Notes: generated from the sequence alone by a model not told the origin. A DNA stretch of 64,000 nt from an uncultured Candidatus Binatia bacterium (GCA_965213675.1 OZ243916.1:256001-320000); one strand, 5' to 3'. Positions 1-64,000 are shown, counted from the first letter of the stretch. Numbers and translations are program-made.

Positions 1-956
1 ACGCCTCCGGCGAATTCCTGAAGAAGGCGGACGTGATACTCGCCCTGGACGTGCAGGACCTCTACGGCTCCCTCACCACGGTGGACCGCACCACCCGCGA
101 GATGGGCTACGTGATCCAGCCCGGCGCGCAGATCATTCACATCAACCTGAACGACATGCTGGTGCACAGTTGGGCCACCGACGTCCAGCCGCTTCAGCCG
201 GTGGACGTGCCCATCAGCGCGGACACGGCCGTGGCCCTGCCCGAGTTGACGCGCCTGTGCCGCGAACGGATGGGCTCGGACCGATCCGCGGTCGAGGCGC
301 GCGCCCGGGAAGTGAAGGCGGCGCACGACGCGTCCCGCGCCCGCTGGCAGGAGGAGGCGCGCCAGACGCTGACCCGCAACGAAATCTCCACGGCCTGCCT
401 GGCCTACGAGCTGGGCGAGGCGGTCAAGCGGGAGGACTGGGTGCTGGCCAACGGCAACGCCAACGGCTGGGCGCGGAAACTCTGGGACTGGAACAAACCG
501 GGCCAGTACCTGGGGCGCAGCGGCGGCGCCGGCGTGGGCTACGGCATGAGCGCGGCCATCGGCGTGGCCCTGGGCCACTTGAACACGGACAAGTTTTGCG
601 TGGACATCCAGTCCGACGGCGACCTGCTGATGACGGCCAGCGCCTTGTGGACGGCGGCGCATCACAAGATCCCGCTGCTCATCGTCATCCACAACAACCA
701 GTCCTTCTACAACTCGGAGGAGCACGGCATCAAGCTGGCGGAATTCCGCAACCGCCCGGTGGAGAACGCCGGCATCGGCACTCACGTCAGCGATCCCTAC
801 GTGGACTACGCCAAGATGGCCGAGTGCTACGGCGTGTGGGGCGAGGGCCCCATCCGCACGCCCGCGGAGTTGGGCCCCGCGCTGGAGCGGGCCTGCAAGG
901 TGGTGAAGGAGCAACGGCTTCCGGCCGTCCTGGATGTGGTTTCCGAGCCGCGTTGA
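1..956 (+). CDS. Thiamine pyrophosphate-dependent enzyme (acetolactate synthase/benzoylformate decarboxylase-like), C-terminal part, 5'-truncated by window
   Basis: TPP-binding motif variant SDGDLLM...IVIHNNQSFY preceded by GGAGVGYGMSAAIGVALG; typical C-terminus PAVLDVV. Confidence 0.85.
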   Translation, partial: ASGEFLKKADVILALDVQDLYGSLTTVDRTTREMGYVIQPGAQIIHINLNDMLVHSWATDVQPLQPVDVPISADTAVALPELTRLCRERMGSDRSAVEARAREVKAAHDASRARWQEEARQTLTRNEISTACLAYELGEAVKREDWVLANGNANGWARKLWDWNKPGQYLGRSGGAGVGYGMSAAIGVALGHLNTDKFCVDIQSDGDLLMTASALWTAAHHKIPLLIVIHNNQSFYNSEEHGIKLAEFRNRPVENAGIGTHVSDPYVDYAKMAECYGVWGEGPIRTPAELGPALERACKVVKEQRLPAVLDVVSEPR

Positions 957-1050
957 TCGGGTTGGGGTCGGGGGCTCACCGGACCGCGGGAGTTCCGGTG
1001 AGCCCCGGCGCGGCGGAGACGGTCGTCGAGTACAGACGCCGGAGGTAGTT

Positions 1051-1866
1051 ATGGACGAGAGCGCTCAGTACCAGGCTTTCGCCGAGGCGGTGTCCGGGCC
1101 CGACATGGACCTGGCTCGGGCGGCCTTGACCATGGCGCTGCCTGAATATCCCGGTCTCGACGTGCCTGAGCACATGAGCCGCCTGGACCGGTTGGCGGCG
1201 CGGGTGCGGGAGGCGGCCGGCACGGACGACAGCGCTTACCGCCGGCTGGCGTGCGTGGACTATGTGCTTTTCAAGCGGGAAGGTTTCAAGGGCAACGAGG
1301 ACGACTACTACGACCCCGAGAACAGCTTTCTGAACAGGGTCATGGCGCGCAAGCGCGGCATCCCCATTACCCTTGCCGTAGTCTATATGGAAGTCGCCCG
1401 GCGCGTCGGGCTGGAAGTCGACGGCGTGGGTTTCCCCGGACACTTTCTCGTGAAGGCGCGCTGCGACGGCCAGGATCTCCTGGTGGATCCCTTCCATGGC
1501 GGCGACATCCTTTCCCCTGCCGATCTTCAGAATCTTCTCGACAAACTCTACGGTGGCCGGCTGCAAGTCCAGCCGGGATACCTGTCGGCGGTGCCCGCCC
1601 GTCACATCGTCCAGCGCATGCTCAACAATCTCAAGCTCGTTTACGCCAATCGGCAGGACTTGAAGCGCTGCCTTCGCGCGGTGGAGCAACTGGTGATCCT
1701 CAACCCGGACGACGCCGAGCAGGTGCGCGACCGCGGCCTGCTGCGCCTGCGCCTGCGGGACGGCGACGGCGCGCTGACCGATCTGGAGCGCTTCCTGGAA
1801 TTGGCGCCGGACTCGGGCAGCGCGGCGACGGTCCGCGAACAGATCGAACGCATCCGCAAACACTGA
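1051..1866 (+). CDS. SirB1 family (transglutaminase-like + TPR) protein
   Basis: FKGNEDDYYDPENSFLNRV...RGIPITLAVVYMEVARRVG...GVGFPGHFLVK, RDRGLL TPR; RBS GGAGG before ATG 1051. Confidence 0.9.
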   Translation: MDESAQYQAFAEAVSGPDMDLARAALTMALPEYPGLDVPEHMSRLDRLAARVREAAGTDDSAYRRLACVDYVLFKREGFKGNEDDYYDPENSFLNRVMARKRGIPITLAVVYMEVARRVGLEVDGVGFPGHFLVKARCDGQDLLVDPFHGGDILSPADLQNLLDKLYGGRLQVQPGYLSAVPARHIVQRMLNNLKLVYANRQDLKRCLRAVEQLVILNPDDAEQVRDRGLLRLRLRDGDGALTDLERFLELAPDSGSAATVREQIERIRKH

Positions 1867-2054
1867 CGTCGGATTCTGGTTGACGGCGCATGCGCCGCGA
1901 TCCGTGGCTCCCCTGACTTGAACAGATTGATAACAAACAAAGATTAAAGTTATACACATGGTGTGCGCGGCACCCGGTGGAACTTCGTGAACCATCAATG
2001 AACTAAATCGCTGGAGCGCGCGTGACGATCTCCGGCGGAAGAAGGTAAACGACC

Positions 2055-5000
2055 ATGGCCGTCATCATCACGATTCTGCGCCGAGCCTGGGCGAATCATT
2101 CCCTGTTCGGATCGGTTATACGTGCAGCCTTTCCGTTCCTGTTCCTGTGCATCCTCACCGGGATGGCGTCCGAGGCCGCTGGACAAACCCGCACCATCGG
2201 CTTTGCGGCCACCGCATTGACGATATCGGAGACGACGTCCGGAGGCGCCGGTAATCTGACCGTCGAGCTTTCTTCGGGTACGGGCCCGGTCACCGGCCGG
2301 GTCTGCCTGGAGGACGGCACCGCAACCCTGGCGGGCGCCGACTTTTCGGGGTGGCCGGGCAGCGACCAAAGGTGTACGGACCTCACCCTGTCCGCGTCGC
2401 AGTCGAGCGCAACCGTCCAGGTGAGCCTGCCGGCCGACACTACGGACGAGCCGCCGGAGACCTTCACGGCGAGGCTGTCGCTCCCGACGACGGTTCCGGG
2501 CATCGATGTGGATTCGGCCAGGGAAACGGCGACGATCACCATCGACGACGATGATCCCACGGTGGTGACCTTGGCCCGCCACGCCAGCTCACAGGTCAGT
2601 GGAGGGGCCATTGCGGAGGGCAAGGGCGCGGCGTGGTTCGATGTTACCCTGGGCCGCGCTCTGACAGCCGGCGAGCGTATCGACGTACCGCTTGTCATCA
2701 GCGGCGCGGGCATCACAACCAGTGACTATTCTCTTGGGAGGCCACGCCCTCTCAGGAATGTCCCGGGTCTGAATACGCTGACTCCGGTCGTTCCATTCAC
2801 AGGCGCCGGCGCCAGGACCGCCCGGTTCACGTCTCTCCAAGCGAGGGCGGACGGCATCGCCGAAGGCGGCAGCGAGACCATGACCGTGGCGCTCGCCGCC
2901 AACTCGCGATTCGACGACGCCAGCCTCGGAACGAATGTCGGAGGCGGCGCCGTTCCACACCCCACGACGAACCGCTTCAGCGTGGCCATTCTGGACGTGG
3001 TGTCCACCATCAGTGTCACCGGCGGGCCTGCCATCACCGAGGGCGGTACCGCGGAGTTCACGTTTACGGCGAATCCGGCGCCCAGGGCGGCTCTGGAAGT
3101 GCTTTTTCTTGTCTACACCTCTGGCGATCAAGAGTGGTTGAGTTCCGCGGCTCCGACAAGGGTCATCTTTCCGGCCGGCAAGACCACGGCAATTCTTGCC
3201 GTGCCCACCCTTGATACGGCTGTCGAGGACGGACACGGCTCCCTGAACTTGTTTATGCGGGATCCAGGGGGATGGGCGCCTTACCGTCTCTCTCGCGGCA
3301 GAAGTGATGACACGGTGTCGGTCAGGGACGATGAAACGCCGCCGGTCGTGGGCATCACGGCGGGGCCCGCGGTGAGCGAGGGGACCGCGGCTACGTTCAC
3401 GGTGGCGGCGGATTACCCCCCCAAAGAGGATGTCGTGGTGAATCTGATGGTTGTGCAGAGCAGCGTCCTCGACGCCGGAGAAGCGGGTGACACGACGCTG
3501 ACCATCGCGGCGGGCGCGACTTCCGCCACCTTGTCGGTGGCCACCGAAGACGACACCGCGTTGGAAACCGAAAGGTCCGTGACCGTGAGGCTCAAGCCGG
3601 GCACCGGCTACACGGTGTCGCCTACACGTGGATCGGCGGCGGTTTCCGTCGATGATGATGAGGTGCCTCCGCCGACGCCGGTGGTGAGGATCAGCGGAGG
3701 CTCGGGGGTGAGCGAGGGAGGCGATGCGACATTCACGTTGACGGCGACCCCGACACCGGCCGCGGCGTTGTCCGTACCGGTAACAGTGAGTCAGACGGGG
3801 ACATATGCGGCGTCGGGGCAGTTGGGGACACGGACGGTGACGGTGGGGACTGGGGGGAGCGCGAGTTTCACGGTGGGGACGGAGAACGACGCGGAGGATG
3901 AGAACAACGGAGGGATCACGGCGACGGTGAACGATGGGACGGGGTACAACGTGGCGTTGCCACCCGGGAACACGGCGACGGTGGCGGTGCGGGACGACGA
4001 CGAGGCGCCGACGCCGGTGGTGAGGATCAGCGGAGGCTCGGGGGTGAGCGAGGGAGGCGATGCGACATTCACGTTGACGGCGACGCCGGCGCCTGCCGCG
4101 GCGTTGTCCGTGCCGGTAACGGTGAGTCAGACAGGTTCTTATGCGGCGTCGGGGCAGTTGGGGACACGGACGGTGACGGTGGGGACTGGGGGGAGCGCGA
4201 GTTTCACGGTGGGGACGGAGAACGACGCGGAGGATGAGAACAACGGAGGGATCACGGCGACGGTGAACGATGGGACGGGGTACGACGTGGCGTCGCCACC
4301 GGGGAACACGGCGACGGTGGCGGTGAATGACGACGACGAGGCGCCAACGCCGGTGGTGAGGATCAGCGGAGGCGCCGGGGTGAGCGAGGGAGGCAACGCG
4401 ACATTCACGTTGACGGCGACGCCGGCGCCTGCCGCGGCGTTGTCGGTGCGGGTAGCAGTGAGCCAGACGGGGACTTATGCGGCGTCGGGGCAGTTGGGGA
4501 CGCGGACGGTGACAGTGGGGACTGGGGGGAGCGCGAGTTTCACGGTGGGTACGGAGAACGACGCGGAGGATGAGAACAACGGAGGGATCACGGCGACGGT
4601 GAACGATGGGACGGGGTACGACGTGGCGTCGCCACCGGGGAACACGGCGACGGTGGCGGTGAATGACGACGACGAGGCGCCGACGCCGGTGGTGAGGATC
4701 AGCGGAGGCTCGGGGGTGAGCGAGGGAGGCGATGCGACATTCACGTTGACGGCGACGCCGGCGCCGACCGCGGCGTTGTCCGTACCGGTAACAGTGAGCC
4801 AGACGGGGACTTATGCGGCGTCGGGGGAGTTGGGGACACGGACGGTGACGGTGGGGACAGGGGGGAGCGCGAGTTTCACGGTGGGTACGGAGAACGACGC
4901 GGTGGATGAGAACAACGGTGGAGTCACGGCGACGGTGAACGATGGGACGGGGTACGACGTGGCGTCGCCACCGGGGAACACGGCGACGGTGGCGGTGAAT

Positions 5001-8000
5001 GACGACGACGAGGCGCCGACGCCGGTGGTGAGGATCAGCGGAGGCTCAGGGGTGAGCGAGGGAGGCAACGCGACATTCACATTGACGGTGTCACCGTCGC
5101 CTGCCGCGGCGTTGTCGGTGCGGGTAACGGTGAGTCAGACGGGTTCCTATGCGGCGTCGGGGGAGTTGGGGGCACGGACGGTGACGGTGGGGACTGGGGG
5201 GAGCGCGAGTTTCACGGTGGGTACGGAGAACGACGCGGTGGATGAGAACAACGGTGGAGTCACGGCGACGGTGAACGACGGGACCGGTTACGACGTGGCG
5301 TCGCCACCCGGGAACACGGCGACGGTGGCGGTGAATGATGATGACGAGGCGCCGGCGTCGGCGCCGGTGGTGAGGGTCAGCGGGGGCTCAGGGGTGAGCG
5401 AGGGAGGCGACGCGACATTCACGTTGACGGCGTCACCGGCTCCTGCCGCGGCGTTGTCGGTGCGGGTAACAGTGAGTCAGACGGGTTCCTATGCGGCGTC
5501 GGGGGAGTTGGGGGCACGGACGGTGACGGTGGGGACTGGGGGGAGCGCGAGTTTCACGGTGGGTACGGAGAACGACGCGGTGGATGAGAACAACGGTGGA
5601 GTCACGGCGACGGTGAACGATGGGACGGGATACGACGTGGCGTCGCCACCGGCCAACGCGGCGACGGTGGCGGTGAATGACGATGATGAGGCGCCGGCGT
5701 CGGCGCCGGTGGTGAGCATCAGCGGGGGTGCAGGGGTGAGCGAAGGGGGCGACGCGACATTCACGTTGACGGCGTCTCCGGCTCCGGCTACGGCGTTGTC
5801 CGTACCGGTAACAGTGAGCCAGACGGGGACCTATGCGGCGTCGGGGCAGTTGGGGGCACGGACGGTGACGGTGGGGACCGGGGGGAGCGCGAGTTTCACG
5901 GTGGGTACGGAGAACGACGCGGTGGATGAGAACAACGGAGGGATCACGGCGACGGTGAACGATGGGACGGGGTACGCAGTGGCGTCGCCACCGGGGAACA
6001 CGGCGACGGTGGCGGTGAATGACGATGACGAGGCGCCGGCGCCGGTGGTGAGCATCAGCGGGGGCGCCGGGGTGAGCGAAGGGAGCAACGCGACGTTCAC
6101 GTTGACGGCGTCTCCGGCACCGGCTACGGCGTTGTCGGTGCCGGTAGCAGTGAGCCAGACGGGGACTTATGCGGCGTCGGGGGCGTTGGGGACACGGACG
6201 GTGACGGTGGGGACCGGGGGGAGCGCGAGTTTCACGGTGGGGACGGAGAACGACGCGGAGGATGAGAACAACGGAGGGATCACGGCGACGGTGAATGATG
6301 GGACGGGGTACGACGTGGCGTCGCCACCGGGGAACACGGCGACGGTGGCGGTGAATGACGACGACGAGGCGCCAACGCCGGTGGTGAGGATCAGCGGAGG
6401 CGCCGGGGTGAGCGAGGGAGGCAACGCGACATTCACGTTGACGGCGTCTCCGGCTCCTGCCGCGGCGTTGTCGGTGCGGGTAGCAGTGAGCCAGACGGGG
6501 ACTTATGCGGCGTCAGGGGCGTTGGGGACACGGACGGTGACAGTGGGGACAGGGGGACGGGCGAGTTTCACGGTGGGTACGGAGAACGACGCGGTGGATG
6601 AGAACAACGGAGGGATCACGGCGACGGTCAACGACGGGACTGGCTACGATGTGGCATCGCCACCAGCCAACACCGCGACCGTGGCGGTGAGCGACGATGA
6701 CGAGCCAACGCCGGTGGTGAGCATCAGCGGGGGCTCCGGGGTGAGCGAAGGGAGCAACGCGACGTTCACGTTGACGGCGTCTCCGGCTCCGGCCACGGCG
6801 TTGTCGGTGCGGGTAACGGTGAGTCAGACAGGTTCTTATGCGGCGCCAGGGGAGTTGGGGAGGCGGACGGTGACGGTGGGGACAGGGGGTCGGGCGAGTT
6901 TCACAGTGGGAACGGAGAACGACGCTGTGAATGAGAACAACGGGGCAATCACGGCGACGGTCAACGACGGGACGGGCTACGACGTGGCGCCCCCGCCGGG
7001 AAACGCGGCGGACGTGGCGGCAAACGACGATGACAGCCCTGCGGCAGCGCCGGAGGTAACGTTGTCGGCGGGGCCGAATCCGGTGGATGAAGGGGGCTCG
7101 GTGGTAGTGACGGCGACGCTGAGCCGGGCGTTGTCGAGCGCGGTTACGATCCCGTTGGTGATGACGGCGGGGACGGCGGAGTCCGGGGACTATGGGAGTC
7201 TGGCGTCGATCACGGTGGCGGCGGGAGCGACGAGGGGGACGGGGACGGTGACGACGATGCAGGATGTGGACACGGCTGACGAGACGTTCACGGTGGCGCT
7301 GGGGCGGTTGCCCGCGGGCGTGGAGTCCGGGACGCCATCGTCGGTGGAAGTGCGGATCACGGACGATGACGAAGAGGCGCCGGAGGTAACGTTGTCGGCG
7401 GGGCCGAATCCGGTGGAAGAGGGGGGCTCGGTGGTAGTGACGGCGACGCTGAGCCGGGCGTTGTCGAGCGCGGTGACGATCCCGTTGATGATGACGGCGG
7501 GGACGGCGGAGTCCGGGGACTACGGGAGTCTGGCGTCGATCACGGTGGCGGCGGGAGCGACGAGGGGGACGGGGACGGTGACGACGATGCAGGATGCGGA
7601 CACGGCTGACGAGACGTTCACGGTGGCGCTGGGGCGGTTGCCCGCGGGCATGGAGGCGGGCACGCCATCGTCGGTGGAAGTGCGGATCACGGACGACGAC
7701 ACCCCGCCGGCGCAGACTCACGTGACGTTGTCGGCGGCGCCGCGCCAGGTCGGCGAGGGCGGGTCGGTGAGTTACACGGTGGTGTTGCCGGCGCGGCCTT
7801 CCGCTGTGGTGACGGTGATGCCTTCGAGCACGGACGAGGAGGCGGTCGTGGTGCGCCCATCGTCGTTGCGCTTTACACCGGATGACTGGAACCTGCCGCA
7901 ACCCGTGATTGTGACCGGGGTGGTGGACGCCGACGCCGAAGACGAGACCGTGGAGATCTCACACGCCGTGCACAGCACGGACCCGCGCTACCGGGGAGTG

Positions 8001-9749
8001 CAGGGCGGTACCGTGGTGTTGACGGTCTCCGACACCACTGGACCGGAGTTCGTAAACGCGCGCTTTGCGTTTACGTTGGCGGAGCACTTGGTGGGTCCGG
8101 CGCCGGTGCGCGACGCCGGGGGCCGCCCCGGGGCGGTGCGGGCAATGGGTTCGGGGCTGACCTATACGCTGGCGGCCGGGGGCGCCGGGCTTTTTCGGGT
8201 GGATGAGGACACGGGCGTGGTGAGCTATGTCGGGCCGGGAGAGTTGACGGGTCGTTTCGTGTTGACGGTGCGGGCAACCGATGCGCGGGGACGCACGGCC
8301 GAGACGCAGGCGAGCGTCGACGTGATCGCTCCGGCGGTGGTCCAACGATTGAACCGGGTGCATCGGAGTGTGCTCCCGGAGGCGGCCCGAGCGGCGTCCG
8401 GGAGCGTGTTTGCGGCCGTGAGCGGGCGCGTCGAGGCGGCGGCGCGGGCCGGGTCGCCGCGACTGTGGCTTGCCGGTCACGAGGTGCGCGCGGCTAGGGG
8501 TGAACCCGTGGAGGGCGCGTGCGTGGAGCGCGAGAGCCTTCCGGGAACGGTCGCGGAAGCGGCCGGGCCGGTATGCCGGGGGGTGGCGTTGACGTTGGCC
8601 CGGGCGGCGGCGGACAGCGGGTTCGTGCTGCCGCTTGCGCGGGCCGGTGCGACTCCGGGCCGTGGCCTTTCGCCGGTGTTGTGGGGCATGGGGGACTGGC
8701 GCTCGCTTGAAGGCGGCGCTGGACCTGGCTGGGATGGCGAGGTTATGAGCTTCCATCTTGGGGCGGATACGCGCCTGGGCGAGAGCTTGGTGGCGGGGGT
8801 GGCGTTGTCCCACGCGCTTGGAGAATTCGATTGGAACGATCGCGGCGTGGCGGGGACCTACGAGAGCCGCATGACCAGCGCGATGCCCTATGTGGGTTGG
8901 ACGGGGCCCACGGGTTGGACGGCGTGGGCGGCGGCGGGTGTGGGCCGGGGAGAGGTGGCGCTCGAAGACGCGGCCGCGGCCCGGCGTGTGAGTGACGCGG
9001 TTTCGTGGAGCGCGGGCGGCGGGGCCCGGGGCGGTATTTGGGCCCGGGGCGGGACGTCCCTGGACGTCAAGGGGGAAGCCTGGGTTGCGCGCTGGGACGC
9101 GGACGGTTCGGGTCCGCTGAAGCCGTGGGAGCCGGTGGTGCGGCGCGTGCGACTGGCGCTGGAGGGAGGGCGTTCGTGGCTGCTGGCATCCGGGGCGGTG
9201 GTGGAGCCGTCGCTGGAGTTGGGGGTGCGTCACGACGGTGGCGACGGCGAGACCGGCACCGGGGTGGAATTGGGCGGGCGCGTGAACTGGAGCGACCCGG
9301 CGCTGGGCCTGACGCTTCAGGGACATGGGCGCGCGCTGGTGGGTCGCGGGGGTTATCGGGAGTGGGGCGCCGGAGGGGTGGCGCGGTTCGACCCCGGGAC
9401 CGACGGGCGCGGTCCGTCGCTGGCGGTGACGCCGTCCTGGGGCACGGCCTCCAGCGGCATGGAGCGGCTTTGGGATGACGGTGCGTCACGGCTGGCGGTG
9501 GCGAAGAAAGGCCGCGGTCGTCTCACCGCGGCTCTGGGTTATGGGTACGCGGCGCCTTGGGGTCCAGGCACGGTGACCCCGAATGCCGGGTTGTCGTTGG
9601 GCGCCGCGCAGGCGCGAAAGTGGCACGCGGGGGTGCGCTTGAACGCCGGCTCGGAGCTGGATGCGAATCTCGAAATGATGTGGCGTGAGCGCGCTGGAAA
9701 CGAAACGCCCGAGCGCGGCGTCGCGTTCGATGTGCGCCTGAGCTTCTGA
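2055..9749 (+). CDS. Giant autotransporter adhesin with Calx-beta/Ig-like repeats, cadherin-like domain and C-terminal beta-barrel
   Basis: Signal-like N-terminus; repeated V(T/A)V-x-DDD Calx-beta motifs; C-terminal WGMGDW...LELGVRHDGGDGETGTGVELGG...VRLSF ending in terminal Phe typical of autotransporter barrels. Confidence 0.85.
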   Translation: MAVIITILRRAWANHSLFGSVIRAAFPFLFLCILTGMASEAAGQTRTIGFAATALTISETTSGGAGNLTVELSSGTGPVTGRVCLEDGTATLAGADFSGWPGSDQRCTDLTLSASQSSATVQVSLPADTTDEPPETFTARLSLPTTVPGIDVDSARETATITIDDDDPTVVTLARHASSQVSGGAIAEGKGAAWFDVTLGRALTAGERIDVPLVISGAGITTSDYSLGRPRPLRNVPGLNTLTPVVPFTGAGARTARFTSLQARADGIAEGGSETMTVALAANSRFDDASLGTNVGGGAVPHPTTNRFSVAILDVVSTISVTGGPAITEGGTAEFTFTANPAPRAALEVLFLVYTSGDQEWLSSAAPTRVIFPAGKTTAILAVPTLDTAVEDGHGSLNLFMRDPGGWAPYRLSRGRSDDTVSVRDDETPPVVGITAGPAVSEGTAATFTVAADYPPKEDVVVNLMVVQSSVLDAGEAGDTTLTIAAGATSATLSVATEDDTALETERSVTVRLKPGTGYTVSPTRGSAAVSVDDDEVPPPTPVVRISGGSGVSEGGDATFTLTATPTPAAALSVPVTVSQTGTYAASGQLGTRTVTVGTGGSASFTVGTENDAEDENNGGITATVNDGTGYNVALPPGNTATVAVRDDDEAPTPVVRISGGSGVSEGGDATFTLTATPAPAAALSVPVTVSQTGSYAASGQLGTRTVTVGTGGSASFTVGTENDAEDENNGGITATVNDGTGYDVASPPGNTATVAVNDDDEAPTPVVRISGGAGVSEGGNATFTLTATPAPAAALSVRVAVSQTGTYAASGQLGTRTVTVGTGGSASFTVGTENDAEDENNGGITATVNDGTGYDVASPPGNTATVAVNDDDEAPTPVVRISGGSGVSEGGDATFTLTATPAPTAALSVPVTVSQTGTYAASGELGTRTVTVGTGGSASFTVGTENDAVDENNGGVTATVNDGTGYDVASPPGNTATVAVNDDDEAPTPVVRISGGSGVSEGGNATFTLTVSPSPAAALSVRVTVSQTGSYAASGELGARTVTVGTGGSASFTVGTENDAVDENNGGVTATVNDGTGYDVASPPGNTATVAVNDDDEAPASAPVVRVSGGSGVSEGGDATFTLTASPAPAAALSVRVTVSQTGSYAASGELGARTVTVGTGGSASFTVGTENDAVDENNGGVTATVNDGTGYDVASPPANAATVAVNDDDEAPASAPVVSISGGAGVSEGGDATFTLTASPAPATALSVPVTVSQTGTYAASGQLGARTVTVGTGGSASFTVGTENDAVDENNGGITATVNDGTGYAVASPPGNTATVAVNDDDEAPAPVVSISGGAGVSEGSNATFTLTASPAPATALSVPVAVSQTGTYAASGALGTRTVTVGTGGSASFTVGTENDAEDENNGGITATVNDGTGYDVASPPGNTATVAVNDDDEAPTPVVRISGGAGVSEGGNATFTLTASPAPAAALSVRVAVSQTGTYAASGALGTRTVTVGTGGRASFTVGTENDAVDENNGGITATVNDGTGYDVASPPANTATVAVSDDDEPTPVVSISGGSGVSEGSNATFTLTASPAPATALSVRVTVSQTGSYAAPGELGRRTVTVGTGGRASFTVGTENDAVNENNGAITATVNDGTGYDVAPPPGNAADVAANDDDSPAAAPEVTLSAGPNPVDEGGSVVVTATLSRALSSAVTIPLVMTAGTAESGDYGSLASITVAAGATRGTGTVTTMQDVDTADETFTVALGRLPAGVESGTPSSVEVRITDDDEEAPEVTLSAGPNPVEEGGSVVVTATLSRALSSAVTIPLMMTAGTAESGDYGSLASITVAAGATRGTGTVTTMQDADTADETFTVALGRLPAGMEAGTPSSVEVRITDDDTPPAQTHVTLSAAPRQVGEGGSVSYTVVLPARPSAVVTVMPSSTDEEAVVVRPSSLRFTPDDWNLPQPVIVTGVVDADAEDETVEISHAVHSTDPRYRGVQGGTVVLTVSDTTGPEFVNARFAFTLAEHLVGPAPVRDAGGRPGAVRAMGSGLTYTLAAGGAGLFRVDEDTGVVSYVGPGELTGRFVLTVRATDARGRTAETQASVDVIAPAVVQRLNRVHRSVLPEAARAASGSVFAAVSGRVEAAARAGSPRLWLAGHEVRAARGEPVEGACVERESLPGTVAEAAGPVCRGVALTLARAAADSGFVLPLARAGATPGRGLSPVLWGMGDWRSLEGGAGPGWDGEVMSFHLGADTRLGESLVAGVALSHALGEFDWNDRGVAGTYESRMTSAMPYVGWTGPTGWTAWAAAGVGRGEVALEDAAAARRVSDAVSWSAGGGARGGIWARGGTSLDVKGEAWVARWDADGSGPLKPWEPVVRRVRLALEGGRSWLLASGAVVEPSLELGVRHDGGDGETGTGVELGGRVNWSDPALGLTLQGHGRALVGRGGYREWGAGGVARFDPGTDGRGPSLAVTPSWGTASSGMERLWDDGASRLAVAKKGRGRLTAALGYGYAAPWGPGTVTPNAGLSLGAAQARKWHAGVRLNAGSELDANLEMMWRERAGNETPERGVAFDVRLSF
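3672..7035 (+). repeat. 10 tandem ~336-342 bp intragenic repeats (PVV(R/S)ISGG...V(N/R/S)DDDE)
   Basis: Near-identical units starting at about 3672, 4008, 4344, 4680, 5016, 5358, 5700, 6036, 6372, 6705. Confidence 0.95.
7047..7700 (+). repeat. 2 tandem 330 bp Calx-beta-like repeats (APEVTLSAGPNPV...EVRITDDD)
   Basis: Units start at 7047 and 7377 and are nearly identical in DNA. Confidence 0.95.
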
Positions 9750-9766
9750 GCGGGATCCGGGAGGCA

Positions 9767-10732
9767 GTGATGATTGGGAAACTCTTGGTCGTTGTGGCAG
9801 CGCTTGTGACGCTCTCCGCATGTGGAGGGAGCGACGACGCGCCGGTGAACCCGCCCGTGGTCCAGCCGCCGGTGTCCGCGCCTGTCCCCGCCGCCGTGGT
9901 GGCCACGCACCTGGAGATGACCGACCAGGTGTTCGCGATCCGCGACCCGGATCGAGTGGTCGCCCAGGACCGGGAATCCGCGGGCGCGCCGTCATACACC
10001 CGTACCCGGCGCGACGAGATCGTGTGCGGGGGCGGCGTCTCGTGCGTTTTCCCGGCCGGCGCCGGCGGCGGGCGGAATATCCTGGACGGCGTGTCTCACC
10101 CTCGGAGTGAGGCACGGGACGCCTCCATCGGATTCCATCAGCGCGTCCTGGCTTCGGCGACACCCGTCGGGCGGGTCGGCGGCGTCCGGGCCTTCCGGGT
10201 CGACGTCCAGGGGCCGTTGGCCGAGGTCTACGGCGGCTGGGGCGACTCGAGCGCCTGGTACGCGGTGTGGGAACGCGACGACCGCAACGCGGTGGACCTC
10301 ACTTGGAGCGCCGCCTTTGGGGACCTTGCCGGCGCGCGCCCGACGGCGTTGCAGGGCTCGGCCGTGTGGCGCGGCGGGATGGTCGGGCGCACCCGCGATG
10401 GCGCTGTCGAATTGGAAGGCGGCTCGCAGCTCGTCTACAACTTCGCCGACAACACGGTGGACCTGACGCTGGACGACATCACCACCTCGAACCGGGCGGA
10501 GGACCAGGGTCGGGTCTATGGGGGCGACGCCTTGTTTGTATGGTTGGATCTGCCGGTTGCGCCCGACGGCACGTTCGGCGCACCGGAGGGCGGCAACGAT
10601 CGTCCCGGCACCGACCTTCATCCCGTCCTGGGTCAGGTAGAGGGGGGATTCTACGGGCCTCAGGCTACAGAGGCCGCCGGCGTGTTCGATCGCGACGATG
10701 TCGCCGGCGCCTTCGGCGCTCGCCGCGAGTAG
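9767..10732 (+). CDS. Surface lipoprotein with TbpB-like (transferrin-binding-protein-like) C-terminal beta-barrel
   Basis: Lipobox LSAC-GGS, Pro-rich linker, GSAVWRGGMVG and G-F-YGPQATEAAGVF...AGAFGARR, the signature C-terminus of TbpB_B_D-type barrels. Confidence 0.75.
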   Translation: MMIGKLLVVVAALVTLSACGGSDDAPVNPPVVQPPVSAPVPAAVVATHLEMTDQVFAIRDPDRVVAQDRESAGAPSYTRTRRDEIVCGGGVSCVFPAGAGGGRNILDGVSHPRSEARDASIGFHQRVLASATPVGRVGGVRAFRVDVQGPLAEVYGGWGDSSAWYAVWERDDRNAVDLTWSAAFGDLAGARPTALQGSAVWRGGMVGRTRDGAVELEGGSQLVYNFADNTVDLTLDDITTSNRAEDQGRVYGGDALFVWLDLPVAPDGTFGAPEGGNDRPGTDLHPVLGQVEGGFYGPQATEAAGVFDRDDVAGAFGARRE

Positions 10733-10794
10733 GTCTGGAATCCATGTAATTGAGTGGGCTTCCGTCACGCGCCGGTTCCGGCCGGGCGCGCCTT

Positions 10795-12819
10795 TTACTG
10801 GAAGGCCTTGACGTAGGCGCGCTGGAGCCGTTCTACCCGGCTGGTATACATCAGGCCGATGCGGGCGAAGGCTTCGAGGGTGGCGCCGTCTCCTTGGTCC
10901 ATGGGGAAGTGGACGACCTTGGGAAAGCGGCGGACCTCCTTCTGCGACTCCTCGTTCAGATGCTCTACCACCTGTTGCAGTTCCTCACGCCCCGCCAGCA
11001 CCTTGTTGAGGATCGGGAGCACCAGCACGTCGGCTTTGTCCTGTATGCGTGACAGGGCGGCGCTGGCCACTGGCACCACGTCGATGTCGAGGTCGGAAAG
11101 AAAGTGGCTGAGGCGCTGGCCCACCTTGTCCTTGAGGAAAGCCTCGGGCACGGCCACGGCGTTGCGCAGCCGCCGCCGCATCCAGCGCCAGCGGGCGCCG
11201 GGGTACAACTCGCGCCGCAGCTTGCGCAGGTAATCCTTGCTCAACTCGCCCCAGGTGTGCTCCGCGGTCACGTTCTCGGCAAAGGGCGCCGCCGCCACCG
11301 TCTCGGGATCCCCATGGGTCTTGTCGACGTAGTCGTGGAAATGCTTCTCGGAGATCATGTAGCTGATGGCGTAATCCAGTTTTTCGAAGTTGGGATGCGG
11401 CCACATGATCTGGCGCAGGGCCCTGAGGAAGAAGCGCCGCCGCGGGCGGTCCGTGGTGAAGACATAGTGCCCGATCGCCTTGGCCAGGATGCCGAGGGTC
11501 TCGCGATCCAGCTTGTTGCCGCGGCCGCGGCGCGTGTACTCGGGCCGGAAGTGCCGAATGCCCTGGGCCAGGCGGGCGCCGTAGTTCTCGTACTTGTAGA
11601 GGCTCCGGATAAGCCAGTTGTAGCCTTGCTGCACCTCTTCGATGCTCATCAGCTTGGGCACGAAGTTCAGATCCGCGGAGCCGTGGCCCATCATCTGCGC
11701 GGAGTCGTAGGGGATCAGCCGGCCTTCCTTCTCCATGCGCTCGTAGAGGGGCGTCTTCTCGATGGCCGTGAGTACGCCGCTGGTGGTGAAGGCGATGCCG
11801 GCCTCCTGCAGAAAATCGAACTGCTCCCGAAAGATGTCCTTGTCGTCGTTGTCGAAGCCGACGATCATTCCCGCCAGAATGGCCATGTTGTGGGACTGGA
11901 TCTTGCGGATGCTCTCCATCAGCGGGCTGGTGGTGTTCTGCCGTTTCTGTGTCTCTGTCAGGCTTGCCACCCGCGGCGACTCGATGCCCAGGAACATGCT
12001 GGTGAAGTTGGCGTCGTGCAGCAACTGCAGCAGCCTGGGCTTCTCGGCCACGTTGATGGTCATCTCGCAGGAAAAGTTGATGGGGAAGCCCTTGGCGCGC
12101 CCGAACTCCGCCACCCCGGTGAGCAATTGTTCGGCGTAGCGCTGGTTGCCGATAAGGTTGGCGTCGGAGAAGCTGATGTGCCGCCCGCCCACGGCCTCGA
12201 CGGCTTCGATCTCCGCGATGACGTGCTCCACGCTCTTGGTGCGCGGCACGCGTCCGTCGGTGATGATGATATCGCAGAACTCGCACTTGAACGGACAGCC
12301 TCGGGTGGTCTGCAGGAAGTAGTAGAGGTAGTCGTCGCGGGACGCCAGATCCACCCGCGGCACCGGCGACAGCGTGATGTCGACGTTGCCCTCCTGCTTG
12401 TAGAGGGACTGGGTCTTGCCGGTGCGGAGGTCATCGCAGAACTGCGGCCAGGTGATCTCCACCTCGCCGTCGAACACCACGTCGAAGAGCCCGTCGGTAA
12501 AACGCTCCGGGCACAGGGATGGGTAGGGGCCGCCCACCACCACCGTCTTGCCGCGCTTGCGGAACGCCTCGGCGATGTGCCGGGCGCGGTTGTACTGGAT
12601 ATTCCAGCACGAGATGGCCACCACGTCGGCGTCGGCGTCGAAATCGAGCGGCCGGACGTTCTCGTCCTGAAGCGCGACATCGAAGTCGGGCGGCGTCAGC
12701 GCGGCCACGGTGAGGAGGCCCAGCGGGGTCTGTGCGCAACGCTGCGGGAGGATGTCGGTAATGCCGGTCAGGCGCCACAGGGAGTTCGGGAAGCGCGGAT
12801 TGACGAACAGGATCTTCAT
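10795..12819 (-). CDS. B12-binding radical SAM protein (DUF4070/HpnP-like class B methyltransferase family) with extra C-terminal domain
   Basis: PLGLLTVAALTP...VVGGPYPS B12-binding domain; RGCPFKCEFC CxxxCxxC; FLGIESP, GMIVGFDND. Confidence 0.88.
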   Translation of the reverse strand: MKILFVNPRFPNSLWRLTGITDILPQRCAQTPLGLLTVAALTPPDFDVALQDENVRPLDFDADADVVAISCWNIQYNRARHIAEAFRKRGKTVVVGGPYPSLCPERFTDGLFDVVFDGEVEITWPQFCDDLRTGKTQSLYKQEGNVDITLSPVPRVDLASRDDYLYYFLQTTRGCPFKCEFCDIIITDGRVPRTKSVEHVIAEIEAVEAVGGRHISFSDANLIGNQRYAEQLLTGVAEFGRAKGFPINFSCEMTINVAEKPRLLQLLHDANFTSMFLGIESPRVASLTETQKRQNTTSPLMESIRKIQSHNMAILAGMIVGFDNDDKDIFREQFDFLQEAGIAFTTSGVLTAIEKTPLYERMEKEGRLIPYDSAQMMGHGSADLNFVPKLMSIEEVQQGYNWLIRSLYKYENYGARLAQGIRHFRPEYTRRGRGNKLDRETLGILAKAIGHYVFTTDRPRRRFFLRALRQIMWPHPNFEKLDYAISYMISEKHFHDYVDKTHGDPETVAAAPFAENVTAEHTWGELSKDYLRKLRRELYPGARWRWMRRRLRNAVAVPEAFLKDKVGQRLSHFLSDLDIDVVPVASAALSRIQDKADVLVLPILNKVLAGREELQQVVEHLNEESQKEVRRFPKVVHFPMDQGDGATLEAFARIGLMYTSRVERLQRAYVKAFQ

Positions 12820-13010
12820 GACGTGCTTTTCCTCATGCGGTCGCTGTCTCCGGGTTTCCCTTTTTGTTCCCGAACGAGTTTAGTGATAATGTGCGTGAGA
12901 CAGTCTGATGCAGATAATAGGTTTTCCGCCACGTTATCAGCCGTTCAAGCGGGATGTCAAGATGGATTTCGTGGTTTTCCCGCGCTTTCTCGGGGCCTCC
13001 ATCGATGTCC

Positions 13011-13697
13011 ATGATTCAACTCCACAATGTCTCCAGGGTGTATTCGCGGGACAACGCGGGAGTCAGGGACGTCACGTTCCACGTCGAGGCGGGCGAGTTC
13101 CTGTTCGTGTGTGGTCCGAGCGGCGCCGGGAAGACCACGCTGCTGCGCTTGCTGTTCCGCTCCGAGCAGACCACCGAGGGTCAGATCCTCGTCAACGGAC
13201 GCAACATCACGCGCCTCACGGGGCGGGGACTGGCGGCCTACCGGAGGAGGCTGGGACTCGTTTTCCAGGACTTCAAGCTCATCCCGCACATGACCGCGCT
13301 GGAGAACGTCTCGCTGGCGGCCGACGTGGTCGGCGTCCCCTGGCGCCAGAGCCGACGCCGGGCCTTCCGGCTGCTGACCGAACTCGGGCTCAAGGACAAG
13401 TACGGCGTTTTGCCGCCAGCGCTGTCCGGCGGCGAGCAGCAGCGGGTGGCCATAGCCCGGGCTCTGGTGAACGACCCCGAACTCGTGCTGGCGGACGAGC
13501 CCACGGGGAACCTCGACCCCGAGAGGGCGGCGGAAAGCCTGCGGCTCTTTGAGCGCATCAACGAGGAAGGCACCACCGTGCTCATCGCCACCCATGACCC
13601 GCGTCTGTTGCGCGGCTTCGATGGCCGCGTTCTGCTGATGCGCCAGGGTCGGCTGCTGGGGCGCGAGGACCTGGAACCGGCGGCCCCGGCGCCATGA
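13011..13697 (+). CDS. ftsE: Cell division ATP-binding protein FtsE
   Basis: GPSGAGKTT, LGLVFQDFKLI, LSGGEQQRVAIARA, LADEPTGNLD; followed by ftsX. Confidence 0.92.
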   Translation: MIQLHNVSRVYSRDNAGVRDVTFHVEAGEFLFVCGPSGAGKTTLLRLLFRSEQTTEGQILVNGRNITRLTGRGLAAYRRRLGLVFQDFKLIPHMTALENVSLAADVVGVPWRQSRRRAFRLLTELGLKDKYGVLPPALSGGEQQRVAIARALVNDPELVLADEPTGNLDPERAAESLRLFERINEEGTTVLIATHDPRLLRGFDGRVLLMRQGRLLGREDLEPAAPAP

Positions 13698-14590
13698 GGC
13701 TCGCCCACATCGTCTTCGTCGCCGGGCGCGTGGTACGGAGCCTGAAGGAGCTTTTCTGGACCCACCTGCTGACCGCCGGCGTCATGGCCATGATCCTGCT
13801 GGTGTTCGGCGGCTTCCTGCTGATCCAGGAGAACCTCGGTCGAATGGTGCGCGGGTGGGGCGAGGAACTCCACGTGTTCGTCTATCTGGACGACGAGGTG
13901 GACGCCGCCGCCGCGACGGAACTGCGGGCGCGGCTGGAGAGTTTCCCGGAGGTGCGCGCCGCGCGTTACGTTTCCCGAGAGCGCGCATGGGAAGATTTCA
14001 AGAATGCCCTGGGTTCGCAGTCGGGGATCCTGGAGGGCCTGGACCCGGCGATGCTGCCGGCGTCCCTGGAGTTGGAAGTGCGCGCCGGCTACCGGTCGCG
14101 TGATGCCGTGGCGCGGCTGGTGGAACGGCTGGAGGCGCAGGAGGGAGTCCAGGATGTGGAATATCCCGAGACCTGGCTGGAACGGCTGCGGCTGCTGCGG
14201 GTGGGCATGGAGTGGCTCAAGTGGGTGCTCGGCGGGGTCCTGTTCCTGGTGGCCTTTCTGATCGTCGGCAGCACCATCAAGCTGGCCATCGTGGCGCGGC
14301 GGGACGAGATCGAGGTCATGCAACTGGTGGGGGCCGGCGCCGGGCTGATCAAGGCGCCGTTCGTCATCGAGGGAATGATTCAGGGGCTGGTGGGAGGCGC
14401 GCTCGCCCTCGGGTTGCTGCAGGCGGCATTCTCGCTTCTCGGCGCGGAACTGCTGGCTTCGTTCGGGCCGCTGGCCGCCGGCATCCAGTTTGCTTTTCTG
14501 GACTCCCGGCAATGCGTGGAACTGCTTCTTCTGGGTTGGCTTCTGGGAACCGCCGGCAGCGTGCTGTCGGTGAGGCGTTTTCTGACCTGA
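13694..14590 (+). CDS. ftsX: Cell division permease FtsX
   Basis: TIKLAIVARRDEIEVMQLVGA...IKAPFVIEG; ATGA overlap with ftsE. Confidence 0.92.
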   Translation: MRLAHIVFVAGRVVRSLKELFWTHLLTAGVMAMILLVFGGFLLIQENLGRMVRGWGEELHVFVYLDDEVDAAAATELRARLESFPEVRAARYVSRERAWEDFKNALGSQSGILEGLDPAMLPASLELEVRAGYRSRDAVARLVERLEAQEGVQDVEYPETWLERLRLLRVGMEWLKWVLGGVLFLVAFLIVGSTIKLAIVARRDEIEVMQLVGAGAGLIKAPFVIEGMIQGLVGGALALGLLQAAFSLLGAELLASFGPLAAGIQFAFLDSRQCVELLLLGWLLGTAGSVLSVRRFLT

Positions 14591-14600
14591 CGCGAGTGTC

Positions 14601-15986
14601 ATGTCCGGCGACTTCACGCGACTGCCTGCTGATCCTGTGGGCGCTGGCGCCCGCCAGCTGCGTGGCGTTATCGCGCCTGGCGCCCGCCACCGCTCGTCAA
14701 CGCGCCTTTCCGGCAACCGGATCTTCGGCGTAACCGGTGTCACACAGGGTACGAATTCGCGGGACGGGGCACGGGCGTCCCGAAGGCGCCTGTCCCGCTG
14801 GCGTTTCTCAAGAGCCTTTACCGTCGCCGGCCGCGTGGGCGCGGCGCTCGCGGTGTGCCTCTGCCTGGGTTCCCCGGCGCCGGCCCGGGCGCGGGACCCG
14901 GGCGAGTTGGCGGAGTTGCAGGAGCGTATCGCCGAGGGGCGCGTCACCCTGGACAAGGCCCAGCGCCGCGAAGCCTCCGTGCAGGAGGTGCTCGACGGTC
15001 TTGAAGTCGCCCTGGAGCGCCGGACGCGCCGGCTCGAGACTCTGAACGCACGCCTGAAACAGCGCGAGCAGGAGTTCAAAGCGGCGGAGCGGGAGGCGTC
15101 CGAGGCCGCCGCGGCACTGCGGCAGGGGCGCCGGGCACTGGCGCCCCGGGCGCGGGCGCTCTACCGCTGGCAACGTTCCGGAACGCCATTCGTGTTGCTC
15201 AACGGCGAGTTGTCGATGCTGGAGTTGATGCGGCGCAAGCATTCGCTGGAGACGGTTTTGAGCCGGGATCAGGCGCTGATCGGACGGCTGGCGGACAACC
15301 TCCGGCGCAGCCGGGACACGCAAGGAACGGTGGAGGCCCGGCGCCGGGCGCTGGCGCGCGAGCGCGACCAGGTGGCGGCGCTGCGCGATGAGCTGAGGTC
15401 GGAGCAGGCGCACCGACAACAGACGTTGCGGACACTGCGGCGGGAGCGCCAACTGCGCGAGCGCGCCTTGCAGGACCTGCAACAGGCACTGAAACAGGCC
15501 GACCGCCGTCTGGAGGGCATCATCCGCGGTTCGGAGGAATCGCGCCGCGCGCCCGTGGCGAGTCCTGCCGGCGCGGTGGGCGACGGTCTGGTTCTGCCCG
15601 TGGACGGCAGGATCGTCAGCGGATTCGGCGTCCACAAGCACCCCGACCTGGACGTGGATGTGCACCGCCCCGGCATTGACATCGCCGCGCCGGGGGGAGC
15701 CGGGGTCCGGGCGGTGGAGCCGGGCCGGGTCCTGTTCGCGGATCGCTTGCCGGGTTACGGAAAGATGCTTATCCTCGACCACGGAAAGCGCCATTACACG
15801 GTGTACGGCCACCTTTCCGAACTGGCCAAGTCCGTGGGCGACCGCGTGGAGCGGGGCGAGCGCATCGCCCGATTGGGGGACGATCCGTCGTCCGGCCAGT
15901 CGAGGCTCTATTTTGAAATGCGCCGGAACGGCAAACCGGTGGACCCGCTCCCCTGGTTCCCGCGGGCGCGGGCTGGCCGGCGGTAG
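14601..15986 (+). CDS. envC: Murein hydrolase activator EnvC (coiled coil + M23 domain); true start may be further downstream
   Basis: Long coiled coil, PVDGRIVSGFG, GIDIAA, YTVYGHLS, LYFEMRRNGKPVDP; position after ftsEX. Confidence 0.82.
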   Translation: MSGDFTRLPADPVGAGARQLRGVIAPGARHRSSTRLSGNRIFGVTGVTQGTNSRDGARASRRRLSRWRFSRAFTVAGRVGAALAVCLCLGSPAPARARDPGELAELQERIAEGRVTLDKAQRREASVQEVLDGLEVALERRTRRLETLNARLKQREQEFKAAEREASEAAAALRQGRRALAPRARALYRWQRSGTPFVLLNGELSMLELMRRKHSLETVLSRDQALIGRLADNLRRSRDTQGTVEARRRALARERDQVAALRDELRSEQAHRQQTLRTLRRERQLRERALQDLQQALKQADRRLEGIIRGSEESRRAPVASPAGAVGDGLVLPVDGRIVSGFGVHKHPDLDVDVHRPGIDIAAPGGAGVRAVEPGRVLFADRLPGYGKMLILDHGKRHYTVYGHLSELAKSVGDRVERGERIARLGDDPSSGQSRLYFEMRRNGKPVDPLPWFPRARAGRR

Positions 15987-16145
15987 GAGCTTGCGCCGCA
16001 GGAATTCGCGAAAGCAAAAAAGCGCTATCGCCGTCCCTTGGGTTGGTCGATTGAGGAGAATATCAGGTCATATTTGACGAAATCGAGCGGCCGAAGGGAC
16101 GGATGAGAGGCGACTTGCAGCCGTGAATTCCTGCGGCGCAAGCTG
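15987..16145 (+). mobile_element. MITE-like element family A (159 bp), copy 1
   Basis: Terminal inverted repeats AGCTTGCGCCGCAGGAATTC...GAATTCCTGCGGCGCAAGCT, internal hairpin CCGTCCCTT...AAGGGACGG; begins right after envC stop TAG; inverted copy at 29213-29371. Confidence 0.85.
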
Positions 16146-16166
16146 CTTTGGCAGCAGACGGAGTCG

Positions 16167-17495
16167 ATGGGAGGAGACGACACGATGAAGCCGTGGAATC
16201 GAGAGCGCCGCGTGTCCGGATGGTTCTGGGCCTTGGGCTGGGTACTTTTCGCGGCGGGGCTGGTGGCGCCGCGCGTCTCGGCCGTGGACTCCGGCGCGTA
16301 CCGCAGTCTGGAGAACTTCGCCAACATCCTCGCCATCGTGCAGCAGAGCTACGTGAAGGAGGTGGCGACGGAGAAGCTCGTGGATGGAGCGATCCAGGGC
16401 ATGCTGGAGTCCCTGGACCCCCACAGCAGCTACCTCACCGAGACCGCCTATCGCCGGCTTCAGACCGAAACCGAAGGGCGGTTCGGCGGCTTGGGGGTGG
16501 AGATCACCGTGCGCAACGGTCTCCTGACGGTGGTGTCGCCCATCGAGAACACCCCCGCCGCGCGCGCCGGCCTGCAGCCGGGCGATCAGATCGTCGGCAT
16601 CGACGACGAGACCACCGAGAACATGACGCTGTCCGATGCCGTCAAGCGGCTCCGCGGACCCAAGGACTCCAGCGTCACCCTGCAGGTGCGGCGCAAGGGC
16701 GAGGACAATCTGCTCACGTTCACCTTGGTGCGCGCCGTCATCGAGATCAACAGCGTGCGCGCGCTCGCCCTCGAACCGGGGTTCCTCTACTTGCGCATCG
16801 CGCAGTTCCAGGATCGCACCGGCGAGGACCTGAAGGGCGCCATGGCCCGGCATCAACCCGGCGAAGGGGCCTACAAGGGCGTGGTGCTCGACCTGCGCAA
16901 CAACCCGGGAGGGCTGCTCAGCCAGGCGGTGAGAGTTTCGGACATGTTCCTGGACTCCGGCCTGATCGTCTATACCGATGGACGCCAGAGTCAGAGCAAG
17001 CAGAAGTTTTCCGCCAGCCGCGAGGGCTCGCGGACGGACTTCCCCATGGTGGTGCTGGTGAACGGCGGCAGCGCCAGCGCGTCGGAGATCGTCGCCGGGG
17101 CGTTGCAGGATCACAAGCGCGCGCTGATTCTGGGAACTCAGACCTTCGGCAAGGGGTCGGTGCAGACCATCCTGCCCCTCGATGATCGCTCGGCCCTGCG
17201 CTTGACCACCGCGGAGTACTTCACGCCCAACGGGCGCTCGATACACGAGGTGGGCATCAAGCCGGACATCGTCATGGATCCCGCGCGCGCGCCGGCGTCG
17301 TCCGAGAGCGCCCCGGACGAGACCGCGGCGGTCGAGGCCGGCGCCCCGTCCGAAGCATCGCCGGAGGACGCCGCGCCGCGTGACGACCTGGCGCGGCGGC
17401 TCCGCAACGACCCCGAGATCGGGCGCGCGTTGGAGCTGCTCAAGGGTTGGGAAATGTTCCGTGGCCTCGCCGGCTCGGTCAAGGAAAAGACCTGA
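16167..17495 (+). CDS. S41 family carboxyl-terminal processing protease (CtpA/Prc-like, PDZ)
   Basis: LDPHSSYL, FGGLGVEI, LDLRNNPGG, GSASASEIVAGALQD, TFGKGSVQ. Confidence 0.93.
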   Translation: MGGDDTMKPWNRERRVSGWFWALGWVLFAAGLVAPRVSAVDSGAYRSLENFANILAIVQQSYVKEVATEKLVDGAIQGMLESLDPHSSYLTETAYRRLQTETEGRFGGLGVEITVRNGLLTVVSPIENTPAARAGLQPGDQIVGIDDETTENMTLSDAVKRLRGPKDSSVTLQVRRKGEDNLLTFTLVRAVIEINSVRALALEPGFLYLRIAQFQDRTGEDLKGAMARHQPGEGAYKGVVLDLRNNPGGLLSQAVRVSDMFLDSGLIVYTDGRQSQSKQKFSASREGSRTDFPMVVLVNGGSASASEIVAGALQDHKRALILGTQTFGKGSVQTILPLDDRSALRLTTAEYFTPNGRSIHEVGIKPDIVMDPARAPASSESAPDETAAVEAGAPSEASPEDAAPRDDLARRLRNDPEIGRALELLKGWEMFRGLAGSVKEKT

Positions 17496-17508
17496 GCCGC
17501 GCGTGGCG

Positions 17509-18777
17509 ATGTCGCGTTCTTTCCAATTTCCGTCCGCGGGACAGCCGGCCGAGATCCTCACGGTCAGCCGGTTGAACGAGATCATCCGGGACCGGCTGGA
17601 GACGGGGCTCGATGCCCTGTGGGTGGCCGGGGAACTGTCCAACGTACGCTTCGCGCCGTCGGGGCACGTCTACTTCACGCTCAAGGACGCGGAATCCCAG
17701 ATCGCGGCGGTGCTGTTCCGCCGCAATGCCGAGCGGCTGCGGTTCCGTCTGGAAGACGGCATGGAAGTGGTCTGCTCCGGCCGGGTGGGCCTGTACACGG
17801 TGCGCGGCGCGCTCCAGTTCTACGCCGTGGAGGTGGAAGCGCGCGGCAAGGGCGCGCTGACCGTCGCTTTCGAGCAGTTGAAGAAGCGCCTGTGGCAGGA
17901 AGGCCTGTTCGAGAGCGACCGGAAGAAGCCGCTGCCTTTCCTGCCGCGCGCCATCGGCATCGTCACCTCGCTTCGAGGCGCGGCCGTGCGCGACATGCTG
18001 AGCATCATCGGCGAGCGCTTCCCGGAACGCCGGGTGATCATCCGCCCGGTGAAAGTGCAGGGTCAGGGCGCCGCTCGGGAGATTGCCCAGGGGATACGGG
18101 AACTGGACGAGACCGGCATGGCGGACGTCATGATCGTCGGCCGCGGCGGCGGCTCGCTCGAGGACCTGTGGGCGTTCAACGAAGAGGCGGTGGCGCGCGC
18201 CATCGCCGCGGCGCGCACGCCCATCGTGTCCGCGGTGGGTCACGAGATCGACGTGACCATCGCCGACTTCGTGGCCGACCGGCGCGCGGCCACGCCCACG
18301 GCCGCGGCCGAGATGATTCTCCCCCGGCGGCGCGAGTTGGAAGAGCGGGTGACGCTGTGGGCGCGCCGGCTGCGGCGCGGGACCGAACTCCGCATGGAGC
18401 ACCGGCGCGAGAATCTGCGCCACTGGGCGCGCCGGCTGGCGGATCCCGGCCGCGGGCTGCGCCAGGGGCAGATGCGGCTGGACGAGTTGTCGCTGCGGCT
18501 GTGGCGGCGTCAGGAGGACGCGCTGCAGCGCCTGCGGGAACGGCTCGGCCACCTCGCCGGGCGGTTGGGCGGCGTCGATCCGCTGGCGGTGCTGCGGCGC
18601 GGCTACAGCATCGTGTACGAGGTTCCGGATGGGCGCATCGTCAAGGATGCCGCGTCCCTGCGCAAGGGCCAGCAGGTGCGGGTGGACTTCGCCGCGGGGC
18701 GGGCCATCTGTCAGGTGGAAGAGGTGGAGGCGCCGGATCAGGCCGGAGGACGCCGCGATGGATCGGAAATCTCTTGA
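17509..18777 (+). CDS. xseA: Exodeoxyribonuclease VII large subunit
   Basis: WVAGELSN...SGHVYFTLKD, GRGGGSLEDLWAFNEE, SAVGHEID...TPTAAAE. Confidence 0.95.
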   Translation: MSRSFQFPSAGQPAEILTVSRLNEIIRDRLETGLDALWVAGELSNVRFAPSGHVYFTLKDAESQIAAVLFRRNAERLRFRLEDGMEVVCSGRVGLYTVRGALQFYAVEVEARGKGALTVAFEQLKKRLWQEGLFESDRKKPLPFLPRAIGIVTSLRGAAVRDMLSIIGERFPERRVIIRPVKVQGQGAAREIAQGIRELDETGMADVMIVGRGGGSLEDLWAFNEEAVARAIAAARTPIVSAVGHEIDVTIADFVADRRAATPTAAAEMILPRRRELEERVTLWARRLRRGTELRMEHRRENLRHWARRLADPGRGLRQGQMRLDELSLRLWRRQEDALQRLRERLGHLAGRLGGVDPLAVLRRGYSIVYEVPDGRIVKDAASLRKGQQVRVDFAAGRAICQVEEVEAPDQAGGRRDGSEIS

Positions 18778-18788
18778 GGAGGATGGGA

Positions 18789-19049
18789 ATGTCTCGGGAC
18801 GAGAGCACGACGGAGGCGCCGGACGAACGCGGATTCGAGGAGTGCCTGCAGGCCCTGGAGAAGGTCGTGGAGCGCATCGAGAGCGGTGAGTTGAACCTCG
18901 ATGAATCGCTGGCCACCTTCGAGGAAGGCGTGCGCCTGGTGCGGTCCTGCAACCACAAGCTCGGCGAGGTCGAGCGGCGCATCGAGGTGCTGACCCAGGA
19001 CTCGGAGGGGCGTTCGCACCTGCGGGAACTGGTCGAGGAGGAAGATTGA
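18789..19049 (+). CDS. xseB: Exodeoxyribonuclease VII small subunit
   Basis: [39 protein letters not shown]...ERRIEVL at the end of ORF 17619..19049. Confidence 0.93.
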
Positions 19050-19834
19050 CCGCGAACCGGGAACGCCTCGATCGCCTGCTGGTGGCGTCTTCGCTGGCGC
19101 GCAGCCGCGAGCAGGCGCAGCGCTACATCCTCGCGGGCACGGTGCTGGTGGACGACGCGCCGGTGACCAAGGCCGGCGCCCTGGTCCGGCGCGACGCGCA
19201 TCTCCGGGTGAAGGCGACCGCGCGTTACGCGAGCCGTGGCGGCGAGAAGCTCGAGGCGGCCCTGGCGCGCTTTGGCGTGAACCCGTCGAGCCGGGTGGCG
19301 CTGGACGTGGGCGCGTCCAGCGGGGGATTCACCGACTGTCTGCTGGCCCACGGCGCGGCCAGGGTACACGCGGTGGACGTGGGTTACGGCCAGCTCGACT
19401 GGCGCCTGCGGCAGGATCCGCGCGTGGTCGTGCTGGAGCGCACCAACATTCGTCATCTCCAGCCGGACGCATTGGCCGAAGCACCGGATCTCGCGGTGGT
19501 GGACGTCTCGTTCATATCGTTGCGTCTCGTGCTGCCGCGGGTGTGTTGCCTGCTCAAGCCGCCGTTCGAGATCGTGGCGCTCATCAAACCGCAGTTCGAG
19601 GTGGGCAAGGGACGCGTGGGGAAGGGCGGCGTGGTGCGTTCGGAGGACGAGCACCGGCGCGTGGTCGGGGAGATCGAGGCCGCGGTGGACGCCCTCGGGC
19701 TGGAGCGCCGGCCGGTGGTTCCGTCCCCGTTGCTGGGCCCCAAGGGCAACCGGGAATTCTTCATCCACGCACTGGCGCCGGCGCTCTGGAGCGCGGTCTC
19801 AAAAGCGTCTGCCGGGCTTGACTTGGGTGGCTGA
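19046..19834 (+). CDS. tlyA: TlyA family rRNA 2'-O-methyltransferase
   Basis: RLDRLLV S4 domain, [43 protein letters not shown]. Confidence 0.94.
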
Positions 19835-19845
19835 TTGGCTATAGT
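19818..19845 (+). promoter_or_regulatory. Putative sigma70 promoter of rpsU operon
   Basis: TTGACT-N16-TATAGT about 30 bp upstream of rpsU. Confidence 0.55.
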
Positions 19846-19874
19846 TCGACTGACTCAAGGAGTGGAACCAACCT

Positions 19875-20075
19875 ATGACCGGTGTTCGAATCAAGGAAAA
19901 CGAATCCATCGAGAGCGCCATCCGGCGCTTCAAGAAGCAGTGCGAGAAGGCCGGAATCCTGGCGGAACTGCGCAAGCGGGAACACTACGAGAAGCCGAGC
20001 GTCAAGCGCAAGAGAAAGGCCATCGCAGCCAAAAAGCGTGCCATGAAGCGCGCCCGAAGCCACCAGTGGTACTAG
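19875..20075 (+). CDS. rpsU: 30S ribosomal protein S21
   Basis: [37 protein letters not shown]. Confidence 0.97.
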
Positions 20076-20139
20076 GAGCTTGCGCCGTAGGGACGGATGA
20101 GAGCGGATTCGCAGCCGTGAATTCCAGCGGCGCAAGCTC
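20076..20139 (+). mobile_element. Family A MITE, internally deleted 64 bp copy flanked by CTAG on both sides
   Basis: CTAG-GAGCTTGCGCCG...CGGCGCAAGCTC-CTAG; internal part matches right half of 15987-16145; left CTAG contains the rpsU stop. Confidence 0.85.
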
Positions 20140-20271
20140 CTAGGGTCCACGCAACTGCGACTGGGAGTTTCGGACGCCGCAATGGCAGGGCCGGATGAGC
20201 GCGGCGGCTCCATGGAATCCATGGAGCGTGCCTCGCGGGCAGCGGATCCCGGCGATCTTCGACAGGCCATT

Positions 20272-20802
20272 GTGAACATCGTAGACGCAGTGTTGGCAGC
20301 GGTCCTGTGCGTGTTTGCCGTCAGAGGCTACGCCAAGGGACTGTTCCGGGAGGTATTCGCCTTGCTGGGCCTTTCGGTTGGCCTTATCGTGGCCGTTCGG
20401 TATTACGACCAGGCCTCCCGCTGGATCGACTTCTGGCCCTACTCTCCGTTCATCCTCCAGGCCATCTTCTTCATCATCTTCTTCCTTTCCATATACATCA
20501 GCCTCAACTGGGTGGGGTACCTGCTCCACCGATCCGCCGACCGTTTGTTTCTCAGCGGCTTCAACCGCTTCGGGGGCGTCCTGGCGGGCGGCGTCAAGGG
20601 GGCGGTGTTTCTGGGAGTCCTTCTTTTCCTCGCCATCTCGGAGTCATGGGTCCCGCAAAGACTCCATCGACCGGTGGGGGCGGCCGCACTGGTCGGCCCT
20701 CTTTACCAGGTCGGGGAAGCGGTGACCTCCCTGGGTAGATCCTTCACGGGCGTCCGATGGAGCCCGGGTTTCGCGTCGAGGGTTCCTCGGGACGGAGTAT
20801 GA
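20272..20802 (+). CDS. cvpA: CvpA family (colicin V production) membrane protein; start uncertain
   Basis: NIVDAVL...RGYAKGLFREVFALLG...NRFGGVLAGGVKG. Confidence 0.85.
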   Translation: MNIVDAVLAAVLCVFAVRGYAKGLFREVFALLGLSVGLIVAVRYYDQASRWIDFWPYSPFILQAIFFIIFFLSIYISLNWVGYLLHRSADRLFLSGFNRFGGVLAGGVKGAVFLGVLLFLAISESWVPQRLHRPVGAAALVGPLYQVGEAVTSLGRSFTGVRWSPGFASRVPRDGV

Positions 20803-22577
20803 TCTCTGATCGGACCACTCAAGCGGTTCGCACACGGGCCTCCATCGTGGAGGTGGTCTCCGATTACGTCACTCTCAAGAAGGCCGGCCAGAACTACTCG
20901 GGACTGTGTCCCTTCCACTCGGAAAAGACGCCTTCCTTCACGGTCAACGAGGAGAAGGGCGTCTTCCACTGTTTCGGGTGCCGGGAGGGGGGCGACGTCT
21001 TCAAGTTCGTCATGCTCTACGACGGGCTCACCTTCCCCGAGTCCGTGGAGCGGCTGGCGGAGCGCTACGGCATTCCCATCCAACAGTCGGGGCCGGGGGG
21101 CGGCCGGCGCAGCGAACTCTTCCGCCTGAACGAGCAGGCGGCGGAGTGGTTCCACGGACGGTTGCTGGATGCCGCCCAAGGGACCCGGGCGCGCCATTAC
21201 CTCGAGAAGCGCGGCGTGGACGAATCCTTGTGGCCGCGTTTTCGTCTTGGCTTCGCGCCGCGAGGCGACGGCCTGGGGGCATGGTTGCGGCACCGGGACG
21301 CGGCGCCCGGGGATGCGGCTGTGGCGGGCCTCCTGGTGGAGCGGGAGCAGGGTCGTTTTCGCGACCGTTTCTTTGATCGGGTGATCTTTCCCATCACCGA
21401 GCCGGGCGGCAAGGTCGTGGGCTTTGGCGGGCGCGTCATCGGCGACGGCGCGCCCAAGTACCTGAATTCCCCCGAGACGCCGTTGTTTCACAAGAGCGCC
21501 CAGGTCTACGGCCTGAAGCAGGCCCGGGACGGCATCCGCGCCGAGGACCAGGTTGTGGTGGTGGAAGGCTATCTTGACGTGCTTGCGCTGGCGCAGTACG
21601 GCGTGACCCATGCCGTGGCCACCCTGGGGACGGCTCTGACCGTGGATCACCTGCGCCTGTTGGCGCGCTACACCCGCAATGTCACCGCGCTGTTCGATGG
21701 CGACGCGGCCGGCCGCGCCGCCGCCGCCCGCAGCGTCGATGTGTTTCAGCAGGCCGGCCTGTGGGGACGGGCCGCCTTCCTGCCGGGCAACGAGGATCCG
21801 GACACGTTCGTCCGCAAGCACGGAAAGGATGCGCTGGGAAGCGTGTTGAAGCGCGCCGTGCCCGTCGTGGACTTCTACCTGGACTGGCTGCGGGAGCGCC
21901 ACGGGACGAGTCTCGAGGGCAAGAGCCGTTCGGCCGCCGAAGTAAGCCGGATCCTTGCCAGGGTCACCAATCCCAGCGACCGCGACCTGCTTGCCCGCCG
22001 CGCCGCGGATCTCCTGGGCGTGCGCGAAGCGTCGTTGCGCCAGCATGCCGGCGACGGCGCGCGGACGCCCGCCCACGACCGCGCCGGCGCGGGCCGCCCG
22101 GCGCCGGCGGCCGCTGGCCGCGGAACACTCGGCGACGACCGCGCGGAGGTGTCGCTGGTGGCGCTGATGCTGCGCTTTCCGGCGGCGGTGACGGCCCTGC
22201 GGCGGGAGCCCATGGACAAGCTCGTGAGCGAGAAGTGGCGCGACGTGGTGGGGCGGATATTCGAGATCGCCGGTGCGGACGGGGATGTGGATGTGGGCGC
22301 CTTGACCGAGGGATTGGCGCCGGAGCTGACCTCGGCGGTGACGGGATTCGTGTTGCAAGGGCAGGCGTTCGCCGAGAGCGAGCGCGAGCGAATGACCCGG
22401 GACTGTCTCCTGTTTTTGAAACGGCGTTATCTGAACCGGCTTGATCGGGAGTTGTGCAGAGCGATTCGCGTTGCCGAAGAGACTCGCGATGACGCCGTCA
22501 AGAAAGAGAGGATGCGGCAATGGCAGGAGGTCATGCAAAGGAAACTCCGCTTGGAACGCGCGCTGCCGGGCTTGTAG
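20799..22577 (+). CDS. dnaG: DNA primase
   Basis: [13 protein letters not shown]...FHCFGC zinc finger, [30 protein letters not shown]. Confidence 0.96.
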
Positions 22578-22579
22578 CC

Positions 22580-24373
<1,794 letters not shown>

Positions 24374-24448
24374 CCTCCTGCCGTGGGGCGCCGGCCGGCC
24401 TCCCCGGCGCGCACATCGCGCGAATCATCCGGCGCGCAGATCATTTCC

Positions 24449-24522
24449 GGGCCCATAGCTCAGTTGGTTAGAGCCACCGGCTCATAACCGGTAGGTCCCT
24501 GGTTCGAGTCCAGGTGGGCCCA
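24449..24522 (+). tRNA. tRNA with CAT anticodon, most likely tRNA-Ile2 (lysidine); CCA not encoded
   Basis: GGGCCCATAGCTCAGTTGGTTAGAGC-CACCGG-CTCATAA-CCGG...GGTTCGAGTCC-AGGTGGGCCCA cloverleaf; position after rpoD. Confidence 0.92.
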
Positions 24523-24640
24523 CTCATTCCGTCCGCAACCGGGGCCGGTCGAGCCTCCGGGGCGGCAACGTCCACGTGGTGAACGGCCCGGCCATCGCCA
24601 AGGACCGGCCCGAGGAGATTCCGCCGGCCGTGCTCGACGC

Positions 24641-25843
24641 TTACGGCCGCGCGGGCTCTGGCAGGGGGGCGTCGTCGGATCGAATGGCGAAGTAGATGAG
24701 CAGGGCGGAGGACAGCAGGATCAGGCTCATGATCTGCATGAAGCCGTCGTAGGTGCCGGTGTAGTCGAAGTAGACGCCGGCGAGGAAGGGGCCGCTGGCG
24801 GAGCCGATCTGGTGCACGATGAAGCTCAGGCCCATGATGAGTCCGGCGAGGCGCGGTCCCACCATCTCGAAGAACATGACGTTCTGGATGGCGATGGTGC
24901 CGAAGGTCGGCCCCATGGCCAGCGCCACCACCAGGTAGAACACCAGCGGGTCGGACATGTCGAAGGACATGAGCAAGGTGCCGACCCCGCGGCAGACGTA
25001 GGTGAGGGCCAGCACCTGGGCGCGGCCGTAGCGGTCCGACAGCCAGCCGAAGGTCACCGCGGACACCGCGGCGGCGATGCCGAAGACGGACACCGCGACG
25101 GCTCCGGTGGCGTGGTCGAAGTCCTTGCTCAACGCGATGCCCACCAGGTGCACGCTCTGGAACAGGGCCACGCCGCACGAGAAGCGCGCCAGGAACAGCA
25201 GGATCATCGTGCGGTCGCGCAAGTAGGGCAGGCAGCTCGACCAGGTCGCGCGTTCCCGCCGTTTCGTGGTGGCGGGATCGGGATCGCGCGCCCCGATCCA
25301 TCCGAAGGGAAGGGCCACGCCCAGCAGCAGCGCCCCGCAGGCGAACGCGGCGATGCGCCAGTCGTGGTTCCCGATGAGGAAGTACAGCAGCGGCGCCAGA
25401 AAGAACGGACTCAGCGGCGAGGCCGTCTGCACCACGCTCACCACCAATCCCCGTTTGTCGGCTTCGTAGTGCTTCGCCACCAGCAGCGAGATGATGACCA
25501 GTCCGCAGGCGCCCTTGGCCATGCCGGTCATCATTCCAAAGGTCAGGCATAGCTGCCACAGGTTCTGGGACAGGCCCATGCCGATGAAGCCCCCGGCCAT
25601 GAGGAGCACGCCGCCGAGGATCACCGGGCGGGTCCCCAGGTCGTCCGCCATTTTCCCGAAGAACACCCCGCCGATGCCCCAGCCCAGCATGGCGAACACA
25701 TAGGGGATCGTCGCCACCGAACGCGACCAGCCGAAGGTCTCCTCGATGGGCGTGAGGAACAGGCTGTAGGCGTTCATGCTGATGGACGTGATGACCACGA
25801 CCGCGGCGGAGAAGACGACGATGAGGACGCGTGGCATTCGCAT
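24641..25843 (-). CDS. MFS transporter
   Basis: About 12 hydrophobic segments, GKMADDLGTR and GWLSDRYGRA motif A. Confidence 0.9.
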   Translation of the reverse strand: MRMPRVLIVVFSAAVVVITSISMNAYSLFLTPIEETFGWSRSVATIPYVFAMLGWGIGGVFFGKMADDLGTRPVILGGVLLMAGGFIGMGLSQNLWQLCLTFGMMTGMAKGACGLVIISLLVAKHYEADKRGLVVSVVQTASPLSPFFLAPLLYFLIGNHDWRIAAFACGALLLGVALPFGWIGARDPDPATTKRRERATWSSCLPYLRDRTMILLFLARFSCGVALFQSVHLVGIALSKDFDHATGAVAVSVFGIAAAVSAVTFGWLSDRYGRAQVLALTYVCRGVGTLLMSFDMSDPLVFYLVVALAMGPTFGTIAIQNVMFFEMVGPRLAGLIMGLSFIVHQIGSASGPFLAGVYFDYTGTYDGFMQIMSLILLSSALLIYFAIRSDDAPLPEPARP

Positions 25844-26054
25844 GAATGTCTCAGGGGCAGGTCAGCAACGATGAACCGAGCGAAGTCGAAGGGCGCCCTT
25901 CGGCGCGGCGTTGACGCGACCGAGGCCCCCGGCAGTCCGTTGCCTCGTCGCCAGCGCGGGTTGGCGCATCACGCGAAGTGCCCGCGTTCCCGGTAGAAAT
26001 ACGCGCCGCCGGGATGGAGGGGCGCGTCGAAGGGAGCAATGAATCCGGGTCTCC

Positions 26055-27143
26055 CTAAAGGGCGTAGAGCGCCTTGGGATTGTGGTACAGGATGTTGTCC
26101 TTCCGCTCCTGGCTGACGTCGTCCATCTTCTTCAGGTCGAGGATGGCGTCCATCTCGCTGGACGGGTCCGTATGGCCGTAGTCGGTGCCAATGACGAGGT
26201 TGCCCTCGCCCGAGTACTTGAGGACGTAGGGTATGTCGTCGTTGGTCTGGCAGGTGACGTAGATGCCGTACTCGGCGAACAGGTCCCTGGGGAACTCGCG
26301 CCCGGCCGCCTGATAGCGGTTCTCGCTCTCCAGGTAGATCCACGGGACCCATTGGGACGATGCTTCGATGAAGCTCCAGCGGAGGTCCGGGAAGACCTGG
26401 GGAATCTCGCTCATGATGAGTCCCAGGCACGACGTCACCGTGGGCGCCCGGAACATGGCGAAACGGCCCGCGGTGGTGGGGCGATAGGTGTCGCAGTTGG
26501 CGGGGTTGCCATTGGCGATATGCACCGCGATGGCCAGATCCAGGTCACTGGCCACCTGGTAGATGGGATAGAAATACGGGTCGCACATGTCCCGGTCCCC
26601 CTCCAGGGGCCGCATGCACACGGCCACCGCGCCGTCCTCCTTGGCCTGCCGGATCTGCGCCGCGGCCTCGTCCAGCGCCAGCACCGGCACCACGCAGGAC
26701 CAGCGCAGCCGGCCTTCGCTCTGCCGGTAGATGTCCCCGAGCCACCGGTTCCAACTCCGGCACAGGGCGGCCTCCACGTCCGGCTTGGTGGTGATCTGCT
26801 CGATCCAGAAGGTGTTGTGGAGCACCTGGACGTCCACTCCAAGCTTTTCCATGTGGTCGAGACGAAGCTGCACGTCGTCCAACTCGCGCGCGGCCTGGGG
26901 CGACTCGACGTTGCGTCCGAACTGGTCCGACAGGTCGCGCAACTGCTGCTCGCTGTAGGTGGGGAAGCGGAACCCGCGGATCTTCTCGTCGATGACCCAG
27001 TACTGGAGCGTGGGCTCCTGGGGCGAGGAGAAGAGCGACGGCCGGAACTTCTGCTCCGAAGGCTCCAGATAGTCCCACGTGCGCTCCGTCTCGATCACAT
27101 GAGCGTCCGCATCGATAACCGGAAGGTGTTCCTGACTTGACAT
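26055..27143 (-). CDS. Amidohydrolase_2 family protein (ACMSD/LigW-like)
   Basis: IDADAHVIE, RSWNRWL, AVHIA, IGTDYGHTD, NILYHNPKALY; RBS AGGAG. Confidence 0.88.
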   Translation of the reverse strand: MSSQEHLPVIDADAHVIETERTWDYLEPSEQKFRPSLFSSPQEPTLQYWVIDEKIRGFRFPTYSEQQLRDLSDQFGRNVESPQAARELDDVQLRLDHMEKLGVDVQVLHNTFWIEQITTKPDVEAALCRSWNRWLGDIYRQSEGRLRWSCVVPVLALDEAAAQIRQAKEDGAVAVCMRPLEGDRDMCDPYFYPIYQVASDLDLAIAVHIANGNPANCDTYRPTTAGRFAMFRAPTVTSCLGLIMSEIPQVFPDLRWSFIEASSQWVPWIYLESENRYQAAGREFPRDLFAEYGIYVTCQTNDDIPYVLKYSGEGNLVIGTDYGHTDPSSEMDAILDLKKMDDVSQERKDNILYHNPKALYAL

Positions 27144-27228
27144 GGCGGTTCTCCTTGACAAGAGGCCCGGGCGCTGCCCGGGGGCTGGCTGTCCGGCGCC
27201 GCTCGGCGGCCACCGGCGCTCAACCGTC

Positions 27229-27257
27229 AAATTCGACCAAGAACAGGGGTTTGTCAA
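27229..27257 (-). promoter_or_regulatory. Putative sigma70 promoter of amidohydrolase
   Basis: Minus strand TTGACA-N17-GAATTT. Confidence 0.35.
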
Positions 27258-27369
27258 CCGGCGAGGCTCACTTGTTGGCGGAAAGCGAACATGTCTCCCT
27301 TCCTGCAAGGCGGAAACGTCCCCGCTCTGGCGGGCGCCTGCGTGCGGCGCCAGGAGCCCGTGGGGGTGA

Positions 27370-29047
<1,678 letters not shown>

Positions 29048-29051
<4 letters not shown>

Positions 29052-29212
29052 TGTGGTGTCTGGTTAATTCGCGTCATAATCTGCGGGTCTTTTTCGCCGT
29101 CGGCTACGTTGCTCTTCCTCGCGTGGTACACGCCACTGCTCGTCATCGCGCCTTGCCGACAACAAAAAATCCTCCGCAGATTATGACGCGAATTAACCAG
29201 ACACCACACTAG
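29048..29212 (+). mobile_element. MITE-like element family B (165 bp including terminal CTAGs), copy 1
   Basis: Long TIR CTAGTGTGGTGTCTGGTTAATTCGCGTCATAATCTGCGG...CCGCAGATTATGACGCGAATTAACCAGACACCACACTAG; inverted copy at 45574-45738. Confidence 0.9.
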
Positions 29213-29371
29213 TAGCTTGCGCCGCAGGACTTCACGGCTGCAAATCCGCTCTCATCCGTCCCTTCGGCCGCTCGATCTCGTCAAATCTGACCTGATATTC
29301 TCCTCAATCGACCAGCCGAAGGGACGGCGATAGCGAATTTTCGCTTTCGCGAATTCCTGCGGCGCAAGCTC
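29213..29371 (-). mobile_element. Family A MITE copy (159 bp), inverted, abutting family B at a shared CTAG
   Basis: Reverse complement of 15987-16145 with a few substitutions. Confidence 0.88.
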
Positions 29372-29535
29372 CATGGCGCGAGTCAGGTTCTCGGCCAGGC
29401 GGCTGAAAAACTTCCCGCGACGGCAAGGCTCGTGGCGTCGCGGGCTCGTCGCTCATGGGGCACAGAGTGGCGGAACGCGGGCGTGATTTGCGCAGTATTG
29501 TCCAAGACGGTAGAAAATAAGACGAGGAGGGACCG

Positions 29536-30093
29536 ATGATACTCGAACCGCAAGTGACTTTCCGCGACATGGAGCCCTCTCGCGCCATCGAACAGGCCAT
29601 ACGAGAGAAGGCGGCCAAGCTCGATCAGGTCCATGACCGCATCACCGGCTGTCGGGTGGTGGTCGCGGCGCCGCACCGCCACCACCAGAAGGGGCGGCTC
29701 TACCACGTCCGCATTGATCTGACGGTGCCCGGTGGGGAGTTGGTGGTGAACCGCGACAGCGACGGGGCGGCGGGGCATCACGACATCCAGGTGGCGATCC
29801 GCGATGCCTTCGACGCCGCGCGCCGGCGTCTCCGGGAATACGCGCGCCGCCGGCGCGGCGAGGTAAAGACGCATTCGGTGGCGCCGCCGGCGCGGGTCAG
29901 CAAGCTCTTCGCGGCCGAGCGCTACGGTTTCATCGAGACCAGCGACGGGCGCGAGATCTATTTCCACGGGAACAGCGTCGTGGACGGCTTCGATCGCCTG
30001 GCGCTGGGGACGCGCGTCCACTTTACCGAAGAGGAGGGCCAGCAAGGCCCGCAGGCCAGCACGGTGCGCGTGGCCCACGGATCGTCCGCGTAG
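29536..30093 (+). CDS. HPF/RaiA family ribosome-associated protein fused to cold-shock domain
   Basis: QVTFRDMEPSRAIEQAIREKAAKL...CRVVVAAPHRHHQKG...AIRDAFDAARRRL; C-terminal YGFIETSDGREIYFHGNSV. Confidence 0.9.
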   Translation: MILEPQVTFRDMEPSRAIEQAIREKAAKLDQVHDRITGCRVVVAAPHRHHQKGRLYHVRIDLTVPGGELVVNRDSDGAAGHHDIQVAIRDAFDAARRRLREYARRRRGEVKTHSVAPPARVSKLFAAERYGFIETSDGREIYFHGNSVVDGFDRLALGTRVHFTEEEGQQGPQASTVRVAHGSSA

Positions 30094-30164
30094 GCCACGG
30101 CCCTTTTCGCCTGTGGTGCGCCGCCGGCGACGCTGGGTCACGCCGATGCGGACCGGAAGGATTC

Positions 30165-31694
30165 TCAGTCGTCCAGGTTGAGTCCCGAGACCGTGGCGCG
30201 GAGCTTCCTCAGGGCGCGCTGCTCGATCTGGCGGATGCGCTCCCTGGTGAGCGAGAAGCGCTCGCCCAATTCCTCAAGGGTGTAGTCCCGTACCTCGCCG
30301 ATGCCGAAGCGGTAGCGCAAAACGGCTTCCTCTCTGGGAGGAAGCGTGGCCAGCGCCTTCTTGACCTTGTCACGCAGGTTGGCCTGAATCGTCTCATCCA
30401 GGGGTTTGGGGACATGCTTGTCTTCGACGAAGTCCCCGAGACGGCTTTCCTCGTCGTCGCCCATGGGGGTTTCCAGCGAGACAGGCTCCTTGACGATCCG
30501 CATCAGTCTGCGGATTTCCTCCGCAGTCTGTCCCATTTCGGTGGCGAGCTCATCCGGCTGCGGTTCCCGTCCGAGTTTGCGGTGCAGTGAACGGTGTGCG
30601 CGGATGAGCTTGTTCCGGGTCTCGATCATGTGCACCGGGATGCGAATCGTCGGCGCCGAGTCAATGATCCCGCGCGTGATGCTCTGCCGTATCCACCAGC
30701 CGGCGTAGGTGGAAAAGCGGTACCCGAGCCGGTAGTCGAACTTCTCCGCCGCGCGCATGAGCCCGACGTTTCCTTCCTGAATCAGATCGAGAAACTGCAG
30801 GCCACGGTTGCCGTACTTCTTGGCCAGGCTCACCACGAGCCGCAGGTTGGCCTCGATGAGGATCTTCTTGGCCGACGCGGCCTTGTGTTCGGCGGCGGTG
30901 ATGGCCTCCACCTGACGGGCGATGTCAGCGGCGGAGGACCCCAGGGACTCTTCCACGGCCTCGATTTCGGCCGCGATTCGCTTGGCGGCGCTTCCGCGGG
31001 TATGGGTGCGGGCCCGTTCTGCCAGTTCCGACAGCGTCCGGTGCGACTCCTTGAGGCTCACGCCGACCTCGTCGATCCACTCCTTGGCCAGGCGCAACCC
31101 CTTCACCGTGTCGATGACTCGCGCGCACTTCTTGTCCAGATCGACGGCCAGGGCCGCGCGCCGTTTCTGGGAGGTTCGCTTCCGCGCCATCTCCGCCTGC
31201 ATGCGCTCCCGCTCGCGCACGAGCCCGCGCATCACCGTGACTCCCTTGAGGAAACGCCGCCGCTCGGCAGTCTCGTCAAACGCTTCGCCGTCGTCGCCAG
31301 CCATGAGCACGCGGTTCAAGGGAGTTTCGTCGGCCTTGATCTTCTCGGCCAGATCCAGCACGCGCTGGACGGTATAAGGAGCGGCGATGACGCTGGCGAC
31401 GTACTCATCCTGGCCCTCCTCCATCTGCATGCCGAGCTGCACCTCGCGCTCGCGGGTCAGGAGTGGGGTGGAACCGATGTCGCGCAGGTAGAGGGAGACC
31501 GGGTCGGTCTTGTCGTCCACCCGTTCGGTGTCCACCGGCACCTGGGCAGGAGAGGACTCCTCGGGAAAGGTCGCGGGTTGCTCCTCTTCCTCGACTTCTC
31601 CGATGGCGATGTCGTCAAGCTCGCCGATCGAGTCGTCCATCGCGTCCTCGGTGTCTTCGATGTTCAAGGCTCTCTCCATCATTTTGGCTTCCAC
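30165..31694 (-). CDS. Second sigma70-family factor (RpoD-like paralog)
   Basis: [51 protein letters not shown]. Confidence 0.9.
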
Positions 31695-31932
31695 AATTTC
31701 GTTACGCCGCGGGTCGAAAGGCCATGCTCCTTCGAACCGAAAGGCAAACCAACCGTCCAGAGGTTAAAAATATCCGCCGTCCTCGCGATGACATTGACGC
31801 GAGTTCAACATCATCGAAGGATCGGCGGATCCAGCACAAATCTGAAATGGTATGTTGAGACAGTCCTTGGGGACTACCAAGATCAAGCAACGCGACTAAG
31901 CACTCGTCCTTGAGGAAAGCCAGCAACAACCT

Positions 31933-31961
31933 AAGCTATCACTGACAAGGATCGTTGTCAA
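31933..31961 (-). promoter_or_regulatory. Putative sigma70 promoter with overlapping palindromic operator upstream of sigma paralog
   Basis: Minus strand TTGACA-N17-TAGCTT with TGn extension; TGACAA-N6-TTGTCA inverted repeat at 31943-31960. Confidence 0.55.
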
Positions 31962-32034
31962 GCACGCCGCGGCGATCATGTATGAATCTGGCGGGGAACG
32001 CGCTGGTCGGGCCGGCGCCCCGGCGCGGGCGGCG

Positions 32035-33471
<1,437 letters not shown>

Positions 33472-33535
33472 TGCCCCCGCGCCGCGGCCGCTACCCGCCG
33501 GCCGCCGCGCGTCCAGGAGCCTGTAGGAGCGCGGC

Positions 33536-35245
33536 TCAGGTCAGCGCATGATCGAGCGGAAGAACGATGTCGAACCGCGTGCCCGTACCCTTTTCGCTGG
33601 TCACCTCGATGGTGCCGCCGTGGCTCTCCACGATCCGTCGAGCGATGGCGAGCCCGAGCCCGGAGCCTTCGGACTTGGTGGTGAAGTACGGCTCGAAGAT
33701 GCGTGTCAGGTTCTCCGACGCGATGCCCGTGCCGGTGTCGCTGACCGAGAGTCGCATCCTGCCGTCGCGAATGGATGTCTCGATGGTCAGCTTGCCTCCT
33801 TCGGGCATCGCCTGGAGGCCGTTGAGAATGAGGTTCAGGAGCACCTGCTTGAGGTAGTCCGGGTCGGCTTTGACCACCGGCCGTGGGCCGTGATGCTCCA
33901 CAGCGACCTCCACCCCCAGGGACGCGGCGTCGCCTTCCGTCAGGGTCGTGAGGTCCTTCAGCAACTGATCGACCTTCACCAGATCGGGCTTGATGCTCAA
34001 CGGCCGGGCCAGCGTCAGGAATTCCTCGACGATGGAATTGAGGCGGTGCACCTCCGCGCGCATCAGTTCGATGAAGCGGCTGTATTCGCTCTCGTCCTGG
34101 GTCGGCTGGAACTCGGCCTTGAGGCGCTGCAAGCCCATGGAAATGGCGTTGAGCGGGTTGCGCACCTCGTGGGCCACCGTGGCCGCCAGATTGCCCATCA
34201 TGGAAAGGTGCTCGCGCCGGTCCACTTCCGCTTCGAGCGCCTTGATCTCCTGCATGTGAAAGCGCTGGTTGTAGAGGATCGCCGCGAACCCGAGCATGCC
34301 GAGGGCGAGGATGCCACATCCCAGGCCCACCATGGACCAGAGGCTCTGCCACCAGGCGTTATCCACCACATCCATGGACACGCCGATACTGAGAAATCCC
34401 ATGGGATCGCCATCCAGCCGCACGGGTTTCACCAACTCGTAGCGCCTCTCGCCGTTTTCCGTGTCCACGATGCGATGCGCCGAGCGCTCGGTGACGCGCG
34501 CCCGCGCGCTCAGGTCGTCCACCATCCGGCTGCCTGCCAGACCGGAGTCGGTGTGGGCCAGCACGGTGAAATCGTTGTCCAGGAGCGCCAGGTGGTGGAT
34601 GCCTTCCTGCCGCCCAAGGTCCTGGATCTGACGCTGGACTCCGATTTCGTGCTGCAGCTTCAGCATGTAGGACGCGTCCGCGTGTATCGCGATGAATCCC
34701 GGGAAGCTGCGCGCTTCGAGGGCGACGCCGAACACGCTGTCTTCCCAGAACTTGTGTTGCGGGAGGGCGGGCGCCTGTCCGCGCGGTTGGGACCAGAGCC
34801 GCCCCCAGATGTGTACCGTGGATTCCTGGCTGGACCATCGCTCGCGCAATTCCGCCAGAAAGCCCTCGACATGGGGAGGTTTGGTTCCTGTGTGCGACAC
34901 CCAGGGCCGTCCCTGAAGGTCCAGAAGCTCGACCTTGTGCAGTTGGTTGATGGCGCTGATGCGTTGCACGAGCGGCGCGGGCGCGTTGGCGGTGAGAAGC
35001 CGGTCGATGAGGCGCGCGTTGTCCAACAACCGCTGCCGCACCAGTTCCTCGATCAGGGCGTTTCCCTTGATGGACTTCTTGGCGCTGGTTTCCATGGTCC
35101 GGGTGAGGGCCAGGGCCTTGACCTCCACCTGTCGCACCAGTTCTTCTTCGAGCCAACGGCTCTCATAGAATACGTAGAGCGAGAAGAGCCCCAGCAGCAG
35201 CAGGACCGAGGCCAGGAAGTAGGGGACCATCGAAGCGCGTTTCAT
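33536..35245 (-). CDS. Membrane sensor histidine kinase
   Basis: Two TM segments, AHEVRNPLNAI H-box, NLILNGLQA, DTGTGI, FTTKSEGSGLGL. Confidence 0.93.
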   Translation of the reverse strand: MKRASMVPYFLASVLLLLGLFSLYVFYESRWLEEELVRQVEVKALALTRTMETSAKKSIKGNALIEELVRQRLLDNARLIDRLLTANAPAPLVQRISAINQLHKVELLDLQGRPWVSHTGTKPPHVEGFLAELRERWSSQESTVHIWGRLWSQPRGQAPALPQHKFWEDSVFGVALEARSFPGFIAIHADASYMLKLQHEIGVQRQIQDLGRQEGIHHLALLDNDFTVLAHTDSGLAGSRMVDDLSARARVTERSAHRIVDTENGERRYELVKPVRLDGDPMGFLSIGVSMDVVDNAWWQSLWSMVGLGCGILALGMLGFAAILYNQRFHMQEIKALEAEVDRREHLSMMGNLAATVAHEVRNPLNAISMGLQRLKAEFQPTQDESEYSRFIELMRAEVHRLNSIVEEFLTLARPLSIKPDLVKVDQLLKDLTTLTEGDAASLGVEVAVEHHGPRPVVKADPDYLKQVLLNLILNGLQAMPEGGKLTIETSIRDGRMRLSVSDTGTGIASENLTRIFEPYFTTKSEGSGLGLAIARRIVESHGGTIEVTSEKGTGTRFDIVLPLDHALT

Positions 35246-35299
35246 GTCAGTGAGCGAGGGTTTTCAGGCGGCTATGGTCGTTGGCGCACACGCGATGGC

Positions 35300-35354
35300 A
35301 TTATACAAGCGGCCGGAGACTTGGCAAATGGCCCTGGCAAATGGCCCTGGCAAA
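35300..35354 (-). promoter_or_regulatory. Putative sigma70 promoter of kinase with 13 bp tandem repeat over the -35
   Basis: Minus strand TTGCCA-N16-TATAAT; plus strand (TGGCAAATGGCCC)x2 + TGGCAAA at 35322-35354. Confidence 0.5.
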
Positions 35355-35402
35355 CCGCCGGTGGCGAAGGTCCCACCCACGCCGGGTGGGACACGGGACC
35401 AA

Positions 35403-35433
35403 GGCCGACGGGACGCAACCTGTCCCATCGGCC
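35403..35433 (-). terminator. Stem-loop downstream of degQ
   Basis: GGCCGACGGGAC-N7-GTCCCATCGGCC; no clear U-tract. Confidence 0.35.
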
Positions 35434-35495
35434 TTCCACGGTCGCATTCCCGGCACGGCGTGCCGGCTGCCGGATCGTTCCGGCGCCGGTCCGGA

Positions 35496-36977
35496 TCAAC
35501 CCTTCGCGACAAAGAAACGCTTTGCCTCGCCGCGTTGCACGAGAAACAGGGCGTTGCCTCCCTGGTCAAGCTTCTCCAGCGCCTTCTTGTAGGACGCCAT
35601 GTCGGTGACGCCCGTCTTGTTGAGCTCCAGGATCACGTCCCCCCGGCGCAGTCCGGCCTCGTCCGCGGGGCTGCCCGGCTTGACCCCGGTCACGAGCATG
35701 CCCTCGACGCGTTCGAGGGACAACTGCTTGGCCACGCTTTCCGTCACTTCACGGACGGTCAGTCCCAGGTCCGAGCCTTGCTCCACCGCGGCCACGGTCT
35801 TTTCGTCCAGCAGCTCGCCGATCTCCACGCGCAGGGTCTTCTCGTCGCCGTCGCGCCACACGTTCACGTCCACCGCCTTGCCCACCGGGGTCCGGGCGAC
35901 GATCATCGGGAGATCGCCCGACTCCTTGACCGCATTGCGGTCGAAGTCCAGGATGACGTCACCCGCCTGGAATCCGGCCTTTTGTGCGGGGGTATCCGCC
36001 AGGACTTCGGCCACGAGCGCGCCGCGGGCTTCGCCGAGACCCAACGATTCCGCCAGTAGCGGCGTCACTTTCTGCAGCGAGACGCCCAGCCAGCCGCGGG
36101 TGACCCGGCCGTCATCCCGGAGTTGCGGCAGCACTTCCTTGACCAGGTTGATGGGGATGGCGAAGCCGATGCCCACGTTGCCGCCGCCGCGGCTGTAGAT
36201 GGCGGTGTTGATGCCGACCACCTCGCCGCGACGGTTGATCAGGGGGCCGCCGGAGTTGCCCGGGTTGATGGAGGCGTCGGTCTGGATGAAGTTGTCGTAG
36301 GGGCCGGCGCCGATGCGGCGTCCCTTGGCGCTGACGATCCCCGACGTCACCGTGCGGTCGAGTCCGAACGGATTGCCGATGGCGAGCACGGACTCACCGA
36401 TCTCCAGACTGTCGGAATTTCCCAGCGGCACCGTGGGCAGGGAGTAACCGGGGTTGATGCGGATCAACGCGATGTCGGTCTTCTCGTCCGTGCCGACGAC
36501 CTGGCCTTCGAACTCGTTGTCGTCGGAGAGGGCGACGGTGATGACCATGTTCTCCTGGCCGGCTACCACGTGGTGGTTGGTGAGGATCAAGCCATTGGCG
36601 TCAATGATCACACCGGAACCGAAGGAACGGCTCCTCCTCGGCCGGGAAGGCGCCTCCGGCATGCCGAAGGGGCTGGGCATGTTGAACGGCGGCGACTCGA
36701 AGAACTTGCGCCACGCCTCGGGCCATTGATTGCCGAAGCGTTGGGACAGGCTGGCGGCGCGGGTCTCGCCCTTGGCGGTGATGTTGACGACCGCGGGGCT
36801 GACTTCCTTGACCAGTTGGACGATGGTGTTCACCGGCCGTGGTTCGGGGGCCGCCGTCTGTGTCGATGCGTTGAGCGGCGGACGGCCGAGCCCACCGGCC
36901 AGGGCGACCACGGTGAGCATCACGGCGCACGCGCCCAACGCCTTGATGAACGTGGAACGAGACGGTTTGTTGAGCAT
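35496..36977 (-). CDS. DegP/DegQ (Do) family serine protease with 2 PDZ domains
   Basis: GSGVII...LTNHHVV, TDIAL, IQTDASINPGNSGGPL, RGWLGV; RBS GGAGG. Confidence 0.95.
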   Translation of the reverse strand: MLNKPSRSTFIKALGACAVMLTVVALAGGLGRPPLNASTQTAAPEPRPVNTIVQLVKEVSPAVVNITAKGETRAASLSQRFGNQWPEAWRKFFESPPFNMPSPFGMPEAPSRPRRSRSFGSGVIIDANGLILTNHHVVAGQENMVITVALSDDNEFEGQVVGTDEKTDIALIRINPGYSLPTVPLGNSDSLEIGESVLAIGNPFGLDRTVTSGIVSAKGRRIGAGPYDNFIQTDASINPGNSGGPLINRRGEVVGINTAIYSRGGGNVGIGFAIPINLVKEVLPQLRDDGRVTRGWLGVSLQKVTPLLAESLGLGEARGALVAEVLADTPAQKAGFQAGDVILDFDRNAVKESGDLPMIVARTPVGKAVDVNVWRDGDEKTLRVEIGELLDEKTVAAVEQGSDLGLTVREVTESVAKQLSLERVEGMLVTGVKPGSPADEAGLRRGDVILELNKTGVTDMASYKKALEKLDQGGNALFLVQRGEAKRFFVAKG

Positions 36978-37027
36978 TGAGCTTACCTCCCTCTGGAAAT
37001 GGTGCCTCAGATGGTGCCTGTTGTTAA

Positions 37028-37044
37028 AGCATCTTCCGTGCCAA
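37028..37044 (-). promoter_or_regulatory. Sigma54 (-24/-12) promoter of degQ
   Basis: Minus strand TTGGCACGGAAGATGCT matches TGGCAC-N5-(T)TGC. Confidence 0.75.
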
Positions 37045-37177
37045 CGGTCATGACACGGCAAGGCAGCGTGTTTCCAGGCGGTTGGCGGGTTTCAGAGATG
37101 TCGCGCCGGGCAGGATGTCGACCATTCCGTCGAAGGCACGGAAGGTTGCGTCGAGGGACGTTTGCCGGCGCGGGCCG

Positions 37178-37642
37178 TCATTCGACCTCGTAGATGGACT
37201 CGATCTCCACCGGAATCCCGTTGGGGAGCGTCGCCATACCCACCGCGGAGCGGGCGTGCTTGCCGATGTCCGCGCCGAACACCTCCACCATCAGGTCGGA
37301 AAAGCCGTTGATCACCTGCGGGGTCTTGTGAAACCCGGGATCGGCGTTGACCATGCCCAGCACCTTGACGATGCGGCGCACGCGGTCGAGACTGCCGAGT
37401 TCCGTTCGGAGCGTGACCAAGGTGTTGAGCGCCGTCTGGCGCGCCGCCTGGTAGCCTTGATCCACGGTCAGGTCGCGTCCCAACTTGCCGTGGAATATTG
37501 CCTTGCCGTCGTTGCCCAGGGGCCCGTGCCCGGCGAGGTACAGCAGCGGCCCCGTGCGTACCGCGCTGACGTAGTTGGCCATGGGGCGGGGGGTGGGCGG
37601 CAGGCTCAGGTTCAGTGCCTTCAGACGCGCTTCAGCGCTCAT
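37178..37642 (-). CDS. RidA/YjgF family protein
   Basis: ANYVSAVRTG.LLYLAGHGP, INGFSDLMVEVFG..GKHARSAVG...LP..IPVEIE. Confidence 0.92.
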   Translation of the reverse strand: MSAEARLKALNLSLPPTPRPMANYVSAVRTGPLLYLAGHGPLGNDGKAIFHGKLGRDLTVDQGYQAARQTALNTLVTLRTELGSLDRVRRIVKVLGMVNADPGFHKTPQVINGFSDLMVEVFGADIGKHARSAVGMATLPNGIPVEIESIYEVE

Positions 37643-37683
37643 ATCGACCTCCGTTGCGAATGGTGCGTCGCCCGCTCGGGACT

Positions 37684-38727
37684 CTACAGACCCCTGAACC
37701 AGACGTTGTCGGGGTCCAGGCTCAGGAGCGCCGGCGTGATGTCGCGGATCGTGGCCGTGCCGGTCATGATCATCACACGCCTCAGTTCATCGGTCAGCAG
37801 GGTCAGCACCCGCGCCACCCCTTTGGGTCCGGCGGCGCCCAGACCCCAGCAGATGGGCCGTCCCAGGAGCACCGCCCTGGCGCCCAGGGCCAGCGCCTTG
37901 GCGAGGTCGCCGCCCCGGCGCGCGCCGCTGTCGAGCAGCACCGGCACGCGCCCGGCGGCCGCGTCCACCACTTCCGGCAGCACCTCGATGGCGGCGCGGT
38001 TGAAGTCCAGGATGCGCCCGCCGTGGTTCGATACCACCAGGCAGTCGGCGCCCGCGTCGATGGCGATGCGCGCGTCGTCCGGGTTCATGATCCCCTTCAC
38101 CACCACCGGGACCGATACCGCGTTTTTGAGCCAGGTGACGTCGTCCGGCGAGGACAGATGGACGGTGCGGGGCTTGCCGTCCGACGACATGGGAACACGG
38201 TCCCGCAACTTGGTGGGTTGCAGCGTGTCCATGGTGAGCCCGACGGCGGCGTAGCCGATCTCGTCCGCGCGCCGCACCGCGCTCAACACCTTGTCCCGCC
38301 CCTTGCTGAGGTAGGCCATGTACACCAGCGGCGTGGAGATGCCTTCCGCCCACTGGTCCACCGTGGACTGGGTGGCGCCGCTGATGAACACCATGGTGCC
38401 GAAAAGGTCGCCCCCCTCGGCCACCTCGTGCTCGCCGTTCTTGCGCACCAGCCGGAAGCTGCCCACCGGGCCGATCATCGCCGGCGAGGGTAGCCGGCGC
38501 CCGAACAACTCCACGGAGGTGTCGGGATCGGTCACCTCGTGGAAGATGCGCTGGCGGAACAGCAGCCGGTCCAGGGCGGTACGGTTGCGTTTGAGCGTGG
38601 ATTCGCTCTCCGCCGCGCCCATCACGTGCTCGATGGCCTCGGGCTTGACCCGCGCGTGAAAGAGTTGCCGCAGTTCGTCAAGGCTCAGGTTCTCCAGCGG
38701 CTTTTGTTCGACCTGTTGAACGCTCAT
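37684..38727 (-). CDS. FMN-dependent alpha-hydroxy acid oxidase/dehydrogenase
   Basis: VVKGIM, VSNHGGR, DSGARRGGD, ALALGA..VLLGRP. Confidence 0.9.
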   Translation of the reverse strand: MSVQQVEQKPLENLSLDELRQLFHARVKPEAIEHVMGAAESESTLKRNRTALDRLLFRQRIFHEVTDPDTSVELFGRRLPSPAMIGPVGSFRLVRKNGEHEVAEGGDLFGTMVFISGATQSTVDQWAEGISTPLVYMAYLSKGRDKVLSAVRRADEIGYAAVGLTMDTLQPTKLRDRVPMSSDGKPRTVHLSSPDDVTWLKNAVSVPVVVKGIMNPDDARIAIDAGADCLVVSNHGGRILDFNRAAIEVLPEVVDAAAGRVPVLLDSGARRGGDLAKALALGARAVLLGRPICWGLGAAGPKGVARVLTLLTDELRRVMIMTGTATIRDITPALLSLDPDNVWFRGL

Positions 38728-38755
38728 ATGCACCCCCAGTGGATTCGCGAAGCAG

Positions 38756-38771
38756 CCAGACACCACACTAA
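38756..38771. repeat. Remnant terminus of family B MITE
   Basis: CCAGACACCACACTA(A) matches the family B end. Confidence 0.55.
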
Positions 38772-38779
38772 TCGGTAAT

Positions 38780-39784
38780 TCACGAATCATCAATCACGCG
38801 GAACTGAAGCAGCAGGGTCCGTTGCAGCGGCAGAAAGTTGTTGTCGGAGACGACATAGAGCAATGTCCGTCCGGCGGGGTCGCGCCGCAGGGCGAGTCCC
38901 TCGAAGTTGTCCACCGACAAGGGACGTTTCAGGTCCGCCAGCAATTCCCCGCGAATCCGCCTCCCCGGCGTTTGCCGGGCCTGCCGCAGACGCTCGCCCC
39001 GGAGGCGCACGATGCGCACGCGCATGCGCAGGAAATCGAAGTTCCGTTCAAGCAGCAGCACGTCGCCGCCGGGCGTTGCCGCGACGCCGGTGGGGCTGTA
39101 GCCCTCGGCGGGGATGTAGGCGAACTCGTGGGCCGCGCCGGCCGTCATGAACCAGCCCTTGAGGCTGCCGTCACCATTGGCGTGCTTCTCGGTGATGCCC
39201 AGGAGGGCGCCGTCCGGCAGCATGGCGATCCCTTCGAGCCCGCCGTTCACCGGCGCCCGCCGGAGGCTCCGGGGCGTGGAAACCAGCTTGGGGTACGCGC
39301 CCGGATTCGCCGGATAGCGCCAGACCCGGTGCCTGCCTTCGAAGGAGACCAGGAACGAACCGTCGGGAGCGCGCGCGAGCCCTTCCGCGTCGTGTTCGTA
39401 AGGCCCCGTCGGTGCGCCCGCGGGGGTCCGCAGAGGCGCGTCACGCCACGAGTCGAATGCGGCCACAAGGCCCTGGGAGTCGTGGGTGAGCGCCGCGGTG
39501 ACCCAGTAGCCGCGGTCGGAAACGGCGCGCAGCCGCCTGCCGTCCGGGCTGATGCTCAAGCCCGAAAGCCCGCCGAAGCGCCGGTGGTCGGAGGACAGCT
39601 CGAATCCGCTCAGGAACTCGAGGCGGCCGACCCGGGTGACGCTGGCGTTTGCCGGGTCCAGCGCGATGGGGGTTGCCGTGACAGTGAACGGGTCCGCAAA
39701 CCCGTTGGCCGTGGCCAGGACGCCGGCAAGCGACAGCGCGACGACGGCGGCCCGGCGTGGTCGCGTTGGGCGCGCGCGCGTCAC
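38780..39784 (-). CDS. Esterase-like activity of phytase family protein (secreted)
   Basis: FGGLSGL, AVSDRG, DAEGL, NGGLEG, LLLER, DNFEGL, VSDNNF..QRTLLL; GTGA overlap with folK. Confidence 0.85.
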   Translation of the reverse strand: MTRARPTRPRRAAVVALSLAGVLATANGFADPFTVTATPIALDPANASVTRVGRLEFLSGFELSSDHRRFGGLSGLSISPDGRRLRAVSDRGYWVTAALTHDSQGLVAAFDSWRDAPLRTPAGAPTGPYEHDAEGLARAPDGSFLVSFEGRHRVWRYPANPGAYPKLVSTPRSLRRAPVNGGLEGIAMLPDGALLGITEKHANGDGSLKGWFMTAGAAHEFAYIPAEGYSPTGVAATPGGDVLLLERNFDFLRMRVRIVRLRGERLRQARQTPGRRIRGELLADLKRPLSVDNFEGLALRRDPAGRTLLYVVSDNNFLPLQRTLLLQFRVIDDS

Positions 39785-40164
39785 GATGCCAAGTCCGGGA
39801 GCACCGCCATCACCGCCTGACGGAGGAAATCGCGGGTGTAGAAGTCGGGATCGACGACCCGGCCGTTCCATACGACGATGTCGAGATCAATGGTTCGGGG
39901 GCCGTAGCGGTTGCCCTGGCGCTCGCGTCCCAGCAGCGACTCGATGCCCTTGAGTTCAGCGCGCAGGCGTTCCCGGTCCAGCGGGGTTTCCAGCAGAAGC
40001 GCGCCGTTGGTGAAGTCCGCCTGATCGACGCAGCCCACGGGGCGGGTCCGTACGAATGGCGACTCCGCCACGACCGCGTGCCGGTGGGCGATGTGACGGC
40101 GCGCTTCCGCGACGTTGCGCTCGGGCTCGATGTTGGAGCCGATGCCGATGACGGCGCGGTTCAT
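39781..40164 (-). CDS. folK: 2-amino-4-hydroxy-6-hydroxymethyldihydropteridine diphosphokinase
   Basis: VIGIGSNI, QADFTNGA, LKGIESLLGR...YGPRTIDLDIV. Confidence 0.92.
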   Translation of the reverse strand: MNRAVIGIGSNIEPERNVAEARRHIAHRHAVVAESPFVRTRPVGCVDQADFTNGALLLETPLDRERLRAELKGIESLLGRERQGNRYGPRTIDLDIVVWNGRVVDPDFYTRDFLRQAVMAVLPDLAS

Positions 40165-40544
40165 GGGCGCTCCGATCCGGCTCTCTCCGCCGAGCATTCG
40201 ACAGACACGGAATCGGTGTAGCGCAGCGCGCCCGGCTTGGCCACCCGCACGCGCGCGCGGCCGACGCGGGGGTCGTCCATGACCAACCCGAGGATGTGGT
40301 CGCACAGCCTCTCGATGAGAAAGAAACACGACGCCTCCACCTCCTCGATGAGGCGCTTGTTGAGGCGCTTGTAGTCCACGGTTTCGTCGATGGCGTCGCG
40401 GGTGAAGGCGCTCCCCGGCAACAACTCGAGTTCCACATGGACCACCACGTCCTGCCGCGTGTGGCGCTCCCACTCGTTGATGCCGATGATGGTGCGCAGC
40501 CGCAGGTTCTCGATGGTGATCTTGACCGGGTTTCGGTGGATCAT
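40161..40544 (-). CDS. Dihydroneopterin aldolase/epimerase (FolB/FolX family)
   Basis: IENLRLRTIIGINEWER..RQDVVV, TVDY, FFLIERL, VAKPGALRY. Confidence 0.88.
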   Translation of the reverse strand: MIHRNPVKITIENLRLRTIIGINEWERHTRQDVVVHVELELLPGSAFTRDAIDETVDYKRLNKRLIEEVEASCFFLIERLCDHILGLVMDDPRVGRARVRVAKPGALRYTDSVSVECSAERAGSERP

Positions 40545-40562
40545 GGCACACGGAGTACGCGG

Positions 40563-41282
40563 TTACAGGTTCTCCCCGCCGTCCACGTAGACGCATTCAC
40601 CTGTGACGAAGGGGTTGTCGATGAGGAACAGCACCGCGGCAACCACGTTAGCCGTGTCGCCGATGCGTTTCAAGGGCAGCCCGGCGCTGCGTCGCTCCAG
40701 TTCGTCCGACACCCCACCCGGCGGCGGCAGGATCATCCCGGGCGCCACGCCGTTGACGCGGATGCCGGGGCCTAGCTCGCGCGCGGCCATGCGGGTCAGT
40801 TCGAGGAGCGCTTTCTTGGACAGGGTGTAGGCGGCGTGCCGGGGGTCGGAGCCGCGCACCCGTGTGTCGAGGATGTTGAGGACCTGTCCCTCCGCGCAGC
40901 CCTCGGCGAAGGCCTGCGTCAGAAAGAAGGGCGCCCTCAAATGGATGTTGAGGTGGTGTTCGAACAGGTCGCGCCCGGTTTCGCGGATCGTGGCGCGTTG
41001 GAAGATGGAGGCGTTGTTGACCAGTACGTTCAGTCGCGGGAAACGCTCCCGCACCCTGGGGACGAGGGCGGCCGTTTCGTCGTAATCGTTCAAGTCGCAA
41101 CGGAACAGGCGGCACCGGCGTCCGAGGTCCTCGATGTCCCGGGCCGTGCGTTCGGCCGGCTCCGCCGAGGTGTGGTGGTGCAGCGCCACGTCGTAGCCGT
41201 GCCGCGCCAGCGCCGTGGCAATGGCGGCGCCGATACGCCTGGCTCCGCCGGTGACGAGGGCGGCACCCTTGGGCACGGACAT
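40563..41282 (-). CDS. Pteridine reductase-type SDR (FolM/PTR1-like)
   Basis: VTGGARRIG, LVNNASIF, NILD, YTLSK, RVNGVAPG; clustered with folB/folK. Confidence 0.85.
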   Translation of the reverse strand: MSVPKGAALVTGGARRIGAAIATALARHGYDVALHHHTSAEPAERTARDIEDLGRRCRLFRCDLNDYDETAALVPRVRERFPRLNVLVNNASIFQRATIRETGRDLFEHHLNIHLRAPFFLTQAFAEGCAEGQVLNILDTRVRGSDPRHAAYTLSKKALLELTRMAARELGPGIRVNGVAPGMILPPPGGVSDELERRSAGLPLKRIGDTANVVAAVLFLIDNPFVTGECVYVDGGENL

Positions 41283-41502
41283 GGGGCCATCATACCCGGT
41301 TACCGGCGCACCCACCACCGGCGCGGTCCGGCACCCGGAATGAGGCCGTGCTGACCGAGCATCCGCGTCGAGCGCCGATCGAGTTTCGTGCCCGTCCCTG
41401 GGACGCCTTGTGCCGTCGGAAAGACAGCGTCCGAACCTTCGGTTTCCATGCACACCCTGAGCGTGTGATCGCCGTGTCCGGCGCTTGGTGGAGACCGCCT
41501 CG

Positions 41503-42348
41503 CTACCGCTTCCCTCCGGCGAGGACGTCAATGACTTCCTTGATCCCGGGGCCGGGGTCGGTGCGGTCCTTGAACGGCGCCAGCCGCTGGTAGAGTTCCG
41601 CGGCGGCCTTGTGAAAACCGGCGGGGAGTCCGGCGGATTCGAAGCTGGCGGCGATCTCTTCCATCTCACCCACGTAACGCCAGCCCTTGGGCGCCGCCAC
41701 CGTGGCCGCGCGTTGACTCTTCTGTCCGAGGGCGGGCTGCGACCCCGCCCATTCCTCCAGCAGCGCCGCTTCCACCCCTTCACTGGCCGCCAGGGCGCGT
41801 ATGGCGAGGATCAGCGCGTCGCTGCCCTTGGTCCAGGCGGCGTAGGTCATCTTCAGCGCGGAAGCCGCGCCCGGTCCGCCTTCGATCACCCTGGCGTCGA
41901 GCGGACCTTCGGAGAACAAGGCAGCAACGGACTCCGCCCCGTCGCCCGAAAGATAGAGGCGCGTGGTTCCCGGCTTGCGCACCGGTGGGCCGATGATGCC
42001 GCCGTCGACGAAACGCGCCCCGGCCTTGGCGACGATGGCGCCCACGCGCTCAGCCGTGGTCCGGGACACGGCGTTGGCGTCGATGTAGAGCCCGGCGAAG
42101 CCCAGGTCCGCCACGTCCCGGGCCACCTCCTCGGCGGCGTGGGGCGGGCACACGGAAAGCACGGCGTCGCTCTCGCGGATCGCCTCCGCCAGCGCCGCCA
42201 CCTCCACCAGCCCGGCCTCCAGCGCCCGGCGCCGGCTCTCCTCCCGGCGCCCCTGGGAAACCCACAGCACGCGGGCGCCACCCACGGCCGCGCCCACGGT
42301 GGCGCCCATGTTGCCCGGATGCAACAGCGTCATGGAGTTGATCTGCAT
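41503..42348 (-). CDS. NAD(P)-dependent oxidoreductase (6PGD/3-hydroxyisobutyrate DH-like, DUF1932)
   Basis: LHPGNMG, LSVCPP, YIDANAVS, FVDGGIIGPP, ASALKMTYAAWTKG, WRYVGEMEEIA. Confidence 0.87.
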   Translation of the reverse strand: MQINSMTLLHPGNMGATVGAAVGGARVLWVSQGRREESRRRALEAGLVEVAALAEAIRESDAVLSVCPPHAAEEVARDVADLGFAGLYIDANAVSRTTAERVGAIVAKAGARFVDGGIIGPPVRKPGTTRLYLSGDGAESVAALFSEGPLDARVIEGGPGAASALKMTYAAWTKGSDALILAIRALAASEGVEAALLEEWAGSQPALGQKSQRAATVAAPKGWRYVGEMEEIAASFESAGLPAGFHKAAAELYQRLAPFKDRTDPGPGIKEVIDVLAGGKR

Positions 42349-42418
42349 GGTCTCCTCGAAGCTGGTGTCGTGTCCCGCACGGGCGATGGTTGGGGCGCCC
42401 GTGCCACGGGCGGGCAGG

Positions 42419-44047
42419 CTAATGGTCCTGCTCTTCCACGTCGCTGGCCTTGACCCGGCGCGACTTGAGCTTCTCGCCGGTCTCGAAGTAGCGGCCCTCC
42501 ACCGCCAGCCGGGCTTCCTCGTCCAGTTCGTCGTCCCACTGGCCCAGGGAGTAGCCATACCATGGCATCTTGGGCTTCAGGGGCGGCAGGTTGAACTCCT
42601 CCCACAGCTCCCGGGCGTGCTCCATGTACTCCCGCTTGGGCAGGGACACCGGCGGGAAGGGCTCCTTCTGAATGGCGTTGCACAGCATGCCGGACTCGTC
42701 CGCCGGGAGGTGGTACGACACCACGTCCGTGCCCTTCTGCTGATCGTTGTACAGGAACGGCGGAGCGTGTCCCTTCTCCATGCCGCCGATGATCTGTACG
42801 TCCTGATGGGGCTTCATGCGGTAGCACATGGCCCAGAAGACGGCCGCCTCGTCCGACGGATCGATGTCCTCGTCCACCGCGATGACGATCTTGCCGACGC
42901 CGGGATGGAACGACGACGCCGCGTGCAGCGCGCGCCACACTTCGGCTTCCTTGGGCTTGCGCATCTGCACGATGACGAGCTTGTAGGTGTTGGTCAGCGG
43001 CTCGTGCATCTCCACGCGGGTGACGCTGGTGATGCGGCAATGATCCCGCAGGTGCACCAGCATGAGGCGGTCATAACCGATCTTGCGGATGACCGACGAT
43101 TCGCTGGGCGTGAGCTGGCTCAGCCACGACACGTAGATGGCGTTCTTGCGATGGGTGATGGCGGTGACGTCCATGAACGGGTTCAACTGCCGCGGGTGCA
43201 TGTAGCCGTGGGACTCGCCGAACGGCCCCTCGGGCTCCACGAACTCGGTATTGAGGCGCCCCTCGATGACGATTTCCGACTCCGCCGGCACCTGCAGGTC
43301 CACGGTCTTGCACTGGGCCATGCGGATGGGCTCGCCCACGAAGCCGCCGGCGATGGCCATCTCGTCCACGCCGTAGTCCACCTTCTGCACGGACACGTAG
43401 GAGACCACCGGCGGCGCGCCGATGACCAGGGCCGCTTCAAGGGGCTCGCCGCGCTTCTGGGCGTTCTTCCAGTGGAGATAGATGTCCTGTCCCAGCCCGG
43501 AAGGGAACACGCCCACGCGGTTGCGCGATTTGATCTGGCCGCGGTAGTTGCCGATGTTGCCGATGCCGGTCTCGGGATCCTTGGTGATCCAGTGGGAGCA
43601 GGTGGTGTAGGGCCCGTTGTCGAAGCCGGGGGTGGAGATGGGCACCGGGAACTTGTCGAGCCCGTCCTTGTCCAGGGCGTCGCCGGTCATCACCACCTCG
43701 TGGCACGCCGGCTGATCCACCACCTGGGGCTGAATGGGGTTGGAGAGGGCATGCTTCCACTTGGCGTCCATCTCCTCGGCGCTGTTGCAGCCCATGCCCA
43801 GGAAGTAGATGGCCTTGCTGCCCGCCAGCGCGCCCACCACCACGGGGAAGTCGAAGCGTCGACCGCGCGAGTCCGTGACGTTGGAGAAATACCACGCCTT
43901 GCGTTCCTCGTCGGGAATCCCGCCCCGGTACTGCCAGCGCACCAGCGGATGCAGCTCGGTGTCCTTGTTGATCTTCTGTTGGATGCGGCGCAAATGCCCC
44001 GCCTCTTCGAGCATTTTCAAATGCTCATGCAGATCTGCGTAACCCAT
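42419..44047 (-). CDS. UbiD family (prFMN-dependent) decarboxylase
   Basis: DLHEHLKMLE..G.L, KDPETG..NIGNYR, VPAESEIVIEG, EPEGPFGESHGY, IAVDEDIDP. Confidence 0.92.
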   Translation of the reverse strand: MGYADLHEHLKMLEEAGHLRRIQQKINKDTELHPLVRWQYRGGIPDEERKAWYFSNVTDSRGRRFDFPVVVGALAGSKAIYFLGMGCNSAEEMDAKWKHALSNPIQPQVVDQPACHEVVMTGDALDKDGLDKFPVPISTPGFDNGPYTTCSHWITKDPETGIGNIGNYRGQIKSRNRVGVFPSGLGQDIYLHWKNAQKRGEPLEAALVIGAPPVVSYVSVQKVDYGVDEMAIAGGFVGEPIRMAQCKTVDLQVPAESEIVIEGRLNTEFVEPEGPFGESHGYMHPRQLNPFMDVTAITHRKNAIYVSWLSQLTPSESSVIRKIGYDRLMLVHLRDHCRITSVTRVEMHEPLTNTYKLVIVQMRKPKEAEVWRALHAASSFHPGVGKIVIAVDEDIDPSDEAAVFWAMCYRMKPHQDVQIIGGMEKGHAPPFLYNDQQKGTDVVSYHLPADESGMLCNAIQKEPFPPVSLPKREYMEHARELWEEFNLPPLKPKMPWYGYSLGQWDDELDEEARLAVEGRYFETGEKLKSRRVKASDVEEQDH

Positions 44048-44475
44048 TGACGGCCTCCTGTTCGAGTCAGACTATCGAGTGATGTCCAGTGATGTTTTTC
44101 GGGTTTTGTCGCGGAGAGTCCCCGTCGCTCCGTTCGGGCCGTGTTGCAGCCCGGATGCGGGGCTTCGGTTGTCGGAAAGAAACGGCAGGCTCCAGCGAGA
44201 AGTTCAAACAGATAGCCGATCAGGTCCGGCCGTGTCAAATTCGTTGGCTTGCTTTCGTCCCCCGCGTTGGGTAGCGTCCGCGGTAATTCACGGAGGGCGC
44301 TTCCACGCATGCACAGTGGCCTCATGACCCTGGAGAAGGTTTTTCCCCACACTCACCGGGAGGAGCTGGCCAGTCTGGCCATGGATGTGGTGCAAGTCCC
44401 TAGGCCCACCGGGAGCGATAAGGCGCGGTTTTGTTCGGTTCCGCGCGTTACGAAGCGTTACGAAAGGAGCGAACC

Positions 44476-45573
44476 ATGAGCATCGATACAGGTCTTTACC
44501 GCAGGACGTACCGGTACGAGACCGAGGGGGCCTCCACTGACGAGGTGCTGTTCTCCTCGGATTCCCACGTCATGGAGCCCGCGGACACTTTGGTGAGCCG
44601 CGTGCCCCAGGCCTTGCGCGACAGCGCGCCCCGCTTCCCTGAGTTGAAGGTGGGAGAGGGGTTCCAGACCCATCCCGGCGGCTCCGATCCCGGTGCCCGG
44701 CTCAAGGAGATGGCGGTGGACGGCGTGAGCGCCGAGGTGCTGTACCCCACCTACGCGCTGAGCCTGTTTTCCCAGGAGGACATCGCGCTCCACGAGGCGT
44801 GCTGCCGGGCCTACAACGACTGGCTCATCGAATACTGCCAGGTGGACCTGGACCGGCTGGTGGGCGTGCCCATGATCGCCACTTTCGACATGGACCACGC
44901 GGTGGCGGAGCTGGAGCGCTGCAAGAAGGCGGGGTTGCGCGGAGCGCTGATCTGGCAGGTGCCGCCCAAGGAAATATCCTTCGCCACGGACCACTACGAA
45001 CGTTTCTGGGCCGCGGCCCAGGAGATGGAGATGCCCGTGAGCGTGCACATCCTCACGGGCTTCGGTTACGTCAAGACGCGCTACGACCGCAAGGGGCTCG
45101 AACGCTACCGCGGCAGCGTCAACCTCAAGCTCGGGGAAATTATCGACAGCCTCATGGACATCATCTTCTCGGGCGTGCTGGAACGTTTCCCGAGGCTCAA
45201 GGTGGTGCTGGTGGAAAACGAGATCGGCTGGCTGCCCTACGTGCTGGAGCAATGGGACTACTACTTCGACCGGCACCGCCCCACCGAGCCGCTGACCATC
45301 GACAAGCTGCCCACCGAGTACTTCAACCGGCAGGTGTTCGCCACCTTCTTCAACGACGCCGTGGGCGCCCGCAATCTGGTGTGGTGGGGGCACGACAACT
45401 GCATGTGGTCCAACGACTTCCCCCACGCCAATTCCACCTGGCCGCACTCGCGCGAAGTGGTGGCCCGGGACCTGGGCCATCTGCCCGACGACGTGCGCGC
45501 CAAGCTCCTGCGGGACAACGTGGCGCGGCTCTACAACATGCCGGTGCCCGCGCCCATGGTTGCCGGGGTCTAA
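44476..45573 (+). CDS. Amidohydrolase_2 family protein
   Basis: SSDSHVMEP, RAYNDWL, SVHI, ERFPRLKVVLVENEIGWLP, MWSNDFPH. Confidence 0.9.
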   Translation: MSIDTGLYRRTYRYETEGASTDEVLFSSDSHVMEPADTLVSRVPQALRDSAPRFPELKVGEGFQTHPGGSDPGARLKEMAVDGVSAEVLYPTYALSLFSQEDIALHEACCRAYNDWLIEYCQVDLDRLVGVPMIATFDMDHAVAELERCKKAGLRGALIWQVPPKEISFATDHYERFWAAAQEMEMPVSVHILTGFGYVKTRYDRKGLERYRGSVNLKLGEIIDSLMDIIFSGVLERFPRLKVVLVENEIGWLPYVLEQWDYYFDRHRPTEPLTIDKLPTEYFNRQVFATFFNDAVGARNLVWWGHDNCMWSNDFPHANSTWPHSREVVARDLGHLPDDVRAKLLRDNVARLYNMPVPAPMVAGV

Positions 45574-45738
45574 CTAGTGTGGTGTCTGGTTAATACGGGT
45601 CATAATGTGCGGAGGATATTTTATCGTCGGCAAGGCGCGATGACGAGCAGTGGCGTGTACCACGCGAGGAAGAGCAACGCAGCCGACGGCGAAAAAGACC
45701 CGCAGATTATGACCCGAATTAACCAGACACCACACTAG
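45574..45738 (-). mobile_element. Family B MITE copy (165 bp), between convergent genes
   Basis: Reverse complement of 29048-29212 with a few substitutions; CTAG at both ends. Confidence 0.9.
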
Positions 45739-47206
45739 TCCCGGAGGCGGGCCCGGTCTTCCCCAGGGAAAGCGAGAATCCCGGCTTGCGGATGTAGACC
45801 TGGGTGTATTCCTGCTGGCGGGTCAGCTCGTTGATGAGGCGCACCAGCGGCTGGCGGGCGCTCAGGTATTCGCGCGGCCGGCCCGCGTTCTGCAGCGCGT
45901 CCACGGCCTCGTCCCCGGCATATACGCGCATGATCAGTTCGTCGTCCGACAGGGACGGCCCGCCGATCTGAGCGCGCACTTCCTTGAGCGATGGGTCCGG
46001 CTGCTCCCAGTTCTCCCATGCCCTGGCGCGCGGGCGGCCCAGGATGCGGTCCTTCACGTCCGGGTCCATGTACTCGGCGCCCTGGCGGCCCCAGATGCCC
46101 AGTGCGTACTGAATGGACTGGTCGGTGACCTGCTTGTAACGCTCCCCCATGATGATGTTGATGGCGGCCTGGGTGCCCACGAACTGGGACAGCGGCGTCA
46201 CCATGATGGGATAGCCCCACTCGGCGCGCACCCGCGCGGCCTCTTCCAGCGCCGCCGGGAGCTTGTCTTCCATGCCCACGAGGCGGAGCTGGTGCACGAA
46301 GTTGGAGATCATCCCGCCAGGCACCTGGTGGTTGTAGATGGACTGATCGAAGGCCGCGGGCTGGCCCATGGGTAGTCCGTCGCGTTTGGCCACGAACGTG
46401 AAGTGGTCGCGCACCGGCTCCAGTTCGGCCTCGTCCACCGAAGCGGTGTGGCCCGTGGCGCGCACGTTCCGGAGCATGTTGAAGATGGAGGGCTGGGCCG
46501 AACCGTTGGCCAGCGGCGGCACACTGGTGTGGATGGTGGTCATGCCGAGCTTGATGGCTTCGAGGTAGTTGAGCGGCGCCAGGCCGTTGTTGCAGTGGGC
46601 GTGAAACTCCACCGGCGTGTCGCCGATGTTCTCCAGCACGATGGGCACCAGCGCTCGGGTGCGCTCCGGAGTCAGCATGCCGCCCACGTCCTTGAAGCAG
46701 ACGCGCCAAGGCTTCAGAGCGGCGGCTTCACGGGCTTTCTGCGCGTAGTACTCGTCGGTGTGCCGCGGCGAAATCGAGTAGATGATGTTGACCACCGCCT
46801 CCATGCCCAGCTCGCGCAGATCGTCCACTTCCTCCTTGAACACGGAGTAGTCGTTCCACGGGTTGGAGTTGCGCGTCAGCCGGATACCGCTGTCCACCAC
46901 GTGCCGGATCACCAGCTTGGCCACGGACGTGGGTTTCTTCTCCAGCCCGCCGCGGATGCTGCCGTGGAGGCGCAGGGGCGTGTGGCGCGCGCGCCGGGCG
47001 CCCTCCCGCAGCCAGTGCCACGGGTTCTCCTTGTGCTCGCGCACGTACTTCTTGATCATGGTGGCGCTGAAGAACTCCATGGACTCGAAACCCGCCCGGT
47101 CCATGTTCTCGATGGCCTCCAGCATGGCCGCGGTCCTCATGTTGTAGGCCCACAGGCTCTGGTTGCCATCGCGCAGCGTGGTGTCCACGAAAGTGACGTT
47201 GCTCAT
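45719..47206 (-). CDS. Pyruvate carboxylase beta/OadA-like carboxyltransferase (no biotinyl domain), paralog 2
   Basis: DTTLRDGNQSL, FKDVGG, FHAHCNNG, HQVPGGMISN, MVTPLSQFVG; last codons and stop lie inside the MITE. Confidence 0.88.
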   Translation of the reverse strand: MSNVTFVDTTLRDGNQSLWAYNMRTAAMLEAIENMDRAGFESMEFFSATMIKKYVREHKENPWHWLREGARRARHTPLRLHGSIRGGLEKKPTSVAKLVIRHVVDSGIRLTRNSNPWNDYSVFKEEVDDLRELGMEAVVNIIYSISPRHTDEYYAQKAREAAALKPWRVCFKDVGGMLTPERTRALVPIVLENIGDTPVEFHAHCNNGLAPLNYLEAIKLGMTTIHTSVPPLANGSAQPSIFNMLRNVRATGHTASVDEAELEPVRDHFTFVAKRDGLPMGQPAAFDQSIYNHQVPGGMISNFVHQLRLVGMEDKLPAALEEAARVRAEWGYPIMVTPLSQFVGTQAAINIIMGERYKQVTDQSIQYALGIWGRQGAEYMDPDVKDRILGRPRARAWENWEQPDPSLKEVRAQIGGPSLSDDELIMRVYAGDEAVDALQNAGRPREYLSARQPLVRLINELTRQQEYTQVYIRKPGFSLSLGKTGPASGTSVVSG

Positions 47207-47291
47207 GGATTCTTCTCCGGTCTCCGTTTTGAAAATCGCCGGTTGCCTGCCGGAAGGACGAAGGATTGCCTCGATAATTCGATAAACCCGA

Positions 47292-47314
47292 CAGACACCA
47301 CACTAGGAGCTTGC
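47292..47314. repeat. Fused termini of family B (CAGACACCACA-CTAG) and family A-like (GAGCTTGC) elements
   Basis: CAGACACCACACTAGGAGCTTGC; CTAG supplies the stop of the 47303-48802 gene. Confidence 0.6.
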
Positions 47315-48802
47315 CGCCGCGCCCGCCCCGTTGCCGGCGTCACCGTCCGCGTTCCGCCCCAGTGAAAGCGAAAACCCCGGCTTGCGGATGTACACTTGGG
47401 TGTACTCTTTCTGCCGGGTCAGTTCGTTGATGAGCCGCACCAGGGGGTGGCGCGCGCTCAGGTACTCCCGCGGCCGTCCCGCTTCCATCATGGCCTTGGC
47501 CTCGTCCACGCCGGCGTAGACCCGCAGCACGAGTTCCTCGTCCGAAACCGACGGGCCGCCCAACTGCCCGCGCAGTTCCGCCAGCGATGGCTCGGGCTGC
47601 TCCCACGCGGTCCATGCCTTGGCGCGGGGACGGCCCAGGATCTTGTCCTTGACGTCCGGGTCCATGAGTTCCGCGCCGTCGCGCCCCCAGATGCCCAGGG
47701 CGTACTGAATGGACTGGTCCGCCACTTCCTTGTAGCGCTCGCCCAGGATGACGTTGAACGCGGCTTGGGTGCCGACGAACTGGGACAGCGGCGTCACCAT
47801 GATGGGGTAGCCCCACTCGGCGCGCACCCGCGCGGCCTCTTCCAGGGCGGCCGGCAGTTTGTCCTCCATGCCCACGAGCTTGAGCTGGTGCACGAAGTTG
47901 GAGATCATGCCGCCGGGCACCTGGTGCAGGTACTGGCCGTGGTTGTATTCCACGGGCTTGCCGATGGGGAGGCCGTCGCGCCGGGCCACGTAGTTGAAGT
48001 GCTGCTCCACGGGCCGCAGCGCCTCGTCGTCCACCAGCGGCGTGTGTCCCATGGCGCGAATGTTCCGCACCATGTTGAAGATGGACGGCTGGGCCGAGGC
48101 GTTGGCCAGCGGCGGCACGCTGGTGTGGATGGTGGTCATGCCCAGCTCGATGGCTTCCATGTAGTTGAGCGGGGCGAGGCCGTTGTTGCAATGGGCGTGG
48201 AACTCCACCGGGGTGTCGCCAATGTTCTCCAGCACCAGCGGCACGAGCGCGCGGGTGCGCTCGGGGGTCAGCAGTCCGCCCACGTCCTTGAAGCAGATGC
48301 GGTAGGGCTTGAGAGCGGCGGCTTCCCGCGCCTTTTGCGCGTAATACTCGTCGGTGTGCCGCGGCGAAACCGAGTAGATCAGGTTTACCACGGTCTCCAT
48401 GCCCAGTTCCCGCAGCCCCTTCACCTCCTCGCCGAACACCTCGTAGTCGTTCCAGCAGTTGGAAGTGCGCGTCAGCGTGATGCCGCTGTCCACCACCTTC
48501 CGGATGATGAGCTTCAGGATCGACGCCGGTTTCTTCTCCAGTCCGCCCTTGAGCCCGCCGTGCAGCCGCAGCTCCGTCTTGCGCAGGCGCTTGGTGCCTT
48601 CGCGCAACCACTCCCACGGGTTCTCCTTGTGCTCGCGCACGTACTTCTTGAACATGTTGGTGACGAAGAACTCCATGGACTCGAAGCCCGCCTGGTCCAT
48701 CTGCTCCGCCGCCTCCACCATGGCCGCGGTCTTCATGTTGAGCGCCCAAAGGCTCTGGTTGCCGTCCCGCAGCGTGGTGTCGATGAAGTGAATATCGCTC
48801 AT
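47303..48802 (-). CDS. Pyruvate carboxylase beta/OadA-like carboxyltransferase (no biotinyl domain), paralog 1
   Basis: Same motifs as 45719..47206; collinear and highly similar. Confidence 0.88.
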   Translation of the reverse strand: MSDIHFIDTTLRDGNQSLWALNMKTAAMVEAAEQMDQAGFESMEFFVTNMFKKYVREHKENPWEWLREGTKRLRKTELRLHGGLKGGLEKKPASILKLIIRKVVDSGITLTRTSNCWNDYEVFGEEVKGLRELGMETVVNLIYSVSPRHTDEYYAQKAREAAALKPYRICFKDVGGLLTPERTRALVPLVLENIGDTPVEFHAHCNNGLAPLNYMEAIELGMTTIHTSVPPLANASAQPSIFNMVRNIRAMGHTPLVDDEALRPVEQHFNYVARRDGLPIGKPVEYNHGQYLHQVPGGMISNFVHQLKLVGMEDKLPAALEEAARVRAEWGYPIMVTPLSQFVGTQAAFNVILGERYKEVADQSIQYALGIWGRDGAELMDPDVKDKILGRPRAKAWTAWEQPEPSLAELRGQLGGPSVSDEELVLRVYAGVDEAKAMMEAGRPREYLSARHPLVRLINELTRQKEYTQVYIRKPGFSLSLGRNADGDAGNGAGAAASS

Positions 48803-48913
48803 GGTGTCTCCTGGAAGCAGCGTCGATATGGCTTACCATAGTGGCGTGAAAGGGAAGGCCGGTCAACTCGCGCGTCTCTGTTGGCGCAAGCGGAAGTGGC
48901 CGTCGCCACGGGC

Positions 48914-49294
48914 TCACGCGATTCTTCGTGGCGTGGCTGTCAATGAAACGTCGAGGCTCACCCGATCATAGGGTACCCGCGGAATCAAGGCGCCGCGTTT
49001 CCCTTCCTTCAGTTCCACCAAGCCATAGCGCGATATCGTCTTGAGGGTCCGCGACAGGTTCGACTTGTGTCTCCCGGAAAGTTCCGCCAACTCTGTGAGC
49101 GAGCCCGGCCGCTCCCGCGCGATCAGCGTCAAGAGCTCTCGATTGCGCTGCGAAAGCACCTTCGCGAAGCTCTCCACCGATGTGAACCACACCTTCGGCT
49201 CGCCCCTGGCGGGCTTGGTTTCACCGCGAGCAATCGCCATCGTGCGCGCCTTCACGGAGTGGGAGCCGGCGATGCCGATCTTCAATGTCTTCAT
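48914..49294 (-). CDS. HTH transcriptional regulator/antitoxin (HVO_A0114-like, usually paired with DUF6516 toxin)
   Basis: MKTLKIGIA...ARTMAIARGE...EPKVWFTSVESFAKVLS..NRELL...SLTELAELSGR.KSNLSRTLKT..RYGLVEL. Confidence 0.8.
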   Translation of the reverse strand: MKTLKIGIAGSHSVKARTMAIARGETKPARGEPKVWFTSVESFAKVLSQRNRELLTLIARERPGSLTELAELSGRHKSNLSRTLKTISRYGLVELKEGKRGALIPRVPYDRVSLDVSLTATPRRIA

Positions 49295-49298
49295 GGAA

Positions 49299-49383
49299 AC
49301 CCCAGCGTTGCAAAAGAGTTCGTGGAGAGCGATTCGAGCCACGGCCTGCGAAGCCTCATCCCCGCGGTCGGGCGCTCGGGGTC
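49299..49383. repeat. Short copy of element family C (shared with 56097-56740)
   Basis: CCCAGCGTTGCAAAAGAGTTCGTGGAGAGCGATTCGAGCCACGGCCTGCGAAGC resembles 56098 CCCAGTGTTGCAAACGTGTCGTGGAGAGCGATTCGGAAGACGGCCTACAAAGC. Confidence 0.7.
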
Positions 49384-49403
49384 AGGCACGGCACGGACAA
49401 GGG

Positions 49404-49420
49404 TTATCAGTTGCTGATAA
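49404..49420. promoter_or_regulatory. Palindromic operator TTATCAG-N3-CTGATAA between divergent genes
   Basis: Perfect 7 bp inverted repeat in an AT-rich patch upstream of the HTH gene. Confidence 0.6.
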
Positions 49421-49469
49421 TGAAGAAAAGCTGTACGTTGACCCCTCATCAGGCATGGGAGGGAACGGG

Positions 49470-50780
49470 GTGGCAGCACAGGAATCTCAACGGCTGGAGG
49501 AACGCATCGTCGCGTTGCTGCGGCATCTGGGCATCGACAGGGCCCATGTGGCGGCCTATCTTCCGGGCGACTGGAGCGGGCTGCTGGAGCGGCATCCGTC
49601 GGCGGTGGCGTCGCTGACGCTCATCTGCCCGCGCGGCATGAAGCTTGAAGCGGTGGGTCCCCACGCCGGCCGGATGATGGTGGTCACGGGGGACGGCGGC
49701 AACGAGGTGGCGGAGTTGATGGACGCCATGACAAAGCTGCCCGGCGCCGCGCTGAAGGTGCTGCGGGACTATCACAGCCCCATGTGGGCCGACATCATGG
49801 CGGATCGCGGCGTCGAGGTGGCGCGGGCCATGCTGGAATTTCTCGCGGGCCGGGAAGGGGACAGTCCCGCTCCGGCGGTGCGCCTCCGGCAGGGTGAAGA
49901 CGAGGCCGCGGGCATCTCCTGCACGGTGCGGGGTTCGGGGCCGCCGTTGCTGCTCTTCCCGCTGGCCTTGGCGCCGTCCCAATGGGAGCCGGTGCTGGCG
50001 GTGTTGGCGGAGCGCTTTACGACCATTTCCCTGGGCGGCCGCCACCTGGGCATGGTGGCTTTTCTGGAATCCCGCGCCGAGGGCTACCTGCGGGTGGTGC
50101 GCGGGGCCGTGGCGGAAGTGGGGCTCGAGCCCGGCCAACGGATCCTGGAGGTGGGCTGCGGCGCGGGCACGGTGGCGCGCTGGTTGGCCCGGCACACCGG
50201 CAAGCGCAACCCCATCGTGGGGGCGGACATCAATGGGTATCTCTTGCGCGAGGCCGCGAAGCTGGCAGAGGCCGAAGGGGTGGGCGACGTCCTCAAGCTG
50301 CGCCACGCCGACGGCCAGGCGCTGCCCTTCCCGGACGCGGACTTTGACGCCACCCTGGCGTTCACGGTCATGGAAGAGGACGACGCCGACGTCCTGCTCG
50401 CGGAGTGCGTGCGGGTCACCCGGCCGGGCGGAAAAGTGGCGGTGATCGTCCGTTCCCTGGACATGCCCTGGTGGGTCAACCTGCCGCTTCGGCCCGAACT
50501 GAAGCTCAAGGCCCAGACCGGTTACGGCGACGTGGTGGCGGCGGGGTGCGCGGACGCCAGCCTGTACCCGCGCATGGAGCGTGCGGGGCTTGCCGATGTG
50601 GTCATGATGCCCCAGTGGGCGACCTACGCCTCGGGGGAGCGGCTGCACCAGCAGCAGGAACGCATGGCCGTGCGGCTCGATCCGGAGGAAGCGAAGGAAT
50701 GGCGTCAGGCCATCGCCGCCGCCGGCAACCAGTTCTTCATCTCCCAGCCGTTCCACTCCGCGGTGGGCACGAAGGTCTGA
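49470..50780 (+). CDS. Class I SAM-dependent methyltransferase with N-terminal degenerate alpha/beta-hydrolase-like region
   Basis: ILEVGCGAG, GADIN, ADGQALPFPDADFD, RVTRPGG; N-terminal LGIDRAHV...HPSAVASLTLI and RGSGPPLLLFP; start uncertain (49455 or 49470). Confidence 0.8.
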   Translation: MAAQESQRLEERIVALLRHLGIDRAHVAAYLPGDWSGLLERHPSAVASLTLICPRGMKLEAVGPHAGRMMVVTGDGGNEVAELMDAMTKLPGAALKVLRDYHSPMWADIMADRGVEVARAMLEFLAGREGDSPAPAVRLRQGEDEAAGISCTVRGSGPPLLLFPLALAPSQWEPVLAVLAERFTTISLGGRHLGMVAFLESRAEGYLRVVRGAVAEVGLEPGQRILEVGCGAGTVARWLARHTGKRNPIVGADINGYLLREAAKLAEAEGVGDVLKLRHADGQALPFPDADFDATLAFTVMEEDDADVLLAECVRVTRPGGKVAVIVRSLDMPWWVNLPLRPELKLKAQTGYGDVVAAGCADASLYPRMERAGLADVVMMPQWATYASGERLHQQQERMAVRLDPEEAKEWRQAIAAAGNQFFISQPFHSAVGTKV

Positions 50781-50827
50781 CCCAACGGAATACGGCGTCT
50801 GCATCTCGGCGGCGCACAGGAGAAACC

Positions 50828-51685
50828 ATGGCACGAGTCGGGTGGCGGAGAAGCTTCCAAGGGTGGGGTGCGGTGCTTGGCTTGGGACTGGCGTGGATTC
50901 TGCTTGTGCCCGCGGCCCCCGCGGCAGCGGCCATGGTACAGTTGGACGGTCCTGCGATTCAGGGAGGGCTCGTGCGCGGGCGCGTGGCGCCGGGTTCCAG
51001 GGTGAAGTTCGCGGGCGAACCCGTGCGTGTCTCCGGGAAGGGCTGGTTCCTCATCGGGTTCGGACGCGATGCGGCGCCGAAGGCCGTGCTGTCGGTGGTC
51101 TTTCCGGACGGCCGGCGCGAGCGCGTCGAGCTGAGCGTCGAGAAGCGCAAGTACCGTATTCAGCGCATCGACGGGCTGCCGCCGAGAAAGGTCACGCCGG
51201 GCAGGAAGGAACTCGCGCGCATCCGCAAGGAGGTCGCTCTGGTCAAGCGGGCGCGCACCATCGACGACCCGCGCACGGACTTCCTCGGCGGCTTCCGGTG
51301 GCCCGTCAAGGGCCGCATCAGCGGGGTCTACGGCTCCCAGCGCATCCTCAACGGCGAGCCCCGGCGGCCCCACTACGGCATTGACATCGCCGCGCCCAAG
51401 GGAACCCGGGTGGTGGCGCCCGCCGGGGGCGTGGTCACGCTGGTGCATCGGGACATGTACTTTTCCGGCGGCACCCTGATCGTCGACCACGGTCACGGGC
51501 TCTCGTCCGCGTTCCTCCACCTCGCGCGTGTCCTGGTCAAGAAGGGCCAGCCCGTGAAGCAGGGACAGCCCATCGCCGAGGTCGGCTCCACCGGCCGCTC
51601 CACCGGCCCCCACCTCGACTGGCGCATCAACCTCTTCGGCCGCCGCCTCGACCCCGCGCTGCTGGTGGGTCCGATGCCGAAGTGA
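50828..51685 (+). CDS. M23 family metallopeptidase
   Basis: Signal peptide; PHYGIDIA, DHGHGLSSAFLHL, GRSTGPHLDW. Confidence 0.92.
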   Translation: MARVGWRRSFQGWGAVLGLGLAWILLVPAAPAAAAMVQLDGPAIQGGLVRGRVAPGSRVKFAGEPVRVSGKGWFLIGFGRDAAPKAVLSVVFPDGRRERVELSVEKRKYRIQRIDGLPPRKVTPGRKELARIRKEVALVKRARTIDDPRTDFLGGFRWPVKGRISGVYGSQRILNGEPRRPHYGIDIAAPKGTRVVAPAGGVVTLVHRDMYFSGGTLIVDHGHGLSSAFLHLARVLVKKGQPVKQGQPIAEVGSTGRSTGPHLDWRINLFGRRLDPALLVGPMPK

Positions 51686-51713
51686 ATCCCGGACGAAAGT
51701 GAATCCCGGACGA
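51680..51713 (+). repeat. 17 bp direct tandem duplication spanning the M23 stop codon
   Basis: AAGTGAATCCCGGACGA x2. Confidence 0.7.
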
Positions 51714-51780
51714 GAAAGGGGGCGCCGGCGACTGCGCCTGCACCCCCTCCTTCCGCACGAGGTCTTTGCCCGGGGCCGGC

Positions 51781-53022
51781 TCACCCCTCTCCCACCGCCG
51801 CTTGCCGGGTTCGGCTCGCCTCCGCGGCCGCGTGGGCCTTCTGGAAATCGGCCTCGTCGAAGTTGTAGAGGCCGGCCCCGCCCATGAAGATGGCGCCGGC
51901 GATTTCCCGTGACACGTTGTTGAGCAGGTTCGTGGAGACGTTGGGGAAGTTCGAATCGAAGTGCGGGTAGTCGGTGGAGATGCACATCCGGTCCGCGCCG
52001 ATGAGCTCCGCGGTTCCGGCGATCTCCGGCTCGCTGCCTTCCACCGCGGCCCAGCAGTTGCGCTGGAAGTATTCCCGTGGCGTCAGCGACAGGTACGGGG
52101 CGTGGGAGTCGCGGTAGTTGGCGTAGTCCCATTCGATGCGCGTCAGGATGCCGGGCACCCAGGAGTTCTGCGCTTCGAGGTAGCCCACGCGCAGCTTGGG
52201 ATGGAACTCGAACACGCCGCCGATGATCATGGCGATGAGCGCCTGCTGCATCTCGATCCAGTGACTGGCCACGTGGCGGTAGAAGCGGTTCTCGCCGTAG
52301 AGCGCGTTCATGTGGGAGTTCCACGCGCCCGTGCCCTCATGGAAACACCAGGACACGTTTAGCTCCTCGTGCAGGCTGTAAAGCGGTTCCCAGTAGTTGG
52401 AGTGCCAGAAGTGGCCGTTGACCATGTTGGGCCGGATGAACGAAGCCACGGCGCCGAGTTCCTGCACCGCCCGCTTGAGTTCGCGGCACGCGAGGTTCAC
52501 GTCATGCAACGGCAGCATGGCGGCGAACTTCATGCGCTCGGGACAGTGCTGGCAGAAGTCGTGGATCCAGTCGTTGTAGGCGCGGCTGAGGGCGTGGGAG
52601 AGGTGCGGATCCATGTGGTCCCGGGCCAGCAGGCCCAGCCCGCCGGTGGGGAAGAGGACAGCGATGTCGATGCCTTCCATCTCCATGCCCATGATCTGGG
52701 CTTCCTCGTCGTAGCCCCGCTCGATGGCGAAGTCCATGCGCCCGGTGTCCGCCAGGCGCGAGGCCGACAAGACCCCGGTGGCGGCGCCGATGACCGGCCC
52801 CGTCGCCTTGGACGAAGCGGCCCTCTTGCGATGCTGTTGCAGTTCCGAATCCGCCCCCGTGGCGAGACCGTCGATGGTCCAGGTGCGCCGGCTGACCTTC
52901 CCCTTGGCGTCCACCGCCCAGGTCACGCGGTGCTGGAACTCAGGGTCCAGGTACTTCTCCAGCAGGTTCCCGGGCTCCTGAATGTGCATGTCGCTGTCCA
53001 CGAAACGCAGGCCGTCCTTCAT
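51781..53022 (-). CDS. Amidohydrolase_2 family protein
   Basis: FVDSDMHIQEP, RAYNDWI, FHEG, GGVFEFHPKLRVGYLEA, STDYPHFD. Confidence 0.9.
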   Translation of the reverse strand: MKDGLRFVDSDMHIQEPGNLLEKYLDPEFQHRVTWAVDAKGKVSRRTWTIDGLATGADSELQQHRKRAASSKATGPVIGAATGVLSASRLADTGRMDFAIERGYDEEAQIMGMEMEGIDIAVLFPTGGLGLLARDHMDPHLSHALSRAYNDWIHDFCQHCPERMKFAAMLPLHDVNLACRELKRAVQELGAVASFIRPNMVNGHFWHSNYWEPLYSLHEELNVSWCFHEGTGAWNSHMNALYGENRFYRHVASHWIEMQQALIAMIIGGVFEFHPKLRVGYLEAQNSWVPGILTRIEWDYANYRDSHAPYLSLTPREYFQRNCWAAVEGSEPEIAGTAELIGADRMCISTDYPHFDSNFPNVSTNLLNNVSREIAGAIFMGGAGLYNFDEADFQKAHAAAEASRTRQAAVGEG

Positions 53023-53420
53023 GATCGTTCCTCCTGTGACCGCGGCCCGTGAGCGGGCCGGTCCCGTGGCGTCGATTCGCCGGTCCGATGCGTTGAATCC
53101 AACACGGTCCAACACGAACTGAGCCGACCCTATCGCAAGTGGTCGGACAGGGTCAATGAGCGCTGGCGCGCCGATGCGGGGGCGGCTGTCCGTAAAGGTG
53201 CGGCCCGCGGTCGCCCGGGATTTTCCCGCGCGTGTCGGACCCTTGAGGTTCCATGATTCGACTTCGCTGTTCCAGAACTCCGGATGGCGGGACTCTTGGA
53301 CAATGCCGCCGTTCTGTGACAGATTGATACTGATCGATTGAGAATAGGCCCGCGGCCGCCGTCTGGCGATTCCGTACGCCCGGCGCCCTACCGGTTCAAC
53401 ATTCCCACAGGAGAACCTCC

Positions 53421-54350
53421 ATGCGACCCACGCTCCAGCTTGCCCATCGCACGCGCGCTCCGATCAAGCGTCTGCTTGCCGTCGGGTGCGTGGCGCTCGC
53501 GGCCGCCGGCTGCGCCACGAGCGCGGACACGGCCCGTCTCCATCTGGTGGCCGATGCGGGCCTCGCGTACACCGCCAAGGCGCCGCGTCTCCTGGACCGG
53601 GCGTTCGAGTTGGCCGCGGCGGTGGATTCCCACGCCTTGTCGGGCGCGCGCGGCGGGCTATCCGGGGAACAGCGGCGGGACGCGCTGGAACGGTTCGACG
53701 CCGCCATGACGGAACGCCGGAAGGCCTACGACGCCGCCACGCGCCACAATGCCTTGCTGCGGTCGTACTTCGCGGCCCTGCGGACGCTGCTCAAGGCCGA
53801 TGCGCCCCAGGAAAGCGGCGCCGCCGCCAAACGGTTGGCCGCGGACCTGGGCAAACTGGCGCCGCGACTCAAGCAGGCGCGTATGGGAGACGTTTCCGTG
53901 GGCGCGTTGATCGAACCCGCCGCGACCCTCGCGGTGGCGTCTTTCCGTTCCGCCGCCCTGCGGCGCGAGTTGCAAGCGCGCGCCGCCGTCATCGAGCGTG
54001 AGCTGGCCCTTCAGGAAGCTCTGGTGGCGGCGCTGGCGCGGCAGGTGCGCGCGGACCAGGAGTTGCTGTCCGAGGTCTTCCGCAACGATGAGGTGCTGGC
54101 GCCCTACGTGAGCGCGAAGCGGTTGCCCAAGACCTGGCCGTCGCGGCGGTTGAAGAGCCTGCGCGCGCCCACCGACGTGGCCGCGGCGCAGGCCGCCGCA
54201 CGGGCCGTCCGCGCACTGCGGAAGGCCTACGTCGCGGCCGTCGAAGCGCGCCTCGACGCTGGCCGGGCCGCCGAACTCGCCACCACCGTCGAGGGCTTTG
54301 TCGAGCTCGTGTCGCGCCTCGGCGCCGAGGCAGGGAGGGCCGTCCGATGA
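53421..54350 (+). CDS. Hypothetical all-helical lipoprotein
   Basis: Lipobox LAAAGC; RBS AGGAG; long Ala/Arg/Leu amphipathic helices; host-like codon usage. Confidence 0.7.
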   Translation: MRPTLQLAHRTRAPIKRLLAVGCVALAAAGCATSADTARLHLVADAGLAYTAKAPRLLDRAFELAAAVDSHALSGARGGLSGEQRRDALERFDAAMTERRKAYDAATRHNALLRSYFAALRTLLKADAPQESGAAAKRLAADLGKLAPRLKQARMGDVSVGALIEPAATLAVASFRSAALRRELQARAAVIERELALQEALVAALARQVRADQELLSEVFRNDEVLAPYVSAKRLPKTWPSRRLKSLRAPTDVAAAQAAARAVRALRKAYVAAVEARLDAGRAAELATTVEGFVELVSRLGAEAGRAVR

Positions 54351-54682
54351 CCCCGACGGAAATCCGTGGAAAGACGCTGTCCGAGTTGCGCAAGGCGCGG
54401 AAGGACATGATGTCCGCCGAATGGCTCGCCGCGGTCGAGGACTTCCCGGAAGCCGACCGCACCGCCGCCGCCCTGGCGCTGCTGGACGTCTGCCTGGCCG
54501 TTCGCCGGCTGGAGAACACACGCGTCGCGTCCATCCGCCAGAAACTCGCCGACAATGGAACGGACCTCGAACGCGGTGTCCAGGCACTTGAACGGGCGAG
54601 CAAGAGGCTCCGCCGCACGGAAGCCTACCTCAAGGCCGTCGCCTTGCTGGTTTCCACGTTGGCCAAGGTGCTCAAGCCGTAA
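54347..54682 (+). CDS. Hypothetical small coiled-coil protein, translationally coupled to lipoprotein
   Basis: ATGA overlap and RBS GGGAGG; helical sequence. Confidence 0.65.
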   Translation: MTPTEIRGKTLSELRKARKDMMSAEWLAAVEDFPEADRTAAALALLDVCLAVRRLENTRVASIRQKLADNGTDLERGVQALERASKRLRRTEAYLKAVALLVSTLAKVLKP

Positions 54683-54835
54683 TCGCAGGGGCGGGCGGCA
54701 ACCACCTGCGACGTTGGAATCGTGTCTCCCAGGAGTCTGCCGTGATCGTGGCCGATTCCGACCGACCGGACTATGCTTGCCGCGTAGTCGGTTCCAGTGA
54801 CGCGACACGTTGTCCCATTCGCGATGCCAGCGGCC

Positions 54836-55927
54836 CTACACGTGGATCCAGCGTTCCTCCTCCGCGGCGCGCAGGGCGGCGTCGAGCACGCGCTGGGCGG
54901 CGAGGCCGTCGGCGAAGCTGGGTGAGCCGGGGCTGCCGTTGCGGATGGCGTCAACGAAGTCACGGGTGAGCTTGGCGAAGATGAACTCGCCTTGGGCGCG
55001 CTGGGGGTCGGAGTCGTCGAGTCCGCGGGTGTAGCGTTCGGGAATGTCCAGCGGTTCGGGGGAGCGCGTGTCGCCCCGGGCGCCCCATAGGTGGCCGCGC
55101 ACCCAGCCCCGGACGTTGCGGTCGAAGGCGAAGCGCAGCATGCCGGCGTCGCCGTAGATTTCGAGGTTCTGGTAGTTGCTCTTGCGCGCCACCGCGCTCA
55201 GGCGGATGCACGCCGTGGCGCCGCCCGACAGGCGCCCGAGGAGCGTGAAGCTGTCTTCCACCGTCACCGGCCGCAGTGTGCCGTCCCCGTCCGGCAACTC
55301 CGGGATGAAGGTGTCGGCTTGGCCCAAGACGCTTTCAAATTCGCCGATGAGCCAGCGCAGCCGGTCCACCATGTGTACGCCGATGTCCCCCATGACACCG
55401 AAGCCGGCCAGCTCCCGCTGGTGGCGCCAGTAGTGGGTCAGGCCGGGCGTGGCGCGGTTCTCGCTGAACCAGCGGGCCTCCACTTGGTGCACGCGCGCGC
55501 CCACGTAGCCGTCGTCCAGCAGTTCCTTCATGCAGGCCAGGGCCGGAATGTGGCGGTGGTTGAAGGCGGTCATGTGTACGCGCCCGGCGGCCTCCGCCTG
55601 AGCCAGCATGGTCTCGGCCTGGGCGGCGTTCAGTGCCAGGGGCTTTTCGCACAGCAGATGCAGTCCGTGTTGGACGGCAGCGGCGACCATTTCTGCGTGG
55701 AGGTGCGGCGGCGCGACGATGCTCACGGCGTCGAGACCGGGGTGGGCCAGCAACTCCCGGTACTCGGAGTATACCTGGGGTATGCCGTATGCCTTGGCGG
55801 TGGCTTGCGCCTTGTCGCGCGTCCGTTGGCAGAACGCCACAACTTCCGCGTTGTCGGTCGCGCCGAAGCCTTGCAGGTGCTGGATGCCGAAGCCCCCGCC
55901 AATGACCCCTATCTTCACCACTGTCAT
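54836..55927 (-). CDS. Gfo/Idh/MocA family oxidoreductase
   Basis: IGVIGGGFG, HLLCEKPLA, AFNHR, GVMGDIGVHMVD. Confidence 0.92.
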   Translation of the reverse strand: MTVVKIGVIGGGFGIQHLQGFGATDNAEVVAFCQRTRDKAQATAKAYGIPQVYSEYRELLAHPGLDAVSIVAPPHLHAEMVAAAVQHGLHLLCEKPLALNAAQAETMLAQAEAAGRVHMTAFNHRHIPALACMKELLDDGYVGARVHQVEARWFSENRATPGLTHYWRHQRELAGFGVMGDIGVHMVDRLRWLIGEFESVLGQADTFIPELPDGDGTLRPVTVEDSFTLLGRLSGGATACIRLSAVARKSNYQNLEIYGDAGMLRFAFDRNVRGWVRGHLWGARGDTRSPEPLDIPERYTRGLDDSDPQRAQGEFIFAKLTRDFVDAIRNGSPGSPSFADGLAAQRVLDAALRAAEEERWIHV

Positions 55928-56146
55928 GTACTTTCTCCCTCAGGTGGTTTCATTTGGATCAATGCTGTCCCATGGAAATACGAACAAGGAAAAACCTGAC
56001 GCACTCACCTGTGTCGAGATGGAAGCAGCAAACCCCATCAACAGTGAGGTTCAGGTCCATGGTGAACTGTCATACCGCATTGGGGCAGATACTCAACCCC
56101 AGTGTTGCAAACGTGTCGTGGAGAGCGATTCGGAAGACGGCCTACA

Positions 56147-56503
56147 AAGCATCCTTCCGGCGAAGGGAAGCACCATCCCCGCGAAAGCAGGCATCATACC
56201 CGCAGAAGGAAACGTCTTTCCGGCGAAAGGAAGCGTCATACCCGCGGAAGGAAGCATTATTCCCACGAAAGGAAGCATCATTCCCGCAGAAGGAAGCATC
56301 ATTCCTGCGAAAGGAAGCATCATTCTCGCGGAAGGAAGCGTCATACCCGCGAAAGGAGGCATCATTCCCGCGAAAGGAGGCATCATTCCCGCGAAAGGAG
56401 GCATCATTCCTGCGAAAGGAAGCGTCATTCTCGCGGAAGGACACGTCATTCCCACGGAAGGAAACGTCATTCCCGCGAATGGAAGTGCCATTCCGGCAGA
56501 AGG
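56147..56503 (+). repeat. Tandem array of 17 degenerate 21 bp units, consensus AAGC(A/G)TCATTCCCGCGAAAGG (half-REP derived)
   Basis: Exact 21 bp periodicity with no spacers. Confidence 0.95.
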
Positions 56504-56507
56504 AAGA

Positions 56508-56602
56508 GTCATTCCCGCGAAAGCGGGAATCCAGGCGGGGCGTGGGCGGGGACACCGGCCAGTGGGTCCCTCTCTCTGGATTCCCGCTTCCGCGGGAATG
56601 AC
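56508..56602. repeat. REP-like palindrome doublet (GTCATTCCCGCGAAAGCGGGAATCCAG ... CTGGATTCCCGCTTCCGCGGGAATGAC)
   Basis: Two inverted copies of the widespread ATTCCC-N8-GGGAAT REP/dRS3-like palindrome about 40 bp apart. Confidence 0.88.
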
Positions 56603-56900
56603 GTCTCGTAATATTTCCGATAACCCTACTCTGCCGCTCAACCTCACCTACAGTGACATTCCCCAACAACCCTCTCCTTGAAATCCCGTCCCACGTGCCT
56701 CCCGATCCCCTCCTTGCTTCCAGCTTTCGCAGCATTGGGGTCAAGATGGTGCCGAGACATGAATTCGCGAAGCGCGGGCGCACCTACGCGGACGCACCGA
56801 GCGGGGCAGCGGTTGCGGAAAATGACGCGGTTGGGGCGGCTTCTGGCGATCCGATCCCTGGCGGCAGCCTCGGTTACCCGAGCCAAGCAGTTCGGTTCAA

Positions 56901-57077
56901 CTGAAGCGCACCCATTCGAGCGGAGACGGCTTCCGGTTGCTGAATTTGCGCGGGCATCGTTTCGTGCGGTTGATCCTCGCGTCGGTCGCAACCGGCCAGG
57001 ACGGACAGAAGGATGATGAGAATGAGAGGGAGGATGAGCGGCCGGCCATCGAATTGATTCTGTGCTGTCTCGTATAG
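56901..57077 (-). pseudogene. Truncated paralog of the N-terminus of lipoprotein 61978..63570
   Basis: ETAQNQFDGRPLIL...LAGCDRREDQPHETMPAQIQQPEAVSARMGALQ aligns with KTRQSQLNPHSIIL...LVGCDQRDESPNESTLANPQQPGTQSAQLDSLK; stop at 56874. Confidence 0.72.
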
Positions 57078-57276
57078 GCCGTCGAATATGTGCAGGCGGT
57101 CTCCCCGTGGCGCCGTTGTCGAGTTCCTGAAGGAGGCTCTCCGGTGCGAACTCCACGGCGTGTCACGCGGCGAGGAACGCTGAACGTGAATCTGCATGTT
57201 GGCATCATGGTCGGGGCGCTTGTGTCGCCGCTGCACGGAGCCCTCAGGGCCTGGCAGCGATGTCGCGCGTCAGGAG

Positions 57277-58671
57277 TCAGTGCGGGCCCGCTCCGTTGGC
57301 GGCTTCAAGGCCATAGTGCCGATATACGGCCTCATCCACGTGGCGGCGCTGGTCGACATCGAATTCCCTGTAGTACCATCCCAAGAAATAATCAGCGCCA
57401 AGCTGAAACGGTATCGCTATGAAGACGCCGATCTTGGCGCCGGCCCAAGCTCCCGCTCCCGCAGCCACGCCGCCGGCCGGAAAAGCAGCGATTCCGCCAA
57501 CGATGGCGCCGACGGTGGTAGCCCCGGCTAAGATGGCCGTCGGAGTGGCGCGACGGAATAGATCACGCTGACTGATGCGGCCCAGGTTGTACTCATGATA
57601 CGCGGTAACCAACCGAAGTCCCTCTACCGCGAACGTGACAGGCAGCAACGCGGCGTTGGCGGCCGGGACCAGTACCCTGCTTGCGGCCAGATTGAAAGTC
57701 GTCAATCGAGCGGCCGAACTCGCGCCCAAGGCTGTTGCCTGGCCGATCCTTCCGATGGCGACGCCTGTCTGCATGTGGGGCAGAAGACTCCCTTGCAGGG
57801 TAGGATCGTTGAACATTCCCCGGGCGACCCCGGCCTGCTGGAATGCATCCCACACCAGTCCGGCTGCCCCCGCAACGCCGAGGATTGCCACGCCCTGTGT
57901 GCCTCTGAATTTCAGCATTGCGGCGGACTGGGCCCTACGGGCTTCCCGGAAGACTTGTCGAGCGCCGACACTCTCCCGGGTCATCGCTCGTTCGATCGCG
58001 CGCGCCTGCCCCGTCACGTTGGTGCGATTCCACCGACCCTCAAGCCTAGGCTCACCGGGCCGGCCCATCGTGTGAGGGGTCCTTACGACGCCCGTGACAA
58101 GGCGATTCTTCTGCGCGGCCACGATTACCCGGGCCGACTCGACCCGGGCTTGTCTGGTTGCGTTGGGCGACATGATGACCCTTCGAGCAGACCAGATCGT
58201 ATTTGGGTTCGTGCCTTGTGAAGAACCGTAGGTGATAGTGGGCCTGGAGTTGCCTCCTTTCGCTTCGATCACACGGACGACACCCGTCCGGCGGTCCCAA
58301 TACACGGAGTCCGGTCCCTGGCGGATGCCGCGGTTTCTGGAGCCGAGCAACTGGCTCCAACCGCGTTCCGTAGCAAATCGGGCCCGACCCTGTTCCCCTA
58401 TTCGTTCCGCTAGACGGGCTCGATCATAGAAAAGCGCACCACCATATTCGCGTCGATAGTCGCGCTGAAAATAGTATTTGGGCTCAGCTCCCACAGTCGG
58501 AAAGAGCTTTTGTGCCGTGTCCGGCGTAGCCAACAGCCAAAGCCGCGCCGCCTGCTCCCGTGGTGTCAAGGGCAGGCTCAAGGTTGAGGCGCCGGAACGA
58601 GTCGGTACTGCACTGAAAACCGTCGTGGCCAACACGAACACGGTTACGGCGATTAACTGATGGATTCTCAC
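57277..58671 (-). CDS. Putative exported PD-(D/E)xK nuclease-fold protein with hydrophobic Gly/Ala-rich C-terminus
   Basis: Signal-like N-terminus; ERIGE..G...QGPDSVY...VRVIEAKGG.S...QGT motif; C-terminal GATTVGAIVGGIAAFPAGGVAAGAGAWAGAKIG. Confidence 0.65.
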   Translation of the reverse strand: MRIHQLIAVTVFVLATTVFSAVPTRSGASTLSLPLTPREQAARLWLLATPDTAQKLFPTVGAEPKYYFQRDYRREYGGALFYDRARLAERIGEQGRARFATERGWSQLLGSRNRGIRQGPDSVYWDRRTGVVRVIEAKGGNSRPTITYGSSQGTNPNTIWSARRVIMSPNATRQARVESARVIVAAQKNRLVTGVVRTPHTMGRPGEPRLEGRWNRTNVTGQARAIERAMTRESVGARQVFREARRAQSAAMLKFRGTQGVAILGVAGAAGLVWDAFQQAGVARGMFNDPTLQGSLLPHMQTGVAIGRIGQATALGASSAARLTTFNLAASRVLVPAANAALLPVTFAVEGLRLVTAYHEYNLGRISQRDLFRRATPTAILAGATTVGAIVGGIAAFPAGGVAAGAGAWAGAKIGVFIAIPFQLGADYFLGWYYREFDVDQRRHVDEAVYRHYGLEAANGAGPH

Positions 58672-58771
58672 GATCCGTCCTCCGGAAATTCCTGCGATGG
58701 GTTCATTTCGGCCTTCGAATCACCGCCGACTGCCTCCGCAACCCTGTCAACGATAGGCTCCGCCTCGACAT

Positions 58772-60385
58772 TCAGTTGGCGGTCTGTACGGGTTGAAGGG
58801 AAGCAATCGCCCGTTTCCCCAGACGCCACAGGAGAGCACCATTCACGGCTCCTTCCGCTACTCTGGGGAGCACGCGGCCGACCAGGTCTCCCACGATTCC
58901 GCTCGTTTCGCTCCACAACGTGTCCATGATCGCTTCGGTGCCTTGCTGCGCCAAGCCAGCAAAATAAGTCTGCTGTATGGAACGTGCTAAGATCGCGGCC
59001 GTCTGCCCGACGGCGGGGCGCAGTCCGTAGAGGAACGTTAGTTCCTCGATCATCGCCGCGCATGCGTACAGCACGGCACCGTTGTCGAGCACTGCCAACC
59101 GGGAAACGGCGGTTCCCGCCGCCACACGCGTTGCCCAGTGTTTGATGCGACGTTCCGCCGCGCGATCCAGGATCGACTGGAATTGGCTGCGGAACTCCGA
59201 AAGCCACGCGTCCGACGGCTTGGATTCGTCGTTCGCCAAGAGCGACCGCCGCTCGAGTACAAGGCTATCCCACTCGCCGTCGGTCAAGCCGAGGCCCTTC
59301 AAACGCCTGCAAGCCTCGTCGTTGAGTTGGTAGTTTTCAAGGTAATTTCGCAATTTGTGAATTGCCTGTTCTGCATGTTCCTCAACCAGAGCCTGCATGT
59401 GCCGGCGCTCTTGAAGGGCCTGGATCGCGCGTAGGTTGACAGATGGACTGCGCTGCAAACGGAACAGCGCGACGGCGAGTCGTAGTATCATCCAAGTCAG
59501 AATCCCGGCGAAGAGAAGGGCCAAAAAGCCCATGATCCAGTTGAACGGCACCGGCAGGGTCGCGATGCTGGAAATGGCCGCCGTAACCTGAGACACGACG
59601 AAGAGTCCGAGCACGGCCGCCAAGGCAAGCCCGCCCCAAGTCAGGGCGCGACGGATGCCGGAGGGCAGCGCGAAAGCCGCGGGCTGTTGCAGCTCTTTCT
59701 CGAACTGTCGCCGCAACGCCTGGTCCTCCACGCACCTGGCCTCTTCGATCTCCTGTTCGCTCAAGACTCGGGCACCGTCCATCCGGGATCGGGGCGTTCC
59801 CAAGCCATGGTCACCCTGCCTCAGTTCCGGAAAGTCTGTGGTCGTGGCCTCGGCATCCAGGTTTGCGACTTGCTGCACTTCCGTGCCGTAGCTCTGTTGT
59901 GACTCCTGTTCGCTCAAGACTCGGGCACCGTCCATCCGGGATCGGGGTGTTCCCAACCCATGGTCACCCTGCCTCAGTTCCAGAGAGTCGATGGTCGTGC
60001 CCTCGGCACCCAATTTTGCGAGTTGCTGTGGTTGTGTGTCGGAACTCTGCCGTGACTCCTCGTCGACCAGGCGAGGCGTGCTTTCGATTTCTTGAGCACT
60101 CAGCACTGAGGAGGGTTCCTTCGGAGATGGAAGCGTTTCCGACCGGTGGTCACCTGCCGCCGGTTCCGGCGCCTCTGTAGTCGTGGTGTTGGGTTCCACG
60201 GTTGCGAATGGTTGCGGTTCCGTGTCGGACTGCTGCCGCGACTCCTCCGGTTCCGGTCGCTGCGTTTCCTCGATCTCCTGATTGCTCAGCACTCTGGCGC
60301 CGTCCATCCGGGATCGGGGTGTCCCCAACCCGTAGTCGCCCTGCCTTGATCCCGGTGTATCCTTGTTCGTTGTCTTGGTATCCAT
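58772..60385 (-). CDS. ycjF: YcjF family (DUF697) membrane protein with repeat-expanded N-terminus
   Basis: Two TM helices then LDRAAERRI...TAVSRLAVLD...LYGLRP...EGAVNGALLWRLGKRAI..LQP, matching YcjF C-terminus; directly after ycjX. Confidence 0.82.
   Translation of the reverse strand: MDTKTTNKDTPGSRQGDYGLGTPRSRMDGARVLSNQEIEETQRPEPEESRQQSDTEPQPFATVEPNTTTTEAPEPAAGDHRSETLPSPKEPSSVLSAQEIESTPRLVDEESRQSSDTQPQQLAKLGAEGTTIDSLELRQGDHGLGTPRSRMDGARVLSEQESQQSYGTEVQQVANLDAEATTTDFPELRQGDHGLGTPRSRMDGARVLSEQEIEEARCVEDQALRRQFEKELQQPAAFALPSGIRRALTWGGLALAAVLGLFVVSQVTAAISSIATLPVPFNWIMGFLALLFAGILTWMILRLAVALFRLQRSPSVNLRAIQALQERRHMQALVEEHAEQAIHKLRNYLENYQLNDEACRRLKGLGLTDGEWDSLVLERRSLLANDESKPSDAWLSEFRSQFQSILDRAAERRIKHWATRVAAGTAVSRLAVLDNGAVLYACAAMIEELTFLYGLRPAVGQTAAILARSIQQTYFAGLAQQGTEAIMDTLWSETSGIVGDLVGRVLPRVAEGAVNGALLWRLGKRAIASLQPVQTAN
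59740..60350 (-). repeat. Four degenerate intragenic units in YcjF (RQGD(Y/H)GLGTPRSRMDGARVLSxQE core, three well conserved)
   Basis: DNA repeat visible at about 59750-59830, 59900-59980 (153 bp apart) and 60275-60345, plus a degenerate unit at about 60090-60160. Confidence 0.85.
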
Positions 60386-60396
60386 GGCAGCCCTCC

Positions 60397-61764
60397 CTAC
60401 ATGGCGACAAAGTCGAATACGGCGTTCAAATTTCGATGCAGAGGAGGCCTCTGGCGGTTGCGCGGCAAACGAGGGGCCACATCGGGAAACTGGTAACCAT
60501 CCGGATCCCAGTCGCCCGGCCAATCCTCTGGCAGCGAGGACACGAAAAACTCCATGCGTAAACGGTCTGGATTGTCGTGCATCGGGACACCGCCTAGATG
60601 GTCATCGTCCATCTTGTCCGTCCGAAAGGTGGAGACGCAGGAGCTGCAGTCAAACCATCTTACATCCGCATTGGGACACAGTTCCCTTACACGCCGGGTC
60701 ATGCTGTGCAACAAGGACTTCATACGACCCTTGTCCAGGTCGGCCGTCTTGACGAGGTCGGCTTTTGTAGCGACAAAGGCCACCCGTTGCACCGCGGGTG
60801 ACCAGAACTTCAATTTTCTGAACAGGCTGCGGATGGAGGAATGATCCTGCATGTGTTCGAACAACGCCTGCAGGACCTGGCGATTGTCGTTGTAACGATC
60901 AACGCCGCCGAGAAGAAGTGATCGGATATCCACCAGTACGATCAGGCTGTGGACGCTGGTCATTTTCTCGAATACTGGCATGACCACATCCGCGCGGTAG
61001 TGTTTGTAGCGCGCGTTCATCGCTTGTAACAAACTGGGATCCTTGTCCAGCAGGTGTGCCGACAGCGGGGCGAACCGACTCGACAGCTCCGAACGATGAA
61101 GCCGTTCCTCGGCCATTTTATCCGGTTGATCGGGCCTAACCACATTGCCGTGACGACTCAACATGAACTCTGACGGCGATACCAGGGGCCGGTATTTCAA
61201 TGCGAATCGCGCCAAAAGCGTCCAATAGCTGCGAACGACCTGTTGCAACCGGTCGAAGGGCGTCTCAGTGTCGTGCTGCGACGGTTTGACGGACACAGCC
61301 AGGATGGCCTCCAGTTCCTGCTCGTATGCCTTGATCGCGTCCCAGCGAGAGGAGTCGCTGGCCAATTGTGCAAGCATGTAGCGGGACCAAAGGGCGAAAT
61401 CGTCATGCAGCGCAATCCCCACGTCCGCGATACGCTCGCCAGGGAAATCGAAGAATTCCAGCTGTTGTTTCCATCGTTGGTCAGAGCGGGTGAAGGTGCA
61501 TACGTAACGATGGTCGTGCGTCGTCTTCATGGGCCAACGACTCTCTTCCGCGGCCATGAGACTCCGAAACTGCTCGAACGGAAAAGCCATTGGGGTCGGA
61601 ACTTCACGAAATCGAGTGATCTTCGCCTTGTTTTCGAGTTCAAAGTTCATGCTGTCGAATTCGTGCAGGTGCCATAACAGAGAGGTCAGGAATGCGGTCT
61701 TGCCGCTGTTCTGCAGGCCAGTGAGGGCAATCTTTCTTTTTTTCGTGGTCAGGTCGAATGCCAT
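60397..61764 (-). CDS. ycjX: YcjX family P-loop NTPase (GTP-binding)
   Basis: IALTGLQNSGKTAFLTSL (G1), FFDFPGE (G3), FVATKADLV (G4), C-terminal PLHRNLNAVFDF. Confidence 0.88.
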   Translation of the reverse strand: MAFDLTTKKRKIALTGLQNSGKTAFLTSLLWHLHEFDSMNFELENKAKITRFREVPTPMAFPFEQFRSLMAAEESRWPMKTTHDHRYVCTFTRSDQRWKQQLEFFDFPGERIADVGIALHDDFALWSRYMLAQLASDSSRWDAIKAYEQELEAILAVSVKPSQHDTETPFDRLQQVVRSYWTLLARFALKYRPLVSPSEFMLSRHGNVVRPDQPDKMAEERLHRSELSSRFAPLSAHLLDKDPSLLQAMNARYKHYRADVVMPVFEKMTSVHSLIVLVDIRSLLLGGVDRYNDNRQVLQALFEHMQDHSSIRSLFRKLKFWSPAVQRVAFVATKADLVKTADLDKGRMKSLLHSMTRRVRELCPNADVRWFDCSSCVSTFRTDKMDDDHLGGVPMHDNPDRLRMEFFVSSLPEDWPGDWDPDGYQFPDVAPRLPRNRQRPPLHRNLNAVFDFVAM

Positions 61765-61977
61765 GTTGTAGGAGTCCTTTGAGTGTGGCCGGCTTCTCTT
61801 GGGATCGACGCGTCGTGGTCGCGGTTGGTCGTGTTGATCCCGCCGGGTGGCCGGTTCGGTTGGAGTTGTCTTCACCAGCATGGTCACCCCATTTGGGCAA
61901 AACCCAAGGCAAGGCGTGAGCCGGCAACACGTTGAAGGCCGAAGTGGTAGTGGCAAGCTACTCCAAGGGACAATAGC

Positions 61978-63570
61978 TCACGAGCCGTCCTCCAGGAAAT
62001 GGCGTATCGGCTTCTTCTTGGCCAGCGCTGACTGTTGCGCTACTTCCATCTGCTCGCGGCGACCGTCCAGCTTGTTCCAACCATCTCGAAACGCCTGTTG
62101 GTATAGCTCGGCGACGGGCAGGTCCAGCAAGGCGCGGTTGATGGGCAGGAGGTAGACGATCATGGCTTGCCGGACTACTTGATGCTCCGAGGGGTGGGGG
62201 TCATGTAAGCGCAACAACTTGAGAAACAACCGCGGCATGCGCTGCTCGGTGGCCCACTTGGAGTAGTCGTCAAGCGCAGCTTTGAACTTCCTGATTTCGG
62301 CAAGTGCCCAACCCTGATACGACCGCACCGCGCGAGCGTGGCGCTCTTCAGCCTGTCGAGTCGCTTCGGTCTCGTGGGTGGCTACGGCACGACGCAACTC
62401 TCTTTCCAACCGTTCGTGGGCCGGCGCCTGGACGCCGTTCAGAGCCAGTGCCACACGGGACGCTGCCACCCGCTGCAGTAGTGCCCTGAGAGCGGTCACG
62501 TGGACTGCGTGTCGAGCGCGCTCCGCTCTCCGAAGTAGCAACGGACGCCATTGAGGCTGATGAGCTTCATAGATGGCCGGTAGATCGGGCTTCAGTTGCT
62601 GTACGGTCTGCCATTCGCTTCGCAAGATGTCGGCCTGCTCAACGGCTTGGCGTCGCAGCCTCAATTTATCAAGCTTCTGTCGCAGGGCCGGGACATCGAC
62701 GTCGGGGTCAACGACCTCCTGGTCTAGCGCAGCGATTTCGAGCGCGTCGTAGAGCGTGCCAACCTCTGCCACGTTGGCGGTGGCGCCCTGAGTTCCCTCC
62801 AGGAGTTCTTCAGCCTGCTGTACGGCCTCGGTGACGCGCCGCCGAGTAGCCTCGCCAAGGAGTGCGTTGGCGCACTCCTGTATCAGCGAAACCAACTCCC
62901 CAGCGGTGCCTTCCGGTGTGGCTGTCGCCAAGGCACCCGCCAAGGCACGCAGCTGGTCGACCCGTTGATCCAGTTGGTCAAGCGACAGGGTCTCATCGGA
63001 CGGTACATTCAGATGCTTCCAGCCGTTCCTGCATGTCGTTGGGGTTGTACTCGCGGCGAGCGGCGGAGCTGCATCCGGCGCGTCATTCAAAGTCGTGAAT
63101 ACCATCGCCGCCCAACGGATTCGCGAGAGCCGCGGAAGGTACTGCGGTTCGGCCCATAATGGGAGGCCAGTGACCAGCGCGGATACCCCCTCAAGGAAGC
63201 TCTCGGCCTCGCCGGGGTTCTTCGGCCATTGGCTGACGTCGCTCACCTGCTCTTCAAGTTCCGCGAGGCGGCTTTCCCACTCAGGAGGCATGGTGGCGAG
63301 GACAACGCGTCTCCGTATCTCTTGCAGGACGTCGGACTGCGCGCCAAAGGCGTTTCGCAGTTGTTGTATCTGGTCCTTCAGCGAATCCAATTGAGCGGAC
63401 TGGGTTCCCGGTTGCTGCGGATTTGCGAGTGTTGATTCGTTCGGCGACTCGTCGCGCTGGTCGCAGCCCACCAAGCCCGCCAGGAGGAGGAGAACGAGGA
63501 TGATGGAGTGAGGATTGAGTTGACTTTGCCGTGTCTTGTGGCGGGGTTTGGGCATTTTGAGCATCCACAT
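61978..63570 (-). CDS. Hypothetical large helical lipoprotein
   Basis: Basic N-region, hydrophobic IILVLLLLAGLVG-C lipobox, coiled-coil-rich body; start uncertain (63570/63555). Confidence 0.72.
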   Translation of the reverse strand: MWMLKMPKPRHKTRQSQLNPHSIILVLLLLAGLVGCDQRDESPNESTLANPQQPGTQSAQLDSLKDQIQQLRNAFGAQSDVLQEIRRRVVLATMPPEWESRLAELEEQVSDVSQWPKNPGEAESFLEGVSALVTGLPLWAEPQYLPRLSRIRWAAMVFTTLNDAPDAAPPLAASTTPTTCRNGWKHLNVPSDETLSLDQLDQRVDQLRALAGALATATPEGTAGELVSLIQECANALLGEATRRRVTEAVQQAEELLEGTQGATANVAEVGTLYDALEIAALDQEVVDPDVDVPALRQKLDKLRLRRQAVEQADILRSEWQTVQQLKPDLPAIYEAHQPQWRPLLLRRAERARHAVHVTALRALLQRVAASRVALALNGVQAPAHERLERELRRAVATHETEATRQAEERHARAVRSYQGWALAEIRKFKAALDDYSKWATEQRMPRLFLKLLRLHDPHPSEHQVVRQAMIVYLLPINRALLDLPVAELYQQAFRDGWNKLDGRREQMEVAQQSALAKKKPIRHFLEDGS

Positions 63571-63772
63571 AGGGGTTTTTCCTTTGATGTTTGAGGTGCC
63601 CTGTCCAGCAGGCCGTGTCGTGAGGTGCCAAGCGGGGACGTAGCAGAACCTCATTGATATGAAAATGAACTGATGATTCGACAATTCAGGGGGTTACGAA
63701 TCGGTACGCCTTGCGCGTCGTCCCCGCCTCGGCCTACCTGCTTTTCGCCTCCGAGCAGGATCGAGGGAAGGC

Positions 63773-63872
63773 TTGCGTGGGAATGACGGAGCAAGGGCGG
63801 GCATGACCGGGAAAAAAGGTGGGAGTGACGGAGGAAGGGCGGACAGGCCGAAGGAGCGAAAAGCGGATGACG
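63773..63872 (-). repeat. 4-5 degenerate half-REP units (GGGAATGAC-like) in orientation opposite to the 56147 array
   Basis: GCGTGGGAATGACGG, GGCGGGCATGACCGG, GGTGGGAGTGACGG ... GCGGATGACG at about 20-25 bp spacing. Confidence 0.6.
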
Positions 63873-63879
63873 TTTGGTC

Positions 63880-64000
63880 TTACCCGGATATGGTGGCGAG
63901 GGCGCTGGTGAGGTCGTCCACCACCACGGCGATGGCGAACAGGGTTTCGGACTTCTGACCCAATGCAGTACGGCGAAGAGGAGGTTGGTGGAGGCCATGG
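63880..64000 (-). pseudogene. Fragment of AmpG-like muropeptide MFS permease, frameshifted and truncated (5' part outside window)
   Basis: MASTNLLFAVLHW then, in a shifted frame, KSETLFAIAVVVDDLTSALAT-ISG-stop; resembles an AmpG TM segment. Confidence 0.6.

Follow-up and report, generated by a model that had tools for sequence, protein, structure and literature searches.

Gene content and composition of the locus

The window, the whole 64,000-nucleotide stretch of DNA analysed here, comes from an uncultured Candidatus Binatia bacterium and carries near its end a horizontally exchanged cassette of two separable, translationally coupled gene pairs, LIPO-P4 and ycjX-ycjF (YcjXF; Table 1). ORF calling confirmed the four intact, co-directional minus-strand genes reported in the preliminary description, in the interleaved order LIPO, ycjX-like, ycjF-like and P4 (LIPO-X-F-P4). 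Their visibly lower GC, also pointed out there, was borne out: the four cassette genes have a GC of 0.56-0.62 and a GC3 of 0.67-0.70, compared with a GC3 of 0.85-0.91 in the five flanking genes. The claim that the cassette is bounded by REP-like arrays held on one side only. Downstream lie a 21-bp array and an interspersed repeat with up to 29 matches in the same genome outside the locus and contig C4, whereas the upstream side (63500-64000) showed neither direct nor inverted repeats and only one match elsewhere in the genome. A search of the cassette for a sigma-70-like promoter found none. Beyond P4, a short ORF contains the remnant of a second lipoprotein gene, which shares 38% identity with residues 49-103 of LIPO (blastp: 40% over 30 aa) and whose sequence is 97% conserved in contig C4.

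Table 1. Features of the cassette and its downstream border, with positions counted from the first nucleotide of the window.
Feature	Position	Strand	Basis or remark
LIPO, helical lipoprotein, 530 aa	61978-63570	-	ORF; start and lipobox kept in 20+ homologues
YcjX-like P-loop GTPase (DUF463), 455 aa	60397-61764	-	PF04317; start inferred from homologue ORFs
YcjF-like DUF697 membrane protein, 537 aa	58772-60385	-	PF05128
153-bp tandem repeat, 2 copies, 86-91% matches	59750-60060		Within the ycjF N-terminal extension
P4, exported protein, 464 aa	57277-58671	-	ORF; homologues
PD-(D/E)xK domain of P4	57952-58479	-	AF2 pLDDT 96.5, pTM 0.91
Second-lipoprotein gene remnant, N-terminus with lipobox LAGC-D	56901-57074	-	Inside ORF 56874-57236
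Interspersed repeat	about 56500-56750
21-bp tandem array, 18 copies	56147-56523		Between cassette and oxidoreductase gene

Sequence features of the four proteins

The YcjX and YcjF identities proposed earlier were upheld by profile scores above cut-off. The YcjX-like protein matched PF04317 with 131.4 bits (cut-off 25, E 5.7e-38) over profile positions 2-438 of 443. The GTPase motifs were all present in the sequence and in its alignment with the solved YcjX structure 6nz4, namely GLQNSGKT, DFPGE and TKAD, which we take to be G1, G3 and G4. The relationship to 6nz4 is distant (E 7e-8); the alignment covers the P-loop and the TKAD stretch. Relatives annotated as YcjX family protein in other phyla form a continuum with the cassette YcjX. 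The ycjF gene adjoins ycjX downstream and starts 11 nt past the ycjX stop, at the same start as the G024 homologue. Its product matched PF05128 with 63.2 bits (cut-off 27.7, E 3.1e-17); against the NCBIfam YcjF subfamily model TIGR01620 it reached 68.1 bits, below the cut-off of 160. An N-terminal extension of ~225 aa, in which the motif GD(H/Y)GLGTPRSRMDGARVLS occurs in three copies, is followed by two TM helices (253-271 and 287-305) and then by DUF697.

LIPO starts at M39 of a 568-aa ORF and corresponds to the 530-aa lipoprotein of the preliminary description. Its signal peptide, with a hydrophobic segment at 18-36, ends in the lipobox LVGC (Cys36), and the family alignment shows conservation of the stretch LAGLVGC-D. 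Asp occupies position +2, presumably an inner-membrane retention signal, suggesting that LIPO is retained at the inner membrane. The LIPO homologues form 26 clusters, none of them named, and LIPO had no match above cut-off in Pfam and none among PDB sequences.

P4 was likewise confirmed as an exported protein with a restriction-endonuclease-like domain, and its tail, earlier likened to a pore-former, was found to be a helical region with a glycine zipper. It comprises a signal peptide (about residues 1-29), a PD-(D/E)xK domain (residues 65-240) and a tail (residues about 255-464) that is helical, hydrophobic and of the glycine-zipper type, with hydrophobic segments of the protein at 6-24, 259-277, 331-351, 379-405 and 402-420. 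The sequence motif GPD...EAKGG is present, and the confidently modelled domain places E89 in helix 1, D121 at the opening of strand 2 and E136-x-K138 in strand 3, followed by Q152. The core fold is there: in the numbering of the domain model, H17-38 contains E25, D57 precedes E58-62, and E72/K74 fall within E67-75. Alignments of 41-62 family members showed E89, D121, E136, K138 and Q152 to be invariant or conserved in 90% or more. Structural comparison with VIA gave 3fov as the best match (Z 6.7, rmsd 3.7, 102 aligned), a value under 8 that, as the tool warns, may reflect a common arrangement only, followed by the Cas4-family ACE1 (Z 5.4) and the Hjc-type resolvase 1ob8 (Z 5.1); among the 20 best-ranked VIA matches, 16 were nucleases of the restriction-endonuclease fold. 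Similarly, Foldseek returned a coherent but weak list, with a best E of 0.11 and no match at or below 0.001, and searches of P4 and distant members against Pfam found no family for the nuclease domain. For P4, both a nuclease activity and its target are predictions.

Homology searches retrieved 71 P4 homologues and 614 family representatives (E<=1e-3, 50% identity). Among 167 family members, 148 showed an N-terminal hydrophobic signal, as judged by a hydropathy rule of our own making and not by a trained predictor, and two N-extended members carry a TM anchor ahead of the domain. Glycine-zipper Pfam families were matched in 9 of 41 distant members. The P4 tail itself scored 19.3 bits against Pfam DUF6861 (E 8e-4), below the cut-off of 28 and over profile positions 39-80 of 194 only; DUF6861 is precomputed on 9 of the 71 homologues. 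The family profile gave weak matches to pore-forming colicins (colicin A E 0.011, S4 E 0.092, B E 0.46), a similarity that may be compositional, and fold searches with the whole P4 model found no colicin, their lists being filled by generic helical matches.

Occurrence and exchange of the two pairs

The conserved unit is the LIPO-P4 pair, not the four genes. LIPO lies directly upstream of P4, with the genes overlapping, at all five loci L033-L037 (5/5) and in G013, G021, G020, G024 and G016, and the pairing extends across phyla: two of the five further LIPO-P4 genomes, none of which holds PF04317 (0/5), are listed as Alphaproteobacteria and Pseudomonadales. LIPO-P4 is present in 9 of the genus genomes examined, and in two of the same genus (G013 and G021) it stands without YcjXF, bringing the genomes that carry the pair without a YcjX gene to seven. 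Conversely, YcjX is sporadic in the phylum (4 of 401 genomes sampled), and the three other YcjXF loci of that sample all lack LIPO and P4 (3/3). The preliminary description had staked its proposal on lipoprotein and nuclease-like genes being found beside ycjXF across genomes. They are: PF04317 was found in 6 of 28 genus genomes, each time at the cassette beside LIPO-P4.

That all six YcjX genes sit at the cassette, in three gene orders including the interleaved one seen here, is what would be expected of an obligate four-component system, in which cytoplasmic YcjX would hydrolyse GTP and YcjF would relay the signal across the inner membrane; the two together would deploy or gate LIPO and the exported effector P4 so as to deliver a toxin, remodel membranes or act against phages. 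The four genes also occur together by integrases in a second chromosomal context (G024/G016) and on three metagenome contigs (one complete, two cut at ycjX), in G000 and G012 none of the four is disrupted and each has a dN/dS below 1, the lineage-specific repeat extension of YcjF could be a docking site, and the fragments are arranged as though four-gene units had once stood in tandem. However, the three orders are derivable from one capture event and are therefore not independent; the spacers between the pairs measure 100-450 bp, compared with an overlap or 6-11 bp inside them; and in G022 the ycjX gene has a premature TAA beside intact LIPO and P4. Since LIPO-P4 and YcjXF also occur apart, the single four-part machine that had been proposed is not demonstrated, and we consider it unlikely.

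The locus is variable between close relatives. In five relatives nothing occupies the slot between the oxidoreductase gene and R1, G024 has a P4 remnant there, and across the genus the slot is empty, carries LIPO-P4 alone or carries both pairs. The intact G024 unit adjoins two tandem tyrosine integrases. Compared with G012 and G022, dS was 0.14-0.26 for the cassette and 0.29-0.69 for the flanks, while compared with the co-assembled strain contig C4 it was 0.11-0.86 and 0.03-0.06, respectively; between these two co-assembled strains, cassette dS was 2-30 times flank dS. The cassette also showed a higher dN/dS (0.35-0.88) than the flanks (0.17-0.20). Tandem LIPO-P4like-LIPO-P4 arrangements were found in G013 and G021, and orphan fragments in G024/G016 (P4) and G000 (the lipoprotein remnant); a nuclease-less paralogue also exists. 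Tandem arrays, orphan fragments and strain-level hypervariability are traits resembling those of polymorphic toxins, and the tandem pairs, the fragments, the paralogue and the raised dN/dS resemble signs of a conflict system. Altogether, the empty and occupied sites, the integrases in one relative, the discordant dS and the low GC3 indicate that the cassette is horizontally exchanged, as the preliminary description had proposed.

Such a variable slot, together with pairs that look like separate operons, tight inside and with long spacers between them, could also mean that ycjXF is an independent membrane-stress pair residing in the same insertion hot spot and carried without a functional link; its scarcity in the phylum and its relatives in other phyla are as expected of a gene acquired alone. 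Such mere co-location is improbable in our judgement, as YcjXF was never away from the cassette in the genus (6/6) and was kept with LIPO-P4 on the move to another chromosomal site.

Proposed role and comparison with known systems

Our preferred reading, which we hold tentatively, is that the locus is a mobile LIPO-P4 envelope conflict cassette, to which YcjXF is a co-inherited optional add-on. Under this reading, P4 would be exported by its Sec-type signal peptide, so that the PD-(D/E)xK domain, with all its catalytic residues in place, would face the periplasm, and its glycine-zipper helical tail would insert in the membrane. P4 would act as an effector that cuts nucleic acid at or across the membrane, either incoming foreign DNA or that of a competitor. 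LIPO, whose gene would overlap that of P4 in the ancestral layout, may be its cognate partner, which holds, anchors or neutralises it. YcjXF, a divergent pair composed of a Ras-like GTPase and a DUF697 inner-membrane protein with a repeat-bearing, probably cytoplasmic, extension, would have joined the cassette inside this one genus and been co-inherited since. As an accessory rather than an obligate component, it would most plausibly buffer or gate the membrane stress caused by the P4 tail. The functions given here to LIPO and YcjXF are inferences, as would be any direct contact between the proteins.

Several observations count against the conflict-cassette reading. The structural matches of P4 are weak (Z 6.7, Foldseek E 0.11). 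The comparison with known anti-phage systems, one of the functions suggested earlier, gave no membership: in PADLOC-DB 2.0, LIPO, YcjF and P4 went unmatched and YcjX drew just two marginal matches (PtuA E 0.014, PDC-M05A E 0.039), and PHROGs matched none of the four proteins. Nor is the layout that of a classical polymorphic toxin. Moreover, the several hydrophobic helices of P4 would tend to stay in the membrane of the producer, which argues against a released toxin, and the four intact genes with dN/dS below 1 and their joint move to the G024 integrase island fit a working four-gene unit equally well. Quite improbable, finally, is an envelope housekeeping role for LIPO-P4, for example as a membrane-anchored periplasmic nuclease that would process extracellular or incoming DNA for uptake or nutrition, or as a structural membrane complex whose PD-(D/E)xK domain would do no more than bind a ligand: export of the domain across the P4 family, helices that would keep P4 in the membrane of its own cell, the breadth of the family (614 representatives) and the lack of matches for LIPO or P4 in known defence libraries agree with it, but the pair is patchy in the genus (9 of the genomes examined), behaves like an island, has tandem copies alongside decayed fragments, and shows a raised dN/dS and hypervariability between strains, none of which is usual in housekeeping genes. 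A purely binding role is disfavoured because the catalytic residues are invariant.

YcjX-YcjF is an enigmatic, conserved and stress-induced pair, and a lineage in which it travels with a specific membrane-active partner provides a testable hypothesis. The P4 family has neither a Pfam model nor a name, and it sets a restriction-endonuclease-fold domain, catalytically intact by its residues, outside the cytoplasm together with a glycine-zipper tail and a large lipoprotein partner. If P4 turned out to act as a toxin or to keep foreign DNA out, a new family would join the known bacterial conflict systems. A bolder claim, that LIPO-P4 constitutes a new widespread class of Sec-exported, membrane-inserting PD-(D/E)xK nuclease effectors with a cognate inner-membrane lipoprotein partner, acting as an envelope toxin or in DNA exclusion, with YcjXF recruited in this Binatia lineage as a dedicated membrane-stress or gating module, we regard as decidedly doubtful; if it held, LIPO-P4 would be the first defined client of YcjXF and a route to studying that pair. 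In any case, the locus illustrates clearly how one cassette slot can be empty, partly filled or full in members of a single genus. In agreement with the preliminary description, no account of the four-gene arrangement was found in the literature searched.

Among known systems, the YcjX-YcjF pair of E. coli and Shewanella matches that of the cassette in its two families, their order and their tight coupling. It belongs to the sigma-32 regulon and often lies beside psp operons, and three reports link it to membrane stress (PMC3041696, PMC9239133, PMC11237479). The cassette pair is only distantly related to it (6nz4, E 7e-8; TIGR01620 below cut-off), its YcjF adds the ~225-aa N-terminal extension with three repeats, and it shares a mobile cassette with LIPO and P4, without psp or tyrR context. 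The DO-GTPase systems, as described by Kaur et al. 2020 (eLife, PMC7159879), similarly combine a constant GTPase module with membrane-linked effectors that vary; among their traits are a GTPase pair and a GAP1 or GASH partner, whereas the cassette has a single GTPase. YcjX scored 23.8 bits against PF19993 (DO-GTPase2), below the cut-off of 27, and it goes unmentioned in that paper (0 occurrences).

As for P4, it shares the alpha-beta-beta-beta-alpha-beta core, with E...D...ExK in canonical positions, with Hjc resolvases, the Cas4-family ACE1, VRR-NUC and the uncharacterised RPA0323 (3fov). Unlike in these proteins, the domain lies behind a signal peptide and is fused to a glycine-zipper membrane tail, and the similarity reaches a Z of only 4-6.7. 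Classical polymorphic toxins carry a C-terminal, swapped toxin domain and an immunity gene immediately downstream, in contrast to P4, whose nuclease domain is N-terminal and conserved throughout 614 representatives and whose putative partner LIPO is encoded upstream. Further systems close to P4 are the DUF6861 proteins, in which, according to a preprint, a glycine-zipper membrane domain is attached to toxin domains, and, by a weak profile match, the pore-forming colicins. P4 likewise joins a glycine-zipper hydrophobic hairpin to a nuclease-type domain, but with the nuclease first its domain order is the reverse, and its putative partner is a 530-aa lipoprotein encoded upstream instead of a small immunity or lysis protein.

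Gene content and surroundings of the cassette

The preliminary description had reported four same-direction genes including ycjX and ycjF, an observation that proved largely correct. In the window, which is 256001-320000 of contig C1 in a 4.5-Mb metagenome-assembled genome, four intact ORFs were found on the minus strand at 56874-63684, encoding a lipoprotein (LIPO), a YcjX-like protein, a YcjF-like protein and an exported nuclease-like protein with a membrane tail (P4). The YcjX-like ORF matched Pfam DUF463/YcjX with 131.4 bits (cut-off 25) and retained the motifs GLQNSGKT, DFPGE and TKAD, while the solved YcjX 6nz4 was a distant relative (E 7e-8). The YcjF-like ORF, whose start lies 11 nt downstream of the ycjX stop, matched DUF697/YcjF with 63.2 bits (cut-off 27.7) and did not reach the TIGR01620 cut-off. 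It presented two TM helices, and its N-terminal extension, about 225 aa long, contained three copies of a GD(H/Y)GLGTPRSRMDGARVLS motif. This extension is built on a repeated 51-aa unit, and tblastn matches at several offsets showed that YcjF homologues from each of the three cassette layouts have this repeat region in common.

The lower GC attributed to the four genes was confirmed, with GC3 values of 0.67-0.70 versus 0.85-0.91 in five flanking genes. The proposed bounding by REP-like arrays applied to one side only, because the upstream side carried no repeats; on the downstream side lay a tandem array of 18 units of 21 bp, as well as an interspersed repeat for which up to 29 matches were obtained elsewhere in the genome. 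The array adjoins this element, which is about 200 bp long, and gives rise to long spurious ORFs in both directions. Neither the array nor the interspersed element had an Rfam match, and no Rfam families were found across 55500-64000. A promoter and terminator scan returned 0 promoter-like sites and fewer terminator-like sites than the shuffled expectation. Among the neighbouring genes, a pair of overlapping plus-strand ORFs was conserved in C4, a second contig of the same genome, and had no match in the slot regions retrieved for ten relatives. On the other side, a tRNA-SeC gene adjoins the 810-aa geneA, homologues of which have single in-frame TGA or TAG codons in several relatives. The longest ORF of the nearby MFS region was rejected as a gene, as it lay in the wrong frame (dN/dS 2.7-3.0), the MFS transporter being the real gene.

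Coordinates of features at and around the cassette (window numbering unless a fetched locus, L0xx, is named; L046 lies just beyond the window, and its positions plus 64000 give window numbering)
Feature	Position	Strand	Details
Two overlapping ORFs	53421-54682	+	309 aa with lipoprotein-like N-terminus; 111 aa; no Pfam family
Tandem array and interspersed element	56147-56750
Second-lipoprotein N-terminus remnant	56901-57074	-	downstream of P4
P4	57277-58671	-	464 aa
YcjF repeat region	59600-60385		N-terminal extension
YcjX-like	60397-61764	-	455 aa; start set from homologue ORFs beginning MAF/MAY/MIF...KRKIA(I/V)TGL
LIPO	61978-63570	-	530 aa; start is M39 of a 568-aa ORF (homologue alignment)
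MFS transporter gene	L046 1229-2461		in the ~65083-66633 region (L046 1083-2633), same strand
tRNA-SeC and geneA	~67213-69770 (L046 3213-5770)
Integrase regions, G024	L023 5120-7546 and 13963-18720
P4 paralogue, G013	L025 9686-10918		407-410 aa
P4 paralogue, G021	L026 7696-8919		407-410 aa

The nuclease-like protein and the lipoprotein

Among the 90% clusters, P4 had 71 homologues, none of which bears a name; at E<=1e-3, a profile search recovered 614 representatives of the family, and at E<=1e-30 it recovered 204. Neither in P4 nor in 40 distant family members was the N-terminal domain covered by a Pfam family. Since fold searches with the whole of P4 were swamped by generic helical matches (GPCRs, BAR domains), residues 65-240 were folded alone from a 62-sequence alignment, giving a model (pLDDT 96.5, pTM 0.91) composed of a helix, three strands, helices and more strands. 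Helix 1 carries E89, strand 2 opens with D121, strand 3 contains E136-x-K138, and Q152 comes after it; these residues, invariant or nearly so in the family, coincide in the model with the positions of the catalytic set of a PD-(D/E)xK nuclease. The VIA structure search matched the domain to 3fov (Z 6.7, rmsd 3.7, 102 aligned), the Cas4-family ACE1 (Z 5.4) and the Holliday-junction resolving enzyme 1ob8 (Z 5.1), and 16 of its best 20 rows were nucleases of the PD-(D/E)xK fold. Foldseek listed AdnAB, Exo5, lambda exonuclease and Hjc (best E 0.11, none <=0.001), and in an Atlas search the three rows at 0.90 included one Mrr_cat cluster, which we take as a lead only. The structural matches are weak though coherent; together with the conserved catalytic-set positions, they support the restriction-endonuclease-like motif noted initially, as far as fold and motif go.

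A hydrophobic N-terminal signal was detected in 148 of the 167 P4-family members with a Met start and 90 or more residues ahead of the motif, by a home-made hydropathy rule rather than a trained predictor, so that export looks like a trait of the family. The tail (residues ~255-464) was modelled with moderate confidence as long helices; residues 259-277 and 331-351 are hydrophobic segments, and 379-420 form a glycine-zipper hairpin. Tails of 9 of 41 family members matched glycine-zipper families, and the family profile, when compared with PDB sequences, gave tail matches only, of the glycine-zipper type. Its match to the colicin A pore domain (E 0.011) is possibly compositional. The tail also matched, below threshold, DUF6861, which a preprint describes as a glycine-zipper membrane domain joined to toxin domains. 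A P4 paralogue in two relatives, G013 and G021, has kept both leader region and membrane tail; its nuclease core is missing, replaced by a short, poorly conserved stretch.

In LIPO, the lipobox LVGC closes the signal peptide, and Asp is the next residue. The family comprises 26 homologous clusters with well-conserved motifs and has no name and no Pfam family, and an Atlas search returned no usable match. No LIPO-P4 fusions occurred among 209 family members, and the predicted complex of LIPO 50-530 with P4 30-464 scored 0.25 against a mark of 0.32, which argues neither for nor against binding.

Distribution and mobility of the two gene pairs

P4 was present in 8 of the 25 genus genomes searched, including the present one (G000), and also in G042. 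The order LIPO-YcjX-YcjF-P4 was found in G000, G012 and G022, LIPO-P4-YcjX-YcjF-P4 fragment in G024 and G016 as well as on three metagenome contigs of this layout, of which one is complete and two end at ycjX, and YcjX-YcjF-LIPO-P4 in G020; G013 and G021 carried LIPO-P4like-LIPO-P4, YcjX and YcjF being absent. Five further genomes, two of them titled Alphaproteobacteria and Pseudomonadales, had LIPO directly upstream of P4, no ycjX-ycjF within 9 kb and no PF04317 anywhere. PF04317 was detected in 6 of 28 genus genomes, at the cassette every time, and in 4 of 401 sampled phylum genomes (G000 counted), where the other three loci were ycjX-ycjF with neither LIPO nor P4 across the 18-20 kb retrieved. 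Genes overlapped or lay 6-11 nt apart within a pair and 100-450 bp apart between pairs, the spacers in the LIPO-YcjX-YcjF-P4 order of G000 being 213 bp and 100 bp. In G022, a CAA to TAA change (L028 position 8524; CAA is Gln in G000) introduced a stop into ycjX. The 351-aa ORF that is left lacks the P-loop, and LIPO, ycjF and P4 alongside are intact.

The proposed four-gene system is thus supported in part: the four genes recur together within the genus, but LIPO-P4 also stands without YcjXF in G013, G021 and the five further genomes, and the three other ycjX-ycjF loci of the phylum sample lack LIPO and P4. An obligate system of four genes, to which the recurrence would point and from which the separate pairs detract, appears unlikely. 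On account of the pair distribution, the spacers and the stop in the G022 ycjX, the conserved functional unit is, as judged from gene content, LIPO-P4, with YcjXF as a genus-restricted companion.

The P4 fragment 3' of ycjF in G024 was 60.6% identical to the G000-type P4 and 44.6% to the P4 of G024 itself. Because of these identities and the lipoprotein remnant after the G000 P4, the three gene orders containing both pairs would fit descent from one array of LIPO-P4 and YcjX-YcjF units by differential loss. They are therefore not independent evidence of linkage. This point weakens the case for an obligate system. The constant placing of PF04317 at the cassette within the genus speaks against mere co-location, which we consider improbable.

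The LIPO-P4 pair also appeared in different genomic settings. In relatives, the locus order was geneA, tRNA-SeC, MFS transporter, GFO/IDH/MocA oxidoreductase, cassette and R1-R4. Between oxidoreductase and R1, the slot was empty (~0.1-0.7 kb) in G003, G004, G006, G007 and G015, held a short P4-tail remnant in G024 and contained LIPO-P4 in G042. In G000, the cassette had the MFS gene on one side and the oxidoreductase on the other, with R1-R3 1.07 Mb off. The intact G024 unit was found 1.2 Mb away from this slot. A tandem pair of tyrosine integrases with Arm-DNA-binding domains immediately precedes it, and another integrase and two HU-like genes lie downstream; with integrases on both sides and the HU-like genes, its context is an island.

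The 37-kb contig C4 was a second strain's version of the locus, matching window 52000-64000 and beyond. Its flanks were 96-98% identical to those of the main contig, while YcjX and YcjF reached only 54-73% at the protein level; as the contigs were collinear including these flanks, a paralogous second copy was ruled out. A reading of ycjX and ycjF as frameshifted pseudogenes in C4 was also rejected: at three of the five frame switches (8753, 10989 and 11355), independent contigs from four runs showed 1-base indels, and these three are therefore probably assembly errors. Contig cover was scant or absent at the other two switches, ~9346 and ~9633. Compared with C4, cassette dS (0.11-0.86) was above that of the flanks (0.03-0.06), while compared with G012 and G022 it was below (0.14-0.26 versus 0.29-0.69). 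The dN/dS ratio was 0.35-0.88 in the cassette versus 0.17-0.20 in the flanks.

Interpretation and relation to known systems

Altogether, we tentatively favour, at a little under even chances, a mobile LIPO-P4 envelope conflict cassette in which P4 would be a nuclease effector that is exported and inserts into membranes, YcjXF being a facultative companion. The anti-phage function suggested initially gained no backing from PADLOC, which returned only marginal YcjX matches, and PHROGs gave no matches for the cassette proteins. A non-conflict role, as an envelope nuclease or a structural component, seems quite improbable.

No description of the four-gene arrangement or of the P4 family was found in the open-access and bioRxiv literature searched. 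There, ycjXF is described as a sigma-32-linked pair loosely associated with psp operons and of unknown role (PMC3041696, PMC9239133, PMC11237479), and the work on DO-GTPase conflict systems does not mention YcjX (PMC7159879). What would be novel in the favoured LIPO-P4 cassette is the association of two unnamed families as a mobile pair, with a lineage-specific tie to YcjXF.
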